Shown here: one piece after another, positions 1 to 22,217 of the stretch | Layout: every line of letters starts with the position of its first letter | Position numbering within the stretch: position 1 is the stretch's first letter | IMG/VR virus record: IMGVR_UViG_2693429700_000019 | Reading direction: 5' to 3' (one strand) | DNA: 22,217 nt | DNA from: a virus | Lineage: Duplodnaviria > Heunggongvirae > Uroviricota > Caudoviricetes | The notes under the pieces: generated by a model | What the model was told of the DNA's origin: nothing | The model's input: the letters and a program-made list of their open reading frames with translations, nothing else | Databases searched by the model: none | Program-made: the position numbers and the translations under genes

Positions 1-149
<149 letters not shown>

Positions 150-156
<7 letters not shown>

Positions 157-1304
157 ACTTCTCCCAAACCAAGGTAATCAAGAACTCCCTGAGTGCTGGT
201 TTTACCAAGAATGGCACGTCCAACACTTGTCAACGCGGTTAACGCGGCACGATCTGCCCCTGTAAAATATGGGAGTTTATCTGCTGATGTAGCAAGCTCC
301 GCCAGCGCCGTCAGGGTGGCATCCTTCGGTTGCTTACCCGCAAGCGCGTTAGTCATGGTGGTCGCAAAATTCGGGTCATTGCCCAGCGCCGCAGCCAGTT
401 CGTTCAGCGTGTTCAGTGCATCAGGTGACGAATCTACAAGTGCGGCAATCGCGGCCATAACGAAAGCCGTGCTTGCGATCTGGGTACTATTAGTCCCCTG
501 TGGCGCTGTTGGTGTTGTTGGCGTTCCGGTCAGTGCCGGGCTGTTTAATGGTGCTTTCTTGTTCGTTTCATCCATTACCGCCTTAACAGCTTTTGGTGTC
601 GCTGCCAGTGTTTCAGACGTGCTGTTCGTGGCGCTACTGAGCTGAACAATCCCTTTTTGTGTAGTGGTGGCGTTCTGGGCGGTATATTTCTCGTTAGCCA
701 GGTCATATGCAGCCTTAACCGCTTTCGGTGTTGCGGCCAGTGTTTCTGATTCACTGTTAATTGCACTGCTTAACTGAGTAAAACCTTTTACGGTCAGCGA
801 GGCGTCCGGGTGACGTCGTGACTGTTCGTGCTCTGATATTTTATCATCCACATATTTGCGGGTTGCCAGAACCACAGACGGGTCGATTTTCAGCGTGATG
901 GCTTCGGTGTTCGTGACAACCAGAATCATGCGGATAGTCTGGGTGCGTCCACTGCCTTCCTGCAACTGCGGTTTGTACGTTTCCGGGCAGTTTGCCACCG
1001 CAATGAGTACACCTTCATCATCATAAAGACCAATCTCACGGATCCAGAATCCTCCCTCGTTTTCAGGGATGATTTGCTCCGCAATAATCTGGCTCTGATT
1101 GTTAGGGTCAACACTCAGAAGATTCAGCGGTGCAATGCGTTTCTGGTTAATCAGTTTTGTTTGTGCAGGGTCTGGTGTTGGTAACACACCATTTGCATCA
1201 CCAACGGCCATTTGCGTCAGATTCAGCTTACTGCCGAGCATCGTCGCGTTAGCCAGTCGTGCCGCGCCCTGATTAGTCAGAATGGCGTAGTATTTCACTG
1301 TCAT
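150..1304 (-). CDS. H: Phage tail fibre protein, P2 gpH-like N-terminal conserved region only (384 aa); C-terminal receptor-binding part absent
   Basis: Translation MTVKYY..MAVGDANGVLPTPD..GGFWIREIGLYDDEGVLIAVAN..EHEQSRRHPDASLT..LSSATNSTSETLAATPKAVK..DYLGLGE matches the P2 H N-terminal shoulder as I recall it. P2 H is much longer; here the ORF stops directly at the REP element. ATGA coupling with gene I at 1301-1304. Confidence 0.85.
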
Positions 1305-1909
1305 GCGTTTACTCTCAGATTATCAATTAAATGAATGGCTGGGGCAGGGAAATAATCCCCTTCGACAATAATGGACTCCGGGGTGTAGGGATAAACCGTC
1401 AGGGCATCGCCGTGATAGCATCCCGTACCAACGAAAATCTTTCCGTTCACACTCAGGCTGATCGCCAGCCCCGTCAGATGGCGACTTACTGGTTTTGCAT
1501 CCGCAATAAGGCGCTCAAGTTCCTGATACATTTCATCGGTGATGCCCTGATCAAGTACTCCGACAACAATGCGAAATGTTCCCGGCTCCTCGTTGAGTTG
1601 CCACCACTCCTTTACTTCAATCAGGTAGCCGAGAGGCTCCACGGCTCTTCGCAGTGCGCTGATGGTCCCTTTGTGTCGGTGTATCAGCCATGCATCACGA
1701 ATCACCTGTCGCTTTGTCTCTTCCGGCCAGTTGCGATCCCAGCGGTCAACGGAAAACGCCCAGGCGAGATAAGGCAGCAGATGCACCGGGCAGGTGTCCG
1801 GCGACCACAGTGTGTTGAGGTCTACCGGAATGTCTGTAATGCGTGTTCCGACGGCTTCGGCACAACGCATGAAATTGCTGGCTGATGGTGGTAACAACGA
1901 ATTACTCAT
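1301..1909 (-). CDS. I: Baseplate/tail protein gpI
   Basis: Translation from the internal Met (MSNSLLPP..) contains WSPDTCPVHLLPYLAWAFSVDRWD..VIRDAWLIHRHKGTISALRRAVEPLGY..ERLIADAKPVSRHL, as in P2 gpI. Start sits 4 nt after the J stop. Confidence 0.85.
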   Translation of the reverse strand: MSNSLLPPSASNFMRCAEAVGTRITDIPVDLNTLWSPDTCPVHLLPYLAWAFSVDRWDRNWPEETKRQVIRDAWLIHRHKGTISALRRAVEPLGYLIEVKEWWQLNEEPGTFRIVVGVLDQGITDEMYQELERLIADAKPVSRHLTGLAISLSVNGKIFVGTGCYHGDALTVYPYTPESIIVEGDYFPAPAIHLIDNLRVNA

Positions 1910-2798
1910 TGCGTCCACCTTCGCTGATGGTGAATGACTCACAGCGCGCCGCCTGTATGTCGCTGATGGCCATATTCTGTGTGGGTTCGATTATCTCCAC
2001 GCGTTGCACACCGTGCACATGCAGTGCGGCAGCAATGGCGGACAACGCCACGTCCTGACCGATAAGCCCCTGCTCAGCCAGCCACTTCCTGAACGACGAT
2101 TCAGCCGCGGCCAGAATAGGTTCGGATTCCGGGCCGGGGTAAAAGTACAGTTTTGCATTCAGCCGCCATGTCACGATTCTGGCGCTCTGTACGGTCAGGC
2201 GGTCGGCCACCGGGCGGGTATCCTCTGCATTCAGAACGGCGCGAACGGTATTAAGCAACGCCTCCGTTGCTGTGCCGTCGCCTTCAGTGGACAGGATGGA
2301 AACCGTCACACAGGCCGGAGACGGGCTGATGGCCCGCGCATCACGCACCAGACCGCTGGCGCTGCGTGCAAAATACTCGTATGCACCTGACGGGCCAGCA
2401 ACACTCAGGCCGTCATACGCCCGTTGCGCCCGCAATCTCAGCGAGGTGTCGCTCTCCATCACCGCGTCGGTGGTATCCGTTGCCGGAGTGATAACCAGGC
2501 GCTTTGTGTTCATATTGCCCGCGAGGTTGTCCTGGTTTGTCCCTGAACCGTGGCTTAACATGCAGGCGCGTGCGCCCTCGTTAACCCGCTGGCGTAACAG
2601 CATTTCACGAAAAGACATGGTTTGAGCGATAACGTTCAGGGGTTCCGACTCCAGCTCCAGCGCGGCGGAGACGGCTTCACGCTGTTCGGCAGGATAGGAC
2701 GCAATCATCATGGCCTTTGTGTCAGCCAGAATTGCCTCAAAATCAGGCTCCGCGATGATGGCGGGTTCCGGTAACTGGGAAAGGTCAACAGCAGGCAT
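1902..2798 (-). CDS. J: Baseplate assembly protein gpJ
   Basis: 298-aa ORF, size and position (between W and I) as in P2 J; typical baseplate J-family translation. Confidence 0.8.
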   Translation of the reverse strand: MPAVDLSQLPEPAIIAEPDFEAILADTKAMMIASYPAEQREAVSAALELESEPLNVIAQTMSFREMLLRQRVNEGARACMLSHGSGTNQDNLAGNMNTKRLVITPATDTTDAVMESDTSLRLRAQRAYDGLSVAGPSGAYEYFARSASGLVRDARAISPSPACVTVSILSTEGDGTATEALLNTVRAVLNAEDTRPVADRLTVQSARIVTWRLNAKLYFYPGPESEPILAAAESSFRKWLAEQGLIGQDVALSAIAAALHVHGVQRVEIIEPTQNMAISDIQAARCESFTISEGGRNE

Positions 2799-2801
2799 GA
2801 T

Positions 2802-3152
2802 TTACTCTCTCAGCGTGATGGTTAATTCAACATTCTGCATGGTCTGCATGACAGTGCCCGACAGCGTCACCCCGGCGCGGCCTCCTGCCTTCCAGACAAC
2901 GTCGATGGCGTCCAGGGCAATGCGGGGTTCCCATCGTGTCAGCGCAATCACGGCAGCACTCATGCATTGCAGACGCGTGGTGTTATTCATGGGTTCGTCA
3001 ATCAAATCAGGCACAAGGCTGCCATATTCCCGTCGCATAACCCGGCTGGCCAGCGGGGTGGTCAGGATGTCCCTGACTGACTGTTTCAGGTGCTCCATAT
3101 CGTTCAGGTTTCCCGTTCCGTCCGGGTTCATTCCTGTGTAGCGGGTTGTCAC
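2802..3152 (-). CDS. W: Baseplate protein gpW (GPW/gp25 family)
   Basis: 116 aa; position between V and J; 4-nt overlap with V (3149-3152). Confidence 0.8.
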   Translation of the reverse strand: MTTRYTGMNPDGTGNLNDMEHLKQSVRDILTTPLASRVMRREYGSLVPDLIDEPMNNTTRLQCMSAAVIALTRWEPRIALDAIDVVWKAGGRAGVTLSGTVMQTMQNVELTITLRE

Positions 3153-3730
3153 TGCGGGCCTCCTGTCGAATCGCTGCCACCTTTAACGCCACCGTGCTTA
3201 TGCGTATGCACTGTGATGCCGTTTGAGGTGAAATCGCCGCCGCTGTGCGTGATATTGCCGCTCATCTTTCCCCCTTTTGTGACGTCAAGCGTCGCTGTTC
3301 TCAGAAGGTTTGTGCATTCCACGACGGGCGTATCCAGTGTCACGCTGACGGATGCCTGCAGGGTGGCTGTTTTCATGCCGCTGGCGCTCAGTGCGCCAGC
3401 GTCTGCGTCGTAGCGGAACACCGCGCCATCCGGCGCGCTGACCACGATTTCTTTCAGGCTTTTGCCGGGGGCCGGACTGGCATCACTCCACAGGCTGCCA
3501 ATTATCATGGCGGTTTCCGGGTTGCCGCCAATGCAGGCAATTACCACCTGTTCGCCTGGTGATGGCGGCAACCACACATTGAAGGCACCCGCGCGCGTGG
3601 TGTTCCAGCGCAGCCAGCCTGTTTCCAGTTCGCCGCTGCGAACGCGCACGCACCAGGATTCCTCATCAACTTCAGAGATGATCCCGGTGCGGATGATGTT
3701 GCTCAGCAGCCGCATGAGTTCTGCGCTCAC
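3149..3730 (-). CDS. V: Baseplate spike/assembly protein gpV
   Basis: 193 aa, glycine-rich C-terminus (HTHKHGGVKGGSDSTGGPQ) typical of P2 V-type spike; synteny. Confidence 0.8.
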   Translation of the reverse strand: MSAELMRLLSNIIRTGIISEVDEESWCVRVRSGELETGWLRWNTTRAGAFNVWLPPSPGEQVVIACIGGNPETAMIIGSLWSDASPAPGKSLKEIVVSAPDGAVFRYDADAGALSASGMKTATLQASVSVTLDTPVVECTNLLRTATLDVTKGGKMSGNITHSGGDFTSNGITVHTHKHGGVKGGSDSTGGPQ

Positions 3731-4371
3731 CGTACAGCCTCCGCAATCCGGCCCAGCACCGTGTTATAAATCAGGCGTTCATCTGTCTGGCTGATACCCA
3801 GCAGCTCACGTACCGGGTAATCGGTGAAAATGCCCGGCGCAACCTGATCGCGCTCACCGAACTGATGAACGCGTGCAATACGTGCAGCCACGCCGCTGTA
3901 ACCCACCGTCACACCGGAAGCATCTGCACGGGCTTTCAGGTAGCGGGCGGTGCGCAGTTTTACGAACATGGGGACGCGCCTGGTGCTGTCCTGGTTGATG
4001 CGCCGGGTGCGTATTTCCAGAAAACGGTCGATGTCATCCCGGTAAAACGTGCGGATATTGTTTTTATCCTCATCCCACCCGGTAATGGTTCGCCCGTATT
4101 TCCCCGTGTCGTGATGCCAGTTTTTCAGCGTGCGTGCTTCGTTATTCCAGATAAAGCGAATGCGTTCCTGTATCCGGGTTACGCGGCGTCTGCGTGGTGT
4201 CCACGCGGTCCCGTCCGGCGCTTTCTGTGACCGGATACGCGCCTGCTGGGCGCGGCGTAAATTCTGTGCCAGCTTTCTGGCGATGTTATTGATGGCCTGC
4301 TGATTCAGGCTGTCGCGGATGGCCTCAAAGGTTTCATCCACGCGGGTGAATGCCTTATCCATCGCTTTCAC
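3727..4371 (-). CDS. S: Phage virion morphogenesis / tail completion protein (gpS-like)
   Basis: 214 aa basic protein between R and V; synteny with P2 R-S-V. Longer than P2 S, so assignment is by position and general family character. Confidence 0.6.
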   Translation of the reverse strand: MKAMDKAFTRVDETFEAIRDSLNQQAINNIARKLAQNLRRAQQARIRSQKAPDGTAWTPRRRRVTRIQERIRFIWNNEARTLKNWHHDTGKYGRTITGWDEDKNNIRTFYRDDIDRFLEIRTRRINQDSTRRVPMFVKLRTARYLKARADASGVTVGYSGVAARIARVHQFGERDQVAPGIFTDYPVRELLGISQTDERLIYNTVLGRIAEAVR

Positions 4372-4822
4372 CCCACGTCACATCCTGGAATACATGCGAC
4401 CAGTCGCCTTCGGAAGATGGCAGGCGGGGTTTTGGCTCCGGCAGGTGTTCTGCCTGCGGTGTGCCCTGACTGCTGCGCGTGATGCGAACGCGTTCCCGCA
4501 GGGGGAGCGTAAACAGGAGATCGGCGCTGTCATCGTCATTAATAACGGCGGAGAATTTGATGTCCTGATTACGCTCAGGGTTGAGCAACAACTGTGGCTG
4601 ATTTTTGGATAACCACGCCAGCAGCGGCAGCGTGAGGTCGTCCAGCTCCCCGGCGTAATCCATGACAAACATCACCATCTGATAGCGGTAAACAAACGAT
4701 GGGGTTTCTCCTGTCGTTTCAATGTTGCCGCTCTCCACGAAAATGGTGAATTTTTCCGGGTTGGCCTGACACCATCGGCATGAACGGGTCATGGCTTCAC
4801 GCAGGGAATCAGTTTTCAGCAT
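4355..4822 (-). CDS. R: Tail completion protein gpR
   Basis: 155 aa (same size as P2 R); sits immediately after the lysis cassette as in P2. Confidence 0.7.
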   Translation of the reverse strand: MLKTDSLREAMTRSCRWCQANPEKFTIFVESGNIETTGETPSFVYRYQMVMFVMDYAGELDDLTLPLLAWLSKNQPQLLLNPERNQDIKFSAVINDDDSADLLFTLPLRERVRITRSSQGTPQAEHLPEPKPRLPSSEGDWSHVFQDVTWGESDG

Positions 4823-5129
4823 GGTTGTTGTCCTCGTTGTTCAGTCGTTGCAGCCTGCGCTGTTCCAGTAATTCAATGGCCCGTTTATCCGCGTTACAGG
4901 TTTCCAGTGCATCCAGAAGGCGGTCGCCCCATATACCGAGATTTCCCCATGTGGGAGTGTCAGGGAAGGGGGGAGGCGTTACCGGTATGGTCAGCGTCTG
5001 CGGTATAAGCCGGACTGACGGCGCTGGCCGTGGCGCGTTCTGCGTGCCTGCGCAACCTGTCAGTAAAACGAGCGTCAGGCAAAGCGTGGGCGCATTCATC
5101 TTTTGCAATATCGTTGCGTAGCTGTTCAC
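4809..5129 (-). CDS. lysC: o-spanin (Rz1/LysC-like outer-membrane lipoprotein), overlapping lysB in another frame
   Basis: Translation has signal peptide plus lipobox (..LCLTLVLLTGCAG..) followed by Pro-rich segment; overlaps the 3' part of the i-spanin gene out of frame. True start may be the internal Met near 5099. Confidence 0.7.
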   Translation of the reverse strand: MNSYATILQKMNAPTLCLTLVLLTGCAGTQNAPRPAPSVRLIPQTLTIPVTPPPFPDTPTWGNLGIWGDRLLDALETCNADKRAIELLEQRRLQRLNNEDNNHAEN

Positions 5130-5367
5130 GTCTTACCTCTCCGTCCTGATTGCGTTGCTGATTTTCCACGCGGAGTTGCGCCAGCACCTGCTGCATATCC
5201 TGTACCCCGGCGCTGATGATATTCAGGGTGTCGGCGGTACTTTTCAGGGCGCTGGCCTGCGCTTCGTTTCTGGCGTTCTCCCGGCCCAGCGACCACGACA
5301 GACGCATGGATGTTCCCCATGCGGCAATCAGAAGGAAAGCGACGCCCAGCGTGTGCCAGAGCTTCAT
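4960..5367 (-). CDS. lysB: i-spanin (Rz/LysB-like)
   Basis: From Met MKLWHTLGVAFLLIAAWG.. : N-terminal TM helix then coiled-coil-like charged region. ATGA overlap with endolysin stop (5364-5367). Confidence 0.7.
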   Translation of the reverse strand: MKLWHTLGVAFLLIAAWGTSMRLSWSLGRENARNEAQASALKSTADTLNIISAGVQDMQQVLAQLRVENQQRNQDGEVRREQLRNDIAKDECAHALPDARFTDRLRRHAERATASAVSPAYTADADHTGNASPLP

Positions 5368-5756
5368 GCCGGATAGGCTCCGTGTGGTAACTGAAAATGC
5401 GGTCCGTCTTTCAGGGTCTTCCAGTCGCCGCCCCATTCCACCGGAATATTCAGTTCCCGGCTGGCCTGTCTGAATGCTGCTGCGATTTTTTCGTACAGTG
5501 GCCATTCCCATGACACCTGGCTGCCGATATAAGCCACAACATCCACGGCATGCCCCGTAAGGTGGCGGCTGTTCATGGTCTGGCTCTTACCCGTGGCCAC
5601 AAGTTGCTTCTGGCGGTAACGGCTGCGCAACCCTTCGGTGATACCAAAATCCACTTCCGAGATTTCCAGTGCCCGTCGGGTCACTTTCACCAGATCAGGA
5701 TTTACGCCCTGCAAATTCTTTTCGCTCCGGCTGCTGAATTTAAATGTGTTGCTCAT
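5364..5756 (-). CDS. Endolysin, peptidase M15 family (zinc D-Ala-D-Ala carboxypeptidase / L-Ala-D-Glu peptidase fold)
   Basis: 130 aa with SRHLTGHAVD ... DGPHFQL, the His/Asp zinc-ligand pattern of M15 peptidases. It occupies the P2 K position but is not a lysozyme-type enzyme. Confidence 0.75.
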   Translation of the reverse strand: MSNTFKFSSRSEKNLQGVNPDLVKVTRRALEISEVDFGITEGLRSRYRQKQLVATGKSQTMNSRHLTGHAVDVVAYIGSQVSWEWPLYEKIAAAFRQASRELNIPVEWGGDWKTLKDGPHFQLPHGAYPA

Positions 5757-6076
5757 TCGTCCTTCTCCTTCACCCTGCGATTAAAGGCTGCAATAACCTT
5801 GTCGCGTGCTTTCTCTGCGCCCATAAAACCGATTGATGCGCCGATAAACGTCACGGCATCTTCAGGAAAACCGAAGAAGCGCAACGACCCGGCCACGGCC
5901 ATGGCCAGAACGCCGCACGCCAGCGATCCCGTTACGGTCTGAACCAGTGTTCGTCCGTCATAAAGACTCATCAGCGCGGAAATGCTGACCGCCGCGCCTA
6001 CTGCATACACCGTTGGCAGGTGGTCAAAGAGCCACGCAATAACCTGCTCTGTGATCCCTGTTTGAATGGTGCTCAC
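5753..6076 (-). CDS. Holin (class I-like, three predicted TM segments), probable GTG start
   Basis: In-frame with ORF 5753..6295 but that overlaps gene X. A GTG at 6076 preceded by gggggag (SD) gives ~107 aa with hydrophobic stretches IAWLFDHLPTVYAVGAAVSISALMSLY / VTGSLACGVLAMAVAGSLRFF / AVTFIGASIGFMGA and a charged C-terminus. Confidence 0.65.
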   Translation of the reverse strand: MSTIQTGITEQVIAWLFDHLPTVYAVGAAVSISALMSLYDGRTLVQTVTGSLACGVLAMAVAGSLRFFGFPEDAVTFIGASIGFMGAEKARDKVIAAFNRRVKEKDE

Positions 6077-6078
6077 TG

Positions 6079-6279
6079 CTACTCCCCCCACAACTGAATC
6101 ATTTCTCGTTTCTTCTTCTCCGGCTCCGGCATCTCCACTTCCTGCCCGGCGTCCAGAAATACCTGCTGACAGAGTCCGGGGTTGGCATCCAGCACCTTTT
6201 CGGTGACGCCCTGCGTCGTGCCGTAGTACCGGAAACAGAGCGAATCCACGGTGTCGCCTTCCAGTGCCTTCACTTTCAT
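6079..6279 (-). CDS. X: Tail protein gpX
   Basis: From Met MKVKALEGDTVDSLCFRYYGTTQGVTEKVLDANPGL.., closely resembling P2 gpX (LysM-like). Shares one nucleotide with the L stop. Confidence 0.85.
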   Translation of the reverse strand: MKVKALEGDTVDSLCFRYYGTTQGVTEKVLDANPGLCQQVFLDAGQEVEMPEPEKKKREMIQLWGE

Positions 6280-6833
6280 CAGCACAACTCCGCAAAGATT
6301 CGCGGGCGGCACAGAATGTCAGAGATGGCCCAGCTCACATCGCGCCACAAATCCGATGTCTGTATATCCAGTGCATCCGCCCGGCGGTCGCCCTTGTCCG
6401 TTGTGTCCGCATCGCGGTAACGCTCCAGAATCAGGGCGCGTGTGGCGGTATAAACAGCATTGCGCCAGAGCCAGAGATTGACGCTTTCTCCGTTAATTAC
6501 GGGGGCCGGAACATCGGCCAGCGTCTGATGGCCAGCCGCCTGCTGTTCCTGCTGCCACGCTTCCAGCTCGCGGGTAACGTGTGCCACGGCCCCGGTGGCG
6601 GTATGCAGCAGGCGGGAGGTGGTCACACGGCCCGGCAGTCGTATCGCCAGACGCAGCTCACGCAGCACAATATCCGGCCAGAATGCACCCGCTGAAATAC
6701 GGGTATCACCATCATCGGTATCGGTGATGTCGTCCTCTGCGGGGCCGGGGTTGGTTCTGGCAACCATGCTCATGGGATTCACTCCTGAAAAAATCGGGCG
6801 GTGGGTGCGCGGTGTAAACGGCCACGGAGTCAA
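6279..6833 (-). CDS. L: Head completion/stabilisation protein gpL (start uncertain: 6833 or internal Met near 6773)
   Basis: Position between M and X; size near P2 L. Confidence 0.7.
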   Translation of the reverse strand: MTPWPFTPRTHRPIFSGVNPMSMVARTNPGPAEDDITDTDDGDTRISAGAFWPDIVLRELRLAIRLPGRVTTSRLLHTATGAVAHVTRELEAWQQEQQAAGHQTLADVPAPVINGESVNLWLWRNAVYTATRALILERYRDADTTDKGDRRADALDIQTSDLWRDVSWAISDILCRPRIFAELC

Positions 6834-6874
6834 ACCGGAACACCGCGCACGCCGCCCGCTGACGGGGTCAGTCG

Positions 6875-7675
6875 TTAACCGCGCTTCGCCTTCTGCGTCG
6901 CGGTGGTTTTTCGTGTTGCAGGCTTCCGCGTTGTCTTTTTACTTTTGCTGCTTTCGTCCTGCGCCTGCTGTGCGCTGGCGTCTTCTGATGCGGCTGCGGA
7001 ATCGGCTTTTTTCAGGGCGCGGGAAAGGGTTGCAATCTCGCGTTTCACACCTGCGTTCGGGTTCAGGTGCATCGCTTCGCGCAGCAGCTTCAGTGATAAG
7101 GCCATGTTGTCTGCATCGGTCAGACCACGACGGGCAAAGGCGCACGCCTTGCATAATTTGGCGCGTACTTCGTCCGGCATGTCCTGGTCGGTGACAATCT
7201 TCCGGAGGGTGTCCAGTGGTTCGATAAAGGCGGACAAATCCGCGTCGGCATCCGCCCCGGCCTGCGTCAGTACCGGGTTGCAGATTTCTTCGGTCAGCAC
7301 TGTGGCAGCAGTACGGCCAAAGTTATCCGGCATAATGAGGTTATGACGGACCACATACGCACCAATACGCAACGCCAGCGGAAGATCGCCGCAGTCAATC
7401 GCCCACACCATCAGCGTGGCAATCACTTCATCCTGCTGCCCGCCGTCAGCCTCCAGCGTTCCCTCAATCCAGCCGGAAAAATCCGGCAACAACTCTTTTT
7501 TGATGGCGGCTTTCGCGCTTCTGGCCTGTACGCCCTTAAGCCGGGCCTGTGCCAGACGCAGACGATACAGCACCTCTTCATGCGCGGTACGCGCGGCGTG
7601 GTCCACGCCTTCATTCGCCCGGCCTGCGCGCTGTGCCATCACGTTCTGCCAGTGTTGCTGTGCAGGAGTAATCAT
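6875..7675 (-). CDS. M: Terminase small/endonuclease subunit gpM
   Basis: 266 aa, basic Lys/Arg-rich C-terminus; synteny O-N-M-L as in P2. Confidence 0.8.
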   Translation of the reverse strand: MITPAQQHWQNVMAQRAGRANEGVDHAARTAHEEVLYRLRLAQARLKGVQARSAKAAIKKELLPDFSGWIEGTLEADGGQQDEVIATLMVWAIDCGDLPLALRIGAYVVRHNLIMPDNFGRTAATVLTEEICNPVLTQAGADADADLSAFIEPLDTLRKIVTDQDMPDEVRAKLCKACAFARRGLTDADNMALSLKLLREAMHLNPNAGVKREIATLSRALKKADSAAASEDASAQQAQDESSKSKKTTRKPATRKTTATQKAKRG

Positions 7676-7720
7676 TTGTTCTCTCCGTTACTGGCGGGCA
7701 TGATGCCCGCCGTGAGTTGA

Positions 7721-8773
7721 TTAGCTGTCGGCGAACTTCAGGCCAGTGACCATCGCGCACTTGCCATAGTCTTCAACGACATAAGCGTCATTGATGGACT
7801 GGTAGGTGGCGATGCGGTTGTATTCCGGCTCGTCTTTCATCAGACGACGCATTGAACCTTTCTGCCAGTAAATCGACAGGTTGTTGAACGAGGTGATCAG
7901 CATCGTTGCATCCGGGAAGAACGGCGCAAGGAACACACCCAGCCCGCCAATGGTGCGCGATGACAGGATGAGCTGTCCGGCGAGTAATTCCGCATTGGGA
8001 TTCTGGCCGCTGATGCTGTTCAGCACGGGCAGACGCAGCGAGTTAAACAGGTTGCGCCCCATAATCACCACGAGGTCGTCAGCTTCCTTGTGCCATTCAT
8101 CCAGCAGGGATGAGCGTGCGTCCTGAACCAGTGCATCAGCGTTCGCATACTTACCCGCGTGCGCCACGGTGTTGTCCATGTTGCGGGAGGTCAGCGTCAC
8201 GTCATTCATTACGCGCGCGCTGGCATTGGTTCTGATGTGCTCCAGCCACCCCACGTTAACGTCCTGAAGCAGCTTGTTGGTGCTGAAGTTGGATTTTTCC
8301 GCGTGTGACGTGCCGTTAAAGCCGATCATGATGCGGTCAAGCGCCACCTGTCGGGCAATCTGTGCGCTGATGCGGGTCTGGAAGTCATTGTGCGCCGCCC
8401 AGGCATCAAGCTGCGGATACGAAATAAACGTGTCGTAGTTCACCTGCTCACACTGGTACTGACGGGACTTCAGGTCGACAGCGTTAATCGGGTTGCGGCG
8501 ATCTGTGCCGTCATAACTGGTATTTGTGCGCGCAATCGGCCCGGTGGTGTCCATGAGGACTTTTTCGCCTTTCTGGTCGGTCACACCGATCACGTTAATT
8601 TTTTTTGTAAGTTCGGTGCTATCCTTTGAGGCGTTTTCAAAACGCTGCTGCACCGAGGGTTCCACGGTAAATCGCGATACCAGCCCAGAAACCGGGATAT
8701 TGTTAATCGACGCCTGTCGCGTCATGTAGCAGCCCAGCTTGTTACGGGCATTATCTGACATCACCAGATTCAT
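7721..8773 (-). CDS. N: Major capsid protein gpN
   Basis: 350 aa (P2 N is similar in size); follows scaffold gene with SD-like aaggagcaaa upstream. Confidence 0.85.
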   Translation of the reverse strand: MNLVMSDNARNKLGCYMTRQASINNIPVSGLVSRFTVEPSVQQRFENASKDSTELTKKINVIGVTDQKGEKVLMDTTGPIARTNTSYDGTDRRNPINAVDLKSRQYQCEQVNYDTFISYPQLDAWAAHNDFQTRISAQIARQVALDRIMIGFNGTSHAEKSNFSTNKLLQDVNVGWLEHIRTNASARVMNDVTLTSRNMDNTVAHAGKYANADALVQDARSSLLDEWHKEADDLVVIMGRNLFNSLRLPVLNSISGQNPNAELLAGQLILSSRTIGGLGVFLAPFFPDATMLITSFNNLSIYWQKGSMRRLMKDEPEYNRIATYQSINDAYVVEDYGKCAMVTGLKFADS

Positions 8774-8796
8774 AAAAAATTTGCTCCTTTGTCTTA

Positions 8797-9666
8797 TCAG
8801 AAGTCAGCCAGCTGGTCGGAGGCTGCGCCCGTTGCGGTGAACCGGTTCTGCGGATCGCCGTCCTGCGTGCGCAGCTTTTCCTTCAGTGCTGTCAGCTCTG
8901 TGGTCAGCGAAGTGATTTTCTGGCTGTCCTGCTGATGGCGGGTTTCCAGTGCATTAAAACGGTCGATAATATCGGCCTGTGACGTTGCGACACCTTCCAC
9001 CGCTTCCTGAATACGGGAGAAACTGGCGTCATCCGCTTTGCGGCCACGGCCAATAATCCCCATAACGCGGTTAAACCACTGGGTGCCTTCTTCCTGACGT
9101 TGTTCGGTGAGTTCGATAAGTTCTGACTCCATAGCGGCGGTGAACATCGCCACGTCTCCCTGCTGACAGTTGAATGTCATCAGTTGCATACGTTGTTGTG
9201 CCGCAAAGGCCAGACGTTCCGTGCCCAGGCTGGCGGGGGTGTCGGTCATTGCCAGCCCGCGCAGGTAAGGGCCTCCCGTGATGGTTGACTGTGGTTCCAG
9301 CTCAATACTGGAGTAAATTTTTTTACCATCGTTAAGCAGGGACATCATGCGAGCGGTCGGCTCAATTTCGGCATACAGTGCCGTGCGGCCTGCCAGCGGG
9401 CCATCGGTTATGTCTTCGGTGCTCAACCCCACAACATCGCCCATAGCGGAAAACTCGCTACCGGGGAGTGGTGACAGGATGTGCTCAATATTCACACGTG
9501 CACCATAAACGGACGGGTTATAACTGGTGGCGGCAGCTTTCAGCATGTCGCCGTTGATTTCGCGCCCGTCTGCCGTCACACCGGAGACAGCCACGCGAAA
9601 CTTTTTGCGGGATGTCTTTTTTTCATTAGTCATAGTTTTTGCCCCTCTGACTGGTTCTTCAGTCAT
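8797..9666 (-). CDS. O: Capsid scaffolding protein gpO (start 9666 or Met at ~9633)
   Basis: N-terminal ..KKFRVAVSGVTADGREI.. resembles the P2 gpO N-terminus; 289 aa; first gene of the leftward late operon. Confidence 0.85.
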   Translation of the reverse strand: MTEEPVRGAKTMTNEKKTSRKKFRVAVSGVTADGREINGDMLKAAATSYNPSVYGARVNIEHILSPLPGSEFSAMGDVVGLSTEDITDGPLAGRTALYAEIEPTARMMSLLNDGKKIYSSIELEPQSTITGGPYLRGLAMTDTPASLGTERLAFAAQQRMQLMTFNCQQGDVAMFTAAMESELIELTEQRQEEGTQWFNRVMGIIGRGRKADDASFSRIQEAVEGVATSQADIIDRFNALETRHQQDSQKITSLTTELTALKEKLRTQDGDPQNRFTATGAASDQLADF

Positions 9667-9787
9667 GATGGCAAAGCGTAACAGGCTGATACAAAGGGCT
9701 TTTGTTGTAAGAAAACAGTCAGAACAGGGGGTTAAGGAGAACGGTTTCGCGCGCGGGTAATCTTCCTGTAATTACTCAGGGGGAGCA
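9667..9787. promoter_or_regulatory. Divergent late promoter region between O (minus) and P (plus)
   Basis: 121-bp intergenic region between divergently oriented capsid and terminase operons, as in P2 where Ogr-dependent late promoters sit. Contains short dyads (acaaagggcttttgt) but I could not identify a canonical TGT-N12-ACA element. Confidence 0.4.
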
Positions 9788-11539
9788 ATGATTCAGGACG
9801 CTTTTGTGCGCCAGCGTGCGCGGCAACTTTACTGGCAGGGTTATCCGCCCGCAGAAATATCACGTCTGATGGGAATAAACCCGAACACGATTTATGCGTG
9901 GAAAAAACGCGACCAGTGGGATGAAACGCCACCCGTGCAGCGTGTCACGCAGTCCATCGATGCGCGCCTCATCCAGCTTACTGAAAAACAGAATAAAACA
10001 GGTGGTGACTTCAAGGAAATAGACCTGCTGACCCGGCAGCTTAAAAAGCTGCATGATGGCCAGCCGGATGTGATGGCCGCAGGAAAGAAAGGCCGGGCGA
10101 AAAAACTCAAAAATCATTTCACGCCGGAACAGATTGCCGCACTGCGGGAAAAAATCATCAGCAGGCTGGAGTGGCATCAGCGGGGCTGGTTTGACTCCCT
10201 GACCCTTTGCAGGGAAGCCGGGATACGTAACAGGATGATCCTGAAATCCCGACAGATTGGGGCGACCTGGTATTTTGCACAGGAAGCACTGCTGATGGCG
10301 CTGCGTGACGATGTGGCACAACCTTACCAGCGTAACCAGATTTTTTTGTCTGCGTCGCGTCGTCAGGCGTTCCAGTTTAAAAGCATTATTCAGAAGGCTG
10401 CGGCTGAAGTTGATGTGGAGCTGAAAGGGGGCGATAAAATCATCCTCTCCAACGGCGCAGAGCTGCATTTTCTTGGTACTTCTGCTGCGACGGCACAGTC
10501 CTACACGGGCAATTTTTATTTTGATGAATTTTTCTGGGTCAGTCGCTTTGCTGAACTGCGCAAGGTGGCTGGCGCTATGGCAACCCTCAGCGGACTGCGG
10601 CGCACCTACTTCTCCACGCCATCCACCGAAACGCACGAGGCATACGCCTACTGGAATGGCGACCGCTGGAACGAGAAAAAGGCCACGCATAAACGCCAGC
10701 GTTTTTCTGTGGACTGGAAAACGCTGCATAACGGGCTTATCTGCCCTGACCGGACGTGGCGGCAAATTGTCACGCTGGAAGATGTGGTTAATCACGGCTG
10801 GAAACACACCGATATTGACGAAATTCGTGATGAAAACACCGAAGACGAGTTCCGCAATCTCTATATGTGTGAGTTTGTCCGCGAAGGGGAATCGGCATTT
10901 AACCTGAATATCCTGATTGGCTGCGGTGTTGACGGATACGACGACTGGAAAGACTGGAAACCTTTTGCTCCCCGCCCGATGGGAAATCGTCCGGTATGGA
11001 TTGGGTATGACGCAAACGGCAGCAGTGGAAACGGCGACAGCGGCGCTGTGTCCGTGGTGGTTCCTCCGGCTGTTCCTGGAGGCCGTTTTCGAACGGTGGA
11101 GACGCGACGCGTTCAGGGGCTGGAGTTTGAAGAACAGGCCAGAGTCATTGAAGAGTTCACGTGTCGCTACAACGTGGAACACATCGGCATTGATGTGACG
11201 GGCGAGAACGGGGAGGCTGTTTATCAGATAGTGAAACGGTTTTTCCCTGCTGCTATTCCGTACACCTTCACGCTGTCATCAAAACGGTCGCTGGTACTGA
11301 AAATGCTGCAAATAATGCGTGCCGGGCGGTGGGAATATGATCGCGCCGAACGCGAGCTGGTCGCAGCCTTTAACGCCGTGCGTAAGGTGAAAACACCGGG
11401 CGGCTTTATCACTTACGAAACGGACCGTGCGAGGGGGATCAGCCACGGCGACCTTGCGTGGGCAACCATGCTTGCTGTCATTAACGAACCGATTGGCGGC
11501 GAAGGGGAAAACGAGCGTTTTACGGTTATGGAGTTCTGA
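9788..11539 (+). CDS. P: Terminase large (ATPase) subunit gpP
   Basis: 583 aa; size and position as in P2 P; 1-nt overlap with the portal start (TGATG at 11537-11541). Confidence 0.85.
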   Translation: MIQDAFVRQRARQLYWQGYPPAEISRLMGINPNTIYAWKKRDQWDETPPVQRVTQSIDARLIQLTEKQNKTGGDFKEIDLLTRQLKKLHDGQPDVMAAGKKGRAKKLKNHFTPEQIAALREKIISRLEWHQRGWFDSLTLCREAGIRNRMILKSRQIGATWYFAQEALLMALRDDVAQPYQRNQIFLSASRRQAFQFKSIIQKAAAEVDVELKGGDKIILSNGAELHFLGTSAATAQSYTGNFYFDEFFWVSRFAELRKVAGAMATLSGLRRTYFSTPSTETHEAYAYWNGDRWNEKKATHKRQRFSVDWKTLHNGLICPDRTWRQIVTLEDVVNHGWKHTDIDEIRDENTEDEFRNLYMCEFVREGESAFNLNILIGCGVDGYDDWKDWKPFAPRPMGNRPVWIGYDANGSSGNGDSGAVSVVVPPAVPGGRFRTVETRRVQGLEFEEQARVIEEFTCRYNVEHIGIDVTGENGEAVYQIVKRFFPAAIPYTFTLSSKRSLVLKMLQIMRAGRWEYDRAERELVAAFNAVRKVKTPGGFITYETDRARGISHGDLAWATMLAVINEPIGGEGENERFTVMEF

Positions 11540-12585
11540 TGAGCAGAAAAAATAAAAAAGTGCGCATGAGTTCACGCATTGATCTCGCTGATGCGCTCAG
11601 GAAAGAATCATCGCTCAGTGCATTCACATTTGATGGTCCTTATCGCCTGACCGGGCATGACCTGCTGGACAATATGTACTGTGCTGATAACGGGCGGTGG
11701 TATGAAACCCCGGTGGACTGGTACGGTCTGGCAAGAGCCGCCCGGCAAACGTCCTGGCATCAGTCTGCGCTTTACTTTAAGCGTAATGTATTGCTCGGGT
11801 GCTACATCCCGCACCCGCTGCTTTCCCGGCAGGATTTCTCGGCGCTGGCGCTGGACTGGTTTGTGTTCGGTAACGCATTCCTTGAGCTTCGGAGCAATAT
11901 GCTCGGCGAACCGCTTAAATTACGGCACGCCCTGGCGAAATACATGCGACGCGGAAGCGATCTTGAATCATGGTGGTATGTGCAGGATGGCAAGGACGCG
12001 TTCCAGTTTCGCCCTGGCAAAGTGTGCCACCTGATGAATCCGGATATTAACCAGGAAATCTACGGCATGCCGGAATATCTTGGCGCATTACTCTCGGCCA
12101 GCCTTTCTCATTCGGCGGACATGTTCAGAAAACTGTATTACGACAACGGATCCCACGCCGGGTGCATCATCTACATCGGTGCAGCGCAGGTAAACCGCGA
12201 AAGCATGGACTCCCTGAAAGAAACGTTACAGGGTGCGCGTGGTGGTGGTGCATTTAAAAACGTGCTCATTCATGCGCCCAACGGGGGCAAAGAAGGGGTG
12301 CAAATTTTGCCGTTCCAGCAGATCACCGCAAAGGATGAGTTCATGAATGTTAAGGCGGCATCCCGTGATGATGTGCTGGCTGCGCACCGCGTTCCGCCGC
12401 AACTGATGGGGGCGATGCCGGGCGAAAAAAGTGCGTTTGGTGATGTGGAGAAGGCCGCGCGGGTTTACGCAATTAACGAGCTGATGCCCGTCATGGAGGC
12501 CATGAAGCACATCAATGACTGGCTTGGCGAAGAGGTGATCCGCTTTAACCCTTACGCACTGTTAGACACCCAGCCCACATCCTGA
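11539..12585 (+). CDS. Q: Portal protein gpQ
   Basis: 348 aa, coupled downstream of P; P2 Q is portal and has the same size/position. Confidence 0.85.
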   Translation: MSRKNKKVRMSSRIDLADALRKESSLSAFTFDGPYRLTGHDLLDNMYCADNGRWYETPVDWYGLARAARQTSWHQSALYFKRNVLLGCYIPHPLLSRQDFSALALDWFVFGNAFLELRSNMLGEPLKLRHALAKYMRRGSDLESWWYVQDGKDAFQFRPGKVCHLMNPDINQEIYGMPEYLGALLSASLSHSADMFRKLYYDNGSHAGCIIYIGAAQVNRESMDSLKETLQGARGGGAFKNVLIHAPNGGKEGVQILPFQQITAKDEFMNVKAASRDDVLAAHRVPPQLMGAMPGEKSAFGDVEKAARVYAINELMPVMEAMKHINDWLGEEVIRFNPYALLDTQPTS

Positions 12586-12612
12586 CGCGCTTCGCTTGTC
12601 TGCTGCTTCGCC

Positions 12613-12635
12613 GGGGCATAAAAAATTTATGCCCC
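12613..12635. other. Perfect 10-bp-stem palindrome ggggcataaa-aaa-tttatgcccc, 28 bp after Q stop (possible Q terminator or cos-associated element)
   Basis: Read directly; no U-tract on either side. Confidence 0.5.
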
Positions 12636-13033
12636 GACTCTCCAGCTCCTGTATCAGTCAGATAATTTCACGATGCTTTCCTGCTGATTGCCATCATCGA
12701 CAGTCAGACTCTTACGCAATCCCACCGCGTTGACTGCATGTTCTCGCCGTCTCAGTGCGATTTTGACGGCCTTACCTTTCACCCCATCAAATCAAAAGCC
12801 CTCACGTCTTTTTCACGCTCAGCGTGAGAAATACAGCCATTCTGTTCTATCTCTGCGACATCGTTCAGGGAATGCTATTTACCCCCTGAAACGCGGGCTG
12901 TTCCCCCGTCACCTGCGCGCAGAAAAAACGCGTTTTTTTGTGCACGTACGGATCCTTGACGGATCCAGCCACCACGCGGGCCGGAAGTACAAAAAGTCGT
13001 TCAAAAAAATTGTGCAAACTTGTGCACTATCGT

Positions 13034-13063
13034 GCAAACAAAAAAAGCGCCTTATCGGCGCTT
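13034..13063 (-). terminator. Rho-independent terminator (minus strand) just downstream of the 89-aa gene
   Basis: Minus-strand RNA forms aagcgcc-gataa-ggcgctt followed by TTTTTTTGTTTG. Confidence 0.7.
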
Positions 13064-13071
13064 CAAAAGTA

Positions 13072-13341
13072 TCAATTGTTGCTGTTTATTAATCGCCAAC
13101 CACGAACATATGCTTCATAGGCATCTCTGTGCCTTACAGTTCCAGCCTGGCTAAACGGAATGTTAGCTAAAACTAAATCATTCTGAGCCATAGCGCGTCC
13201 TTCAAGCGCATCTTTTATGCCTAGCTCAAAAGCACAGGCAGCGCATTTGTGCCGACCTTCTTGTCCTTGATATTCAGGGAGAGACAGAAATGTTGGATTA
13301 TAACGATGAGGGTTCTTGCAAATACCTGTTTTAGCCCGCAC
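13072..13341 (-). CDS. Hypothetical small protein (89 aa) with Cys/His cluster; GTG start
   Basis: ORF with SD-like gaggt upstream of GTG; contains C8, H12, H41-K-C43-A-A-C46; followed by a clean intrinsic terminator. Not recognised by me. Confidence 0.5.
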   Translation of the reverse strand: MRAKTGICKNPHRYNPTFLSLPEYQGQEGRHKCAACAFELGIKDALEGRAMAQNDLVLANIPFSQAGTVRHRDAYEAYVRGWRLINSNN

Positions 13342-13470
13342 TTTATTTACCTCATAGGAAAAATATGCGTGCCTTTACAGAGGTGCGTGTAAGCAATAAA
13401 ATATACGACGCACATTTTGATTTACTTCGGAAGGCACGCATATCAGGTTAAGTGAGTCCGACCGAGTTTT

Positions 13471-13500
13471 ACGCCCCAATAGTTGCTGCTATTGGGGCGT
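13471..13500 (+). other. 12-bp-stem hairpin acgccccaatag-ttgctg-ctattggggcgt with short flanking T runs (weak terminator-like or structural element)
   Basis: Perfect inverted repeat read from sequence; TTTT before and TTT after on plus strand. Confidence 0.4.
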
Positions 13501-13705
13501 TTTGCATGGACAATGCCGCGCAATTATCTTGTCGCTCACAATGCGAACGATCTTACAAAAAGGCACATTACTGTCAAGATAATTGATCGTTTTAATCGAT
13601 AGATAATAGACAATCTATTTGTTTAACAGATCGATTATTGAAGTAAGTGTGCCAAATGGAATGATACTGTCTCTATAAACGTGAGCATTTTTCGCGCAGA
13701 TGCTT

Positions 13706-14017
13706 TTACTCAGGAAATAACGCCCGGATATTCCCAGCCATCTGGCTGGTTATCTTAGCCACTGGTGCAGACTGTGCTTCAAACTTTTTTGAGCTGATTT
13801 GTGTCACAGGTAACATCTCATCATCAGCCCATGCGGCCAGTCGGTAAGCCTCTGCCGGATTCGTCTTCAGAAGTGCCAGCCCGGCCAGAAAAGCCACGCG
13901 TTGGCCGCTTTTGCGGGCTTCTGGTGTAAGGCTGTCCAGCCAGGCGCATGCTTCTCCTTCGTTCTTGACGGCGGCGGGCTTCAGATAGAAACTTATCCGT
14001 CTGGTTGGTGTCGTCAT
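13706..14017 (-). CDS. parR: ParR/StbB-like centromere-binding adaptor (type II partition), 103 aa
   Basis: From Met MTTPTRRISFYLKPAAV..WLDSLTPEARKSGQRVAFLAGLALL.. ; resembles plasmid R1 ParR N-terminal region as I recall it. aaggag SD lies inside the last codons of the upstream ParM gene. Confidence 0.7.
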   Translation of the reverse strand: MTTPTRRISFYLKPAAVKNEGEACAWLDSLTPEARKSGQRVAFLAGLALLKTNPAEAYRLAAWADDEMLPVTQISSKKFEAQSAPVAKITSQMAGNIRALFPE

Positions 14018-14021
14018 TGGT

Positions 14022-14981
14022 TTACTCCTTGTCCATTGCGTACAGCCCATTAACCAGAGCAAACTGTGGCACCCCGTCCGCGATGAAAGTCGCATTAACT
14101 CCGCAGGCTTCGCGGATAGCGGGTGCCACAATCTCCGCCCCGCCACCGACAACCATCACCCGCCCGTAACCCGAAAAAACCGCCAGCGCGCGGATCACGC
14201 GTTGTTTCAGTGTTTCTTCCTTTTCACGAATAACCGCCATCAGGCTGGCGTAATGCGCGTCATTGTGGATGTGCTGGCGCAGCCAGGCTTCATTATGGCG
14301 ATGTTCGATAATGGTATTGGCGATGTGGTGACTGGTGCGCATACCGTTAGTGGCCATCACCGACAGTACGGCATCGGCCATAAGAGAAACGCCTACGTGT
14401 GGATCGCAAAACACCTGGCTGATACCTGCCAGTTGCCCCTGAACCTTTGCCACATCCAGCGTGGTTCCGCCCAAATCCACAATCAGCAGGGATTCAAACG
14501 GACTCATGTCAGCCAGTGCTTTAAAGCCAGCCGGAATGGATTCAGGCATAACCCGTACGTTACGGATAGTGAATGCTTCGCCGTTCTGGTACTCCACCGG
14601 GCGCATGACGTTCGCTTTTTTGCGGTTGATGTTGGCCATGTCCGGCTGTGCGTTTGTGTCGAAATATTCGCTCAGTGGCAGGGTAACAACCACATCCACT
14701 TCCTGTGGCGTGATGTCTGATTTGACCAGCGCGTGATGAATGGCAATGACATTCACATCGCTGTACTGGTATTGCGTGTCGGTCGTCTGGACAAAGCGAT
14801 CGCTGACCGGATCAAAACCATAGCGCACGCCATCAAGCATGTAGTTAGCAGGCTGCGAGCCACCGAACGGCGCAGACCATTCCGACTTGAAGCTGTTCGG
14901 GCTGATGGCGTTGCGGCGTTCGCCGTTCTCAGTCCATGCCAGCTTGATGTTGGTGGAGCCGTCGTCGATGTAAATTTTCAT
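14022..14981 (-). CDS. parM: ParM/StbA-like actin-family segregation ATPase, 319 aa
   Basis: Actin-fold signature motifs IDDGSTNIKL (phosphate 1), LIVDLGGTTLDV (phosphate 2), VMVVGGGAEI (adenosine) and overall colinearity with plasmid R1 StbA/ParM as I recall it. Confidence 0.85.
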   Translation of the reverse strand: MKIYIDDGSTNIKLAWTENGERRNAISPNSFKSEWSAPFGGSQPANYMLDGVRYGFDPVSDRFVQTTDTQYQYSDVNVIAIHHALVKSDITPQEVDVVVTLPLSEYFDTNAQPDMANINRKKANVMRPVEYQNGEAFTIRNVRVMPESIPAGFKALADMSPFESLLIVDLGGTTLDVAKVQGQLAGISQVFCDPHVGVSLMADAVLSVMATNGMRTSHHIANTIIEHRHNEAWLRQHIHNDAHYASLMAVIREKEETLKQRVIRALAVFSGYGRVMVVGGGAEIVAPAIREACGVNATFIADGVPQFALVNGLYAMDKE

Positions 14982-15012
14982 GTCGGTTTTCCTTATGTTG
15001 ATTAATTAATCG

Positions 15013-15125
15013 TTTACGGGATTCTGAAATCCCGTTTTTGCCTGTTTTGTGCGCGCTTCATATATCGCTGCGCGTTTTTTGCTCATTTACGGGATTCGTG
15101 AGTCCCGTTTCTGTCTGTTTTTTGT
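15013..15125. repeat. Two ~38-bp direct repeats, each with an internal hairpin and T-rich tail, spanning the A stop codon and the A-parM intergenic region
   Basis: tttacgggattctgaaatcccgtttttgcctgttttgt (15013-15050) and tttacgggattcgtgagtcccgtttctgtctgttttttgt (15086-15125); internal dyads acgggatt/aatcccgt and acggga/tcccgt. Confidence 0.7.
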
Positions 15126-17880
15126 TTCCACTGGTCAGGCCACCCCGCAGCAGGTCTGCTTTGCGGCTGGCGCGTTCAGTGGTTTCACTGATTCTCTGTG
15201 CGTGCTCTGCGTCGCGGATGGCGCGCAGCATGTCAGAAAGCACGGTAACGGGTGTTTTCATGGTGTTCTGGTCCTGCTGAAGTGTGGATGCCAGGCGTGC
15301 GGCGGCTTCAGGGTCTGATGCCCCCAGCTGTGCCAGATAGCTGGCGACCGGGTTATGGCGGATCTCCGTGCTGCTTACGCCATGATTACGGCTCAGACGC
15401 TGCCAGAGCTGCGTGATTCGGCTGTCCGGGCGGGTATCCGGTTTGCGTACAATTTCAAATCCCTGCGGTGCAATGATGCTGCCGTCAACGTACAGACTGC
15501 CGCCCCGTAACAGGTGCTGCATCTGTTGTTCACCGATATGCAGGCCGAGAGATTCAGCAGACTCCCGCCATTCTTTAGCGAGTAACTCGTGGTTATCAGG
15601 CAAAGGCCGCTGCTGTTTGCGGCTCTGTGTCCAGTTCTGCATTTCATCGCTGCTGTTTTTTGCCTGTTTGTCACGAAGCGAACGCATCAGCGCCCGGCGT
15701 TCGTGCCGTTTCAGTGAGCGCATCCATTCATTTACTTCAACGCCGTCAGGAAGCTGCGGCCACGGTGCTGGCCGTTCTTCCGGCTGTTCTGTCCCGTTGT
15801 TGCCTGTTTCCTGTACACGGGGACAGTTATTGCCACGAGTCCAAGGGGCGGCAGGGCCGCCCTGAAGGTCAAAACCATTTTCGCGGGCGCTGTCTTCCGC
15901 TTCCGGTTTACGTCTTACCAGCTTCCAGTTATCCGGATGCGTGCACACACGGGAGGATTCCCCGATGAATGGCGACCAGATCCCGTAAATCTGTACACTC
16001 TGTTCGCCGTAATCGTTCAGCTCATCTGCGAGGTCGTAGGCTGTGCGAATCAGGTAGTCCTTGCGCGGAACAAGTACGCCACCCTGTTTTTCAATGTAGG
16101 TGGCAAAACATCCGGCATCAGCGGCAGCGAGTACCGCATCCATTGCGTCATCCTTCAGCCGTTGCGGGCCTTCCGGGTTGCGTGCCATCTGGCTGGCAAG
16201 GCGGCGGAGTTCACGCCACACCTGACGGGAGGGGATGCCAAAGAACTGGAACTGGCGGACCCGGTGAAGGCGCGCCCAGCCGATGGCTCGCTCCACGCTC
16301 TCGGCCATTGATTTACCTGTTTCGTGGTCAACGCGTGGCTTGCCCGTTTTCGGGTCGATGCCATCCACGGCGCGGCTGTCCAGGTTCTTTCCGATGTAGG
16401 TGGCGATGTAGCTGGTTGGCGTGCCTTTTGAGCCGTCGACGTACTCCGCCTTAAAGCGTGGGGTAATATCATCACCCAGCTCGTGACGATCTTCCTGAAT
16501 GGCAATATCGCGGGTGTGGGACACAATGGTGTCGATTTCTTCCGGATGAGCAAAGACCATCATATGCCAGTGCACGGTGCCGTCATGGTGAGGCTCCACC
16601 GTGCGGATGCCATACCAGCGCAGGCCGTCGCGGTTCAGTTTCTTGCGGACCGCTGCAAAAAACGTGTTAACCAGGTAATCGCTGGAGTCGCGCATGGTGG
16701 CCCCGTTCCATTTGGGATTCGGATGACCGTTCTCTGTTGTGGCGTGGTATTTTGACGGGCAGGTGACAGTTAGAAACACCGCTTTGTCGCCACGGGCTTC
16801 GGCCAGAAGTTCCAGCCCCTTCATGGTGGCCATCATTTCTGCCTTACGGTGAACCGGGTTACTTACTCCCGCGTAATACACTGTCTCGAGATCAATCGTG
16901 AACCCGTCTTCGTTTTCCAGCATGAAACTTTTCAGGAAATCGCGTGTTTTCTCGCGCTGTGCGCGAAACTCGCTTAACGCGTCCTGGCTCAGATAGGGTG
17001 ATGTTTTTCTGGAAACCAGACAGGCGGCGCGGAGTTGTTCTTCTCTCCACTCGCAACGTAACAGCCACAGTTTGCGTTTCCACCATTCCGCACAGGTCAG
17101 GCGAAGGATTGCGCCCGGCAGCAGCTCCGTGTCCGGTTCGTTCCTCCGGTCTTTATCTGTTGTCAGTGCGTCATAATGTGGAGGCATGATGTGCAGGTGT
17201 AACGCCATGCGGGCCAGCATCTGATACGCCTTCAGCGTTACATCCATGGTCAGTTCGCCATCGGTCGCGCCAAAGCCATCGCAGAGTTTTTCGAAGGTGC
17301 TGCTGAACATCGCCGCCGTCATGGTGGCCAGCGTCTGTATCTGGTGTTTGTTGAGCTGCGGCAGGTAAAGCAAATCGTCCAGGCGTTCGCGTCCGGCAAG
17401 GGAGCGATAACCCGGTGTCAGCCAGTGTCCGTCAGTGCGATCCAGACGTTCGAATATTTTGCGCAGGGTTCCGCGTGCATAGCGTTCCGCCTGCCAGCTC
17501 TTTTTGCCTTTCCGGCGATCGGCTTCCTGTTTTTTGCGCAGGAAGGAGAGGTGGCGAATAAGCGGATCGCGCAGATAGGACGGCAGCAGGCGCAGCGAGG
17601 CCATGGCTTCATCCACCGCGCCGCGTGCCTGTTTTCTGGCGTCTCCTGCCAGTGTGATGGTTTTGTCCTGTTTTTCCTGTGCGTCCAGGCTTTTATTAAT
17701 CAGGTTGCCCAGTGGCGTGGCGGAGAACGCCGCATCAGCCATTTCCTGGCGGCGCTCGTTCTCTACCCGGTAGGCATCCAGCCAGGAGGAAAGCGCGGAT
17801 TCAGGAGCGGGGATCCCCGTTCCTTCACGCCCCACTGCGTGGCGCGGTTGTTGCCAGTCCCTGATGTACTCTGCCGTCAT
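15058..17880 (-). CDS. A: Replication initiation protein A (HUH rolling-circle endonuclease, P2 gpA family), 940 aa
   Basis: HUH-type motif ..DGTVHWHMMVFAHPEE.. and catalytic tyrosine motif ..SYIATYIGKNLD.. in the middle of the protein; position upstream of the cargo locus and downstream of early small ORFs as in P2. Confidence 0.8.
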   Translation of the reverse strand: MTAEYIRDWQQPRHAVGREGTGIPAPESALSSWLDAYRVENERRQEMADAAFSATPLGNLINKSLDAQEKQDKTITLAGDARKQARGAVDEAMASLRLLPSYLRDPLIRHLSFLRKKQEADRRKGKKSWQAERYARGTLRKIFERLDRTDGHWLTPGYRSLAGRERLDDLLYLPQLNKHQIQTLATMTAAMFSSTFEKLCDGFGATDGELTMDVTLKAYQMLARMALHLHIMPPHYDALTTDKDRRNEPDTELLPGAILRLTCAEWWKRKLWLLRCEWREEQLRAACLVSRKTSPYLSQDALSEFRAQREKTRDFLKSFMLENEDGFTIDLETVYYAGVSNPVHRKAEMMATMKGLELLAEARGDKAVFLTVTCPSKYHATTENGHPNPKWNGATMRDSSDYLVNTFFAAVRKKLNRDGLRWYGIRTVEPHHDGTVHWHMMVFAHPEEIDTIVSHTRDIAIQEDRHELGDDITPRFKAEYVDGSKGTPTSYIATYIGKNLDSRAVDGIDPKTGKPRVDHETGKSMAESVERAIGWARLHRVRQFQFFGIPSRQVWRELRRLASQMARNPEGPQRLKDDAMDAVLAAADAGCFATYIEKQGGVLVPRKDYLIRTAYDLADELNDYGEQSVQIYGIWSPFIGESSRVCTHPDNWKLVRRKPEAEDSARENGFDLQGGPAAPWTRGNNCPRVQETGNNGTEQPEERPAPWPQLPDGVEVNEWMRSLKRHERRALMRSLRDKQAKNSSDEMQNWTQSRKQQRPLPDNHELLAKEWRESAESLGLHIGEQQMQHLLRGGSLYVDGSIIAPQGFEIVRKPDTRPDSRITQLWQRLSRNHGVSSTEIRHNPVASYLAQLGASDPEAAARLASTLQQDQNTMKTPVTVLSDMLRAIRDAEHAQRISETTERASRKADLLRGGLTSGNKKQTETGLTNPVNEQKTRSDI

Positions 17881-17886
17881 AGTGAT

Positions 17887-18252
17887 TTACTTCGTCATGC
17901 CATTCAGGGTGTCGCGGCAGACTGTAGCCAGCCGCTGAATTTCCAGCACGGTGTCTTCTGTGTCGGCATGGCGATGTGTGATGCGGATGCTGTCGGCAAT
18001 CACATCGACGATTGCAGAGGATGGGCGCTGGTAAATGCCAATAACGGACGGGGTGCCACCTTCAATGCGGTAAAGCCTGTAATTTCCCTCGTGGCTGTCA
18101 ATCATGTAGCGACCATCAATAACAATCTTTCCGTCAGCGAGCTGCGGTACAGACAGGGATTTCAGGTACATGTCATAACGATCACGCACGCGAGCGGCAA
18201 GATCACGCTCTGTGTTGAGCAGGTATTCAAGAAAGTCGTTGGCGAGAATCAT
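17887..18252 (-). CDS. Hypothetical early protein (121 aa), coupled to A (6-nt gap)
   Basis: ORF immediately upstream of A on the same strand; no recognised motif. Confidence 0.5.
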   Translation of the reverse strand: MILANDFLEYLLNTERDLAARVRDRYDMYLKSLSVPQLADGKIVIDGRYMIDSHEGNYRLYRIEGGTPSVIGIYQRPSSAIVDVIADSIRITHRHADTEDTVLEIQRLATVCRDTLNGMTK

Positions 18253-18393
18253 TGCGGCAATCCTCTTGTTACAGATGTGCGAAGGCCTCCCGCCGCAAGG
18301 TGCAGGAAAGGCCCGGAACAGGAATTAATGGAGTTTGTTTTGCTGCCGGATGAGCTGCTGAAGCCCGACGTGGTTTCCGGCAGTTGGAGGTGC

Positions 18394-18639
18394 TCATGCT
18401 CTGATTTCCCTCAGTAGCTGGTTGAACATCTGGGTTAGTGGGTTGCTACACCCAAACGGCATCAGGTTTACCTGATAAGAAAAGCGACCGCCTGTTTTGC
18501 GCTCTTTTCTTGTGACTAAACCGCTGCGCCAGAGACGGCGTAGCTCCGCATTAATGGTTGTGGTTGGTGTATTCAGTGCTGCGGCGATTTCTCCACCGCT
18601 ACACCCCGGATTGGCGGCGATATAGTCCAGAATGGTCAT
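18394..18639 (-). CDS. Small putative winged-helix DNA-binding protein (81 aa)
   Basis: Pattern ..GCSGGEIAAALNTPTTTINAELRRLWRSGLVTRKERKTGGRFSY.. looks like HTH plus wing; overlaps next ORF by 4 nt. Confidence 0.5.
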   Translation of the reverse strand: MTILDYIAANPGCSGGEIAAALNTPTTTINAELRRLWRSGLVTRKERKTGGRFSYQVNLMPFGCSNPLTQMFNQLLREIRA

Positions 18640-18839
18640 CTGCGTGACTCCTGTACCTGTCGGATAAGGTTCACCCGCACCACATTCGTGGCGCAGAAGT
18701 AAGTGCCGTCAGTGAGATAGATGTGATGTGCATCCTTTTCTGAACGGTGTTTGTCGATTGTGGTAATCAGGCGTTCGTCGACTTCGTATTCACGCCCTCT
18801 GGAGGTAAAACGAACGACAGGAAAATGCTTAATTGCCAT
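18636..18839 (-). CDS. Hypothetical small early protein (67 aa)
   Basis: ORF in early operon orientation; no recognised motif. Confidence 0.4.
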   Translation of the reverse strand: MAIKHFPVVRFTSRGREYEVDERLITTIDKHRSEKDAHHIYLTDGTYFCATNVVRVNLIRQVQESRR

Positions 18840-19035
18840 TACGCCTCCTTGGCGTGTGCGAATACCTCCGCGAATGCGGATTGTTTTTACATTTTCTTAT
18901 TTAATCTGTGGTTTTATTTGCTCTGTTATTCGCCAGTGAAAAAGCGTTCAATCTTTTTTATTGAATGAATAATTCGCATAATCCCAATAGCGCAGGCCAC
19001 CGAAATAATCAGAACAAGCCATGAGATAAATATAC

Positions 19036-19278
19036 TCATGCGATATTCCCCAGCTCATACGGTTCAATATGTTCCCCGCATTCTGCGGCACAGATCAGCT
19101 CGGAAAGTTCGTTAAGTGCATCCAGATCATCAGCGTAAAAAGCCACGTCATACAGACTTCGGATTGCTCTGGTCAATGAGTCACGGGCCGCACGTTCAGC
19201 ATGAGCGCCTGATGCACTTAAGCGAAAATAAAAGCGCTCAAGTGCTTTGTTAATGAGAGTTTTATATTCTTTGCCCAT
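19036..19278 (-). CDS. Hypothetical small early protein (80 aa)
   Basis: ORF in early operon orientation, acidic and helical-looking. Confidence 0.4.
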   Translation of the reverse strand: MGKEYKTLINKALERFYFRLSASGAHAERAARDSLTRAIRSLYDVAFYADDLDALNELSELICAAECGEHIEPYELGNIA

Positions 19279-19289
19279 CGCAACGCCCT

Positions 19290-19577
19290 TTAATCTGCTT
19301 TCTGAATTTCAGTTTCTGAATCCATACAGATAATTTCGATATAGGGTTTATCGCCATTAACCTGACGAGCCTTTTCAGCTTCGCTAATGATTTCGCGTAC
19401 GGTCTGGTACGGAAGTTCCACGATCAGTCGCGTGCCGTTCAGATAAACGTAAGTGGCTTCGGCGGCTCCGTTTTTCCCCGCCGGAGCCACTCCATCAATA
19501 GCGGATGCGCGTAATAACAGTTCACCGCGAAAATCAATAAAGCGGATAAATACACCTTGAGTATGGTCTTTAGTCAT
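19290..19577 (-). CDS. Hypothetical early protein (95 aa from Met MTKDHTQG..)
   Basis: Internal ATG at 19577 preceded by aggtg SD; chosen to avoid overlap with the upstream ORF. Confidence 0.45.
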   Translation of the reverse strand: MTKDHTQGVFIRFIDFRGELLLRASAIDGVAPAGKNGAAEATYVYLNGTRLIVELPYQTVREIISEAEKARQVNGDKPYIEIICMDSETEIQKAD

Positions 19578-19587
19578 AAAGCACCTG

Positions 19588-19929
19588 TTATAAATCAGCC
19601 TGTTTAATAAAACTCTGTCCACGCAGCAGACGATCAACCGTGCGAAGCGCTTCGTATAATGTGAAATCCTGCCCGAACTGATTGTCGCCGCTGCTCAGAG
19701 CAAAAATGCGGTTTCCGGTAAACGGATTGCGCGGGCATTTGTGGACCACGATTCCAGCTTTCTCAATCAGCCAGGCATGCTCGCCGATTTGTTTTACTGG
19801 GTAGCCATCCGGCGTTGCGTGTGTATCACTCAGGCTGTAGCGGATGTTGCTGCGTGATGCACTGGTAGCAAAACGGTTAGCGTGGCGTTCTGCACCATTG
19901 CGAAAGCGTGAATTACGTTGCTGTTTCAT
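19588..19929 (-). CDS. Hypothetical early protein (113 aa), basic N-terminus
   Basis: ORF preceded by a 250-bp non-coding gap; not recognised. Confidence 0.45.
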   Translation of the reverse strand: MKQQRNSRFRNGAERHANRFATSASRSNIRYSLSDTHATPDGYPVKQIGEHAWLIEKAGIVVHKCPRNPFTGNRIFALSSGDNQFGQDFTLYEALRTVDRLLRGQSFIKQADL

Positions 19930-20181
19930 GTTAAAGACTCTGTACAGATTTAATTATTCCGGCATAGAGGCCGAACTCAAAATATTTGCGATTAAATCGC
20001 ATCGCATTGTTTTCACGTTTTGCGGACTGCTGGTTCATTTTCGTTTGCCTCCGCACATGAGAATTGCGCCGCTTAAGAGGTAACCGAAGTTAATTGATAG
20101 TATTACAATTAACATAAGGTCCAATTTGTCCATGCCACACATAATTACCCTCATTGCAGTAGTTGTGGGTTGTCAGGTTTC

Positions 20182-20388
20182 TCACCCGATAAACCAGATA
20201 ACAAACGCTATCAACATCGCCCCAATAGCTGCCGGGAAAAGTCCTTTGGTATAAGCGGCGATATATTCAATGCTGAGTTCAATAAAGCGTTCTTTATGTC
20301 CCGTTAACTTGCGAAACAAATAGATCTCTATTACGCCTATCTCAATAAAAACAAGGGTCAGAATGGCGCTGATGATATGGCTGGTCAT
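20182..20388 (-). CDS. Small hydrophobic membrane protein (68 aa, two predicted TM helices)
   Basis: AILTLVFIEIGVIEIYLF and LFPAAIGAMLIAFVIWFIG hydrophobic segments; directly downstream of cox. Confidence 0.5.
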   Translation of the reverse strand: MTSHIISAILTLVFIEIGVIEIYLFRKLTGHKERFIELSIEYIAAYTKGLFPAAIGAMLIAFVIWFIG

Positions 20389-20394
20389 TTATGA

Positions 20395-20682
20395 CTAAAG
20401 TCCCAGCCACAACAACCATGCGTCGCGGCGTTCTTTCGGTTGCTCAAAAAACGCTTTGCGCATGCCTTCGTTAAATGCTGGCAGATATACCCAGTTTTCT
20501 GATGCACGCGTCTTTACTGAACCTGGTTTCACAAAGTCAATTGTTGGTAGCTTTGCTGCGTCAATCATGGTTCTGACTGTGGATTCCTTGCGGCCGATCA
20601 TCTTGGCGAATAGTTGATATGGCACCGCTTCAAGTGGATATGGTGCTACCTGAATGAACCCCCCAAGCTCTGATTCGCTCAT
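20395..20682 (-). CDS. cox: Cox-like excisionase / early-promoter regulator
   Basis: ..VPYQLFAKMIGRKESTVRTMIDAAKLPTIDFVKPGS..ENWVYLPAFNEG..RDAWLLWLGL closely parallels P2 Cox as I recall it; divergent from C. Confidence 0.85.
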   Translation of the reverse strand: MSESELGGFIQVAPYPLEAVPYQLFAKMIGRKESTVRTMIDAAKLPTIDFVKPGSVKTRASENWVYLPAFNEGMRKAFFEQPKERRDAWLLWLGL

Positions 20683-20756
20683 TGTGGTAATCTCCCTAAT
20701 TCGTTCGAATGGCTCAAAATGGCTTATATCGGCTTATTTGAGTGTTTTTATGTTTG

Positions 20757-20802
20757 TGCCCGATGTGGCATGTTGTGATGGGGGATATGCCCGATATGGC
20801 AT
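20757..20802. promoter_or_regulatory. Immunity-switch operator candidates: 15-bp direct repeats tgcccgatgtggcat / tgcccgatatggcat, 31 bp apart
   Basis: Read directly in the cox-C intergenic/5' region. P2 C repressor is known to bind direct repeats at Pe. The second repeat overlaps the probable C start codon. Confidence 0.5.
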
Positions 20803-21116
20803 CTTTGTCAAGCATGGGTGAAAAATTTCGCCTGATTCGTGAAGCAGAAGGTATGACCCGCCAGGAGTTTGCGGATTGTGTTGGGCTGCCTTATGGGACG
20901 GTAACTAACTATGAGGTGAGGGGGAAGCAAGTAACAGAGGGTGCCTTACTTAAGGTTACGAAACACCCTAAATTTAAGAAGTATGCTTATTGGTTATCAA
21001 CAGATGAAACGATGCCGGAGGTCGGGCAAATTTCTCCGGCTCTCTCTCTTGATGGTTCCTGCAATTCGGAGGGAGATCGCGTTTCAACCGAAACAATCCA
21101 AAAATTATCCCGCTGA
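20796..21116 (+). CDS. C: Immunity repressor, P2 C-like
   Basis: ..EKFRLIREAEGMTRQEFADCVGLPYGTVTNYE....KFKKYAYWLSTDETMPEVGQISPALSL.. parallels P2 C (..GVPYGTLSYYE...QFTKYTLWFMTNQIAPESGQIAPALAHFG). Start chosen at Met MASLSS (gggggat SD); ORF track begins upstream at 20742. Confidence 0.8.
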   Translation: MASLSSMGEKFRLIREAEGMTRQEFADCVGLPYGTVTNYEVRGKQVTEGALLKVTKHPKFKKYAYWLSTDETMPEVGQISPALSLDGSCNSEGDRVSTETIQKLSR

Positions 21117-21212
21117 GGCCAGAAAACTGGTTAGACCTGCTTTTTGTCTGGTCTGATTATTGCTGGAAAGAGGCTGGAGAAATTGTAGAGCGGTTCATTG
21201 GAGGGCTTCGTA

Positions 21213-22217
21213 ATGTCGATTAAGAAGCTCGAAGATGGTCGTTATTTGCTGGACATCAGGCCGAACGGACGCAAGGGAAAGCGCGTGCGTAAGGTATTTG
21301 ACAAAAAATCGGTAGCGGTGGCCACTGAACGCTACATCATGGCGAACGCTGAAAAGCGGGAATATATACAGGGCTACCGTGATCGTCGAACGCTAAATGA
21401 TTTGCTTGAGTTGTGGTGGATGTATCACGGCCAGCACAGGCGTAAGGCGGAAGAAGACCGAAAACAACTGCGCAACATAATCAATGAGCTTGGCGCTGAT
21501 ATGCAGGCTGTGGATCTTGATAAGCTGAAAATTATCGCGTGGCGTTCTCAAAAGATAGCTGATGGATTGAAACCGTCATCTGCTAACAGGTACATGAATC
21601 GGTTATCCGGAATGTTTACCGTGCTGAAAAAAATAGGTCTTTGGGATGCAGAACATCCAGTAAGGGGAATTTCTATTCTTTATGTATCTCCACGAGAAAT
21701 GGCGTTCCTGTCACAGAAGGAAGTGGCGCTATTGCTCGATACACTGGAGGGCGACTACTGGCGTGTTGCGCTTTTGTGTTTAAGCACAGGGGCGCGCTGG
21801 AGTGAAGCTTGTAAGCTTCGTGGTGAACAGATAGTTCATAACCGTGTAACGTTTCTTGAAACCAAAAATGGCCGGAAGAGAACAGTGCCAATTTCGCAGG
21901 CAGTTTGTGAGGCGATCAAAACCAGAGAAACAGGCGGCTTGTTTGAGGTGAAGTACCGGGAATTCTGCCTGGCGCTGAAAAGAGTTAAGCCCGATTTACC
22001 AAAAGGCCAGGCTGCACATGTGCTGCGGCATACGTTCGCCAGCCATTTTGTGATGAACGGAGGAAACATTATTGCGCTTCAGAAGATTCTTGGTCACGCA
22101 ACCATTCAGCAAACAATGGCATATGCGCATTTTGCACCGGATTACCTGCAGGATGCGGTGGCCCTTAATCCGCTGAAAGGTGGCGTAAGTGTCCACGCAG
22201 TGTCCACGGGGGATTAA
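21213..22217 (+). CDS. int: Tyrosine integrase, P2 Int family
   Basis: MSIKKLEDGRY..RPNGRKGKR.. N-terminus and C-terminal ..LCLSTGARWSEA..HNRVTF..KNG..RTVPIS....HVLRHTFASHFVMNGGNIIALQKILGHATIQQTMAYAHFAPDYLQDA.. (R...H-x-x-R...Y catalytic pattern). Stop is the last codon of the window. Confidence 0.9.
   Translation: MSIKKLEDGRYLLDIRPNGRKGKRVRKVFDKKSVAVATERYIMANAEKREYIQGYRDRRTLNDLLELWWMYHGQHRRKAEEDRKQLRNIINELGADMQAVDLDKLKIIAWRSQKIADGLKPSSANRYMNRLSGMFTVLKKIGLWDAEHPVRGISILYVSPREMAFLSQKEVALLLDTLEGDYWRVALLCLSTGARWSEACKLRGEQIVHNRVTFLETKNGRKRTVPISQAVCEAIKTRETGGLFEVKYREFCLALKRVKPDLPKGQAAHVLRHTFASHFVMNGGNIIALQKILGHATIQQTMAYAHFAPDYLQDAVALNPLKGGVSVHAVSTGD

Follow-up and report, generated by a model that had tools for sequence, protein, structure and literature searches.

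The window, by which we mean the whole stretch of 22,217 nucleotides that was analysed, comes from a P2-like E. coli prophage (Peduoviridae). The prophage adjoining pdxB in E. coli WS3294A matches it exactly, and Escherichia phage 520873 does so at ~98% identity. The terminase gene (9788-11539) and the portal gene (11539-12585), both on the plus strand, lead to a non-coding block on the cos side, after which come, on the minus strand, a small gene named Z in this work, parR, parM and the gene for a 940-aa gpA-type replication protein.

Gene Z (13072-13341, minus strand) starts with GTG and encodes an 89-aa two-repeat Cys/His protein, an assignment that draws on a PHROG match, on homologues and on an AlphaFold2 model. 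In RefSeq, the same coordinates correspond to WP_001594304.1, labelled 'hypothetical protein'. A Shine-Dalgarno sequence GAGGT, which reads 'acctc' on the plus strand, was found in the sequence at 13349-13353 (minus strand), 7 nt 5' of the GTG. The encoded protein contains C8, H12 and the cluster H31-K32-C33-A34-A35-C36, and has a pI of 9.2 and a net charge of +4. The gene is closed by an intrinsic terminator (13033-13064, minus strand) whose stem of 8 bp, 5 of them GC pairs, encloses a loop of 5 nt and precedes a U-rich tail; the stem, GAAGCGCC/GGCGCUUU, occupies 13044-13064 (minus strand) and is followed by the tail UUUUUGUUUG. This hairpin folds at -13.8 kcal/mol (z = -2.9), a value equalled by 3 of 200 shuffled sequences, and a terminator scan counted 7 terminator-like sites in the region where 2.2 were expected.

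All these elements (the 89-aa ORF with its GTG, the GAGGT, the C8/H12/HKCAAC cluster and the strong terminator on the minus strand) had been described in a first-pass annotation of the window and were confirmed in the sequence. The ORF also proved to be conserved: the family is conserved, and E. coli copies in which the annotation pipeline had called no gene hold an intact ORF. Given its conservation and integrity, we rejected the idea that Z is a spurious ORF or a pseudogene.

Cargo cassette and P2 hotspot

Z is the sole gene of a variable cargo cassette of 669 bp and ~42% GC (13037-13705), placed between the conserved block on the cos/portal side and the stop codon of parR; the prophage annotation includes no methyltransferase. 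Homology to three related prophages that carry other cargo ends at 13036 and restarts at 13706, which is the parR stop codon. The alternative cargo found at the same boundaries is an Ead/Ea22-like gene, a frameshifted DUF3800 gene or an unrelated 134-aa ORF. GC content over 13000-13750 is 42%, against 53-59% in the flanks, in agreement with the AT-rich surroundings reported by the first-pass annotation. Likewise, its description of Z as a separate moron-like cargo gene is borne out by the different genes that related prophages hold between 13036 and 13706, and the gene can be regarded as moron-like cargo that is open to exchange and ends in a terminator of its own. Of 5,426 complete E. coli genomes, 166 have the cassette, with at least 98.8% identity and a chromosomal location in every case, and these 166 are among the 1,424 E. 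coli genomes that contain the cos-side flanking block. All the 166 copies abut parR.

The position of Z between replication gene A and portal gene Q, with a content that varies among related prophages, corresponds to the cos-proximal hotspot that Rousset et al. 2022 (PMC9122126) described between gpA and gpQ in P2-like phages, and the earlier suggestion that Z occupies the same hotspot as parMR, its direct neighbour, proved correct. The exact arrangement of the window, with this gene as 'hypothetical', appears in the supplementary table of the same study, together with StbA + Plasmid_stab_B alone and also with other additions (PMC9122126). Z was acquired independently by this P2-like prophage, as cargo of its cos-proximal hotspot.

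Upstream region

Upstream of Z, a consensus scan predicts a sigma-70 promoter (13550-13577, minus strand) made of TTGACA and TAAGAT separated by 16 nt (10 of 12 matches to consensus), and a GATC at 13549 overlaps its -10 hexamer. With the transcription start expected from this promoter scan, the Z mRNA would begin with a putative long structured 5' leader of ~200 nt (13342-13543, minus strand). The fold computed from 13545 to 13330 has a minimum free energy of -73.4 kcal/mol (z = -4.8), which none of 200 shuffles equalled. Two structures lie in the putative leader, a 12-bp hairpin (13472-13499) and an inverted repeat of 13 bp (13363-13375 / 13431-13443); the base of the latter extends to the Shine-Dalgarno sequence and, according to the folding model, may occlude it. 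On the plus strand, a promoter-like site at 13374-13402 is followed by the same hairpin (13472-13499) with a U-tail, a predicted combination that could yield an antisense RNA of ~100 nt. Rfam gave no match at gathering thresholds across the whole window, and in the cassette region the only matches were weak and terminator-like; no Rfam family corresponds to the antisense candidate.

Just 5' of the predicted promoter, and overlapping it, lies a conserved palindrome-rich element (13548-13652) with three GATC sites (13549, 13585 and 13629). The promoter, the hairpin and this palindromic element recur with ~75% conservation in a second P2-like prophage (locus L218), whose cargo gene is unrelated to Z. 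Since the palindromic element also precedes an unrelated cargo gene, it is not specific to Z, and we therefore rejected it as a Z-specific GATC-rich operator. The whole module may instead belong to the hotspot or to the par backbone. Judged by these predicted signals, the lysogen probably expresses Z from a promoter of the gene's own, with a strongly structured leader on the mRNA.

Z protein family

The Z protein matches phrog_3941 (function unknown) over the full length of the profile (E = 9.1e-49; residues 4-89 against profile positions 1-86 of 86). A single-sequence word-indexed search returned only 2 near-identical proteins, and exhaustive phmmer and profile searches were needed to gather the family. 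Among 1.84 billion representative proteins, the exhaustive phmmer search detected 173 relatives, and the profile search of a 5.8-billion-protein collection gave 1,544 clusters, all unnamed and devoid of any Pfam domain. The first-pass annotation had taken Z for an orphan, a view that does not survive the match to phrog_3941 and the more than 1,500 homologue clusters distributed over many phyla. The family is large, spans many phyla and has no recognisable fold relative: the Z protein has no match in Pfam, NCBIfam or PADLOC (0 PADLOC families at E <= 1) and no relative among solved structures. Literature searches by accession, PHROG identifier, motif and fused or neighbouring domains, which covered part of the journals, found no publication on the family.

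Residue conservation was assessed in alignments of 54 and 91 sequences. H12, R30, H31, C33, C36, Q65, R70 and H71 are invariant in the alignment of 91 sequences, and C8 is present in at least 90%. Z is a protein of ~10 kDa made of two tandem repeats. Repeat 1 follows the pattern C-x3-H...LPxxQGxxGRHKCxxCA(Y/F)xxG and bears the Cys/His ligands; repeat 2, LPxSQAGxxRH(K/R)...AYxxG, retains the LP-x-SQAG-xx-RH(K/R) loop together with a helix marked by AY-xx-G, whereas its cysteines are gone. Both repeat motifs and all the conserved residues listed above are found in the window protein, which is thus a member of the Z family. An AlphaFold2 model computed with the family alignment (pLDDT 86.5, pTM 0.81) shows two similar helix / beta-bridge / helix units. 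The conservation of C8, H12, C33 and C36 makes zinc binding by these residues plausible.

Restriction-modification operons

Eighty loci were fetched from species-representative genomes of Proteobacteria, Bacteroidota, Firmicutes, Spirochaetes, Actinobacteria, Chloroflexi, Verrucomicrobia, Myxococcota and Campylobacterota, neighbouring ORFs were clustered and 79 loci were scored. A methyltransferase lies at most four genes from Z in 53 of the 79 loci, and a methyltransferase together with a nuclease in 49; this fraction linked to restriction-modification (RM) is a biased estimate, as genome and metagenome loci were retrieved by peptide patterns from consensus-like sequences. None of these methyltransferase or nuclease neighbours was found in 24 of the 79 loci.

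Five neighbours, labelled A to E, account for this association. Neighbour A (48 loci) is a Dam-family methyltransferase (PF02086 / TIGR00571, MethyltransfD12), neighbour B (32 loci) a DpnA-like methyltransferase (PF01555, N6_N4_Mtase), neighbour C (29 loci) the DpnII endonuclease (PF04556), neighbour D (12 loci) a DUF6996-DUF6997-DUF7226 protein and neighbour E (8 loci) a PDDEXK_11 nuclease. Searches of the PDB and NCBIfam gave no functional name for the D and E nucleases. The RM neighbours are mostly co-oriented with Z, typically with gaps of 5-20 nt, and the usual gene orders are A-Z-C-B, A-C-.-B-Z, A-D-Z, A-E-Z and Z-A-E. Z stands directly 5' of the DpnII endonuclease gene in 18 of the 29 DpnII-type loci and comes first or last in the other operon types. 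Its constant partner is a GATC-type methyltransferase, combined with a nuclease from any of three unrelated families. The GATC specificity is secure only with the DpnII partner; with the D and E nucleases it would be deduced solely from the Dam-family methyltransferase. In most of the non-phage genomes sampled, Z is a component of Dam-family/DpnA-type (GATC) RM operons.

GATC clusters do not mark the promoters of the Z-containing operons, since GATC shows no enrichment 5' of these operons (0.28 per 200 nt vs a background of 0.41), and this candidate signal was discarded. A TTC-N8-GAA-type palindrome was found in the promoter spacer of A-Z-C-B operons in closely related Firmicutes only. The free Z proteins of RM operons are near neutral (median pI 6.3), whereas orphan Z proteins have a median pI of 8.5. 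The only RM-linked locus labelled as a Dam-positive lineage is an 'E. coli' MAG contig with an A-Z-C-B operon (L066), and this contig was probably mis-binned, because its Z groups with Firmicutes copies in the tree.

Domain fusions

Z is also associated with other domains in longer proteins. Among 50 long homologues, NOV_C was found in 24, HNH in 10, HNH_2 in 5 and HEPN in 1. In the nuclease fusions, a two-repeat Z occupies the N-terminus and both repeats keep their cysteines; DndB-like and WYL proteins terminate in a single Z copy. When metagenomes were scanned with the NOV_C fusions, the arrangements A-[2xZ-nuclease]-C-B, A-E-[2xZ], B-E-[2xZ] and D-E-.-[2xZ] were found, and the fused Z-nucleases sit in the same operon types as free Z.

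Phage and orphan copies

Viral contigs present a different picture, with RM neighbours near Z in only 3 of 40; the other 37 have none, as is the case for the window copy. In the P22-like Salmonella phage BIS08P22, the Z homologue lies on the strand of cI, separated from it by one small ORF and placed before the N gene, a position that corresponds to the slot held by rexAB in lambda. In three viral contigs, Z comes directly after a cI-like gene (recognised by eye from its S24-peptidase motif). Providencia phage PSTCR7lys carries Z between Q and the lysis genes, on the opposite strand and adjoining a tRNA, and other viral copies lie beside umuDC-like cargo at contig ends.

Among the orphan loci of genomes, 14 of 24 belong to Enterobacterales (8), Vibrio, Alteromonas-like marine gammaproteobacteria (4) or Gilliamella, all of which carry a resident Dam. 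One Vibrio copy lies 11 nt 5' of a cyclase and membrane-protein pair that resembles Pycsar, and a radical-SAM gene lies in the vicinity. The orphan copies fall into clades of their own in a neighbour-joining tree, in which the window Z groups with Gilliamella and enterobacterial phage copies. The orphans therefore represent a long-maintained lineage and not fresh debris; their old, separate clades led us to reject the idea of recently decayed RM operons. The phage copies and those of Enterobacterales, Vibrio and Alteromonas-like bacteria stand alone, and the phage slots are typical of cargo expressed in lysogeny.

Proposed role

We tentatively favour, with somewhat less than even confidence, the view that Z is a zinc-stabilised, two-repeat nucleic-acid-recognition module tied to GATC methylation and present without its enzymes in the prophage. 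Reading Z as a recognition module is suggested by its N-terminal place in the nuclease fusions, because this is the usual place of a target-recognition module. The link to GATC is suggested on two grounds, since the partner methyltransferases have nothing in common but their likely specificity and since Z alone occurs mostly where the host already methylates GATC. The two near-identical QxGxxRH loops borne by a single chain would suit a short palindrome.

Under this proposal, the recognition module would be pseudo-symmetric, and its function would be linked to GATC sites and to the state of their methylation. In RM operons, it would target or modulate the action of the nuclease at GATC sites. 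The prophage Z, devoid of enzymes of its own, lies in a host whose Dam methylates GATC, and would act solely by occupancy or regulation on DNA that is unlike the methylated chromosome, for example incoming or freshly replicated DNA. The net outcome could be the exclusion of other elements, the protection of phage DNA or gene regulation. Several findings speak against a GATC reader: the members found in RM operons are close to neutral, operon promoters show no enrichment of GATC, and no effector is apparent for a copy that lacks a nuclease in a Dam-positive host. Moreover, fusions of C proteins to restriction enzymes are known (PMC12707154), so that the nuclease fusions of Z are compatible with a plain transcription-factor role.

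A bolder form of the proposal, which we regard as unlikely, would make Z a new-fold zinc-stabilised reader of GATC methylation with which mobile DpnII/Dam-type RM systems locate sites that lack protection, either as a free protein or in nuclease fusions. This reader alone would have been taken up by temperate phages whose hosts are Dam-positive, and host Dam methylation would serve the prophage as a 'self' mark with which to discriminate or regulate DNA, although the prophage itself encodes neither enzyme. Read in this way, Z might recruit a resident GATC nuclease such as MutH, or might reshape local Dam methylation, which would amount to epigenetic lysogenic conversion.

Alternative explanations

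The main rival, which we consider rather doubtful, is that Z is an analogue of the C proteins, that is a small transcription factor of new fold that times or limits the expression of the restriction enzyme through an operator that has nothing to do with GATC. In the phage, Z would act as an orphan controller of phage or host genes, or would interfere with incoming Z-controlled RM systems. The size of Z (84-90 aa) resembles that of C proteins, its position directly 5' of the DpnII endonuclease gene in 18 of 29 DpnII-type loci would be appropriate for a controller, some phage copies adjoin cI, and Z is fused to WYL and DndB-like proteins, two families of regulator type. For C proteins themselves, both fusion to the REase and exclusion by pre-expressed protein are documented (PMC12707154). 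The TTC-N8-GAA-type palindrome could provide the operator in the promoter spacer of the related Firmicutes A-Z-C-B operons; however, the promoter element located 5' of the window Z also lies 5' of an unrelated cargo gene. Moreover, C proteins are HTH proteins that serve many specificities, whereas Z has no HTH match in Pfam and no fold relative and is confined to Dam/DpnA-type systems while the nuclease family varies. The gene is also often the last of its operon (A-D-Z, A-E-Z, A-C-.-B-Z). Finally, a Dam-methylated host would take no harm from a GATC-specific nuclease made too early, so that exclusion by an orphan controller makes little sense in E. coli.

The recognition module that we favour is also to be weighed against an action through protein contacts, which we judge improbable. 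Here, the Dam-type methyltransferase or the partner nuclease would be modulated or inhibited by Z, so that restriction is, for example, postponed while the system becomes established. In the phage, Z would accordingly counter restriction or modulate the Dam or MutH of the host. The tight operon coupling with methyltransferase A or B and the enrichment of orphans in lineages with a resident Dam are in line with such contacts. It is however hard to picture one binding surface for D12 and N6_N4 methyltransferases and for DpnII, DUF6996-7226, PDDEXK_11, HNH and NOV_C nucleases, which are mutually unrelated, and the N-terminal place of Z in nuclease fusions is typical of target-recognition modules. 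As for charge, the RM-linked members are near neutral or slightly acidic, as this explanation would allow, but Z is not strongly acidic in the manner of DNA mimics. Anti-defence genes are, in addition, rare in P2 hotspots, with 28 of 1,511 elements (bioRxiv 10.64898/2026.02.27.708500).

A third explanation, quite improbable in our view, considers Z as a stand-alone prophage defence or superinfection-exclusion factor, or as the sensor half of one, unrelated to GATC and found with RM genes because defence islands are shared. The P2 gpA-gpQ hotspot where Z lies does contain many anti-phage genes (PMC9122126). The copy of the P22-like phage occupies the equivalent of the rexAB slot, the Vibrio copy adjoins the pair resembling Pycsar, and fusions to nuclease and HEPN effector domains were found. 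Nevertheless, no PADLOC model matches Z, an 89-aa protein without effector domain, and the association is specific to Dam/DpnA-type operons, co-oriented and tightly spaced, and does not extend to defence genes generally. The last explanation, an accessory of the neighbouring ParMR partition system, agrees with the contact between cassette and parR in all 166 E. coli copies and with the conserved palindromic element between parR and Z, but is essentially excluded by distribution, since the cassette boundary falls exactly at the parR stop codon, parMR is found in the hotspot without Z and with other cargo, and homologues are found in P22-like/lambdoid phages and RM operons without parMR; a functional tie between Z and ParMR is not supported.

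Relation to known systems

The hotspot slot, the moron idea and the arrangement listed with this gene as 'hypothetical' are already known. What appears to be new is a widespread, structurally unmatched Cys/His module that is regular in DpnII/Dam-type RM operons and is carried alone by temperate phages. DpnII/MboI-type systems and Dam are among the best-studied restriction and epigenetic systems, and yet a conserved extra component of theirs seems to be undescribed. If Z reads GATC sites or controls these systems, it would represent a new DNA-recognition fold and would add a layer to the way in which mobile restriction systems establish themselves or target DNA. The repeated capture of Z alone by temperate phages of Dam-positive enterics, in repressor-linked or hotspot cargo slots, is a notable feature in itself, and the lone phage Z offers a testable case of a phage exploiting or countering host methylation, with a gene of 270 bp, E. 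coli as host and dam mutants available.

Among small proteins of phages, Z shares with the Ogr/Delta activators of P2-like phages and P4 a small size, a richness in cysteines and its occurrence in the P2 family. It differs from their four-Cys finger by the spacing of its Cys and His residues and by being non-core, as it is present in 166 of the 1,424 genomes with flanking sequence. Pfam detected no match to Ogr_Delta, so an Ogr/Delta-like activator was rejected, and the Pfam search likewise linked Z to no core protein of P2. In a related prophage, a true Ogr/Delta-like gene is annotated apart from the cargo slot. DNA-mimic anti-restriction proteins such as Ocr and ArdA were also considered as models and rejected, given the basic character of the window protein described above and the lack of any Pfam or PADLOC match. 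With the morons old/tin of P2 and rexAB of lambda, Z shares the same slots (the gpA-gpQ hotspot and the 3' side of cI), an own promoter (predicted, in the case of Z) and terminator, and an atypical GC content; there is no sequence relationship with them, and an exclusion phenotype of Z is hypothetical.

On the side of restriction systems, prrC of the EcoPrrI Type I locus is, like Z, an extra gene of an RM operon that encodes neither a methyltransferase nor a canonical endonuclease (PMC12707154). PrrC is however a large anticodon nuclease activated when restriction is inhibited, whereas Z has 84-90 aa and no catalytic domain. The reader domains fused to nucleases (the winged helix of DpnI, or SRA and others joined to HNH or PD-(D/E)xK nucleases) provide a likeness in architecture, as the Z module is N-terminal to HNH, HNH_2 and NOV_C. 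There is no similarity in sequence or fold between these domains and Z, and the window protein has no nuclease domain. Furthermore, the fused Z-nucleases adjoin a Dam-family methyltransferase and therefore cannot depend on methyl-GATC as DpnI does.

The likeness to C proteins (C.PvuII, C.BamHI, C.Esp1396I) covers several traits. Both are small accessories of RM operons (~80-100 aa for the C proteins) and are occasionally fused to the endonuclease. C proteins are often encoded just 5' of the endonuclease gene, a position that Z relatives share in most DpnII-type loci but not in other operon types, and that has no counterpart in the window copy. Incoming systems can be disturbed by C proteins that are orphan or pre-expressed (PMC12707154). 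As Xre-type HTH dimers, C proteins accompany many specificities, whereas Z is a Cys/His two-repeat protein without HTH match, restricted to Dam/DpnA-type operons, in which its position is variable.

Gene calls and base composition around the variable segment

The parR gene was mechanically called as a 148-aa ORF with a TTG start (13706-14152, minus strand), which overlaps the end of parM. In RefSeq it encodes 103 aa (13706-14017), an extent that agrees with the range of the Plasmid_stab_B and phrog_2515 match (residues 46-148 of the mechanical ORF). The gpA-type replication protein is encoded by one 940-aa ORF on the minus strand (15058-17880); the corresponding gene carries an annotation of three separate CDSs in the Escherichia phage 520873 record (L001, 1464-4284), and two related E. 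coli prophages have a version that is frameshifted or differs in length. In one genome, E. coli CH4793 (match H42), the cassette, i.e. the 669-bp cargo segment carrying the Z gene (13037-13705), is split by an IS1-family element. GATC is under-represented across the whole window, with 55 sites observed versus about 85 expected from base composition.

Candidate regulatory elements upstream of Z

Directly upstream of a consensus promoter, and overlapping it, lies an element rich in palindromes that includes three GATC sites (13548-13652), and a GATC is found within the -10 of this promoter. A counterpart about 75% conserved was found downstream of parR in L218, another P2-like prophage (about 2530-2640), next to an unrelated cargo gene. 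The element may represent either a centromere-like site of par or a promoter module shared within the hotspot. The plus strand has a promoter-like site (TTTACA, 17 nt, TAAAAT) with a strong hairpin and a U-tail downstream of it (13374-13505). The fold has a z-score of -3.0 and no Rfam family was found for the candidate RNA; this predicted unit could yield an RNA of about 100 nt antisense to the leader of the Z gene.

Domain architectures and operons of Z homologues

The Z module also occurs in composite proteins. In some Bacteroidota operons (L017, L069, L095), it forms the C-terminal domain of a DndB-like (DGQHR) protein of about 470 aa, whose gene lies between those of a DpnII-type nuclease and a second methyltransferase. 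In two metagenomic proteins (P0003 and P0153, 182-187 aa), the entire two-repeat protein is tandemly duplicated (Z-Z) within a single polypeptide.

The Firmicutes-type operons in the order Dam-family methyltransferase, Z, DpnII endonuclease and DpnA-like methyltransferase (A-Z-C-B) have a common promoter region (TTGCTA...TATTCGAGTTTTAGAATATAAT), which precedes the Dam-like gene by about 40-70 nt (L024, L026, L037, L045, L046, L058 and L066). Its spacer contains a TTC-N8-GAA-type palindrome that may act as an operator, although these loci are close relatives of one another. Contig L066 bears the label E. coli MAG, but its operon clusters with those from Firmicutes, so it is probably mis-binned.

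In Vibrio kasasachensis (L089, 4995-6544), the gene of the Z homologue is followed, after 11 nt, by those for a Guanylate_cyc-domain protein and a predicted membrane protein; on its upstream side, at a distance of a few kb, there is a radical-SAM gene. The neighbourhood looks like a defence island because of this radical-SAM gene and of the cyclase-domain and membrane protein pair, which is Pycsar-like.

Follow-up and report, generated by a model that had tools for sequence, protein, structure and literature searches.

A mobile cargo cassette of P88-like prophages with convergent promoters, a structured mRNA leader and a predicted cis-antisense RNA

RESULTS

The region is part of a replaceable cargo cassette

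The stretch of DNA analyzed here, 22 217 nucleotides in length and called the window throughout, is a P88-like (Xuanwuvirus, P2-type Peduoviridae) prophage of E. coli. The genes of the terminase (9788–11539) and the portal protein (11539–12585) lie on the plus strand. They are followed by an 89-aa gene on the minus strand (13341–13072), by the region that is the subject of this study (13342–13705), and then, again on the minus strand, by parR (14020–13706; a match to Pfam Plasmid_stab_B), parM and a gpA-type replication endonuclease. When the window is compared by blastn with the phages P88 (L002) and Shae_phiSM (L003), homology breaks at 13051/13055 and restarts exactly at the parR stop codon at 13706. 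In both phages other cargo genes occupy the place of 13052–13705. The 89-aa gene and the region 13342–13705 therefore constitute one replaceable cassette, the features of which are collected in Table 1.

Between gpA and gpQ, close to cos, P2-like phages have a cargo hotspot (Rousset et al. 2022, PMC9122126). Lying between gpA and gpQ, at a place where relatives carry other genes, the cassette is cargo of this P2-type hotspot. The region was matched in 173 of 5426 complete E. coli genomes, and every match was chromosomal; 166 of the 173 were full-length and at least 95% identical. E. coli O157:H7 FRIK944 and strain 300709 are among the natural lysogens, with copies of 100% identity. Most of the SNPs that distinguish near-identical copies, together with an indel, fall in the spacer that adjoins parR.

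Table 1. Features of the cassette and its control region, in window coordinates
Feature	Position	Strand	Remarks
Replaceable cargo cassette (89-aa gene + control region)	13052–13705		P2-type gpA-cos-gpQ hotspot; blastn against P88 and Shae_phiSM
89-aa gene	13072–13341	–	GTG start; CHCC zinc motif (C8, H12, C33, C36); phrog_3941, uncharacterized family
Shine–Dalgarno sequence GAGGU	13349–13353	–	7 nt before GTG; read from sequence; homologous Shine–Dalgarno within covarying hairpin in other lineages
Long-range helix, 3′ arm	13363–13375	–	mRNA AAGGCACGCAUAU; begins in conserved UGUAAAG motif
Antisense promoter, –35 TTTACA	13374–13379	+	TTTAC(A/T) in 20/20 cassettes
Inner leader hairpin GUGCGU / ACGCAC	13383–13413	–	Arms 13408–13 and 13383–88; spans antisense spacer, –10 and start site
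Antisense promoter, –10 TAAAAT	13397–13402	+	TAnnnT exactly 17 nt past –35 in 20/20 cassettes; 7 different hexamers
Predicted cis-antisense sRNA, ~97 nt	13408–13505	+	Ends placed within ±3 nt; single-stranded 5′ end, stem–loop, terminator hairpin
Long-range helix, 5′ arm	13431–13443	–	mRNA AUAUGCGUGCCUU; inside sRNA-complementary segment
GC-rich 12-bp hairpin, then UUUU	13471–13500	+	Predicted sRNA terminator; same sequence is leader hairpin H2
Sense promoter of 89-aa gene	13550–13577	–	TTGACA 13577–72, 16 nt, TAAGAT 13555–50; start site about 13543
Imperfect palindrome, 26-nt arms	13579–13638		Two GATC and two ATCGAT; upstream of sense promoter; conserved only in P2-type cassettes; candidate operator
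Invariant GATC	13585–13588		5–7 nt upstream of sense –35; 20/20 cassettes
Variable spacer to parR stop codon	13639–13705		Most SNPs and an indel among near-identical copies

Inverted repeats within the region

A first-pass annotation, made from the letters alone, had described the region as non-coding and rich in repeats. This description holds throughout. A repeat search finds a 13/13 complementary inverted repeat, ATATGCGTGCCTT (13363–13375) and AAGGCACGCATAT (13431–13443), with arms that are 55 nt apart, and a hairpin formed by ACGCCCCAATAG (13471–13482) and CTATTGGGGCGT (13489–13500), in which 12/12 positions are paired across a loop of 6 nt and which is followed by TTTT on the plus strand. 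In 500 dinucleotide shuffles of 13342–13705 the longest perfect inverted repeat had a mean length of 7.4 nt and a maximum of 11, compared with the 13 and 12 observed. The inner dyad between the 13-bp arms is present as GTGCGT (13383–88) and ACGCAC (13408–13), read from the sequence. The AT-rich motifs with Dam sites are also present, and together they form one imperfect palindrome (13579–13604 / 13613–13638) whose arms are 73% complementary, with GATC at 13585 and 13629. A further GATC at 13549 makes three in 84 bp, against 55 in the whole 22.2-kb window. An 11/11 inverted repeat, CAATTATCTTG (13521–31) and CAAGATAATTG (13575–85), had been missed. It brackets the minus-strand promoter, and in the related copy L051 no conservation of it was found.

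The region contains no conserved ORF. Its ORFs of 34–47 aa match no protein family, and nothing conserved corresponds to them in the diverged copy L004. We rejected these small ORFs as genes; the ‘IDRFNR’ end shared by two of those on the plus strand is a by-product of conserved promoter/GATC DNA.

The region travels with the 89-aa gene

A homologous gene preceded by the same ~250 bp is found in a P22-like Salmonella phage (L006), where it lies downstream of cI, and in a Providencia phage (L005), where it lies close to a tRNA, with Q on one side and the lysis genes on the other. Beyond these two phages, homologues of the protein (phrog_3941) occur at about 75 further genomic and viral loci, and the upstream region accompanies the homologous gene at about 45 further loci. 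Across 20 non-redundant cassettes from Gammaproteobacteria, the ~250 bp that precede the gene can be aligned as a single homologous unit, common to P2-type, lambdoid/P22-type and Providencia-type phages. The first-pass annotation had named conservation among related prophages as one of the points bearing on a functional reading, and the region is indeed conserved with the gene in the 20 cassettes.

In a diverged P2-type copy (L004/L051–55) the segment 13472–13651 is kept at about 75% identity. This is the best-conserved DNA between the window and L004, L051 and L055, above the coding sequence, of which only 59 nt can be aligned by blastn; the 3′ half of the leader is unalignable. A literature search by accession, sequence, PHROG identifier and topic returned no paper on this cassette.

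Two convergent promoters

A consensus scan reveals a promoter on each strand, directed towards one another. The minus-strand element TTGACA-16-TAAGAT (13577–13550) agrees with the consensus at 10/12 positions, and in the window a GATC overlaps its –10 hexamer. Across the cassettes it takes the form TTGnnn-16..18-TAnnnT in 19/20, and the leader of the 89-aa mRNA starting from it has a length of 171–205 nt. The plus-strand element TTTACA-17-TAAAAT (13374–13402), also with 10/12 consensus positions, aims at the GC-rich hairpin 13471–13500. It is found as TTTAC(A/T)-17-TAnnnT in 20/20 cassettes, with spacers that are unrelated in sequence. The suggestion made at first pass that the region might be a promoter or operator for the 89-aa gene gains support from the conserved gene promoter, from the conserved palindrome upstream of it and from the structured leader of ~200 nt.

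The leader is structured and its helices covary

The leader of the 89-aa mRNA folds better than shuffled sequences (z about –4). When each leader is folded a recurring layout is seen, comprising a 5′-terminal hairpin, the GC hairpin, a long-range helix around an inner hairpin, and a hairpin containing the Shine–Dalgarno sequence. The inner hairpin spans the antisense promoter, and there is a homologous inner hairpin in other lineages. From this comparison the 13-bp inverted repeat is the long-range helix of the leader, and ends beside the Shine–Dalgarno sequence.

In nearly all lineages an 18-nt stretch that begins within AAAG of the conserved UGUAAAG motif is paired with sequence located 51–66 nt upstream of the motif. 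The sequences forming this long-range helix are unrelated between lineages and its position is kept. The arms are UAUGCGUGCCUU / AAGGCACGCAUA in the window, GAGGUGUCAUCU / AGAUGAACACCUC in L051–55 and GGUGCU.GAAUGUUUU / AAAGCAUUCAGCACU in L071, and the corresponding duplex energies have z-scores of –6.2, –4.5 to –5.9 and –4.4. In most lineages the energies lie 2 to 6 standard deviations below those of shuffles; they are weak in the Providencia/Proteus group (L008, L009, L056).

RNAalifold predicted no pairs when given a MAFFT alignment of all lineages, in which indels shift the helices out of register. Within the lambdoid group it predicts 32 pairs, 10 of which have compensatory changes. A covariance model built from the lambdoid group finds the P2-type leaders (E = 2e-7 to 2e-5) and those of the Providencia type (E about 1e-3 to 6e-3). 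Pairs were counted in a covariance-model alignment of 25 distinct leaders, an alignment that is fitted to the model and from which the window row is excluded. In this alignment 86.2% of cells are paired, against 73.7% in shuffles (0/500 as high) and 31–50% in slid controls. Changes on both sides affect 22 pairs, against 16.1 ± 1.7 in shuffles (0/500), and the covariation score is 0.340 against 0.145. In the GC hairpin 10/12 pairs have double changes. Folding and covariation across homologues, one of the checks proposed at the outset, comes out in favor of the helices, among leaders other than that of the window.

In the window the lambdoid-built model recognizes only the GC hairpin, and the window is therefore missing from the formal pair counts. 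The homology of the 3′ part of its leader rests instead on the UGUAAAG motif, the two promoters and the position-matched helices. The window has an insertion of ~24 nt, and its helices are accordingly backed by position-matched comparison rather than by the table of pairs.

Wobble pairs give an indication of the strand on which each helix acts. In the long-range helix there are 38 G•U cells, which pair only on the mRNA strand, against 10 A•C cells. In the GC hairpin there are 23 A•C against 3 G•U, most of the A•C being at the terminal pair, where there is probably no real pair. We read this asymmetry as suggesting a role for the long-range helix in the mRNA, and for the GC hairpin at least also in a plus-strand RNA. 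The count is clearer than a comparison of sense and antisense folding energies segment by segment, which discriminates weakly. The first-pass annotation had missed that the 13-bp repeat belongs to the RNA of the minus-strand leader and is not a DNA site.

A predicted antisense RNA

The GC hairpin is followed by a U-tract on the plus strand only, and by A-rich sequence in the leader. The mRNA would therefore not be terminated at this point. Since the plus-strand promoter is aimed at the hairpin, with its U-tract on that strand alone, the predicted product is an RNA of ~97 nt. Its predicted folding energy is –35.6 kcal/mol (z = –4.05). It has perfect complementarity to the upstream half of the leader, a segment that takes in the 5′ arm of the long-range helix. 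In each of the 20 non-redundant homologous cassettes a GC hairpin accompanies the plus-strand promoter. The plus-strand tail after the 12-bp stem is UUUUGCAU, while relatives have UUUCCCUU or weaker, and GUCCU in some; a terminator scan has no entry here. Given so short a U-tract (UUUU in the window), termination may be partial.

A search of Rfam 15 at the gathering threshold gave no matches for the window and 18 related loci. At permissive thresholds there were sub-threshold matches to the hairpin only, among which sar and ctRNA_pGA1 scored ~22 bits against cut-offs of 43 and 45.

The near-consensus promoter 13374–13402 and the GC hairpin in 20/20 cassettes lend comparative support to an early proposal for the region, a small RNA that ends at the plus-strand hairpin. 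The region very probably holds a short antisense RNA gene. As for the RNA of a type I toxin–antitoxin locus, the predicted transcript has in silico its own promoter and a putative terminator, and is complementary to the mRNA of the protein. We infer that both RNAs are made.

The 89-aa protein

The family of the 89-aa protein comprises >1300 clusters, all unnamed. C8, H12, C33 and C36 are invariant within it, and there is in addition an SQAG..RH motif. A single-sequence, word-indexed protein search returned 2 near-identical proteins only, and an alignment query was needed to obtain the family. The AlphaFold model is confident (pLDDT 88.6), and shows a helical, soluble-looking protein for which no structural neighbors were found. 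No significant match was obtained with Pfam, NCBIfam or PADLOC 2.0. A faint likeness to ribosome modulation factor is far below significance and was not used. Homologues are found as the third gene of an operon of a D12-methyltransferase and type II restriction, and another lies just upstream of PDC-M18 candidate defence genes. The domain also occurs fused to DndB, WYL, HNH_2 and NOV_C domains. These neighbors and fusions place the protein in conflict systems.

DISCUSSION

The region 13342–13705 probably acts as a self-contained control region for a mobile cargo (‘moron’) cassette, of which the 89-aa zinc-motif protein is the only protein; this reading includes both convergent promoters, the leader helix and the antisense RNA. 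The boundaries of the cassette, the two promoters, and the helices with their covariation are established by computation. From the arrangement of these elements we infer a cis-antisense switch that is similar to type I toxin–antitoxin systems.

Such a switch might work in the following manner. Transcription from the sigma-70 promoter (13577–13550) would generate a minus-strand leader of ~200 nt with a 5′ hairpin, the GC hairpin (13500–13471) and the long-range helix around the inner hairpin. The convergent plus-strand promoter (13374–13402), lying inside the leader, would drive synthesis of the ~97-nt RNA, stopping at the GC hairpin. This antisense RNA would pair with the leader, occupy the 5′ arm and open the long-range helix, and the pairing could lower translation and/or trigger cleavage of the mRNA. 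The lysogen would contain little of the protein until a shift in the balance between the convergent promoters. In several lineages (L051–55 and the L072 group) the 3′ arm of the long-range helix overlaps the anti-Shine–Dalgarno sequence, and here opening of the helix should let the Shine–Dalgarno hairpin close. The convergent promoters might also affect one another through transcriptional interference.

The ribosome-binding site is predicted to be largely paired, as is usual in the leaders of type I loci; the covarying helices include the Shine–Dalgarno hairpin, and the mean accessibility of the Shine–Dalgarno sequence in the model is 0.23. When the sRNA-complementary segment is blocked in a partition-function model, the mean unpaired probability across the family falls from 0.23 to 0.12 for the Shine–Dalgarno sequence and from 0.38 to 0.16 for the AUG. 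For the window alone the same model gives a change from 0.37 to 0.44 for the Shine–Dalgarno sequence and from 0.20 to 0.05 for the AUG, and no closure of the Shine–Dalgarno is predicted. In the minimum-free-energy fold of the window the Shine–Dalgarno sequence is paired with ACCU within the sRNA-complementary segment, in which case the sRNA would be an activator. By analogy with type I toxin–antitoxin loci and with the antisense systems of phages, we favor repression over activation by the antisense RNA, and do not claim the sign of regulation because the accessibility model is ambiguous for the window despite the trend across the family.

How might the DNA itself contribute to control? Across the family, the 260 bp that precede the gene contain 74 GATC sites where 18.7 would be expected, a ~4-fold enrichment in sequences that are related, so that the counts are not independent. 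GATC recurs upstream of the sense –35 and at the sense –10/+1, and many lineages also have it on the flanks of the antisense promoter. Beside the sense –35 every copy has GATCnn(C/T)TTA, and the lambdoid and Providencia copies share nothing more of the palindrome. The palindrome 13579–13638 and the invariant GATC might make the sense promoter respond to the state of Dam methylation or to a DNA-binding protein, possibly the 89-aa protein itself, and could do so alongside RNA control or instead of it. The constant placement and enrichment of GATC are in keeping with this, as are the conservation of 13472–13651 as DNA, better than that of the coding sequence, in the diverged P2-type copies, and the association of the protein homologues with a D12-class methyltransferase and type II restriction operon and with DndB, HNH, NOV_C and WYL domains. 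We nevertheless think it possible rather than likely. The palindrome is confined to P2-type copies, and the 89-aa protein is without a recognizable DNA-binding fold. An operator would also leave the covarying helices and the antisense promoter unexplained, so that it would be only an added layer of control; as such, Dam- or protein-mediated regulation of the promoters would be reasonable.

A second alternative dispenses with the antisense RNA altogether. The locus would then have a promoter and a structured 5′ leader, acting as a translational switch responsive to a protein, to temperature or to a ligand, and the plus-strand hexamers would be inactive. This would accommodate the covariation of the helices and the use of G•U pairs on the mRNA strand by the long-range helix. 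Moreover, the –35 and –10 hexamers sit inside leader helices, so their conservation could be partly at the level of RNA, and several lineages have only a weak U-tract at the putative terminator. Yet the –10 element has T1, A2 and T6 fixed and positions 3–5 free, giving 7 hexamers placed exactly 17 nt from TTTAC(A/T) in 20/20 cassettes, a pattern for which an RNA helix would have no need. The non-Watson–Crick cells of the GC hairpin, most of them at the terminal pair, are also mainly A•C on the mRNA and hence G•U on the plus strand. A leader acting alone is in our judgement unlikely.

A more ambitious view of the cassette is that it forms an undescribed RNA-gated sensor or defence module. The zinc protein, relatives of which belong to a Dam-class restriction–modification operon or are fused to DndB, HNH, NOV_C and WYL domains, would be an effector or regulator that recognizes nucleic acid, the GATC sites at the convergent promoters would read methylation, and the antisense RNA would hold the protein off in the fully methylated, quiescent lysogen, to be released on phage replication or infection. 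We offer this as a speculation with rather long odds against it.

Two readings connect the region with the partition genes. On the first, it would serve only as the 3′ untranslated region and terminator of the parMR operon; its place right after parR, on the same strand, and its strong hairpin would suit such a role. This is highly improbable, as the minus strand has AAAACUCGG, and no U-tract, after the hairpin, the terminator scan finds none there, and the region is not conserved with parMR. The suggestion in the first-pass annotation of a centromere-like (parC) site for the adjacent ParR and ParM, which would suit a position directly downstream of parR and the wealth of short repeated AT-rich motifs, is not supported and is very unlikely: P88, Shae_phiSM and P884B11 keep parMR at about 92% identity yet are without the region, phages lacking parMR (L005, L006) carry it together with the 89-aa gene, other sequence lies between it and parR in L004, L051 and L055 (including a clear terminator in L051 and L055), and the only iteron-like repeats are two 38-nt copies upstream of parM (15010–15047 and 15083–15120). 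These copies carry the palindrome ACGGGATTC..GAATCCCGT, and the iteron core TTTACGGGATTC occurs at 15013 and 15086 only, with none in 13342–13705. The parC of R1 lies upstream of parM. A parC of the R1 type likewise adjoins parMR and has repeats, but the present region does not share its conservation or its motifs, and would not be part of the neighboring partition system.

We return to the reading of the region as the control region of the cargo gene. What had been an anonymous structured spacer becomes a defined unit, composed of a pair of promoters, a single leader fold and a predicted small RNA. It would control a widespread unannotated protein family whose genes occur in the accessory hotspots of phages and next to defence systems. 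Should the antisense RNA prove real, the unit would be a portable module of RNA-controlled expression common to P2-type, lambdoid/P22-type and Providencia-type phages, and a new Rfam family. It indicates that the cargo of hotspots can carry elaborate RNA regulation of its own, which gene-centered screens of defence islands miss. A false lead on the biology of partition sites in P88-like phages is also removed.

How does the cassette compare with known systems? Its position is that of the old/tin hotspot cargo of P2, between the replication gene A and the portal gene Q and beside cos, and it has the same swappable content. It differs from that cargo in having no PADLOC 2.0 defence model, and in the parMR pair lying between gpA and the cassette.

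The RNA-IN/RNA-OUT system of IS10 has opposed promoters, overlapping sense and antisense transcripts, and a Dam-sensitive pIN with a GATC. Here too there are two opposed promoters with predicted overlapping transcripts, and a GATC at or near the sense promoter. In contrast to IS10, with its overlap of 35 nt, the two transcripts would overlap over about 135 nt, no transposase is targeted, and Dam dependence is hypothetical in the present case.

P22 sar/ant, P22 sas/sieB-esc, lambda OOP/cII and P1/P7 c4 provide examples of short phage antisense RNAs with their own promoter and terminator. Like them, the predicted RNA of the cassette is short and would tune how well the mRNA of an accessory or immunity gene is translated or how stable it is. 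It differs from all of them in its target gene, and the unit is portable across P2-type, lambdoid and Providencia-type phages. With none of these regulators is there a sequence or Rfam match beyond weak ones confined to the hairpin, that of sar among them. P22 sas, as it is cited in PMC12197685, is a precedent for a switch in the translation of an exclusion gene.

In architecture the cassette also resembles the type I loci, with which it has no sequence or Rfam relation. It shares with them a small protein gene, a long structured leader, a ribosome-binding site for which extensive pairing is predicted (within a hairpin in the majority of lineages), an opposite-strand small RNA (predicted here) that pairs well upstream of the ribosome-binding site, and carriage on a mobile element. 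The loci tisB/istR-1, zorO/orzO, hok/sok and symE/symR have a long structured leader, an occluded ribosome-binding site and a nearby small RNA on the opposite strand. The toxin of a type I locus is typically a small hydrophobic peptide of <60 aa, whereas the protein of the cassette has 89 aa and a zinc motif and is soluble-looking in the model; toxins outside the small hydrophobic norm exist, SymE and RalR among them. The cassette also differs in the full cis overlap of ~97 nt, which stops short of the Shine–Dalgarno sequence and the start codon. Rather than a demonstrated member of the type I class, the cassette would be a phage accessory gene under cis-antisense control that resembles the type I toxin–antitoxin systems in its architecture.

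Dam-site conservation at the sense promoter

The control region of the 89-aa gene is rich in GATC sites. Across the family we observe 74 where 18.7 would be expected, an enrichment of ~4-fold, and one of these, lying 5-7 nt upstream of the sense −35 element, is invariant at the equivalent position in the 20 related cassettes, with the flanking sequence varying around it. Taken together, the invariance and the enrichment suggest from sequence that these promoters could be Dam- or SeqA-sensitive. The sense promoter is also flanked on both sides by a perfect 11-bp inverted repeat, of which one arm overlaps the −35 element and the other falls at about +12 to +22. The diverged P2-type copy does not conserve this repeat, which could therefore be particular to one lineage or have arisen by chance.

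In most lineages the leader segment that separates the 5′ hairpin from the GC hairpin contains a conserved stretch of single-stranded purines (AUAAGGGAAAG, AUAGGGAAC or AUAGGAAAAC); examples are L008 from the Providencia/Proteus group, the diverged P2-type copy (L051) and two further related cassettes (L072 and L076). The window leader lacks the stretch between its first two hairpins, and has CCAUGCAAAAC there instead. The stretch might act as a ribosome standby or Shine-Dalgarno-like site; alternatively, it may just complement the U-tract of the predicted antisense RNA. In the P22-like Salmonella phage BIS08P22 (L006) a 78-aa 'hypothetical protein' is annotated directly after cI; its reading frame overlaps the cassette promoter together with the first hairpins of the leader, so the annotation is probably a false gene prediction across regulatory sequence.

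Features in and around the cassette, and in related loci
Feature	Location	Strand or setting
89-aa CHCC zinc-motif protein gene	window 13072-13341	−
Homologues of the 89-aa protein	L084-L087 4001-4255; L088 4001-4261	
Invariant GATC	window 13585-13588	
11-bp inverted repeat	window 13521-13531 / 13575-13585	
78-aa ORF of BIS08P22	L006 2165-2401	
Portal-cassette interval	window 12940-13040	
Inverted repeat of the interval	window 12950-12966	
GTGCA(A/C) motifs of the interval	window about 13010-13039	
ParM/ParR pair	window 13706-14981	between gpA and the hotspot
38-nt repeat copies	window 15010-15047 / 15083-15120	one in the 76-bp interval preceding parM, the other within the gpA-like gene, at its end

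The 89-aa protein family

The family that includes the CHCC zinc-motif protein comprises >1,300 clusters, all unnamed. The protein gives a confident AlphaFold model, for which no structural neighbour was found in the PDB or BFVD. In gut metagenomes, homologues are gene 3 of an operon encoding a D12 (Dam-class) methyltransferase and a type II restriction enzyme, and one in Vibrio lies immediately upstream of the PDC-M18 A/B candidate defence genes. Fusions of the domain to DndB, WYL, HNH_2 and NOV_C also occur.

Flanking elements

The interval that separates the portal gene from the cassette is conserved with P88. It contains an inverted repeat (GGATCCTTGACGGATCC) and three spaced GTGCA(A/C) motifs (ttgtgcaaacttgtgcactatcgtgcaaac), which are possible cos- or terminase-related sites. 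On the other side of the cassette a 38-nt repeat occurs twice; the copies are 82% identical and have the palindromic core ACGGGATTC..GAATCCCGT. They probably serve this integrative P2-type prophage as a ParR operator or centromere. The ParM/ParR pair is itself of plasmid type, a system of actin-type segregation here carried by an integrative P2-type prophage, and it is conserved across Xuanwuvirus.

Follow-up and report, generated by a model that had tools for sequence, protein, structure and literature searches.

Genes at the A-parM-parR locus

The window (the whole 22,217-nt stretch of DNA that was analysed) belongs to a P88-like (Xuanwuvirus) P2-family E. coli prophage, in which the portal gene Q, a slot of variable content, parR, parM, and the replication gene A follow one another (Table 1). 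Gene A was located directly upstream of parM on the same strand, and the early genes from cox through parR were all on the minus strand. The A product showed 31% identity to P2 A, and P2 nick codon 620 was aligned with its residues at approximately 676-690; by this homology, the nick region of the origin is predicted at the position given in Table 1. P2 cos, searched with up to 3 mismatches, gave no match.

Table 1 Features of the A-to-Q region and flanking early genes, with positions in the window.
Feature	Position	Strand	Basis or remark
Portal gene Q	11539..12585	+	Pfam Phage_portal; far boundary of the gpA-gpQ interval
Variable cargo slot between parR and Q	12586..13705		parR-to-Q distance varies among relatives
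89-aa ORF in the cargo slot	13072-13341	-	own promoter (promoter/terminator scan); PHROG 3941
parR, 103-aa predicted centromere-binding adaptor	13706..14017	-	Pfam Plasmid_stab_B, E = 9.8e-24
parM, 319-aa predicted actin-fold segregation ATPase	14022..14981	-	ORF, motifs, Pfam, PDB 1mwk
Proximal 42-nt repeat, palindrome CGGGATTTCAGAATCCCG (15016-15035)	15010..15051		candidate parC half 1; 52 nt upstream of parM ATG
Distal 42-nt repeat, palindrome CGGGACTCACGAATCCCG (15089-15108)	15083..15124		candidate parC half 2; within the last 22 codons of A
Replication gene A, 940 aa, GPA rolling-circle initiator	15058..17880	-	Pfam Phage_GPA PF05840, E = 5.8e-132
Nick region of the origin (predicted)	near 15810-15855		homology to the P2 nick site
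cox	20395-20682	-	
Integrase gene	21198-22217		

The first-pass annotation had described a complete ParM/ParR module after A on the same strand of a P2-family prophage, with three actin-fold motifs in the 319-aa protein and coupling of parM to parR. The ORFs and the Pfam matches agreed with this description. All three motifs (IDDGSTNIKL, LIVDLGGTTLDV, and VMVVGGGAEI) were read in the ORF, and the profile searches proposed at that time matched ParM to StbA_N (E = 9.7e-81) and ParM_N (E = 3e-68) and ParR to Plasmid_stab_B, whereas the NCBIfam matches were all sub-threshold and confined to ParM, with ParR and A unmatched. Furthermore, the R1 ParM structure 1mwk was aligned with phage ParM from end to end (residues 1-316, E = 7.7e-92). 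The phosphate-1 (DxGxxxxK), phosphate-2 (DxGGxTxD), and adenosine (GGGA) motifs were invariant across 16 homologs, in which the invariant residues were D6, D7, G8, S9, T10, D169, G171-T174, D176, and G279-A282. These alignments indicate that phage ParM is a full-length actin-fold ATPase of the R1 type with all nucleotide-binding motifs.

The start codon of parR was found 4 nt past the TAA stop of parM, and its Shine-Dalgarno sequence (AAGGAG) sits within the 3′ end of parM, in line with the coupling described above. In ParR, a predicted ribbon-helix-helix-type domain at the N-terminus is followed by a hypervariable linker and ends in a conserved tail (NIxALFPE). Conservation was thus confined to the two ends, the N-terminal part and NIxxLFP of the tail, with R6-P14 and N96/I97/F101/P102 as the invariant positions. 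Phage ParR showed 34% identity to R1-type ParR over 56 aa (E = 2e-8). A PDB search with the single ParR sequence gave no match, whereas the ParR family profile matched pB171 ParR (StbB, 2JD3) over residues 10-74, which was the best and only meaningful match but a weak one (E = 0.0034). The AF2 model of the ParR monomer, built from a 21-sequence alignment, was of too low confidence (pLDDT 59) to serve as a fold-search query, so that the fold of ParR is a prediction from sequence. The profile matches and the conservation pattern indicate that ParR carries a predicted N-terminal DNA-binding domain of the ParR/StbB type and a conserved C-terminal tail.

Purifying selection acts on both genes. The dN/dS of parM was 0.06, indicating strong purifying selection, and the gene was intact in all 81 sampled copies; the values for parR were 0.11 in the N-terminal part and 0.28 in the C-terminal part. 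The alleles of ParR formed three or more deeply divergent classes (about 100, 83, and 55% identity), whereas ParM was 98-100% identical throughout. Lineages in which the ParR beta-strand reads NRKISFYL, as opposed to TRRISFYL, had a different upstream repeat architecture.

Compared with parMRC (stbAB) of R1/R100, the phage pair shared the full-length ParM alignment with the same nucleotide-binding motifs, the order of parM followed by a tightly coupled parR, a homologous ribosome-binding region (CATAAGGA), and repeated cis-elements with a CCC-containing core upstream of parM; its ParR also shared the N-terminal domain and a C-terminal K/R-x-N-x-x-x-L tail with R1-type ParR. On the other hand, R1 parMRC is plasmid-borne, whereas the phage pair is carried by an integrating phage, ParM and ParR were only approximately 50% and 34% identical to their R1 counterparts, and a consensus promoter of its own was not found.

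On the minus strand of the A-parM interval, neither a terminator nor a sigma-70 consensus promoter was found; hence, parMR is probably co-transcribed with A, as had been supposed in the first-pass annotation. Type II ParMRC systems have a ParR-autoregulated promoter within parC, for which a consensus site was not found in the phage. A weak or non-consensus promoter may be present upstream of parM. In the Enterobacter relative, a plausible promoter, TTTAAA-17-TATAAA, was read by eye.

Paired palindromic repeats upstream of parM

The paired hairpin-containing direct repeats that had been noticed on the 5′ side of parM were found as two 42-nt direct repeats, 81% identical and 73 bp apart, with a palindrome ACGGGAyT..TCCCGT in each. 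The pattern YGGGW-N8-WCCCR had two matches in the window, both in these repeats; in shuffled sequences, the mean was 0.22 matches, and 2 of 100 shuffles reached two. Motif pairs were located upstream of parM at -125/-52, -131/-59, and -128/-55 in three diverged lineages, and the spacing of 72-73 bp was kept in E. coli, Plesiomonas, and Hafnia despite completely different A protein sequences in the overlap. The palindromic motif was present upstream of parM in every type-A phage examined, and YGGGW-N8-WCCCR was absent in the Serratia and Enterobacter relatives. The region upstream of parM thus carries a bipartite palindromic cis-element of conserved position and spacing.

Two other explanations of the repeats were rejected. 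They are not the origin used by A, since the P2 nick site aligns near 15810-15855, approximately 700 bp away, and they are not a conserved coding signal, since the DNA motif is retained in both E. coli and Plesiomonas, whose overlapping A C-termini are entirely different.

The half-site, (A/T)CCC(G/A), was similar to the ACCCA core of R1-type parC iterons, and for this reason the YGGGW-N8-WCCCR pair is likely a centromere, here called a candidate. Its architecture differed from that of R1 parC, in which two blocks of five 11-bp direct iterons flank the promoter: the phage site consists of two 18-bp palindromes 73 bp apart, one of them inside the upstream gene, and the canonical array of approximately 10 direct iterons was absent upstream of parM. 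Such a candidate centromere with two palindromes is atypical, and capping of filaments may not be supported by it.

It is quite unlikely, in our estimation, that the hairpins are RNA or transcription elements in place of a centromere, i.e. tandem terminators that keep antisense transcripts of the plus strand out of A, or hairpins for the processing or stability of mRNA, with the true ParR site elsewhere or lost. T-runs were observed after both hairpins on the plus strand with terminator-like scores, the sense RNA showed unusually strong folding (z = -4.0), and some variants preserved sense-strand pairing via G-U. An Rfam scan of positions 12500-15300 gave two sub-threshold matches only, both to a terminator hairpin. 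However, the repeats of Plesiomonas and Hafnia had stems of only 3-4 G-C pairs, loops of 8-10 nt, and no T-run, whereas GGG-N10-CCC, the two-copy layout, and the 72-73 bp spacing survived this loss of the stem. Because the stems shrink while the layout persists, a protein-binding site fits better than a hairpin; the likeness of the half-site to R1 iterons also counts against a hairpin-only function.

Position and conservation of the pair in P2-family prophages

The synteny of parMR with gpA spans several genera: A, parM, and parR were arranged in the same manner in P2-like prophages of Plesiomonas, Hafnia, Serratia, and Enterobacter, with ParM 53-62% identical. In an NJ tree, the phage ParMs were placed together and apart from plasmid ParMs; the clade as a whole had a bootstrap value of 66%, and every sub-clade one of 100%. 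Among 50,697 phage records, ParM homologs at E ≤ 1e-10 were found outside the P88-like group only in D6.

The start of parM was exactly 80 nt after A in 63 of 64 close relatives, and parM was present in all 14 phage records with the matching A type. Near-full-length parM was detected in 1279 E. coli genomes versus 1321 with the matching A type (approximately 97%). The pair occurred in approximately 24% of complete E. coli genomes, O157:H7 and ST131 strains among them, with up to 3 copies per genome. In contrast to the A-parM spacing, the distance from parR to the portal gene ranged between 993 and 4176 bp in 56 relatives, with 33 different values. In addition to the 89-aa ORF, the slot between parR and Q holds a small-RNA-like unit, and its content differed in EC958, P88, and pZ1323PEC0009-2. 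The parMR pair is thus a fixed module of the lineage and not swappable cargo of the gpA-gpQ interval.

These results revise the first-pass annotation, in which the pair was regarded as cargo of the tin/old slot. The location between gpA and gpQ was correct, but the variability expected of such cargo was not observed: the slot survey called for there placed parMR constantly next to A and the variable cargo after parR. The possibility considered there that the pair is a fixed gene of this lineage with a known replication role proved half right, as fixation was evident from the spacing and the phage records while no known replication role was found. The tin/old genes of P2 occupy the same interval between A and Q; however, they are defence genes of variable occurrence, with separate promoters and convergent transcription, whereas parMR is fixed and on the same strand as A. 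The gpA-gpQ defence hotspot was defined by Rousset et al. 2022 (PMC9122126), where arrangements with StbA and Plasmid_stab_B are listed, and also in PMC13586616. The parMR cassette of P88-like phages is thus already annotated and noted in the literature; our literature searches retrieved no functional study of ParM from P88/Xuanwuvirus. For surveys of this hotspot, the boundary belongs after parR in the P88-like lineage.

Proposed role of the cassette and alternative explanations

We consider it probable that parMR is a functional type II (ParMRC-like) segregation cassette, a fixed module that closes the early/replication operon (cox ... A-parM-parR) in P88-like phages and in temperate phages of the P2 family related to them. 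That the segrosome is functional in some capacity is, by itself, highly probable. As the most likely role, though one proposed with less than even confidence, the cassette would act on the monomeric circular genomes arising from P2-type rolling-circle replication, either dispersing or partitioning them. Judging from the sequences of the site and of ParR, ParR dimers would bind the two palindromes, approximately 7 helical turns apart, to form a centromere complex; such complexes would then be captured by ParM filaments, and the sister circles would be pushed apart. Since a promoter of its own was not detected, the cassette would be expressed with A only while the phage is extrachromosomal and replicating, after infection or induction, and would be shut off in the integrated prophage under repression. 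Dispersal of the circles could improve replication and packaging, or could provide a copy for both daughter cells prior to integration. Against this role, it is not obvious why partition would be needed in a lytic cycle, which ends in the death of the cell.

By analogy, the closest precedent for the function of parMR may be AlpAC/alpS of the Corynebacterium glutamicum prophage CGP3, in which the gene of an actin-like, filament-forming protein is co-transcribed with that of a DNA-binding adaptor whose binding sites lie upstream; the pair is induced early after excision, and the circular phage DNA depends on it to be replicated efficiently (Donovan et al. 2015, PMC4446434). Both are integrated prophages with an actin-like protein and an adaptor, and the likeness is one of architecture only: AlpAC belongs to another phage family and host phylum, its gene order is alpA-alpC, and its function alone is experimental.

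A different explanation is a dual lifestyle, which Rousset et al. 2022 (PMC9122126) had put forward earlier and which was one of the options of the first-pass annotation: the cassette may keep an excised or non-integrated genome as a stable low-copy plasmid, for example where attB is absent or occupied. It would account for a complete plasmid-type partition system, and the record of plasmid pZ1323PEC0009-2 is indeed a 34,461-bp circle containing a whole P88-like phage genome; a 26.8-kb Shigella 'plasmid' record, known as a database match alone, also matched. None of 21 PLSDB plasmids with the parMR-less P2-type A was a phage-sized record (2/7 versus 0/21, Fisher p = 0.056). Furthermore, the P1-like phage-plasmid D6 uses a ParM/StbA 47% identical to phage ParM. 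However, D6 is a 91-kb extrachromosomal plasmid prophage, for which a partition system is expected, whereas P88-like phages integrate. Type II ParMRC systems have an extrachromosomal carrier, but 1441 of the 1443 parM loci in complete E. coli genomes were in chromosomal prophages, so that of the dual lifestyle one phage-sized circular record stands against more than 99.8% of copies on the chromosome. A phage-plasmid is likewise extrachromosomal and has no integration module, whereas this phage retains integrase, Cox, and repressor. Near-identical prophages were found integrated next to yecA, and a phage identical to pZ1323PEC0009-2 was integrated in another strain; spontaneous induction in the culture that was sequenced could by itself account for the circular contig. 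As a promoter of its own was not found, expression in a plasmid state would imply A-driven replication, which in P2-type phages presumably belongs to the lytic programme. We therefore hold a facultative plasmid prophage to be unlikely. 'Escherichia phage 520873' was rejected as an episome, as the record is linear and represents an integrated prophage with a host yecA flank.

Two further functions appear less probable still. Disturbance of the partition of R1/IncFII-type plasmids or co-resident related phages by ParR or the centromere-like sites would be compatible with the similarity of the half-site core to the R1-type iteron core ACCCA, with the ParR allele classes against a near-constant ParM, and with the presence of up to 3 copies within one genome. 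Such a conflict function is nevertheless very unlikely: ParR is only 34% identical to R1-type ParR and differs in beta-strand sequence, the variable part of ParR has a dN/dS of 0.28, not above 1, and parMR expression in lysogens is probably repressed. In addition, the beta-strand and the palindromes were conserved across the ParR allele classes, which argues that centromere specificity is not the diversifying trait. Defence cargo, i.e. an actin-like ATPase repurposed as an anti-phage system like other gpA-gpQ occupants, was also among the earlier suggestions and now seems scarcely credible, even though parMR sits inside the defined hotspot interval. At E ≤ 0.01, PADLOC matched neither ParM and ParR nor A and the 89-aa ORF, the pair was constant among close relatives, its orientation and spacing are those of the A operon whereas tin/old are convergent, and all features of a canonical segregation pair are retained.

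Returning to the segregation of replicated circles, a more far-reaching version of this role can be put forward, which we regard as doubtful. P2-family phages would hold an ancient ParMRC clade of their own, with a minimal two-palindrome centromere (approximately 7 helical turns) overlapping the 3′ end of the initiator gene; the cassette would be a cytoskeletal organiser co-expressed with gpA that separates or positions replicated circles and does not serve plasmid maintenance, and it would measurably raise burst size or lysogenisation. If this were true, the effect would concern the P2-like prophages of a quarter of E. coli strains.

The puzzle posed by the locus is that an integrating phage retains a plasmid segregation machine under strong purifying selection. 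If the cassette acts on replicating circles, it would be a Gram-negative and genetically tractable counterpart of AlpAC, and the bipartite palindromic site would be a compact and unusual centromere for ParR capping of ParM filaments. Type II segrosomes would then be part of phage replication biology, beyond plasmids.

Identity of the partition pair and its place beside gene A

The parM product matched StbA_N (E = 9.7e-81) and ParM_N (E = 3e-68) in Pfam, and the structures of plasmid R1 ParM (1mwk and others) aligned to its residues 1-316 (E = 7.7e-92). The residues of the phosphate-1, phosphate-2, and adenosine motifs were invariant among 16 homologs with identities down to 48%. The parR gene starts 4 nt past the parM stop, and the AAGGAG preceding it lies inside the 3' end of parM. 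Its product matched Plasmid_stab_B in Pfam (E = 9.8e-24) and PHROG 2515, "partition protein"; the best PDB match for the profile of ParR relatives was pB171 ParR/StbB (2JD3, E = 0.0034), and 34% identity over 56 aa was observed with the R1-type ParR read from L118, one of the relatives' loci compared with the window. These matches bear out the first-pass annotation, which had recognized a ParM/ParR module with hairpin-containing repeats on the 5' side of parM at 13706-15125; the repeats are two 42-nt direct copies, each with a palindrome. Thus, parMR is a real, complete type II partition cassette, and it is very probably functional.

Features of the window discussed in the text
Feature	Position	Strand	Description
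parM	14022-14981	minus	319-aa ORF with all three motifs quoted in the first-pass annotation
parR	13706-14017	minus	103-aa ORF
A	15058-17880	minus	940-aa GPA rolling-circle initiator (Pfam), upstream of parM
Repeat, proximal	15010-15051
Repeat, distal	15083-15124
Variable slot	12586-13705		past parR
89-aa ORF	13072-13341	minus	variable cargo of the window; PHROG 3941, unknown function
Integrase	21198-22217

The window is a P88-like prophage (genus Xuanwuvirus, Peduoviridae), which also encodes a repressor-like HTH protein and Cox, followed by an unbroken minus-strand early operon ending in A-parM-parR. In E. coli chromosomes, near-identical prophages are adjoined by yecA and carry the NCBI pipeline names "plasmid segregation protein ParM" and "plasmid partitioning/stability family protein". 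The A protein has 761 aa in P2, and the residues past about 708 in the longer protein of the window (15058-15760, minus strand) had no P2 counterpart in the BLASTP alignment.

The pair had been assigned to the tin/old slot as swappable cargo. It does lie in the gpA-gpQ interval, which contains orf91, tin, and old in P2 and is a published defence hotspot (PMC9122126, PMC13586616); however, the variable part of this interval begins only after parR. In 63 of 64 IMG/VR relatives, parM starts exactly 80 nt past the last A codon, whereas the stretch between parR and the portal gene had 33 different lengths ranging from 993 to 4176 bp, and the genes after parR differ among EC958, P88, and pZ1323PEC0009-2. 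Among 50,697 phage records, ParM homologs were confined to phage-plasmid D6 and 14 P88-like records, which are exactly those with an A protein at least 80% identical. In Gegavirus, the next A lineage (42-43% identity), the slot holds DinI and a TIR protein without parMR. Most of this A type was present in 1321 E. coli genomes and most of parM in 1279. The constant spacing and the record and genome counts indicate that parMR is nearly fixed within the replication module, beside A, with the variable slot starting past parR; the cargo reading does not hold.

The product of the 89-aa ORF had no Pfam or PADLOC match. A separate promoter (13577 to 13550) serves this ORF and overlaps a perfect inverted repeat of 11 bp (13521-13531/13575-13585), and a terminator is located at 13064-13044 (region 13044-13585, minus strand); in relatives, the ORF occurs together with the ParR allele of 100% identity. 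The slot also contains a small-RNA-like unit (13360-13510, plus strand) with a sigma-70-like promoter (TTTACA-17-TAAAAT, 13374-13402), bracketed by a perfect 13-bp inverted repeat (13363-13375/13431-13443), and an intrinsic terminator (13471-13500) with a T-run. An Rfam search of 12500-15300 gave only sub-threshold ctRNA/sar-like matches, to this terminator. Past parR, or past A in loci lacking parMR, relatives carry a KAP NTPase (L148, 7411-8757), a HicAB toxin-antitoxin pair (L089, 9450-10084), and a TIR-domain protein (L084, 9305-10738), which fits the idea of a defence hotspot.

Phylogenetic depth and polymorphism of ParR

The nearest ParMs outside E. coli (53-62% identity) all came from P2-like prophages, of Plesiomonas, Hafnia, Serratia, and Enterobacter, with the gene order gpA-(0-2 small ORFs)-parM-parR-cargo-portal. 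In a scan of one genome per species, ParMs with identities of 57% or more were all neighboured by gpA, and those of 52% or less never were. A neighbor-joining tree placed the phage ParMs together and R1 ParM elsewhere; the phage group as a whole had a bootstrap value of 66%, and two sub-clades within it had 100% each. These results suggest that phages acquired the module long ago, in one or two events, and that it has since evolved within them rather than being a recent capture. In six mosaic phages (L090, L026, L050, L053, L082, and L083), A and parM were 96-99% identical to those of the window while portal and terminase were only 30-36% identical; for E. albertii (L090), the values were 98% for A, 99% for ParM, and 30% for the portal. 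Accordingly, recombination joins the replication-plus-par module, as one block, to different head modules.

Some assemblies with Gram-positive labels (L091, Vagococcus sp.; L118, Clostridiales MAG; L120, Streptomyces morookaense; L133, Lachnospiraceae MAG) also contained enterobacterial parMR, probably through contamination. L091 has P88-type A, ParM, and portal; the L118-L120 ParMs cluster with R1 ParM, and that of L118, the one ORF read there, is a single residue apart from it.

All 81 sampled copies of parM were intact, with a median dN/dS of 0.06 over 54 distinct alleles; for parR, the ratio was 0.11 in codons 1-62 and 0.28 in the C-terminal part. At least three ParR allele classes, near 100, 83, and 55% identity, occur beside ParMs that are 98-100% identical (L002, L026, L041, L090, and others). 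In parR (13706-13962 in the window), the similarity at the DNA level is lost near codon 18, suggesting that a recombination boundary lies within the gene. Near-invariant parts are the beta-strand region R6-P14, much of the helical core, and the C-terminal N-I-x-x-L/F-F-P. R1 ParR reportedly binds DNA through its N-terminus and ParM through a C-terminal helix, with a flexible linker in between, and the conserved-variable layout of the phage ParR matches that expected from it; a low-confidence AF2 model gave the same order of elements.

A candidate centromere upstream of parM

The repeats are spaced by 73 bp, and the distal copy falls within the 22 codons that end A. Only two copies of the motif YGGGW-N8-WCCCR are present in the window (shuffle mean, 0.22). 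Within the 300 bp preceding parM, this motif has exactly two copies in each of E. coli (-125/-52), Plesiomonas (-131/-59), and Hafnia (-128/-55), with spacings of 73, 72, and 73 bp, respectively. In all three, the upstream ORF contains the distal copy at its 3' end, and the encoded peptides are unrelated. The Plesiomonas and Hafnia stems are too short for terminators and lack T-runs; an RNA hairpin is therefore a poorer fit than a protein-binding site. Ten 11-bp iterons precede an R1-type parM, and their ACCCA core is similar to the half-site (A/T)CCC(G/A). In Serratia and Enterobacter phages, a single large inverted repeat and other repeats take the place of the motif, and the ParR beta-strand reads NRKISFYL as against TRRISFYL. 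From these sequence comparisons, we infer that the two palindromes are the putative ParR-binding parC of this lineage, which would represent the R1 design in a bipartite, palindromic form.

A replication origin at the repeats was rejected, as the P2 nick site aligns about 700 bp off, near 15810-15855. The six mosaic phages have a third motif copy about 3.9-4.3 kb downstream of the parM start, within the terminase gene in L090. One natural variant among the IMG/VR loci L004-L083 has just one repeat copy 5' of parM, apparently through loss of the 73-bp unit separating the two, which would also alter the C-terminus of A. In the sense RNA (14972-15135, minus strand), long-range pairing between the palindromes is possible (MFE -34.2 kcal/mol, z = -4.0), as expected of two similar palindromes.

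Expression and proposed role

A scan of the minus strand between A and parM detected neither a terminator-like site nor a sigma-70 consensus promoter; therefore, co-transcription with A from the early promoter is the simplest reading. From the operon layout, parMR would be on after infection or induction and silent in the repressed prophage. P2-type replication yields monomeric circles, the kind of substrate that ParMRC machines move. The only experimentally studied parallel found is the actin pair AlpAC of the integrated prophage CGP3, which couples circular phage DNA to actin-like filaments and is required for efficient replication (PMC4446434). The predicted early-operon expression, circular replication products, and this parallel favour a role in the extrachromosomal, replicating phase. 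We tentatively propose that parMR disperses or partitions the replicating phage circles; it may also secure inheritance prior to integration.

Rousset et al. 2022 (PMC9122126) and the first-pass annotation proposed that the phage may persist stably as a plasmid through parMR. One circular "plasmid" record is phage-sized (pZ1323PEC0009-2, 34,461 bp), a 26.8-kb Shigella "plasmid" record also matches, and phage-sized records made up 2 of 7 here against 0 of 21 among PLSDB plasmids with the parMR-less P2-type A (Fisher p = 0.056). However, another strain carries, in integrated form, a phage identical to that of the 34,461-bp record, the "phage 520873" record is a prophage that was excised in silico and includes host flank, and parM, present in 1303 of 5426 complete E. 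coli genomes, is chromosomal at 1441 of 1443 places (>99.8% of copies), so that stable plasmid lysogeny appears rather unlikely.

Incompatibility or exclusion through ParR or its sites, possible in principle, accords with the iteron-like half-sites and the ParR allele diversity, but the centromere-contacting parts of ParR are conserved across alleles and its dN/dS is below 1, making this quite improbable. A defence function, likewise suggested earlier, gained no support, since PADLOC gave no match for ParM or ParR, and we consider it highly improbable. Dispersal or partitioning of replicating circles is thus the preferred reading.

The occurrence of parMR and its leading hypothesis are already known and noticed in print: the genes are routinely annotated in relatives, and the hotspot tables of Rousset et al. 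2022 list StbA and Plasmid_stab_B arrangements (PMC9122126). The pair is absent from a 2026 survey of P2/P4 hotspots. What appears new is that the pair is fixed beside gpA, that phage ParMs from several genera form a group of their own, that the bipartite palindromic site is conserved, and that ParR is polymorphic in contrast to the conserved ParM. The cassette would be of more interest if it indeed organises phage replication rather than plasmid maintenance.

Follow-up and report, generated by a model that had tools for sequence, protein, structure and literature searches.

Two direct repeats with internal dyads lie where the replication gene A of a P2-like prophage gives way to parM, and the locus raises the question of what these repeats are for. 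The window, that is the whole stretch of 22,217 nt analysed here, is a P88-like (Xuanwuvirus, P2-like) prophage in reverse orientation. It also encodes Cox, an HTH repressor-like protein and an integrase, and its terminase and portal genes lie on the plus strand, convergent with the A-parM-parR unit. With the A stop codon at 15058-15060 and the parM ATG at 14981-14979, the A-parM spacer measures 76 bp. The terminator scan found no minus-strand terminator between A and parM, and parMR is probably co-transcribed with gene A. Of 5,426 complete E. coli genomes, 1,299 contain the junction sequence. Since its placements in these genomes are chromosomal in 1,433 cases and on plasmids in 2, the host element is an integrating phage. 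The ParM proteins of plasmids share 46-52% identity with that of the window. So far, parMR of P88-like prophages has merely been listed among ‘cargo’ or ‘fitness’ genes (PMC6456863), and no centromere for it is described in the literature that we searched. We consider it likely, on the basis of the comparisons presented below, that the two repeats are a centromere-like cis site, equivalent to parC, of a prophage type II ParM/ParR module. The features to which we refer are the following.

13044-13064, minus strand: strong intrinsic terminator at the end of the A-parM-parR-orf89 transcription unit (terminator scan)
13706-14017, minus strand: parR (StbB family), presumed repeat binder (Pfam Plasmid_stab_B, E = 2e-23)
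14022-14981, minus strand: parM, actin-like segregation ATPase (Pfam StbA_N, E = 1e-80, and ParM, C-terminal domain, E = 3e-68)
14998-15010, minus strand: ATTAATTAATCAA, the ATTAAT(CAA) motif just 5' of the parM Shine-Dalgarno sequence, kept in the window, Hafnia and Plesiomonas
15010-15051, minus strand: proximal repeat (copy 1), from the repeat search, located in the A-parM spacer
15016-15035, no strand assigned: proximal dyad ACGGGATT-N4-AATCCCGT, its GGG-N10-CCC core beginning at -52 from the parM ATG
15052-15082, minus strand: central 31-bp segment between the repeats, which holds the A stop codon; no promoter detected in it; deleted in the natural variant L037
15083-15124, minus strand: distal repeat (copy 2), from the repeat search, overlapping the final ~22 codons of A
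15089-15108, no strand assigned: distal dyad ACGGGAYT-N4-RRTCCCGT, its GGG-N10-CCC core beginning at -125 from the parM ATG
15058-17880, minus strand: gene A, P2-type HUH replication endonuclease of 940 aa (Pfam Phage_GPA, E = 6e-132)
15823-15846, minus strand: homologue of the P2 ori nick-site core, CCTTGGACTCGTGGCAATAACTGT, from alignment to P2; outside the repeat element

The repeats and their dyads

A single family of direct repeats was found at the junction, with two copies of 42 nt that are identical at 34 positions (81%) and start 73 bp apart. In 300 shuffles of the region 14500-15700 the best 42-nt match reached 30/42 (mean 24.6), and the binomial tail multiplied by the number of position pairs amounts to ~9e-8. 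The original prediction had described two ~38-bp direct repeats 73 bp apart; the repeats and their spacing stand, while the unit is 42 nt long. It had also assigned one copy to the final codons of A and the other to the spacer, and an internal dyad followed by a T-rich tract to each, all of which our analysis bears out. The proximal dyad reads ACGGGATT-CTGA-AATCCCGT with a stem that is perfect over 8 bp, and the distal dyad ACGGGATT-CGTG-AGTCCCGT with six perfect pairs, a G.T and a T-A pair on the plus strand. The dyad pattern has these two matches and no others in the whole 22-kb window. Calculated DNA hairpin energies are -7.8 (z = -4.7) and -5.1 kcal/mol (z = -3.0), and on the plus strand both copies, with the T-rich tract after each dyad, were flagged as terminator-like by the scan. 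Copy 2 at the same time encodes the C-terminus of A, which ends in ...KKQTETGLTNPVNEQKTRSDI before the stop codon. Phasing of the AAAC sub-motif at 10.3 bp is weak (R = 0.58), as about 10% of random placements equal it.

Conservation and variation of the sites

In the comparison with distant prophages, the species-level genome scan contributed few lineages. A search with ParM identified P2-like prophages with the order A...parM-parR in Hafnia (62% identity), Plesiomonas (62%) and Serratia/Enterobacter (53-58%). The core pattern GGG-N10-CCC, which had been derived from the E. coli copies alone, occurs as a pair at -125/-52 relative to the parM start in the window, at -128/-55 in the Hafnia locus (L167) and at -131/-59 in the Plesiomonas locus (L170), with no further match within 200 nt upstream of parM in any of the three. 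Given a background of 2.3e-4 matches per nt, the probability of such a pair is ~1e-5 per locus, and pairs spaced 70-75 bp arose in none of 100,000 shuffles. The spacing between the dyads is thus kept at 72-73 bp in lineages whose ParM is merely ~62% identical. When four upstream regions were aligned, the invariant columns included the GGG/CCC half-sites of both dyads, and the rest of the upstream region was essentially unalignable apart from ATTAAT(CAA) directly before the ribosome-binding site.

In these four loci the A stop codon lies at strongly differing distances from the parM start (-79, -104, -548 and -541), while the dyad positions are nearly constant. In Hafnia, as in the E. coli mosaic L078 described below, another ORF separates the repeats from A; in Hafnia this ORF contains the distal dyad, and its stop codon falls within the proximal one. 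In phage P2, which does not carry parMR, A ends without such dyads. It is parM, and not A, that the sites follow. In Hafnia and Plesiomonas the orthologous stems consist of GGG/CCC only, with 10-nt loops, energies of about -3 kcal/mol and z-scores of -1.3 to -2.4 that are not significant, and no T-tract follows these dyads on the antisense (plus) strand. What is conserved is therefore the pair of inverted half-sites, their spacing and their position, and not the appearance of a hairpin or terminator. In the more distant Serratia/Enterobacter branch the GGGA/TCCC half-sites are rearranged as the outer ends of one large inverted repeat; an exact 16-mer, ACAGGCAAAAACGGGA, is common to copy 1 and the Serratia locus, and the A/T-tract is kept there without any hairpin.

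Variation among close relatives was examined in the 80 loci kept from each of two IMG/VR scans, one with ParM and one with the C-terminus of A. The junction was recovered from 155 fetched loci (some contigs occur in both sets), which gave 74 distinct haplotypes; being 97-100% relatives, they are informative on haplotypes and rare mosaics and not on deep comparison. The GGG/CCC half-site cores are almost invariant across the 74 haplotypes, that of the distal dyad being fully so, and the most variable columns are the dyad centres (pi 0.11-0.12). The right half of the proximal dyad has CCT in place of CCC in 12 haplotypes. All changes at stem positions are one-sided, and compensated changes were not found among the 74 haplotypes. 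Such variation, with conserved cores, variable centres and uncompensated changes, is the pattern of a protein-binding site and not of a hairpin. Taken as a whole, copy 1 does not exceed synonymous sites in conservation within the E. coli clade (pi 0.067 vs 0.043).

Three natural variants depart from the common arrangement. In L078, A is truncated and followed by an unrelated ORF of 155 aa; this ORF nevertheless ends with the same tail as A of the window, because homology to the window restarts at precisely 15122, where copy 2 has its outer edge. An identical uncompensated G-to-A change in the left arm is found in both L078 copies, so that the cores read AGG, not GGG. L037 has a single hybrid repeat copy without the inter-repeat segment, and its A gene ends in the register of copy 1, 26 nt ahead of the parM ATG. 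In L127 both repeats and 17 parM codons are present, and parMR has been swapped for a toxin-antitoxin-like pair. These variants indicate that the distal repeat moves together with parMR and not with A, and that the downstream region is a cargo hotspot. Among 70 loci grouped by the class of their ParR linker, at least the distal dyad is retained at -125 in nearly all; two, one of them L078, lack a strict match to either dyad.

The presumed binder and competing explanations

ParR proteins consist of a ribbon-helix-helix (RHH) head and a conserved tail that binds ParM, according to a review (PMC5016525), and the architecture of the window ParR matches this layout. The AlphaFold2 model has a pLDDT of just 52 and does not confirm the RHH fold, and phmmer found no sequence match of ParR in the PDB. 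The N-terminal segment, which is predicted to bind DNA, reads TRRISFYLKP, TRRISFYLNP or TRRVSFYLKP in the lineages that carry the dyads and NRKISFYLKP in the Serratia/Enterobacter branch with its rearranged site; among the lineages compared, the type of N-terminus correlates with the architecture of the putative site. The ParR variants within E. coli (down to 53% identity) combine an invariant N-terminus and an invariant C-terminal tail, NIRALFPE, with a hypervariable linker. As this N-terminus does not vary between the E. coli ParR classes, these variants are uninformative as a natural experiment on specificity.

The dyad symmetry and the conserved half-sites point to a dimeric DNA-binding protein without identifying which one. 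We weighed the reading that the A protein, another phage regulator or a host factor binds the sites, for replication control or regulation of the operon, and we give it a small probability. Gene A is present in every locus that carries the sites, and in L127 the repeats persist despite the replacement of parMR. Against this stands the fixed distance of the sites to parM compared with ~470 bp of variation in their distance to A, as well as P2, where parMR and the sites are both missing. The L127 locus, which still has 17 parM codons, looks like a recent replacement, and the parallel differences in the ParR N-terminus and in site architecture favour ParR over another binder.

It had also been suggested that the repeats look like intrinsic terminators on the plus strand and could insulate against antisense transcription. 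Tandem terminators of this kind would stop transcripts coming from the parR/parM side before they enter gene A. The pattern match is real: both copies pass the plus-strand scan with 8-pair stems and T-rich tails (in the E. coli clade only), the RNA hairpins reach -10.4 and -10.2 kcal/mol, and the imperfect stem position of copy 2 is a G.U wobble on the plus strand compared with a C.A mismatch on the minus strand. The function is nevertheless poorly supported. No plus-strand gene precedes the repeats, as the original prediction had noted and as our analysis confirms. The antisense transcripts could come, for example, from read-through of the convergent late P-Q operon or from a cargo promoter. 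The sole promoter-like site upstream of the repeats on that strand, TTTACA-17-TAAAAT at 13374-13402, is present in 11 of 56 relatives with full flanks, and 39 of the others keep both dyads. Moreover, the Hafnia and Plesiomonas hairpins are weak and without a T-tract, and the A/T-tract of Serratia is conserved though the hairpin is absent. A central pair of copy 1 turns into C.A on the plus strand in 12/74 haplotypes and the terminal pair does likewise in 24/74, without compensation. Plus-strand terminators are thus unlikely as the function of the repeats; an add-on role of this kind may exist in the E. coli clade.

The repeats could alternatively act in the sense A-parM mRNA, where local hairpins or pairing between the copies would control processing, stability or parM translation. 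A sense RNA of 149 nt folds at -33.5 kcal/mol (z = -4.75) through copy-copy pairing, and the fold takes in the A stop codon and stops ~30 nt short of the parM Shine-Dalgarno sequence. Such long-range pairing is, however, automatic with two copies of one palindrome. The stem extensions are not kept in Hafnia or Plesiomonas, and the lack of compensatory substitutions in the 74 haplotypes, together with the same uncompensated change in both left arms of L078, speaks against this reading. No Rfam family was found within 14700-15400 at E ≤ 1. We regard a role as RNA structure as quite unlikely.

Hardly more can be said for a non-functional relic, either of a 73-bp duplication of the 3' end of A or of a module junction left by recombination in the cargo hotspot, and we rate this reading as similarly improbable. 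Translated in the copy 2 register, copy 1 yields a similar peptide and then a stop codon, TKQAKTGFQNPVND; the one hybrid copy of L037, where A ends with the copy 1 tail, the recombination junctions at or near the repeats in L078 and L127 and the failure of copy 1 to exceed the conservation of synonymous sites would all fit. On the other hand, the differences between the copies fall on codon positions 1, 2 and 3 in 4, 2 and 2 cases, with no synonymous bias in a direct reading, and the occurrence of the same tail on an unrelated ORF in L078 shows that it is not conserved as part of A. The two dyads reappear in Hafnia and Plesiomonas, with unchanged spacing and placement relative to parM, amid unalignable sequence, and this conservation across lineages led us to discard a coding relic of A as the principal account of copy 1.

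Hairpins are frequent nicking sites of HUH endonucleases, and the P2 origin lies inside A, which together had made a rolling-circle origin or a nick site of the A protein a candidate function for the repeats. In the P2 record the nick is annotated at 29892, within A, at the site GCGCCTC^GGAGTCCTGTCAATAACTGT. This alternative is refuted for practical purposes and retains next to no probability, because the P2 nick sequence aligns to 15823-15860 of the window, ~750 bp from the repeats, with a single conserved copy of its core in each A gene of the E. coli, Plesiomonas and Serratia loci, and because the repeats themselves lack similarity to it and are separated from A by another ORF in Hafnia and L078.

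Comparison with known partition sites and proposed role

The parC site of plasmid R1 comprises 2 x 5 direct iterons of 11 bp that flank the promoter, and that of pSK41 comprises 4 x 20 bp. The prophage site is built differently, from two 42-nt units around inverted GGGA/TCCC half-sites, and two large units compared with 4-10 short direct iterons speak against a centromere, as does the distance between the half-sites within a dyad, which at 14 bp centre to centre is not the textbook spacing for one RHH dimer. Partition proteins of the RHH type reportedly recognise sub-sites in direct and in inverted orientation alike (PMC5016525). A consensus scan detected no sigma-70-like promoter in the 220 nt upstream of parM, neither at 9/12 nor at 8/12 matches, whereas the same scan found TTGACT-16-TAAACT in an R1-like plasmid locus (L005) and TTGTTA-16-TATAAT in a further plasmid (L200). 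The other prophage sites are likewise without a promoter at 8/12, apart from one marginal match in Hafnia. The proposal of a parC-like centromere or operator is thus the best-supported one as regards the centromere, with dyads that are conserved and stay with parMR, and the operator half of the analogy, which supposes an overlap with a promoter, does not appear to hold.

The site also has features in common with R1 parC. Type II centromeres sit immediately upstream of parM-parR (PMC5016525), and so does the prophage site. ParM and ParR belong to the same Pfam families as their R1 counterparts, with ~46% identity between the window ParM and an R1-like StbA, and the sense strand is A-rich as in R1 parC. 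The plasmid relatives L005 (R1-like) and L002 (IncL/M) have repeat blocks upstream of parM that are spaced 72-73 bp apart, and the arrangement of units in two blocks at this distance is shared between L005 and the prophage. Unlike in L005, no promoter is detectable in the prophage site; unlike in R1 parC, the distal unit is part of the upstream gene's coding sequence; and the replicon is an integrating P2-like phage and not a plasmid. With a matrix from seven R1-like iterons, the window sites rank 124th and 216th of 44,410 positions, which is a weak match, and the distal Hafnia site, GAAACCCAAAAAC, is the best match in the Hafnia locus. The closest plasmid relative that we found, the Apirhabdus plasmid L200 with a ParM of 61% identity, also has repeats upstream of parM, but these are textbook 11-bp GTTCTCAAATA iterons on both sides of its TTGTTA-16-TATAAT promoter, and GGG-N10-CCC dyads are absent. 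Taken together, the site is most likely a ParMRC centromere with an unusual layout, as far as sequence comparison can tell: two dyad units, no promoter and an overlap with upstream coding sequence.

Partition modules in integrated elements have been described before. The SXT/R391 ICEs, which are normally integrated in the chromosome, carry the type II module srpMRC, whose srpC site is composed of four 13-bp repeats, both direct and inverted, within the leader of srpM (PMC4489591). As in the prophage, the repeats are few, direct and inverted, and located in the leader just upstream of a ParM-like gene; expression from the activation programme of the element instead of an own constitutive promoter (PMC4489591) is a feature that the prophage would share. 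In contrast to the clear StbB-family ParR of the prophage, SrpR has no recognisable similarity to ParR. The srpC repeat sequences are unrelated to those of the prophage, and srpC is intergenic while the prophage site overlaps a coding 3' end. Experiments have demonstrated binding by SrpR and stabilisation of a plasmid (PMC4489591), and the prophage system is known here from its sequence. AlpAC/alpS of the Corynebacterium glutamicum prophage CGP3 also combines a prophage actin-like protein with a DNA-binding adaptor and cognate sites, and it is reported to act on viral DNA after induction (PMC5539076). It differs in host phylum, actin-like subfamily, adaptor and sites.

For the centromere-like site we propose the following mechanism. 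ParR would bind as ribbon-helix-helix dimers to the GGGA/TCCC half-sites of both dyads, and the adjacent AAAC(A/G)G sub-motifs might also be occupied. As the dyads are 73 bp apart, which is about seven helical turns, they would present ParR on the same face of the DNA. The ParR-DNA complex would then capture the growing ends of ParM filaments via the conserved C-terminal tail of ParR. Expression of parMR would depend on read-through from A, i.e. on the early (lytic) operon of the phage, and ParR bound at the site could also dampen this read-through into parM. Since the module has no promoter of its own and is embedded in the early operon, it is predicted to work on extrachromosomal phage DNA and not in the quiescent lysogen. 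The centromere would act on excised, infecting or replicating phage DNA, and as long as the prophage is integrated and repressed, parMR would be silent.

P88-like (Xuanwuvirus) prophages are very common, with the element present in about a quarter of complete E. coli genomes. The definition of a cis site makes the annotation of their parMR testable, as it specifies which 120 bp would serve ParR binding, partition and incompatibility with plasmid ParMRC systems, and it guards against annotating the sites as terminators or as the phage origin. The predicted action on extrachromosomal DNA also addresses why an integrating phage keeps a plasmid segregation machine. We speculate, as one tentative possibility, that an integrating P2-like phage carries a complete promoter-less ParMRC system, with the centromere overprinted on the end of its replication gene and wired to the early lytic operon. 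Its actin-like filaments might actively place phage genomes or pull them apart while the phage infects, excises or replicates by rolling circle, or might ensure that a transient episome stays in both daughter cells until it integrates. If this is true, a classical temperate coliphage would have turned a plasmid segregation system to use in its lytic or establishment phase.

Cargo exchange downstream of the repeats

The region downstream of the two repeats behaves as a cargo-exchange hotspot and can be likened to the tin/old region of P2. In L127, a mosaic relative of the window, parMR has given way to a toxin-antitoxin pair that resembles Doc/Phd and is encoded on the other strand (3230-4200 of that locus, corresponding to window 14932-13036), and both repeats together with the first 17 codons of parM are retained. 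In the window, the variable cargo region carries the following signals:

13374-13402, plus strand: promoter-like site TTTACA-17-TAAAAT, antisense towards parR/parM
13550-13577, minus strand: promoter-like site TTGACA-16-TAAGAT
13044-13064, minus strand: strong terminator

Of 56 relatives, just 11 carry the plus-strand promoter-like site. The motif ATTAAT(CAA) (window 14998-15010, minus strand) lies immediately upstream of the parM Shine-Dalgarno sequence and is kept in the window, Hafnia and Plesiomonas prophages while its surroundings are not; as a -10 element it is unconvincing.

Sequence variability of ParR was examined by comparing the window protein (13706-14017, minus strand) with the homologues P0121-P0201. 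Among E. coli P88-like prophages, the N-terminus and the C-terminal tail of ParR are invariant and the linker (residues ~65-95) is hypervariable, which may be due to linker recombination or diversifying selection. Overall ParR identity falls to 53%, whereas all full-length E. coli-clade ParM proteins found in the ParM search are at least 91% identical to that of the window.

Gene A and the adjoining open reading frame

The gene A product (window 15058-17880, minus strand) has 940 amino acids compared with 761 in P2, and within the phage collection its last ~145 residues have relatives solely in Xuanwuvirus phages. This C-terminal part is replaced in L078, a second mosaic relative. Two further features were located in and next to A:

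Window 15823-15860, minus strand: within A, a sequence clearly homologous to the mapped nick site of the P2 ori (GCCGCCCCTTGGACTCGTGGCAATAACTGT)
L078 1957-2424 and L167 (Hafnia prophage locus) 3453-3956: extra open reading frame of 155-167 amino acids between A and parM

The nick-site core GGCAATAACTGT occurs once per P2-like locus in all examined loci that include that part of A. The extra open reading frame of L078 encodes an N-terminus with a CxxC...CxxC arrangement, and in this locus its 3' end, not that of A, overlaps the distal repeat. Thus, a repeat-encoded tail of ~20 residues is common to two unrelated proteins.

Repeat pairing and occurrence of the junction

The palindromic nature of each repeat allows one copy to pair with the other. 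The long-range helices predicted for window 14982-15130 (−33.5 kcal/mol for the sense RNA and −40 kcal/mol for the antisense RNA, z ~ −4.5) are therefore probably an automatic consequence of the repeat structure.

Among 5,426 complete E. coli genomes, 1,299 carry the A-parM junction sequence (window 14975-15135); it occupies 1,433 places on chromosomes and 2 on plasmids. Hence, a plasmid-type centromere-like site is chromosomal in about a quarter of the sequenced strains.

Follow-up and report, generated by a model that had tools for sequence, protein, structure and literature searches.

Among described replication initiators, the closest to the one considered here are the A proteins (gpA) of P2-like phages. 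The P2 origin of replication (ori) lies inside gene A, a near-identical sequence is reported in a K139-like rep gene, and the active-site tyrosine pair of P2 gpA is in motif C (PMC3986222). P2 gpA (761 amino acids) has the PF05840 domain, an HUH motif, a YxxxY pair, and a small alpha/beta domain near the C-terminus; in the P2 genome, gene B is upstream of gene A and old/tin are downstream. In 186-type phages and Klebsiella peduoviruses (e.g., ST15-OXA48phi14.1, with a gpA of 804 amino acids), the early operon has no B homolog and there is no parMR. Outside of this family, HUH and tyrosine chemistry is shared by phiX174 gpA, AAV Rep, Helitron, and IS200/IS605 TnpA, and in phiX174, too, the origin is within gene A.

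For partition, the described counterpart is the type II system of plasmid R1 (parMRC), which encodes ParM (with StbA_N and ParM_N domains) and a ParR/StbB-family protein, and has repeats immediately upstream of parM. The R1 parC consists of ten 11-bp iterons that flank the promoter. P2-like phages have a variable hotspot that carries defence and partition cargo. In a study of this gpA-gpQ hotspot, parMR downstream of gpA was a common cargo, present in "around a fourth of P2-like phages," and gpA was taken to be a fixed border gene (Rousset et al. 2022, PMC9122126).

We examined a gpA gene in a 22,217-nucleotide stretch of viral DNA ("the window"). An earlier note had flagged this gene as an unusually long initiator, with about 430 residues beyond the catalytic core that might recruit a helicase or couple replication to partition.

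A P2-family initiator with a conserved core

Gene A is on the minus strand at 15058..17880 and encodes a P2-family HUH rolling-circle initiator of 940 amino acids, as identified from the open reading frames (ORFs), Pfam, PHROG, BLASTP, and RefSeq, which annotates a "replication endonuclease" at identical coordinates. The Pfam model for P2 gpA (PF05840) matches aa 179-503 across its entire length (positions 1-321 of 321) with 440 bits (the cut-off is 31.4), and phrog_91, "nicking at origin of replication," spans aa 3-940 (E = 1.3e-275). NCBIfam gave no match to the protein. We set aside a weak Pfam match to PSK_trans_fac at aa 518-578, which, with 16 bits (E = 0.024), fell below the cut-off of 28.3. 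By BLASTP, P2 gpA is 30% identical (E = 4e-82) and collinear over query aa 77-800, and the gpA of 186-type and Klebsiella phages is 42-43% identical over aa 25-796. Gene A encodes an ordinary replication initiator of a well-known family and is very common in E. coli prophages.

The HUH motif (HWHMMVF, aa 437-443, 16552..16572) and the catalytic tyrosine motif (YIATYIGK, aa 491-498, 16387..16410) are where the earlier note had put them, at about residues 440-500, and 442 residues follow K498. H437, H439, Y491, and Y495 do not vary in an alignment of 38 sequences in which the P2 clade is represented. The two tyrosines, three residues apart, are the counterpart of the P2 tyrosine pair. The AF2 model is confident in the core (pLDDT about 85-95), and aa 499-687 also belong to the conserved core of the family. 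When the full-length model was searched with Foldseek, the best hits were the origin-binding domain of AAV Rep68, Helitron, and TnpA, but these were weak, at E = 0.05-0.2, and no hit reached 1e-3. Outside of the motifs, phiX174 gpA and other HUH Reps have no sequence homology to the query, they match its structure only weakly (E about 0.05), and the query has no fused helicase domain.

The N-terminal segment (aa 1-101, 17578..17880, minus strand) is variable and has been swapped between relatives: blastn homology to several of them begins only at nt 304 of the gene, pN is about 0.53 in this segment versus 0.01-0.05 in the core, and two N-terminal types are visible in the gpA alignment.

The protein is indeed long. 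In the matches listed from viral contigs, 44 gpA ORFs with the motif are intact; their median length is 758.5 amino acids (range 619-946) and only two of them have 900 or more, both from the query's own lineage. These ORFs were picked by the ori motif itself, so their lengths give no more than an indication of the distribution. All members of the P2 clade have 731-779 amino acids, and the query's clade spans 761-946. P2 gpA itself has 758 amino acids in record OU784750 and 761 in the main P2 cluster (P0155), in line with the figure of about 760 given in the note. However, because P2 gpA aligns to query aa 800, most of the supposed 430-residue extension is normal for the family, in which some 300 residues beyond the catalytic tyrosines are usual. 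Relative to P2, the query has about 35 extra residues at the N-terminus and about 125 at the C-terminus (aa 818-940). Similarly, gpA proteins from Klebsiella, Yersinia, and other phages align with the query only up to about aa 796-804. There is a lineage-specific C-terminal addition, most of which is under protein-level selection (see below), but it begins near aa 818. The question of whether the extra length is ordinary family variation has a split answer: yes up to aa 800, and no for aa 818-940.

A candidate ori island and the mosaic 3' end of gene A

Codons ~677-687 (APWTRGNNCP) contain a candidate ori core of 32 nt, CGCCCCTTGGACTCGTGGCAATAACTGTCCCC, at 15819..15850 on the minus strand, which we identified by its homology to the P2 ori and by its conservation. 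The 20-mer that we take to be the P2 ori is found exactly in P2 gene A, at the codons homologous to this island. An ori-type sequence within the A gene is a trait of the P2 gpA family, and, at the level of sequence, the island appears to be the query's version of it. All 32 nt are identical in a Klebsiella phage gene whose protein is only 42% identical to the query; the region of the HUH motif is less conserved between these two genes (88% identity). P2 and K139 are identical at 22 of 23 nt of the ori. In eight comparisons, the 11 codons of the island show zero synonymous or nonsynonymous changes, and this holds even against Hafnia, for which pS is about 0.65 outside of the island. The key positions do not vary among 12 genes, and the motif occurs in frame within gpA ORFs at 80 or more viral loci. 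Because the protein motif AP[WR]..NNC is conserved as well, part of the constraint on the island may act on the protein. The island falls in a linker that is predicted to be disordered.

The island is a putative nick site. By analogy to P2, where the sequence and position of the cleavage site are reportedly known, the nick would be expected near 15840/15841. We also considered the annotated cleavage site of PM2 as an independent anchor for the ori, but it is at a different place in the PM2 gene (591-592 of locus L004), away from the positional homolog of the island. It backs the similarity of the motif and not its position, and the ori motif is therefore not a marker of the annotated nick in every relative.

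The island marks the junction at which mosaicism sets in. In a relative with a 186-like backbone (L015), nucleotide identity to the query jumps from ~45-70% to ~98% at codon 680, so that a core of the 186/Klebsiella type can bear a query-type tail via recombination at the ori island. Another relative (L011) diverges from the query directly past ...AATAACTGTCCC. Overall, we see recombination breakpoints at ~aa 687/698, ~aa 739, ~aa 903, and ~aa 920. The length of the tail beyond the ori motif ranges from 1 to 254 amino acids among the matches listed from viral contigs, and some intact gpA genes in this set have just 5-16 amino acids there, so the region past the ori appears to be dispensable for the gpA family.

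These patterns suggest that all of the DNA 3' of the ori island would be the start of the known gpA-gpQ hotspot. As in the published survey, parMR is cargo at this location here, and other variants have other cargo in the same place; in contrast to the fixed border assumed there, variability begins inside gene A at about codon 687, past the ori island. Modules 3' of the ori would be exchanged by recombination, with the conserved island as the junction, and the extra length of this gpA would be explained by such swapping of hotspot DNA.

The C-terminal segments and the parMR junction

The post-ori linker (aa 688-757, 15610..15818) is poorly conserved and mostly disordered or of low confidence in the structural models. 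It is followed by a small alpha/beta domain (aa 758-817, 15430..15609) with two helices and a three-stranded sheet, which both models predict with pLDDT of 74-86. This domain aligns with P2 aa ~705-740, G779 is invariant, and similar sequence is present in short-tailed relatives: it is common to P2 gpA and most family members, near the C-terminus. The gpA of 186-type and Klebsiella phages stops just past this domain and has no helical extension.

What sets this lineage apart is the next segment, a helical extension (aa 818-913, 15142..15429, minus strand like the other segments) that is missing from the P2 clade. In the prediction, aa 820-871 form a proximal helical module and aa 877-913 a long helix, with low to moderate confidence (pLDDT about 30-73). 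Across aa 801-903, five comparisons gave dN/dS of 0.04-0.23 and the one with Hafnia gave 0.34, with dS as in the core. This purifying selection implies that aa 818-913 are probably functional, as an accessory segment of the protein.

We found few homologs of the extension. A word-indexed search with the tail only returned just close Escherichia fragments, and an exhaustive phmmer search of 1.84 billion representatives added only fragments of the 876-aa class, a distant gpA of 841 amino acids (P0149) that has the proximal module, and repeat noise. We rejected giant repeat proteins with cadherin or Ig repeats and a junk translation of a repeat (P0144, P0152, and P0147) as repeat or low-complexity noise. 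A Foldseek search with the model of the tail (aa 688-940) against PDB and BFVD found nothing at E ≤ 0.1. The models are weak at aa 570-709 and 818-940, where alignments are shallow, and a fold may have been missed there. In sum, domain and structure searches of the region that the note had singled out (aa ~520-940) reveal the small alpha/beta domain, predicted helices at aa 818-913, and no known domain.

The last ~27 codons and the stop (15058..15141, minus strand) are a different matter. As noticed earlier, they overlap one of a pair of direct repeats. The first parC-like repeat (15083..15124, with a palindrome at 15089-15108) is within the end of gene A, and the second (15010..15051, with a palindrome at 15016-15035) is between gene A and parM. 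The two are 81% identical, and each has the palindrome ACGGGAyT....AATCCCGT, which is found at two sites (four strand matches versus 0.08 expected) and scores as terminator-like on the plus strand. In Hafnia and Salmonella loci, the first repeat is kept despite diverged flanks. The neighboring genes encode the actin-like segregation ATPase ParM (14022..14981, minus strand; Pfam StbA_N, 9.7e-81, and ParM_N, 3e-68) and a partition adaptor of the ParR/StbB type (13706..14017, minus strand; Pfam Plasmid_stab_B, 9.8e-24). They form an operon, as in type II (ParMRC) systems, and the two conserved 42-nt palindromic repeats directly upstream of parM may be the ParR-binding site. Their layout is unlike that of R1 parC: there are two repeats, spaced 73 bp apart, both containing a 20-nt palindrome, and one falls inside the end of gene A. 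A scan of 14850-15300 found no sigma-70-like promoter.

Several observations indicate that aa 914-940 arise incidentally, where the frame of gene A runs on across the parC-like repeat and into the left end of the parMR cassette. The same ~65 nt and TGA close an unrelated 155-aa ORF in another locus (L010), homology to a variant without parMR (L008) ends at about aa 903, and relatives traverse the repeat in differing frames, so that conservation extends to the DNA but not to the reading frame. For aa 904-940, dN/dS is 0.35-1.0 and dS is lowered. The terminal residues are predicted to be disordered (pLDDT < 50).

Alternative accounts of the extra length

The account that we consider probable is that gene A encodes a P2-family HUH initiator with an internal ori, whose length reflects module swapping past the ori, with an accessory segment at aa 818-913 and read-through at aa 914-940. 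The long ORF could instead be a fusion artefact, from a sequencing error or a recent frameshift, but the data refute this. Frameshifted short fragments of gene A do exist, only in some draft assemblies, and nothing else favors an artefact; apparent stand-alone genes beginning at M873 (P0018, P0145, P0146, P0151, P0153, and P0154), which would have implied a fusion, turned out to be contig-edge or frameshifted fragments. The 940-aa ORF is real, because the DNA that encodes the tail is present in 1,368 of 5,426 complete E. coli genomes; furthermore, the 940-aa length class comprises clusters of 707, 16,881, and 3,025 member sequences, it occurs in the isolated phages vB_EcoM-569R5 and PhiR44_2, and its reading frame is under purifying selection. 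Another reading is that the extension has no function as protein and is translated spacer, kept for cis-acting DNA such as origin-accessory sites or regulatory sequences for parMR. This is true of the last ~27 codons, and both the wide range of tail lengths and the low model confidence and lack of a fold match fit with it. For the extension proper, though, we think it unlikely: a low dN/dS with a core-level dS is the opposite of constraint on the DNA, and the region lacks a promoter-like site.

The earlier note proposed functions for the tail in partition or in helicase recruitment, and neither has positive support, since the tail and parMR are each found alone and B is missing from short-tailed relatives. 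In the partition proposal, the helical extension (perhaps with the terminal residues) would be an adaptor that joins the initiator or the origin to ParMR, for instance via ParR or parC. Consistent with this, 1,299 of the 1,368 tail-bearing complete E. coli genomes have the tail-parC-parM junction (about 95% of carriers), the block of post-ori tail and parMR moved jointly onto the 186-like backbone of L015, a partial third copy of the repeat's head adjoins the ori island, and the partition system has been speculated to allow plasmid maintenance (PMC9122126). On the other hand, the 910-aa class (at least 110 contigs) carries no parMR downstream, yet purifying selection maintains its extension as far as about aa 903; in the 876-aa class, parMR is present and the distal helix is missing; the proximal module occurs in P0149, which is known here from the protein alone; the terminal residues shift frame between relatives; and the third copy of the repeat has drifted in relatives and also occurs where parMR is absent. 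The overlap with the repeat is also seen at the end of the unrelated 155-aa ORF. The tail is linked to parMR by physical adjacency, and adjacency with shared descent would be expected to produce the co-occurrence on their own, although a rate of ~95% is compatible with a functional link as well. We judge an adaptor to be improbable, and a more specific version, in which the extension tethers the initiator or the bound origin to ParR-parC and P2-like prophages replicate and segregate as plasmids, to be slightly more doubtful still. Most doubtful of these functional proposals is that the extension recruits a host helicase or its loader (Rep, or DnaB/DnaC) and thereby offsets the absence of P2 gene B. 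It is true that the extension is under protein-level selection and that tblastn detected no homolog of P2 B in the window (best E = 1.0), so this element differs from P2 in lacking B as well as in having parMR. But B is missing from every relative that we examined, including short-tailed ones (the Klebsiella phage KpST15 with 804 amino acids, L011 with 830, and the 186-like backbone of L015), and the K139-like phage PV94 was reported to lack it (PMC3986222), so the absence of B is uncorrelated with tail length. Also, searches of aa 504-940 with Pfam, NCBIfam, PDB sequences, and Foldseek (PDB and BFVD) identified no helicase, loader, or other domain and no Walker motifs.

The main value of this analysis is to clear up the flag on this gene: the initiator is normal, and most of its apparent extension is shared with P2. 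In about one in four complete E. coli genomes, the initiator has a helical addition of ~95 residues that is under selection, from which we infer a probable accessory function. An adaptor role for the extension would support a plasmid-like prophage state, and if the extension were a tether, then ori, tail, parC, and parMR would form a portable replication-partition module that is exchanged at the origin's nick site. More broadly, the 3' quarter of gpA is a mosaic zone and should not be taken as a fixed border in surveys of the hotspot, and the ori island appears to be a recombination junction between diverged phage backbones.

A long member of an abundant initiator family

The 940-aa open reading frame of gene A (15058..17880, minus strand) is labeled "replication endonuclease" by RefSeq at identical coordinates in an E. 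coli chromosome with 99.9% identity, and its product is 98.8% identical to "GpA" of phage vB_EcoM-569R5. We confirmed the motifs and the length difference that an earlier note had reported: HWHMMVF (HUH motif) begins at residue 437, YIATYIGK (catalytic tyrosine motif) begins at residue 491, and P2 gpA is shorter (758–761 aa). The note had also allowed for a fusion artefact. We rejected this reading on the basis of large clusters in the same length class (707, 16,881, and 3,025 member sequences) and presence in many complete genomes: of 5,426 complete E. coli genomes, 936 cover the 6-kb neighbourhood of gene A to 80% or more, and 1,368 have the DNA encoding the tail (the lineage-specific C-terminal part) when this is considered by itself.

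Length is uniform in the P2 clade (731–779 aa among the best 120 matches), and the query's own clade contains classes of 761–765, 830–840, 870–879, 910–916, and 935–946 aa. We also picked a sample of viral contigs by the ori motif. Among the matches listed, the median length of the 44 intact gpA ORFs is 758.5 aa (range 619–946), and only two, both from the query's lineage, reach at least 900 aa. These intact ORFs have 1 to 254 residues after the motif (median 122), and intact genes with merely 5–16 such residues exist. So length does vary within the family, a possibility that the note had raised, but the query, with 254 residues after the motif, is at the long extreme.

The note had counted roughly 430 residues as a C-terminal extension. 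BLASTP aligns residues 77–800 of the query with residues 42–740 (of 758) of P2 gpA (30% identity, E=4e-82), so P2 has its own roughly 300 residues past the catalytic tyrosines; the query differs by the addition of about residues 818–940. Alignments with peduoviruses of Klebsiella and Yersinia and with Escherichia phage Midge stop at about residues 796–804 of the query. Judging from the family alignments and the length survey, the truly additional part is about residues 818–940, along with roughly 35 N-terminal residues. An added C-terminal part therefore stands, but the portion up to residue 800 is shared with P2.

The N terminus is a second swapped module (residues 1–101; 17578–17880): its ~100 residues come in two unrelated types among genes that are otherwise 90–96% identical, with pN of about 0.53 versus 0.01–0.05 in the core. 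Farther upstream, between a 121-aa ORF and a MarR-like gene, RefSeq (per the annotation of L003) marks the remnant of a truncated "ash family protein" pseudogene (about 18250–18369); two relatives (L008 and L012) have a full 205-aa ORF at this position.

A candidate origin within gene A and the mosaic region behind it

The ori cleavage site of P2, which we take to be GCGCCTCGGAGTCCTGTCAA, has exactly one copy in the P2 locus. It lies within gene A, encodes A-P-R-S-P-V-N, and aligns to APWTRGNNC of the query. In the multiple alignment, the conserved core runs to APWTRGNNCP (residues 678–687), and a mosaic region follows. The location of the P2 ori within gene A has been described, as has a nearly identical sequence in a K139-like rep gene (PMC3986222). 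The ori stretch is the best-conserved DNA between diverged A genes: the window and a Klebsiella phage match at 32/32 positions of the ori island (32 nt, codons ~677–687), compared with 88% in the HUH-motif region and 42% identity at the protein level, and P2 matches K139 at 22/23 positions. The 11 ori codons show zero synonymous and zero nonsynonymous changes in eight pairwise comparisons, even against Hafnia, where pS is ~0.65 elsewhere, and 12 genes all agree at key positions. In the full-length structural model, the motif falls in a low-confidence linker (residues 661–709), which fits constraint acting on DNA. Because of the match to the presumed P2 ori, the DNA identity, and the lack of substitutions, we place a candidate ori core at 15819–15850 (minus strand), with the caveat that PM2 has its annotated cleavage site (L004:591-592) elsewhere in the gene. 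In PM2, codons about 562–571 of gene XII, which correspond in position to the P2 ori, carry an ori-like motif (GCCCCTTGGAGCACTGAAAATAACTGT), yet the annotated site lies ~420 codons upstream and has another P2-like sequence (GCAGAGTTCACAATAAA).

Relative to gene A of the window, blastn places breakpoints at about residues 102, 687/698, 739, 903, and 920. For example, a relative with a 186-like early region (L015:1-8680; CI repressor, CP76, Fil, TraR-like protein, and Dam methylase) combines a diverged gpA core with the query-type post-ori tail and the partition genes parMR. At codon 680 exactly, at the ori island, its nucleotide identity to the window steps up from about 45–70% to about 98%, and it stays high through parMR. 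The 830-aa relative L011 is identical up to ...AATAACTGTCCC and diverges directly after. These junctions indicate that the variable zone starts within gene A, at the ori island, whereas the variable hotspot described in the literature for P2-like phages is the interval between gpA and gpQ, where "around a fourth" of the phages have a putative partition system (PMC9122126). Other cargo at the hotspot includes three reverse-strand genes in place of parMR (L008:6779-9306; 269, 112, and 459 aa; no Pfam match) and an AAA ATPase and peptidase S8 gene pair just past parMR (L016:8557-10826); both are possibly defence systems.

Anatomy and maintenance of the tail

Two AlphaFold2 models (residues 688–940 alone and full length) agree on the anatomy of residues 688–940. 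Residues 688–757 are mostly of low confidence. Residues 758–817 form a small, confidently predicted domain (two helices and a three-stranded sheet; pLDDT 74–86) that is common to P2 and many short-tailed relatives. Residues 818–913 are predicted, at low to moderate confidence, to be helical, with one long helix at 877–913, and residues 914–940 are predicted to be disordered. The proximal helical module is also present in a distant 841-aa gpA (P0149), so it is not a unique acquisition but an element that family members may or may not have. Searches of Pfam, NCBIfam, and PDB sequences found no domain beyond residue 503, and Foldseek of the tail against PDB and BFVD found no match; the best structural neighbours of the full model are HUH nucleases, with weak matches. 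Residues 570–652 (about 15925–16173) are strongly conserved across the family (AADAGCFATYIEKQGG, many invariant residues) and have pLDDT <50 in the full-length model; they may make up a domain that folds only with a binding partner or that a deeper alignment would let the model resolve.

Pairwise Nei-Gojobori dN/dS for residues 801–903 is 0.04–0.07 against three close relatives, 0.17–0.23 against two others, and 0.34 against Hafnia. The core has 0.08–0.14 and similar dS, and the extension is therefore kept as protein. For residues 904–940, dN/dS is 0.35–1.0 and dS is lowered in close comparisons, the signature of DNA-level constraint.

The junction with parMR and the role of the tail

Downstream of gene A are parM (StbA_N and ParM_N) and a ParR/StbB-family gene. 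The paired 42-nt direct repeats of the earlier note are real (15010–15051 and 15083–15124), and repeat 1 (15083–15124) is inside the last codons of gene A. They lie 73 bp apart, directly upstream of parM, each with a 20-nt palindrome (ACGGGAyT....AATCCCGT; 2 sites, or 4 strand matches, versus 0.08 expected), and are conserved in Hafnia and Salmonella loci. The pair is a candidate parC, although its architecture is unlike that of R1 parC. On the plus strand, each repeat is also scored as a terminator-like hairpin with a T-run behind it. A third, partial copy of the repeat head (AAACAGGCAACAACGGGA, 1 mismatch; 3 matches to the pattern versus 0.02 expected) is at 15792–15809 (minus strand; codons about 692–698), ~10 nt downstream of the ori island. 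The L011 breakpoint is just upstream of this copy, at the 3' edge of the island. The copy drifts among relatives, is also found without parMR, and could have arisen by chance, be left over from recombination, or act as a ParR half-site.

The last ~27 residues are a by-product of the cassette junction, for three reasons. In L010 (876-aa class), gene A and parM are separated by an unrelated 155-aa ORF (L010:6628-7095; no Pfam match) that ends in the same ~65 nt, repeat, and TGA as gene A of the window (the last ~20 codons). In L008 (910-aa class), which is without parMR, homology stops at about residue 903. And repeat 1 is read in different frames: the window encodes KKQTETGLTNPVNEQKTRSDI, L015 encodes KNRQKRDSQIP after a 1-nt deletion, and in Hafnia the stop falls within the palindrome.

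What might the tail do? The earlier note was correct in its observation, and its interpretation of an acquired C-terminal addition is partly supported. It had offered two ideas about function. If the tail recruited a helicase or compensated for a missing gene B, then the absence of a gpB homolog from the window would be expected, but gpB is also missing from every relative that we fetched, including short-tailed ones, and from PV94 (PMC3986222). Nor does the tail have a helicase or loader signature. Coupling of the initiator to partition would account for the tail-parC-parM junction in 1,299 of the 1,368 genomes with the tail and for the joint movement of tail and parMR in L015. We consider coupling improbable, as each occurs without the other (L008 has the tail without parMR, and L010 has parMR with an 876-aa-class gene A, which lacks the distal tail), and adjacency and shared descent account for the association.

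Overall, we regard the gene A product as an unexceptional and abundant protein of a known family, one whose C-terminal architecture is a variant. By analogy to P2 gpA, it would nick the origin in its own gene via HUH and YxxxY chemistry and start rolling-circle replication. P2 gpA acts in cis. We speculate that, because the origin precedes ~250 codons of the same gene, a longer post-ori tail would prolong the time for which the nascent protein, its catalytic part already folded, remains tethered close to its own origin, which could favour action in cis.

Follow-up and report, generated by a model that had tools for sequence, protein, structure and literature searches.

The window, the whole 22,217-nucleotide stretch of tailed-phage DNA that was analysed (IMG/VR record IMGVR_UViG_2693429700_000019), carries between cox and the replication gene A a string of small genes on the minus strand (17887-20388). 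The seven ORFs that the original prediction had placed there (68, 113, 95, 80, 67, 81 and 121 aa) were all recovered at those positions, and a RefSeq CDS corresponds to each of them in an E. coli record with 100% identity across 17800-20700. The first reading had overlooked a RefSeq-annotated 37-aa membrane ORF (18926-19039), two unannotated conserved micro-ORFs (20035-20154 and 19931-20038) and a 145-bp deletion scar (18253-18393). In the predicted order of transcription, the features are as follows.

20395-20682, minus strand: cox, 95 aa, which opens the early operon, just outside the segment (Phage_Cox E=1.3e-22; 56% identity to P2 Cox)
20182-20388, minus strand: w68, 68 aa, two predicted TM segments, phrog_14475 (unknown function); starts 6 nt past the cox stop
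20035-20154, minus strand: w39, candidate unannotated hydrophobic micro-ORF (hydropathy); its stop overlaps the next start (ATGA)
19931-20038, minus strand: w35, candidate unannotated 35-aa basic micro-ORF with GGAGG 9 nt upstream
19588-19929, minus strand: w113, 113 aa, DUF4761 protein (Pfam PF15958)
19290-19577, minus strand: w95, 95 aa from ATG, acidic, phrog_3800, pN/pS 0.20
19036-19278, minus strand: w80, 80 aa, acidic DUF4754 protein, pI 4.9, pN/pS 0.16
18926-19039, minus strand: w37, 37-aa single-TM peptide (WP_000021652.1), ATGA-coupled to w80
18841-18880, minus strand: invariant hairpin TCCGCATTCGCGGA and AAGGAGG ribosome-binding site before w67
18636-18839, minus strand: w67, 67 aa, basic, phrog_3459, pN/pS 0.14, ATGA-coupled to the wHTH gene
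18394-18639, minus strand: w81, 81 aa, predicted minimal winged-helix protein (MarR_2 34.8 bits, HTH_24 32 bits)
18253-18393, minus strand: deletion scar of a cargo hotspot; 145-bp gap, as in 16 relatives (0.87-2.76 kb elsewhere)
17887-18252, minus strand: w121, 121 aa, predicted divergent DUF5405 protein, phrog_3237, intact in 79/79 loci
15058-17880, minus strand: A, replication initiator, 940 aa, last gene of the operon, outside the segment (Phage_GPA E=5.8e-132; 31-35% identity to the A proteins of P2 and 186)

The segment is relatively AT-rich, as had been claimed, with a GC content of 47.7% vs 55.7% (late genes) and 57.4% (A), and its coding density reaches 89% with the small ORFs included. 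Neighbouring genes either lie 6-11 nt apart or share ATGA overlaps, as read from the sequence, which makes coupled translation along the string probable. The claim of several 4-nt overlaps among the seven ORFs held for the 67/81-aa pair only, the other ATGA overlaps involving ORFs that were not listed. The sole sizeable intergenic gap in the conserved core is that of the hairpin and ribosome-binding site, where column identity was 99-100% (22 alleles) vs 90-97% in the adjoining coding DNA. Scans for consensus promoters and terminators returned no more sites than shuffled sequence, and Rfam gave no match in the segment or the whole window. A second hairpin (19987-20006) was considered as a terminator and is probably not one, as it sits within the conserved w35 ORF.

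Comparison of region 17800-20700 with known phages gave 97.7% DNA identity over 99% of its length to Xuanwuvirus P884B11, and 93.2% identity across 72% to P88 (NC_026014). The window is accordingly assigned by sequence to an E. coli P88-like prophage (Xuanwuvirus, Peduoviridae), not to P2. Measuring the segment against P2, as the original prediction did, was the wrong comparison, since the element belongs to Xuanwuvirus and gene B is confined to P2's own genus. P88 shows the same synteny, and so do about 80 relatives from IMG/VR as well as E. albertii and Salmonella. Region 17800-20700 was matched in 1400/5426 complete E. coli genomes, which places the early operon among the most widespread fully uncharacterised phage gene sets in E. 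coli. An A-based scan of genome contigs returned 4 loci only. Truncation of the prophage was considered, because one RefSeq record with a truncated element differed from window positions 13800-22217 by only 6 mismatches in 8,418 bases; the window's first 172 bases were unaligned to that record, so truncation is not claimed.

Six of the listed ORFs (113, 95, 80, 67, 81 and 121 aa) together with the 37-aa w37 were present and intact in nearly all of the about 80 relatives, with pooled pN/pS of 0.05-0.31; the conserved ORFs were intact across 65-79 related loci. Variation of this set among relatives consists of alleles, not gene content. Because these genes are intact, syntenic and under purifying selection in nearly every relative, the sequences identify them as core genes of the lineage rather than mosaic cargo. 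All sampled relatives carry a nearly identical A (96-99%), so 'core' status holds for this lineage only. True variation is confined to two spots, the post-cox segment and the hotspot that separates the wHTH and 121-aa genes.

Constraint within the operon is strongest on w113 (pN/pS 0.05), which matched DUF4761 over its full length (231.9 bits, E=8.9e-70, profile positions 1-105/105). Its product combines a conserved, basic, disordered N-terminal tail with a core of five strands plus one helix, and no structural relative of this beta/alpha core was found. Exhaustive HMMER searches with the DUF4761 profile yielded 24 clusters, among them a few stand-alone core-domain proteins of 64-94 aa (mostly 64-72 aa) and no function-suggesting domain fusions. 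The w95 family is restricted to Enterobacteriaceae; its conservation lies in the N-terminal 60 residues, natural frameshift variants swap the C-terminal 25, and searches of Pfam and the PDB, including a PDB profile search, gave no match. A BLASTP similarity of w95 to Cox (E=0.013) was dropped, with no PHROG, Pfam or PDB-profile support. The probably all-helical w80 matched DUF4754 (PF15946) end to end (179 bits, E=2e-53, positions 1-80/80). The w37 peptide, whose P88 counterpart is annotated as a membrane protein, was intact in 67/72 loci with a pN/pS of 0.31. PDB sequence searches with w113, w95, w80, w67 and w81 found no relatives, and NCBIfam returned generic wHTH matches only. Two AF2 models were made, of moderate confidence (pLDDT 68-71).

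The winged-helix call on the 81-aa ORF was borne out, MarR_2 and HTH_24 both scoring above their Pfam cut-offs (34.8 against 27 and 32 against 21.9 bits). A full-length MarR protein has about 140-150 aa, and dimerisation helices at its N- and C-terminal ends flank the wHTH. At only 81 aa, w81 covers just the wHTH part of the MarR models (positions 69-149 of 162 in phrog_1687), so it does not have the full MarR architecture, and we read it from its sequence as a minimal wHTH protein, not a canonical MarR. About two allele classes exist (about 75% and 88-99%), and six relatives lack the gene. One PHROG family, phrog_19053, matches w67 at positions 84-134 and w81 at positions 162-243.

Downstream of the wHTH gene, most relatives carry a hotspot with isrK and C4 RNA genes, a derepression gene (64/84 loci) and other cargo. 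Here it is reduced to the scar, which retains the ATGA-coupled start that relatives use for an Ead-like gene and, at 18328-18363, the 3' end of the derepression gene, 12 codons long (tblastn, 92% over 12 aa). RefSeq annotates a partial 'ash family' pseudogene at the scar, and the 42-aa ORF within it evolves neutrally (pN/pS 0.87). A deletion would have emptied the hotspot and taken out the isrK/C4 RNA and derepression-protein module common in relatives.

The second variable spot follows cox. Two hydrophobic segments in the hydropathy profile of the 68-aa ORF agree with its earlier description as a membrane protein. Among related loci w68 occurs almost exclusively with this cox type (with L076 as the exception), and its pN/pS was 0.39 against a 69%-identical allele; the gene varies among relatives and tracks one cox/C immunity type. 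For w39, which had no Pfam match, translation likely begins at the MCGMD codon and yields 35 aa; in L076 there is a homologue with 22/35 residues in common (pN/pS 0.39), and w39 is missing from L025-type alleles. The w35 peptide has the conserved motif RxYFExGxYAG and occurs in three divergent alleles (pN/pS 0.39-0.52); its in-frame fusion with DUF4761 in L025-type loci makes a 152-aa protein (P0042).

At the other end of the segment, the w121 stop lies 6 nt ahead of the A start codon. The protein has a 40-aa helical N-terminal extension and scored 14 bits (E=0.069) against DUF5405 (PF17399), whose Pfam gathering cut-off is 21.6 bits; 7/10 members of its family do match Pfam DUF5405, the best at E=8.7e-6. 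Alignment to Orf83 plus CP83 by hhalign covered 75 columns (P=1e-3, only 22% probability). The best BFVD match to its AF2 model (pLDDT 68) was the DUF5405 protein of Salmonella phage vB_SalP_TR2 (E=1.2e-3, probability 1.00, target TM 0.65, 90 columns). Position agrees too: in P2, Orf83 overlaps A, and a single gene separates CP83 from A in 186. These profile and model comparisons point to w121 as a divergent DUF5405 protein, in the family of P2 Orf81/Orf83 and 186 CP83. A scan of viral contigs with the P2 Orf83/186 CP83 alignment returned only 99-100% identical P2 copies, so no diversity was gained. The original prediction would have counted as refuted if all its ORFs matched conserved P2-family early proteins of known routine function; w121 goes part of the way, as one ORF that matches a conserved early family of the P2 group, although DUF5405 too has no assigned function.

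The reported lack of a B homologue was confirmed. P2 B had no tblastn match in the whole window (E>1), and no window ORF matched phrog_235 (B, the DnaB-interacting replication protein) or the related phrog_14551, 602 and 5349 at E<=0.01; Pfam has no model for B. The biggest ORF between cox and A is 121 aa, and a protein of about 166 aa, the size of B, is not present. A BLASTP similarity of w80 to P2 B (E=0.013 in a 19-sequence database) was dropped, PHROG and Pfam searches giving no support. Beyond the window, tblastn recovered B in only about 76 records, all near-identical phages of the P2 genus, and did not find it in 186, P88 or phage 520873. With B confined to P2's genus, its absence here is expected and no gap needs explaining; on this distribution B reads as a genus-specific addition. 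The C-terminal extension of A (about 200 aa) was also considered as a stand-in for B; the phrog_91 and phrog_6857 profiles already cover the extension, so it is not peculiar to this phage.

Taken together, we place the segment midway within the early lytic operon of a P88-like prophage, and give this account as a whole (a conserved core, no B and two accessory spots) a probability of about 70%. By analogy with P2, leftward transcription would start from an early promoter between C and cox and produce one polycistronic unit of cox, w68, (w39, w35), DUF4761, w95, DUF4754, w37, w67, wHTH, scar, DUF5405-like and A. The six genes from DUF4761 to the DUF5405-like gene, with w37, would form the lineage's fixed replacement for the orf78-B-orf80-83 block of P2, and ribosomes translating the DUF5405-like gene probably continue into A, as has been reported for orf84 and A in 186. 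Accessory content would be confined to the immunity-linked stretch of small membrane and basic peptides after cox and to the emptied cargo hotspot. The lineage would lack B because B was invented in the genus Peduovirus. Phage 186 loads DnaB through host DnaC, and with no B in this lineage the same route is the most likely one here.

The original prediction had instead read the interval as a mosaic of individually acquired accessory genes serving host takeover, superinfection exclusion or anti-defence. Part of the evidence leans that way. The GC content of the segment is below that of the rest of the phage, and alleles of single genes range over 74-100% identity in phages with 96-99% identity in A, a sign of frequent recombination. 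In addition, w68, w39 and w35 accompany only certain immunity modules, and the early-left region of Stx lambdoid phages has counterparts of w81, of the Ead/Ea22-like genes and of an ORF of 44 aa; fil and dhr of 186, both host-directed, sit at a comparable position. The int-to-A (GpA) interval of P2-like prophages is moreover a documented minor defence site, holding 8% of their defence systems (PMC13586616). However, gene set and order are fixed in nearly all relatives, with intact ORFs under purifying selection, and the families are limited to this prophage lineage, not scattered across other elements. PADLOC-DB detected no defence component, returning only a generic similarity of the w81 wHTH to the CARF/Csa3 HTH and a chance-level match of w80 (E=0.013). 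The sole true cargo site is empty here, and genes of a C-repressed lytic operon would give a lysogen no protection. We regard a mosaic of this kind as unlikely for the interval; the description survives for the variable 68-aa gene and fails for the six fixed ORFs. Host-takeover or anti-defence roles of the core genes may nevertheless be compatible with lineage-wide conservation.

A bolder proposal is that DUF4761 represents a new kind of phage early effector, either a non-homologous replacement for B that recruits the replicative helicase of the host or an RNA/DNA-binding regulator of early transcripts, and that w68, w39 and w35 separately form a superinfection-exclusion or membrane-targeting module; we treat this as a long shot. 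That some conserved small protein of the operon is a non-homologous substitute for P2 B, such as a DnaB loader or another lagging-strand factor, seems very improbable. The operon does end in a rolling-circle initiator and contains strongly constrained proteins of unknown fold, the best candidates being DUF4761, with its pN/pS of 0.05 and conserved basic tail, and the DUF5405-like protein. DUF5405 genes adjoin A in P2, 186 and the window, and PHROGs labels the P2 Orf81/Orf83 families 'replication initiation protein' (an annotation only). Yet none of these proteins resembles B in sequence or profile, no ORF is of B size, and 186 replicates without B, its record calling the DUF5405 gene CP83 'not essential'. 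Finally, the idea that some or all ORFs are open only by chance, in prophage DNA that is decaying or does not code, can be dismissed almost outright: the scar ORF is neutral, and w39 and w35 are short, unannotated and backed by few alleles, but w37 and the seven ORFs of the first reading stay intact across 65-79 related loci at pN/pS 0.05-0.39, each matches a PHROG family end to end, and most ORFs have a recognisable ribosome-binding site or a coupled start.

A literature search found no mention of DUF4761, DUF4754 or the RefSeq protein accessions. The finding itself is ordinary, restating annotated hypothetical genes against P2 as a baseline, which is inapplicable to this lineage. It concerns a very common prophage type, for which future work can build on three results, the fixed core status of the six listed genes and w37, the genus-specific nature of B and the emptiness of the cargo site; the points of interest are possible roles of DUF4761, DUF4754 and DUF5405 in replication or early control and a possible loss of inducibility with the isrK/C4/derepression module.

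Among known systems, the C4/isrK modules (c4-ant of P1/P7, isrK of Gifsy-1) resemble what relatives carry directly upstream of the 'Derepression' gene, namely isrK (67 bits) and C4 (79 bits), whereas the window has lost the module and keeps 12 derepression codons without an Rfam match. Stx lambdoid phages (e.g. LC567825) encode in their early-left region an 84-aa wHTH protein with 45% identity to w81, and behind it Ead/Ea22-like genes and an ORF of 44 aa, both of which are also hotspot cargo in P88-like relatives; they differ in family and operon, and do not match the remaining window ORFs.

Phage 186 (apl-cII-fil-dhr-CP79...CP83-orf84-A) likewise has no B, has small genes after the excisionase/regulator and carries a DUF5405 gene, CP83, near A, and its record notes that translation of A is coupled to the upstream orf84. 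In contrast, it uses a CI/Apl switch and the Tum antirepressor, and the window has no homologues of its cII, fil, dhr, CP79-81 or orf84. With P2 (cox-orf78-B-orf80-orf81-orf82-orf83-A) the window shares cox first and A last, small close-packed genes between them, a DUF5405 (in the window DUF5405-like) gene immediately ahead of A and a C/Cox-type immunity region. It lacks P2's B (phrog_235), orf78, DUF2732 (orf80) and the DksA-like zinc finger (orf82), and its A is 31% identical to that of P2 and about 180 aa longer. In BLASTP of every window ORF against all early proteins of P2 and 186, cox and A alone matched, and save for these two the window ORFs fall into PHROG families wholly different from P2's.

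The closest likeness is to P88 and Xuanwuvirus. P88 has a longer Cox of another type, has no w68, w39 or w35, and has some 1.7 kb of cargo, deleted in the window, separating its wHTH gene from w121 (an Ead/Ea22-like gene, a membrane protein, an SPFH lipoprotein and the derepression protein). Otherwise the order DUF4761, w95, DUF4754, w37, w67, wHTH, w121 and a 940-aa A is the same, and the proteins are 76-99% identical.

All seven minus-strand ORFs predicted between cox and A (17887-20388) were recovered with their coordinates and lengths, and each is a RefSeq CDS on an E. coli chromosome that matches window positions 17800-20700 at 100% identity. The segment is indeed AT-rich (47.7% GC vs 55.7% in the late genes and 57.4% in A). 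The 68-aa product, described as a membrane protein, contains two hydrophobic segments, and the 81-aa product exceeds the Pfam cut-offs for MarR_2 and HTH_24, in line with its winged-helix-like (wHTH) assignment. Several 4-nt overlaps had been claimed, but just one pair among the seven ORFs overlaps in this way. A 37-aa ORF, two micro-ORFs and a 145-bp scar had been overlooked; with small ORFs included, 89% of the segment is coding. The additional ORFs are as follows:

18926-19039, minus strand: RefSeq-annotated 37-aa single-TM ORF
20035-20154, minus strand: candidate unannotated hydrophobic micro-ORF of 35-39 aa, whose stop overlaps the start of the next ORF as ATGA
19931-20038, minus strand: candidate unannotated basic 35-aa micro-ORF with a GGAGG ribosome-binding site ahead and a conserved RxYFExGxYAG motif

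At the DNA level the region shares 97.7% identity with Xuanwuvirus P884B11, phage P88 matches about 72% of it at 93% identity, and it was matched in 1400 of 5426 complete E. coli genomes. The prophage adjoins pdxB; the segment is flanked on one side by integrase, C and cox, and on the other by a 940-aa A with ParM and a partition gene beyond it. Because of these DNA matches and this gene order, the element is classed as a P88-like member of Peduoviridae rather than P2; the A proteins of P2 and 186 are just 31-35% identical to that of the window. As the early operon of a very widespread prophage lineage, the segment is ordinary: it is already catalogued, though its proteins are uncharacterised. 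The A gene also occurs at 85% and 92% identity on contigs labelled Vagococcus sp. WN89Y and Planococcaceae MAG (L006 and L008), assemblies in which contamination or mis-binning is likely.

We compared 80 IMG/VR loci with an A of 96-99% identity, together with E. albertii and Salmonella prophages. The genes for the 113-, 95-, 80-, 37-, 67-, 81- and 121-aa proteins keep a constant order in essentially all loci reaching that far, and the ORFs of this set are intact in 65-79 loci, with pooled pN/pS of 0.05-0.31. Single-gene amino acid identity ranges from 74 to 100% among phages whose A is nearly identical, a pattern that reads as allelic mosaicism by recombination with gene content staying fixed. 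Searched by tblastn against the curated phage collection, the 95- and 67-aa proteins returned only the same 14 Xuanwuvirus-like records, and the 113-, 95- and 121-aa families were confined to Enterobacteriaceae in large protein collections. To judge from these distributions, the conserved genes are a lineage core, not individually acquired accessory genes. The original prediction of a mosaic of accessory early genes is thus partly supported: it fails for this set, with its fixed content and low pN/pS, and accessory content is confined to two variable spots, one encoding small peptides behind cox and the other a hotspot that this prophage has empty.

No recognisable P2 B homologue had been seen, and this was upheld: tblastn of P2 B against the window found nothing (E>1), and no window ORF matched phrog_235, the PHROG family of B, or its distant relatives. 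Pfam holds no model for B. B occurs in 76 of 50,697 phage records, all P2-genus phages of Escherichia, Yersinia and Salmonella and all but one at least 95% identical; in 186, P88 and phage 520873, the early region lacks it. The lack of B is real, yet beyond the genus Peduovirus it is what one normally sees, and hence expected. Phage 186 relies on host DnaC, and P2 engages DnaB through B. On the most economical reading, P88-like phages would behave as 186 does.

One of the seven, the 121-aa ORF, can be placed in a family of early proteins known from P2-family phages. The window copy scores a sub-threshold 14 bits against DUF5405, the Pfam family of P2 Orf81, P2 Orf83 and 186 CP83; among its close relatives, 7 of 10 match the model (best E=8.7e-6). 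Profile-profile comparison aligned the family with Orf83 and CP83 over the full length of both (P=1e-3), and when its AF2 model was compared with all viral structures in BFVD, a DUF5405 protein came out on top. Sequence and predicted structure indicate a divergent DUF5405 member. Like those of Orf83 and CP83, its gene closely precedes A; just 6 nt separate its stop from the start codon of A. According to the 186 record, A translation requires translation through the upstream ORF; by analogy, A may be coupled to the 121-aa gene here.

The 68-aa gene and the DNA downstream were confined to loci with this cox/C immunity type or a close variant of it, and the protein is under moderate constraint (pN/pS 0.39 vs a 69%-identical allele). 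The apparent 250-bp gap after it contains the two candidate micro-ORFs, both found again in divergent alleles (pN/pS 0.39-0.52). In one allele class (L025:2050-2508, also L059, L063, L064 and L066), the 35-aa ORF is joined in frame to that of the 113-aa DUF4761 protein, giving a 152-aa protein common in databases (one cluster holds 1217 member sequences); in the window, a stop codon and a 1-nt frame offset separate them. In the DUF4761 protein, the N-terminal 30 residues are conserved, basic and disordered, ahead of a well-predicted core of five strands and one helix. This core is also found alone as 64-94-aa (mostly 64-72-aa) proteins; a PDB search gave no relative. It is improbable that this protein, or the trio of peptides after cox, carries a new early function.

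For the 95-, 80- (DUF4754) and 67-aa proteins, searches of Pfam, the PDB and defence models found no match outside their own DUF/PHROG families, and within the literature library searched, no paper mentions DUF4761, DUF4754 or these RefSeq accessions. Ahead of the 67-aa gene, a hairpin (TCCGCATTCGCGGA) and AAGGAGG site at 18841-18880 are 99-100% invariant across 22 alleles, a higher conservation than in the coding DNA on either side; read on the other strand, the hairpin precedes a T-run and is scored as terminator-like. A 31-aa alternative-frame ORF (19262-19357, minus strand) overlaps the 95-aa gene at its 3' end. Several divergent alleles in the databases carry a 1-nt indel by which the conserved first 70 residues of the 95-aa protein run on into this frame, and a basic C-terminus (…NPISKLFVWIQKLKYRKQIKGRCDGQRI) replaces the acidic one.

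The second variable spot lies between the wHTH and 121-aa genes. This junction (scar, 18253-18393) measures 145 bp in this prophage, as it does in 16 of the 75 relatives that were informative, and 0.87 to 2.76 kb in the rest, where the cargo includes:

an Ead/Ea22-like gene
a small membrane protein with an SPFH/Band-7 lipoprotein
a 183-aa HTH protein
a 76-aa 'Derepression' family protein, directly ahead of the 121-aa gene (64 of 84 loci)

Rfam was run on one relative, and there isrK and C4 antisense RNA genes immediately precede the derepression gene (L011:4572-5056); over the whole window Rfam gave zero matches. Of the derepression gene, the final 12 codons alone remain here, and a 42-aa ORF across the scar evolves neutrally. 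The hotspot was emptied by deletion in this prophage, and loss of the isrK, C4 and derepression genes may alter whether it can be de-repressed.

Among the otherwise conserved genes, the bordering wHTH gene, with roughly two allele classes and absent from six relatives, comes closest to cargo. Relatives of its product at 45% identity are encoded in the early-left operon of Stx phages: in the lambdoid Stx1a-converting phage LC567825 (L171, locus 3001-5853), an 84-aa wHTH protein is encoded beside two Ead/Ea22-like genes and a 44-aa ORF (MHTAFEFW...), which are also hotspot cargo in P88-like relatives. Because these genes are common to both families, module exchange between lambdoid and P88-like phages is suggested.

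Known hotspots of P2-like phages are gpA-gpQ, the classical defence hotspot, and the tail region (PMC9122126; bioRxiv 10.1101/2024.10.15.618418). In the window, gpA-gpQ (12586-14981) holds ParM and a plasmid-partition-family gene downstream of A (13706-14981); the remaining AT-rich 1.1 kb (45% GC) has only one annotated ORF, of 89 aa. A 2026 survey located 8% of P2-like prophage defence systems between integrase and GpA (PMC13586616), and the hotspot described here is compatible with that figure.
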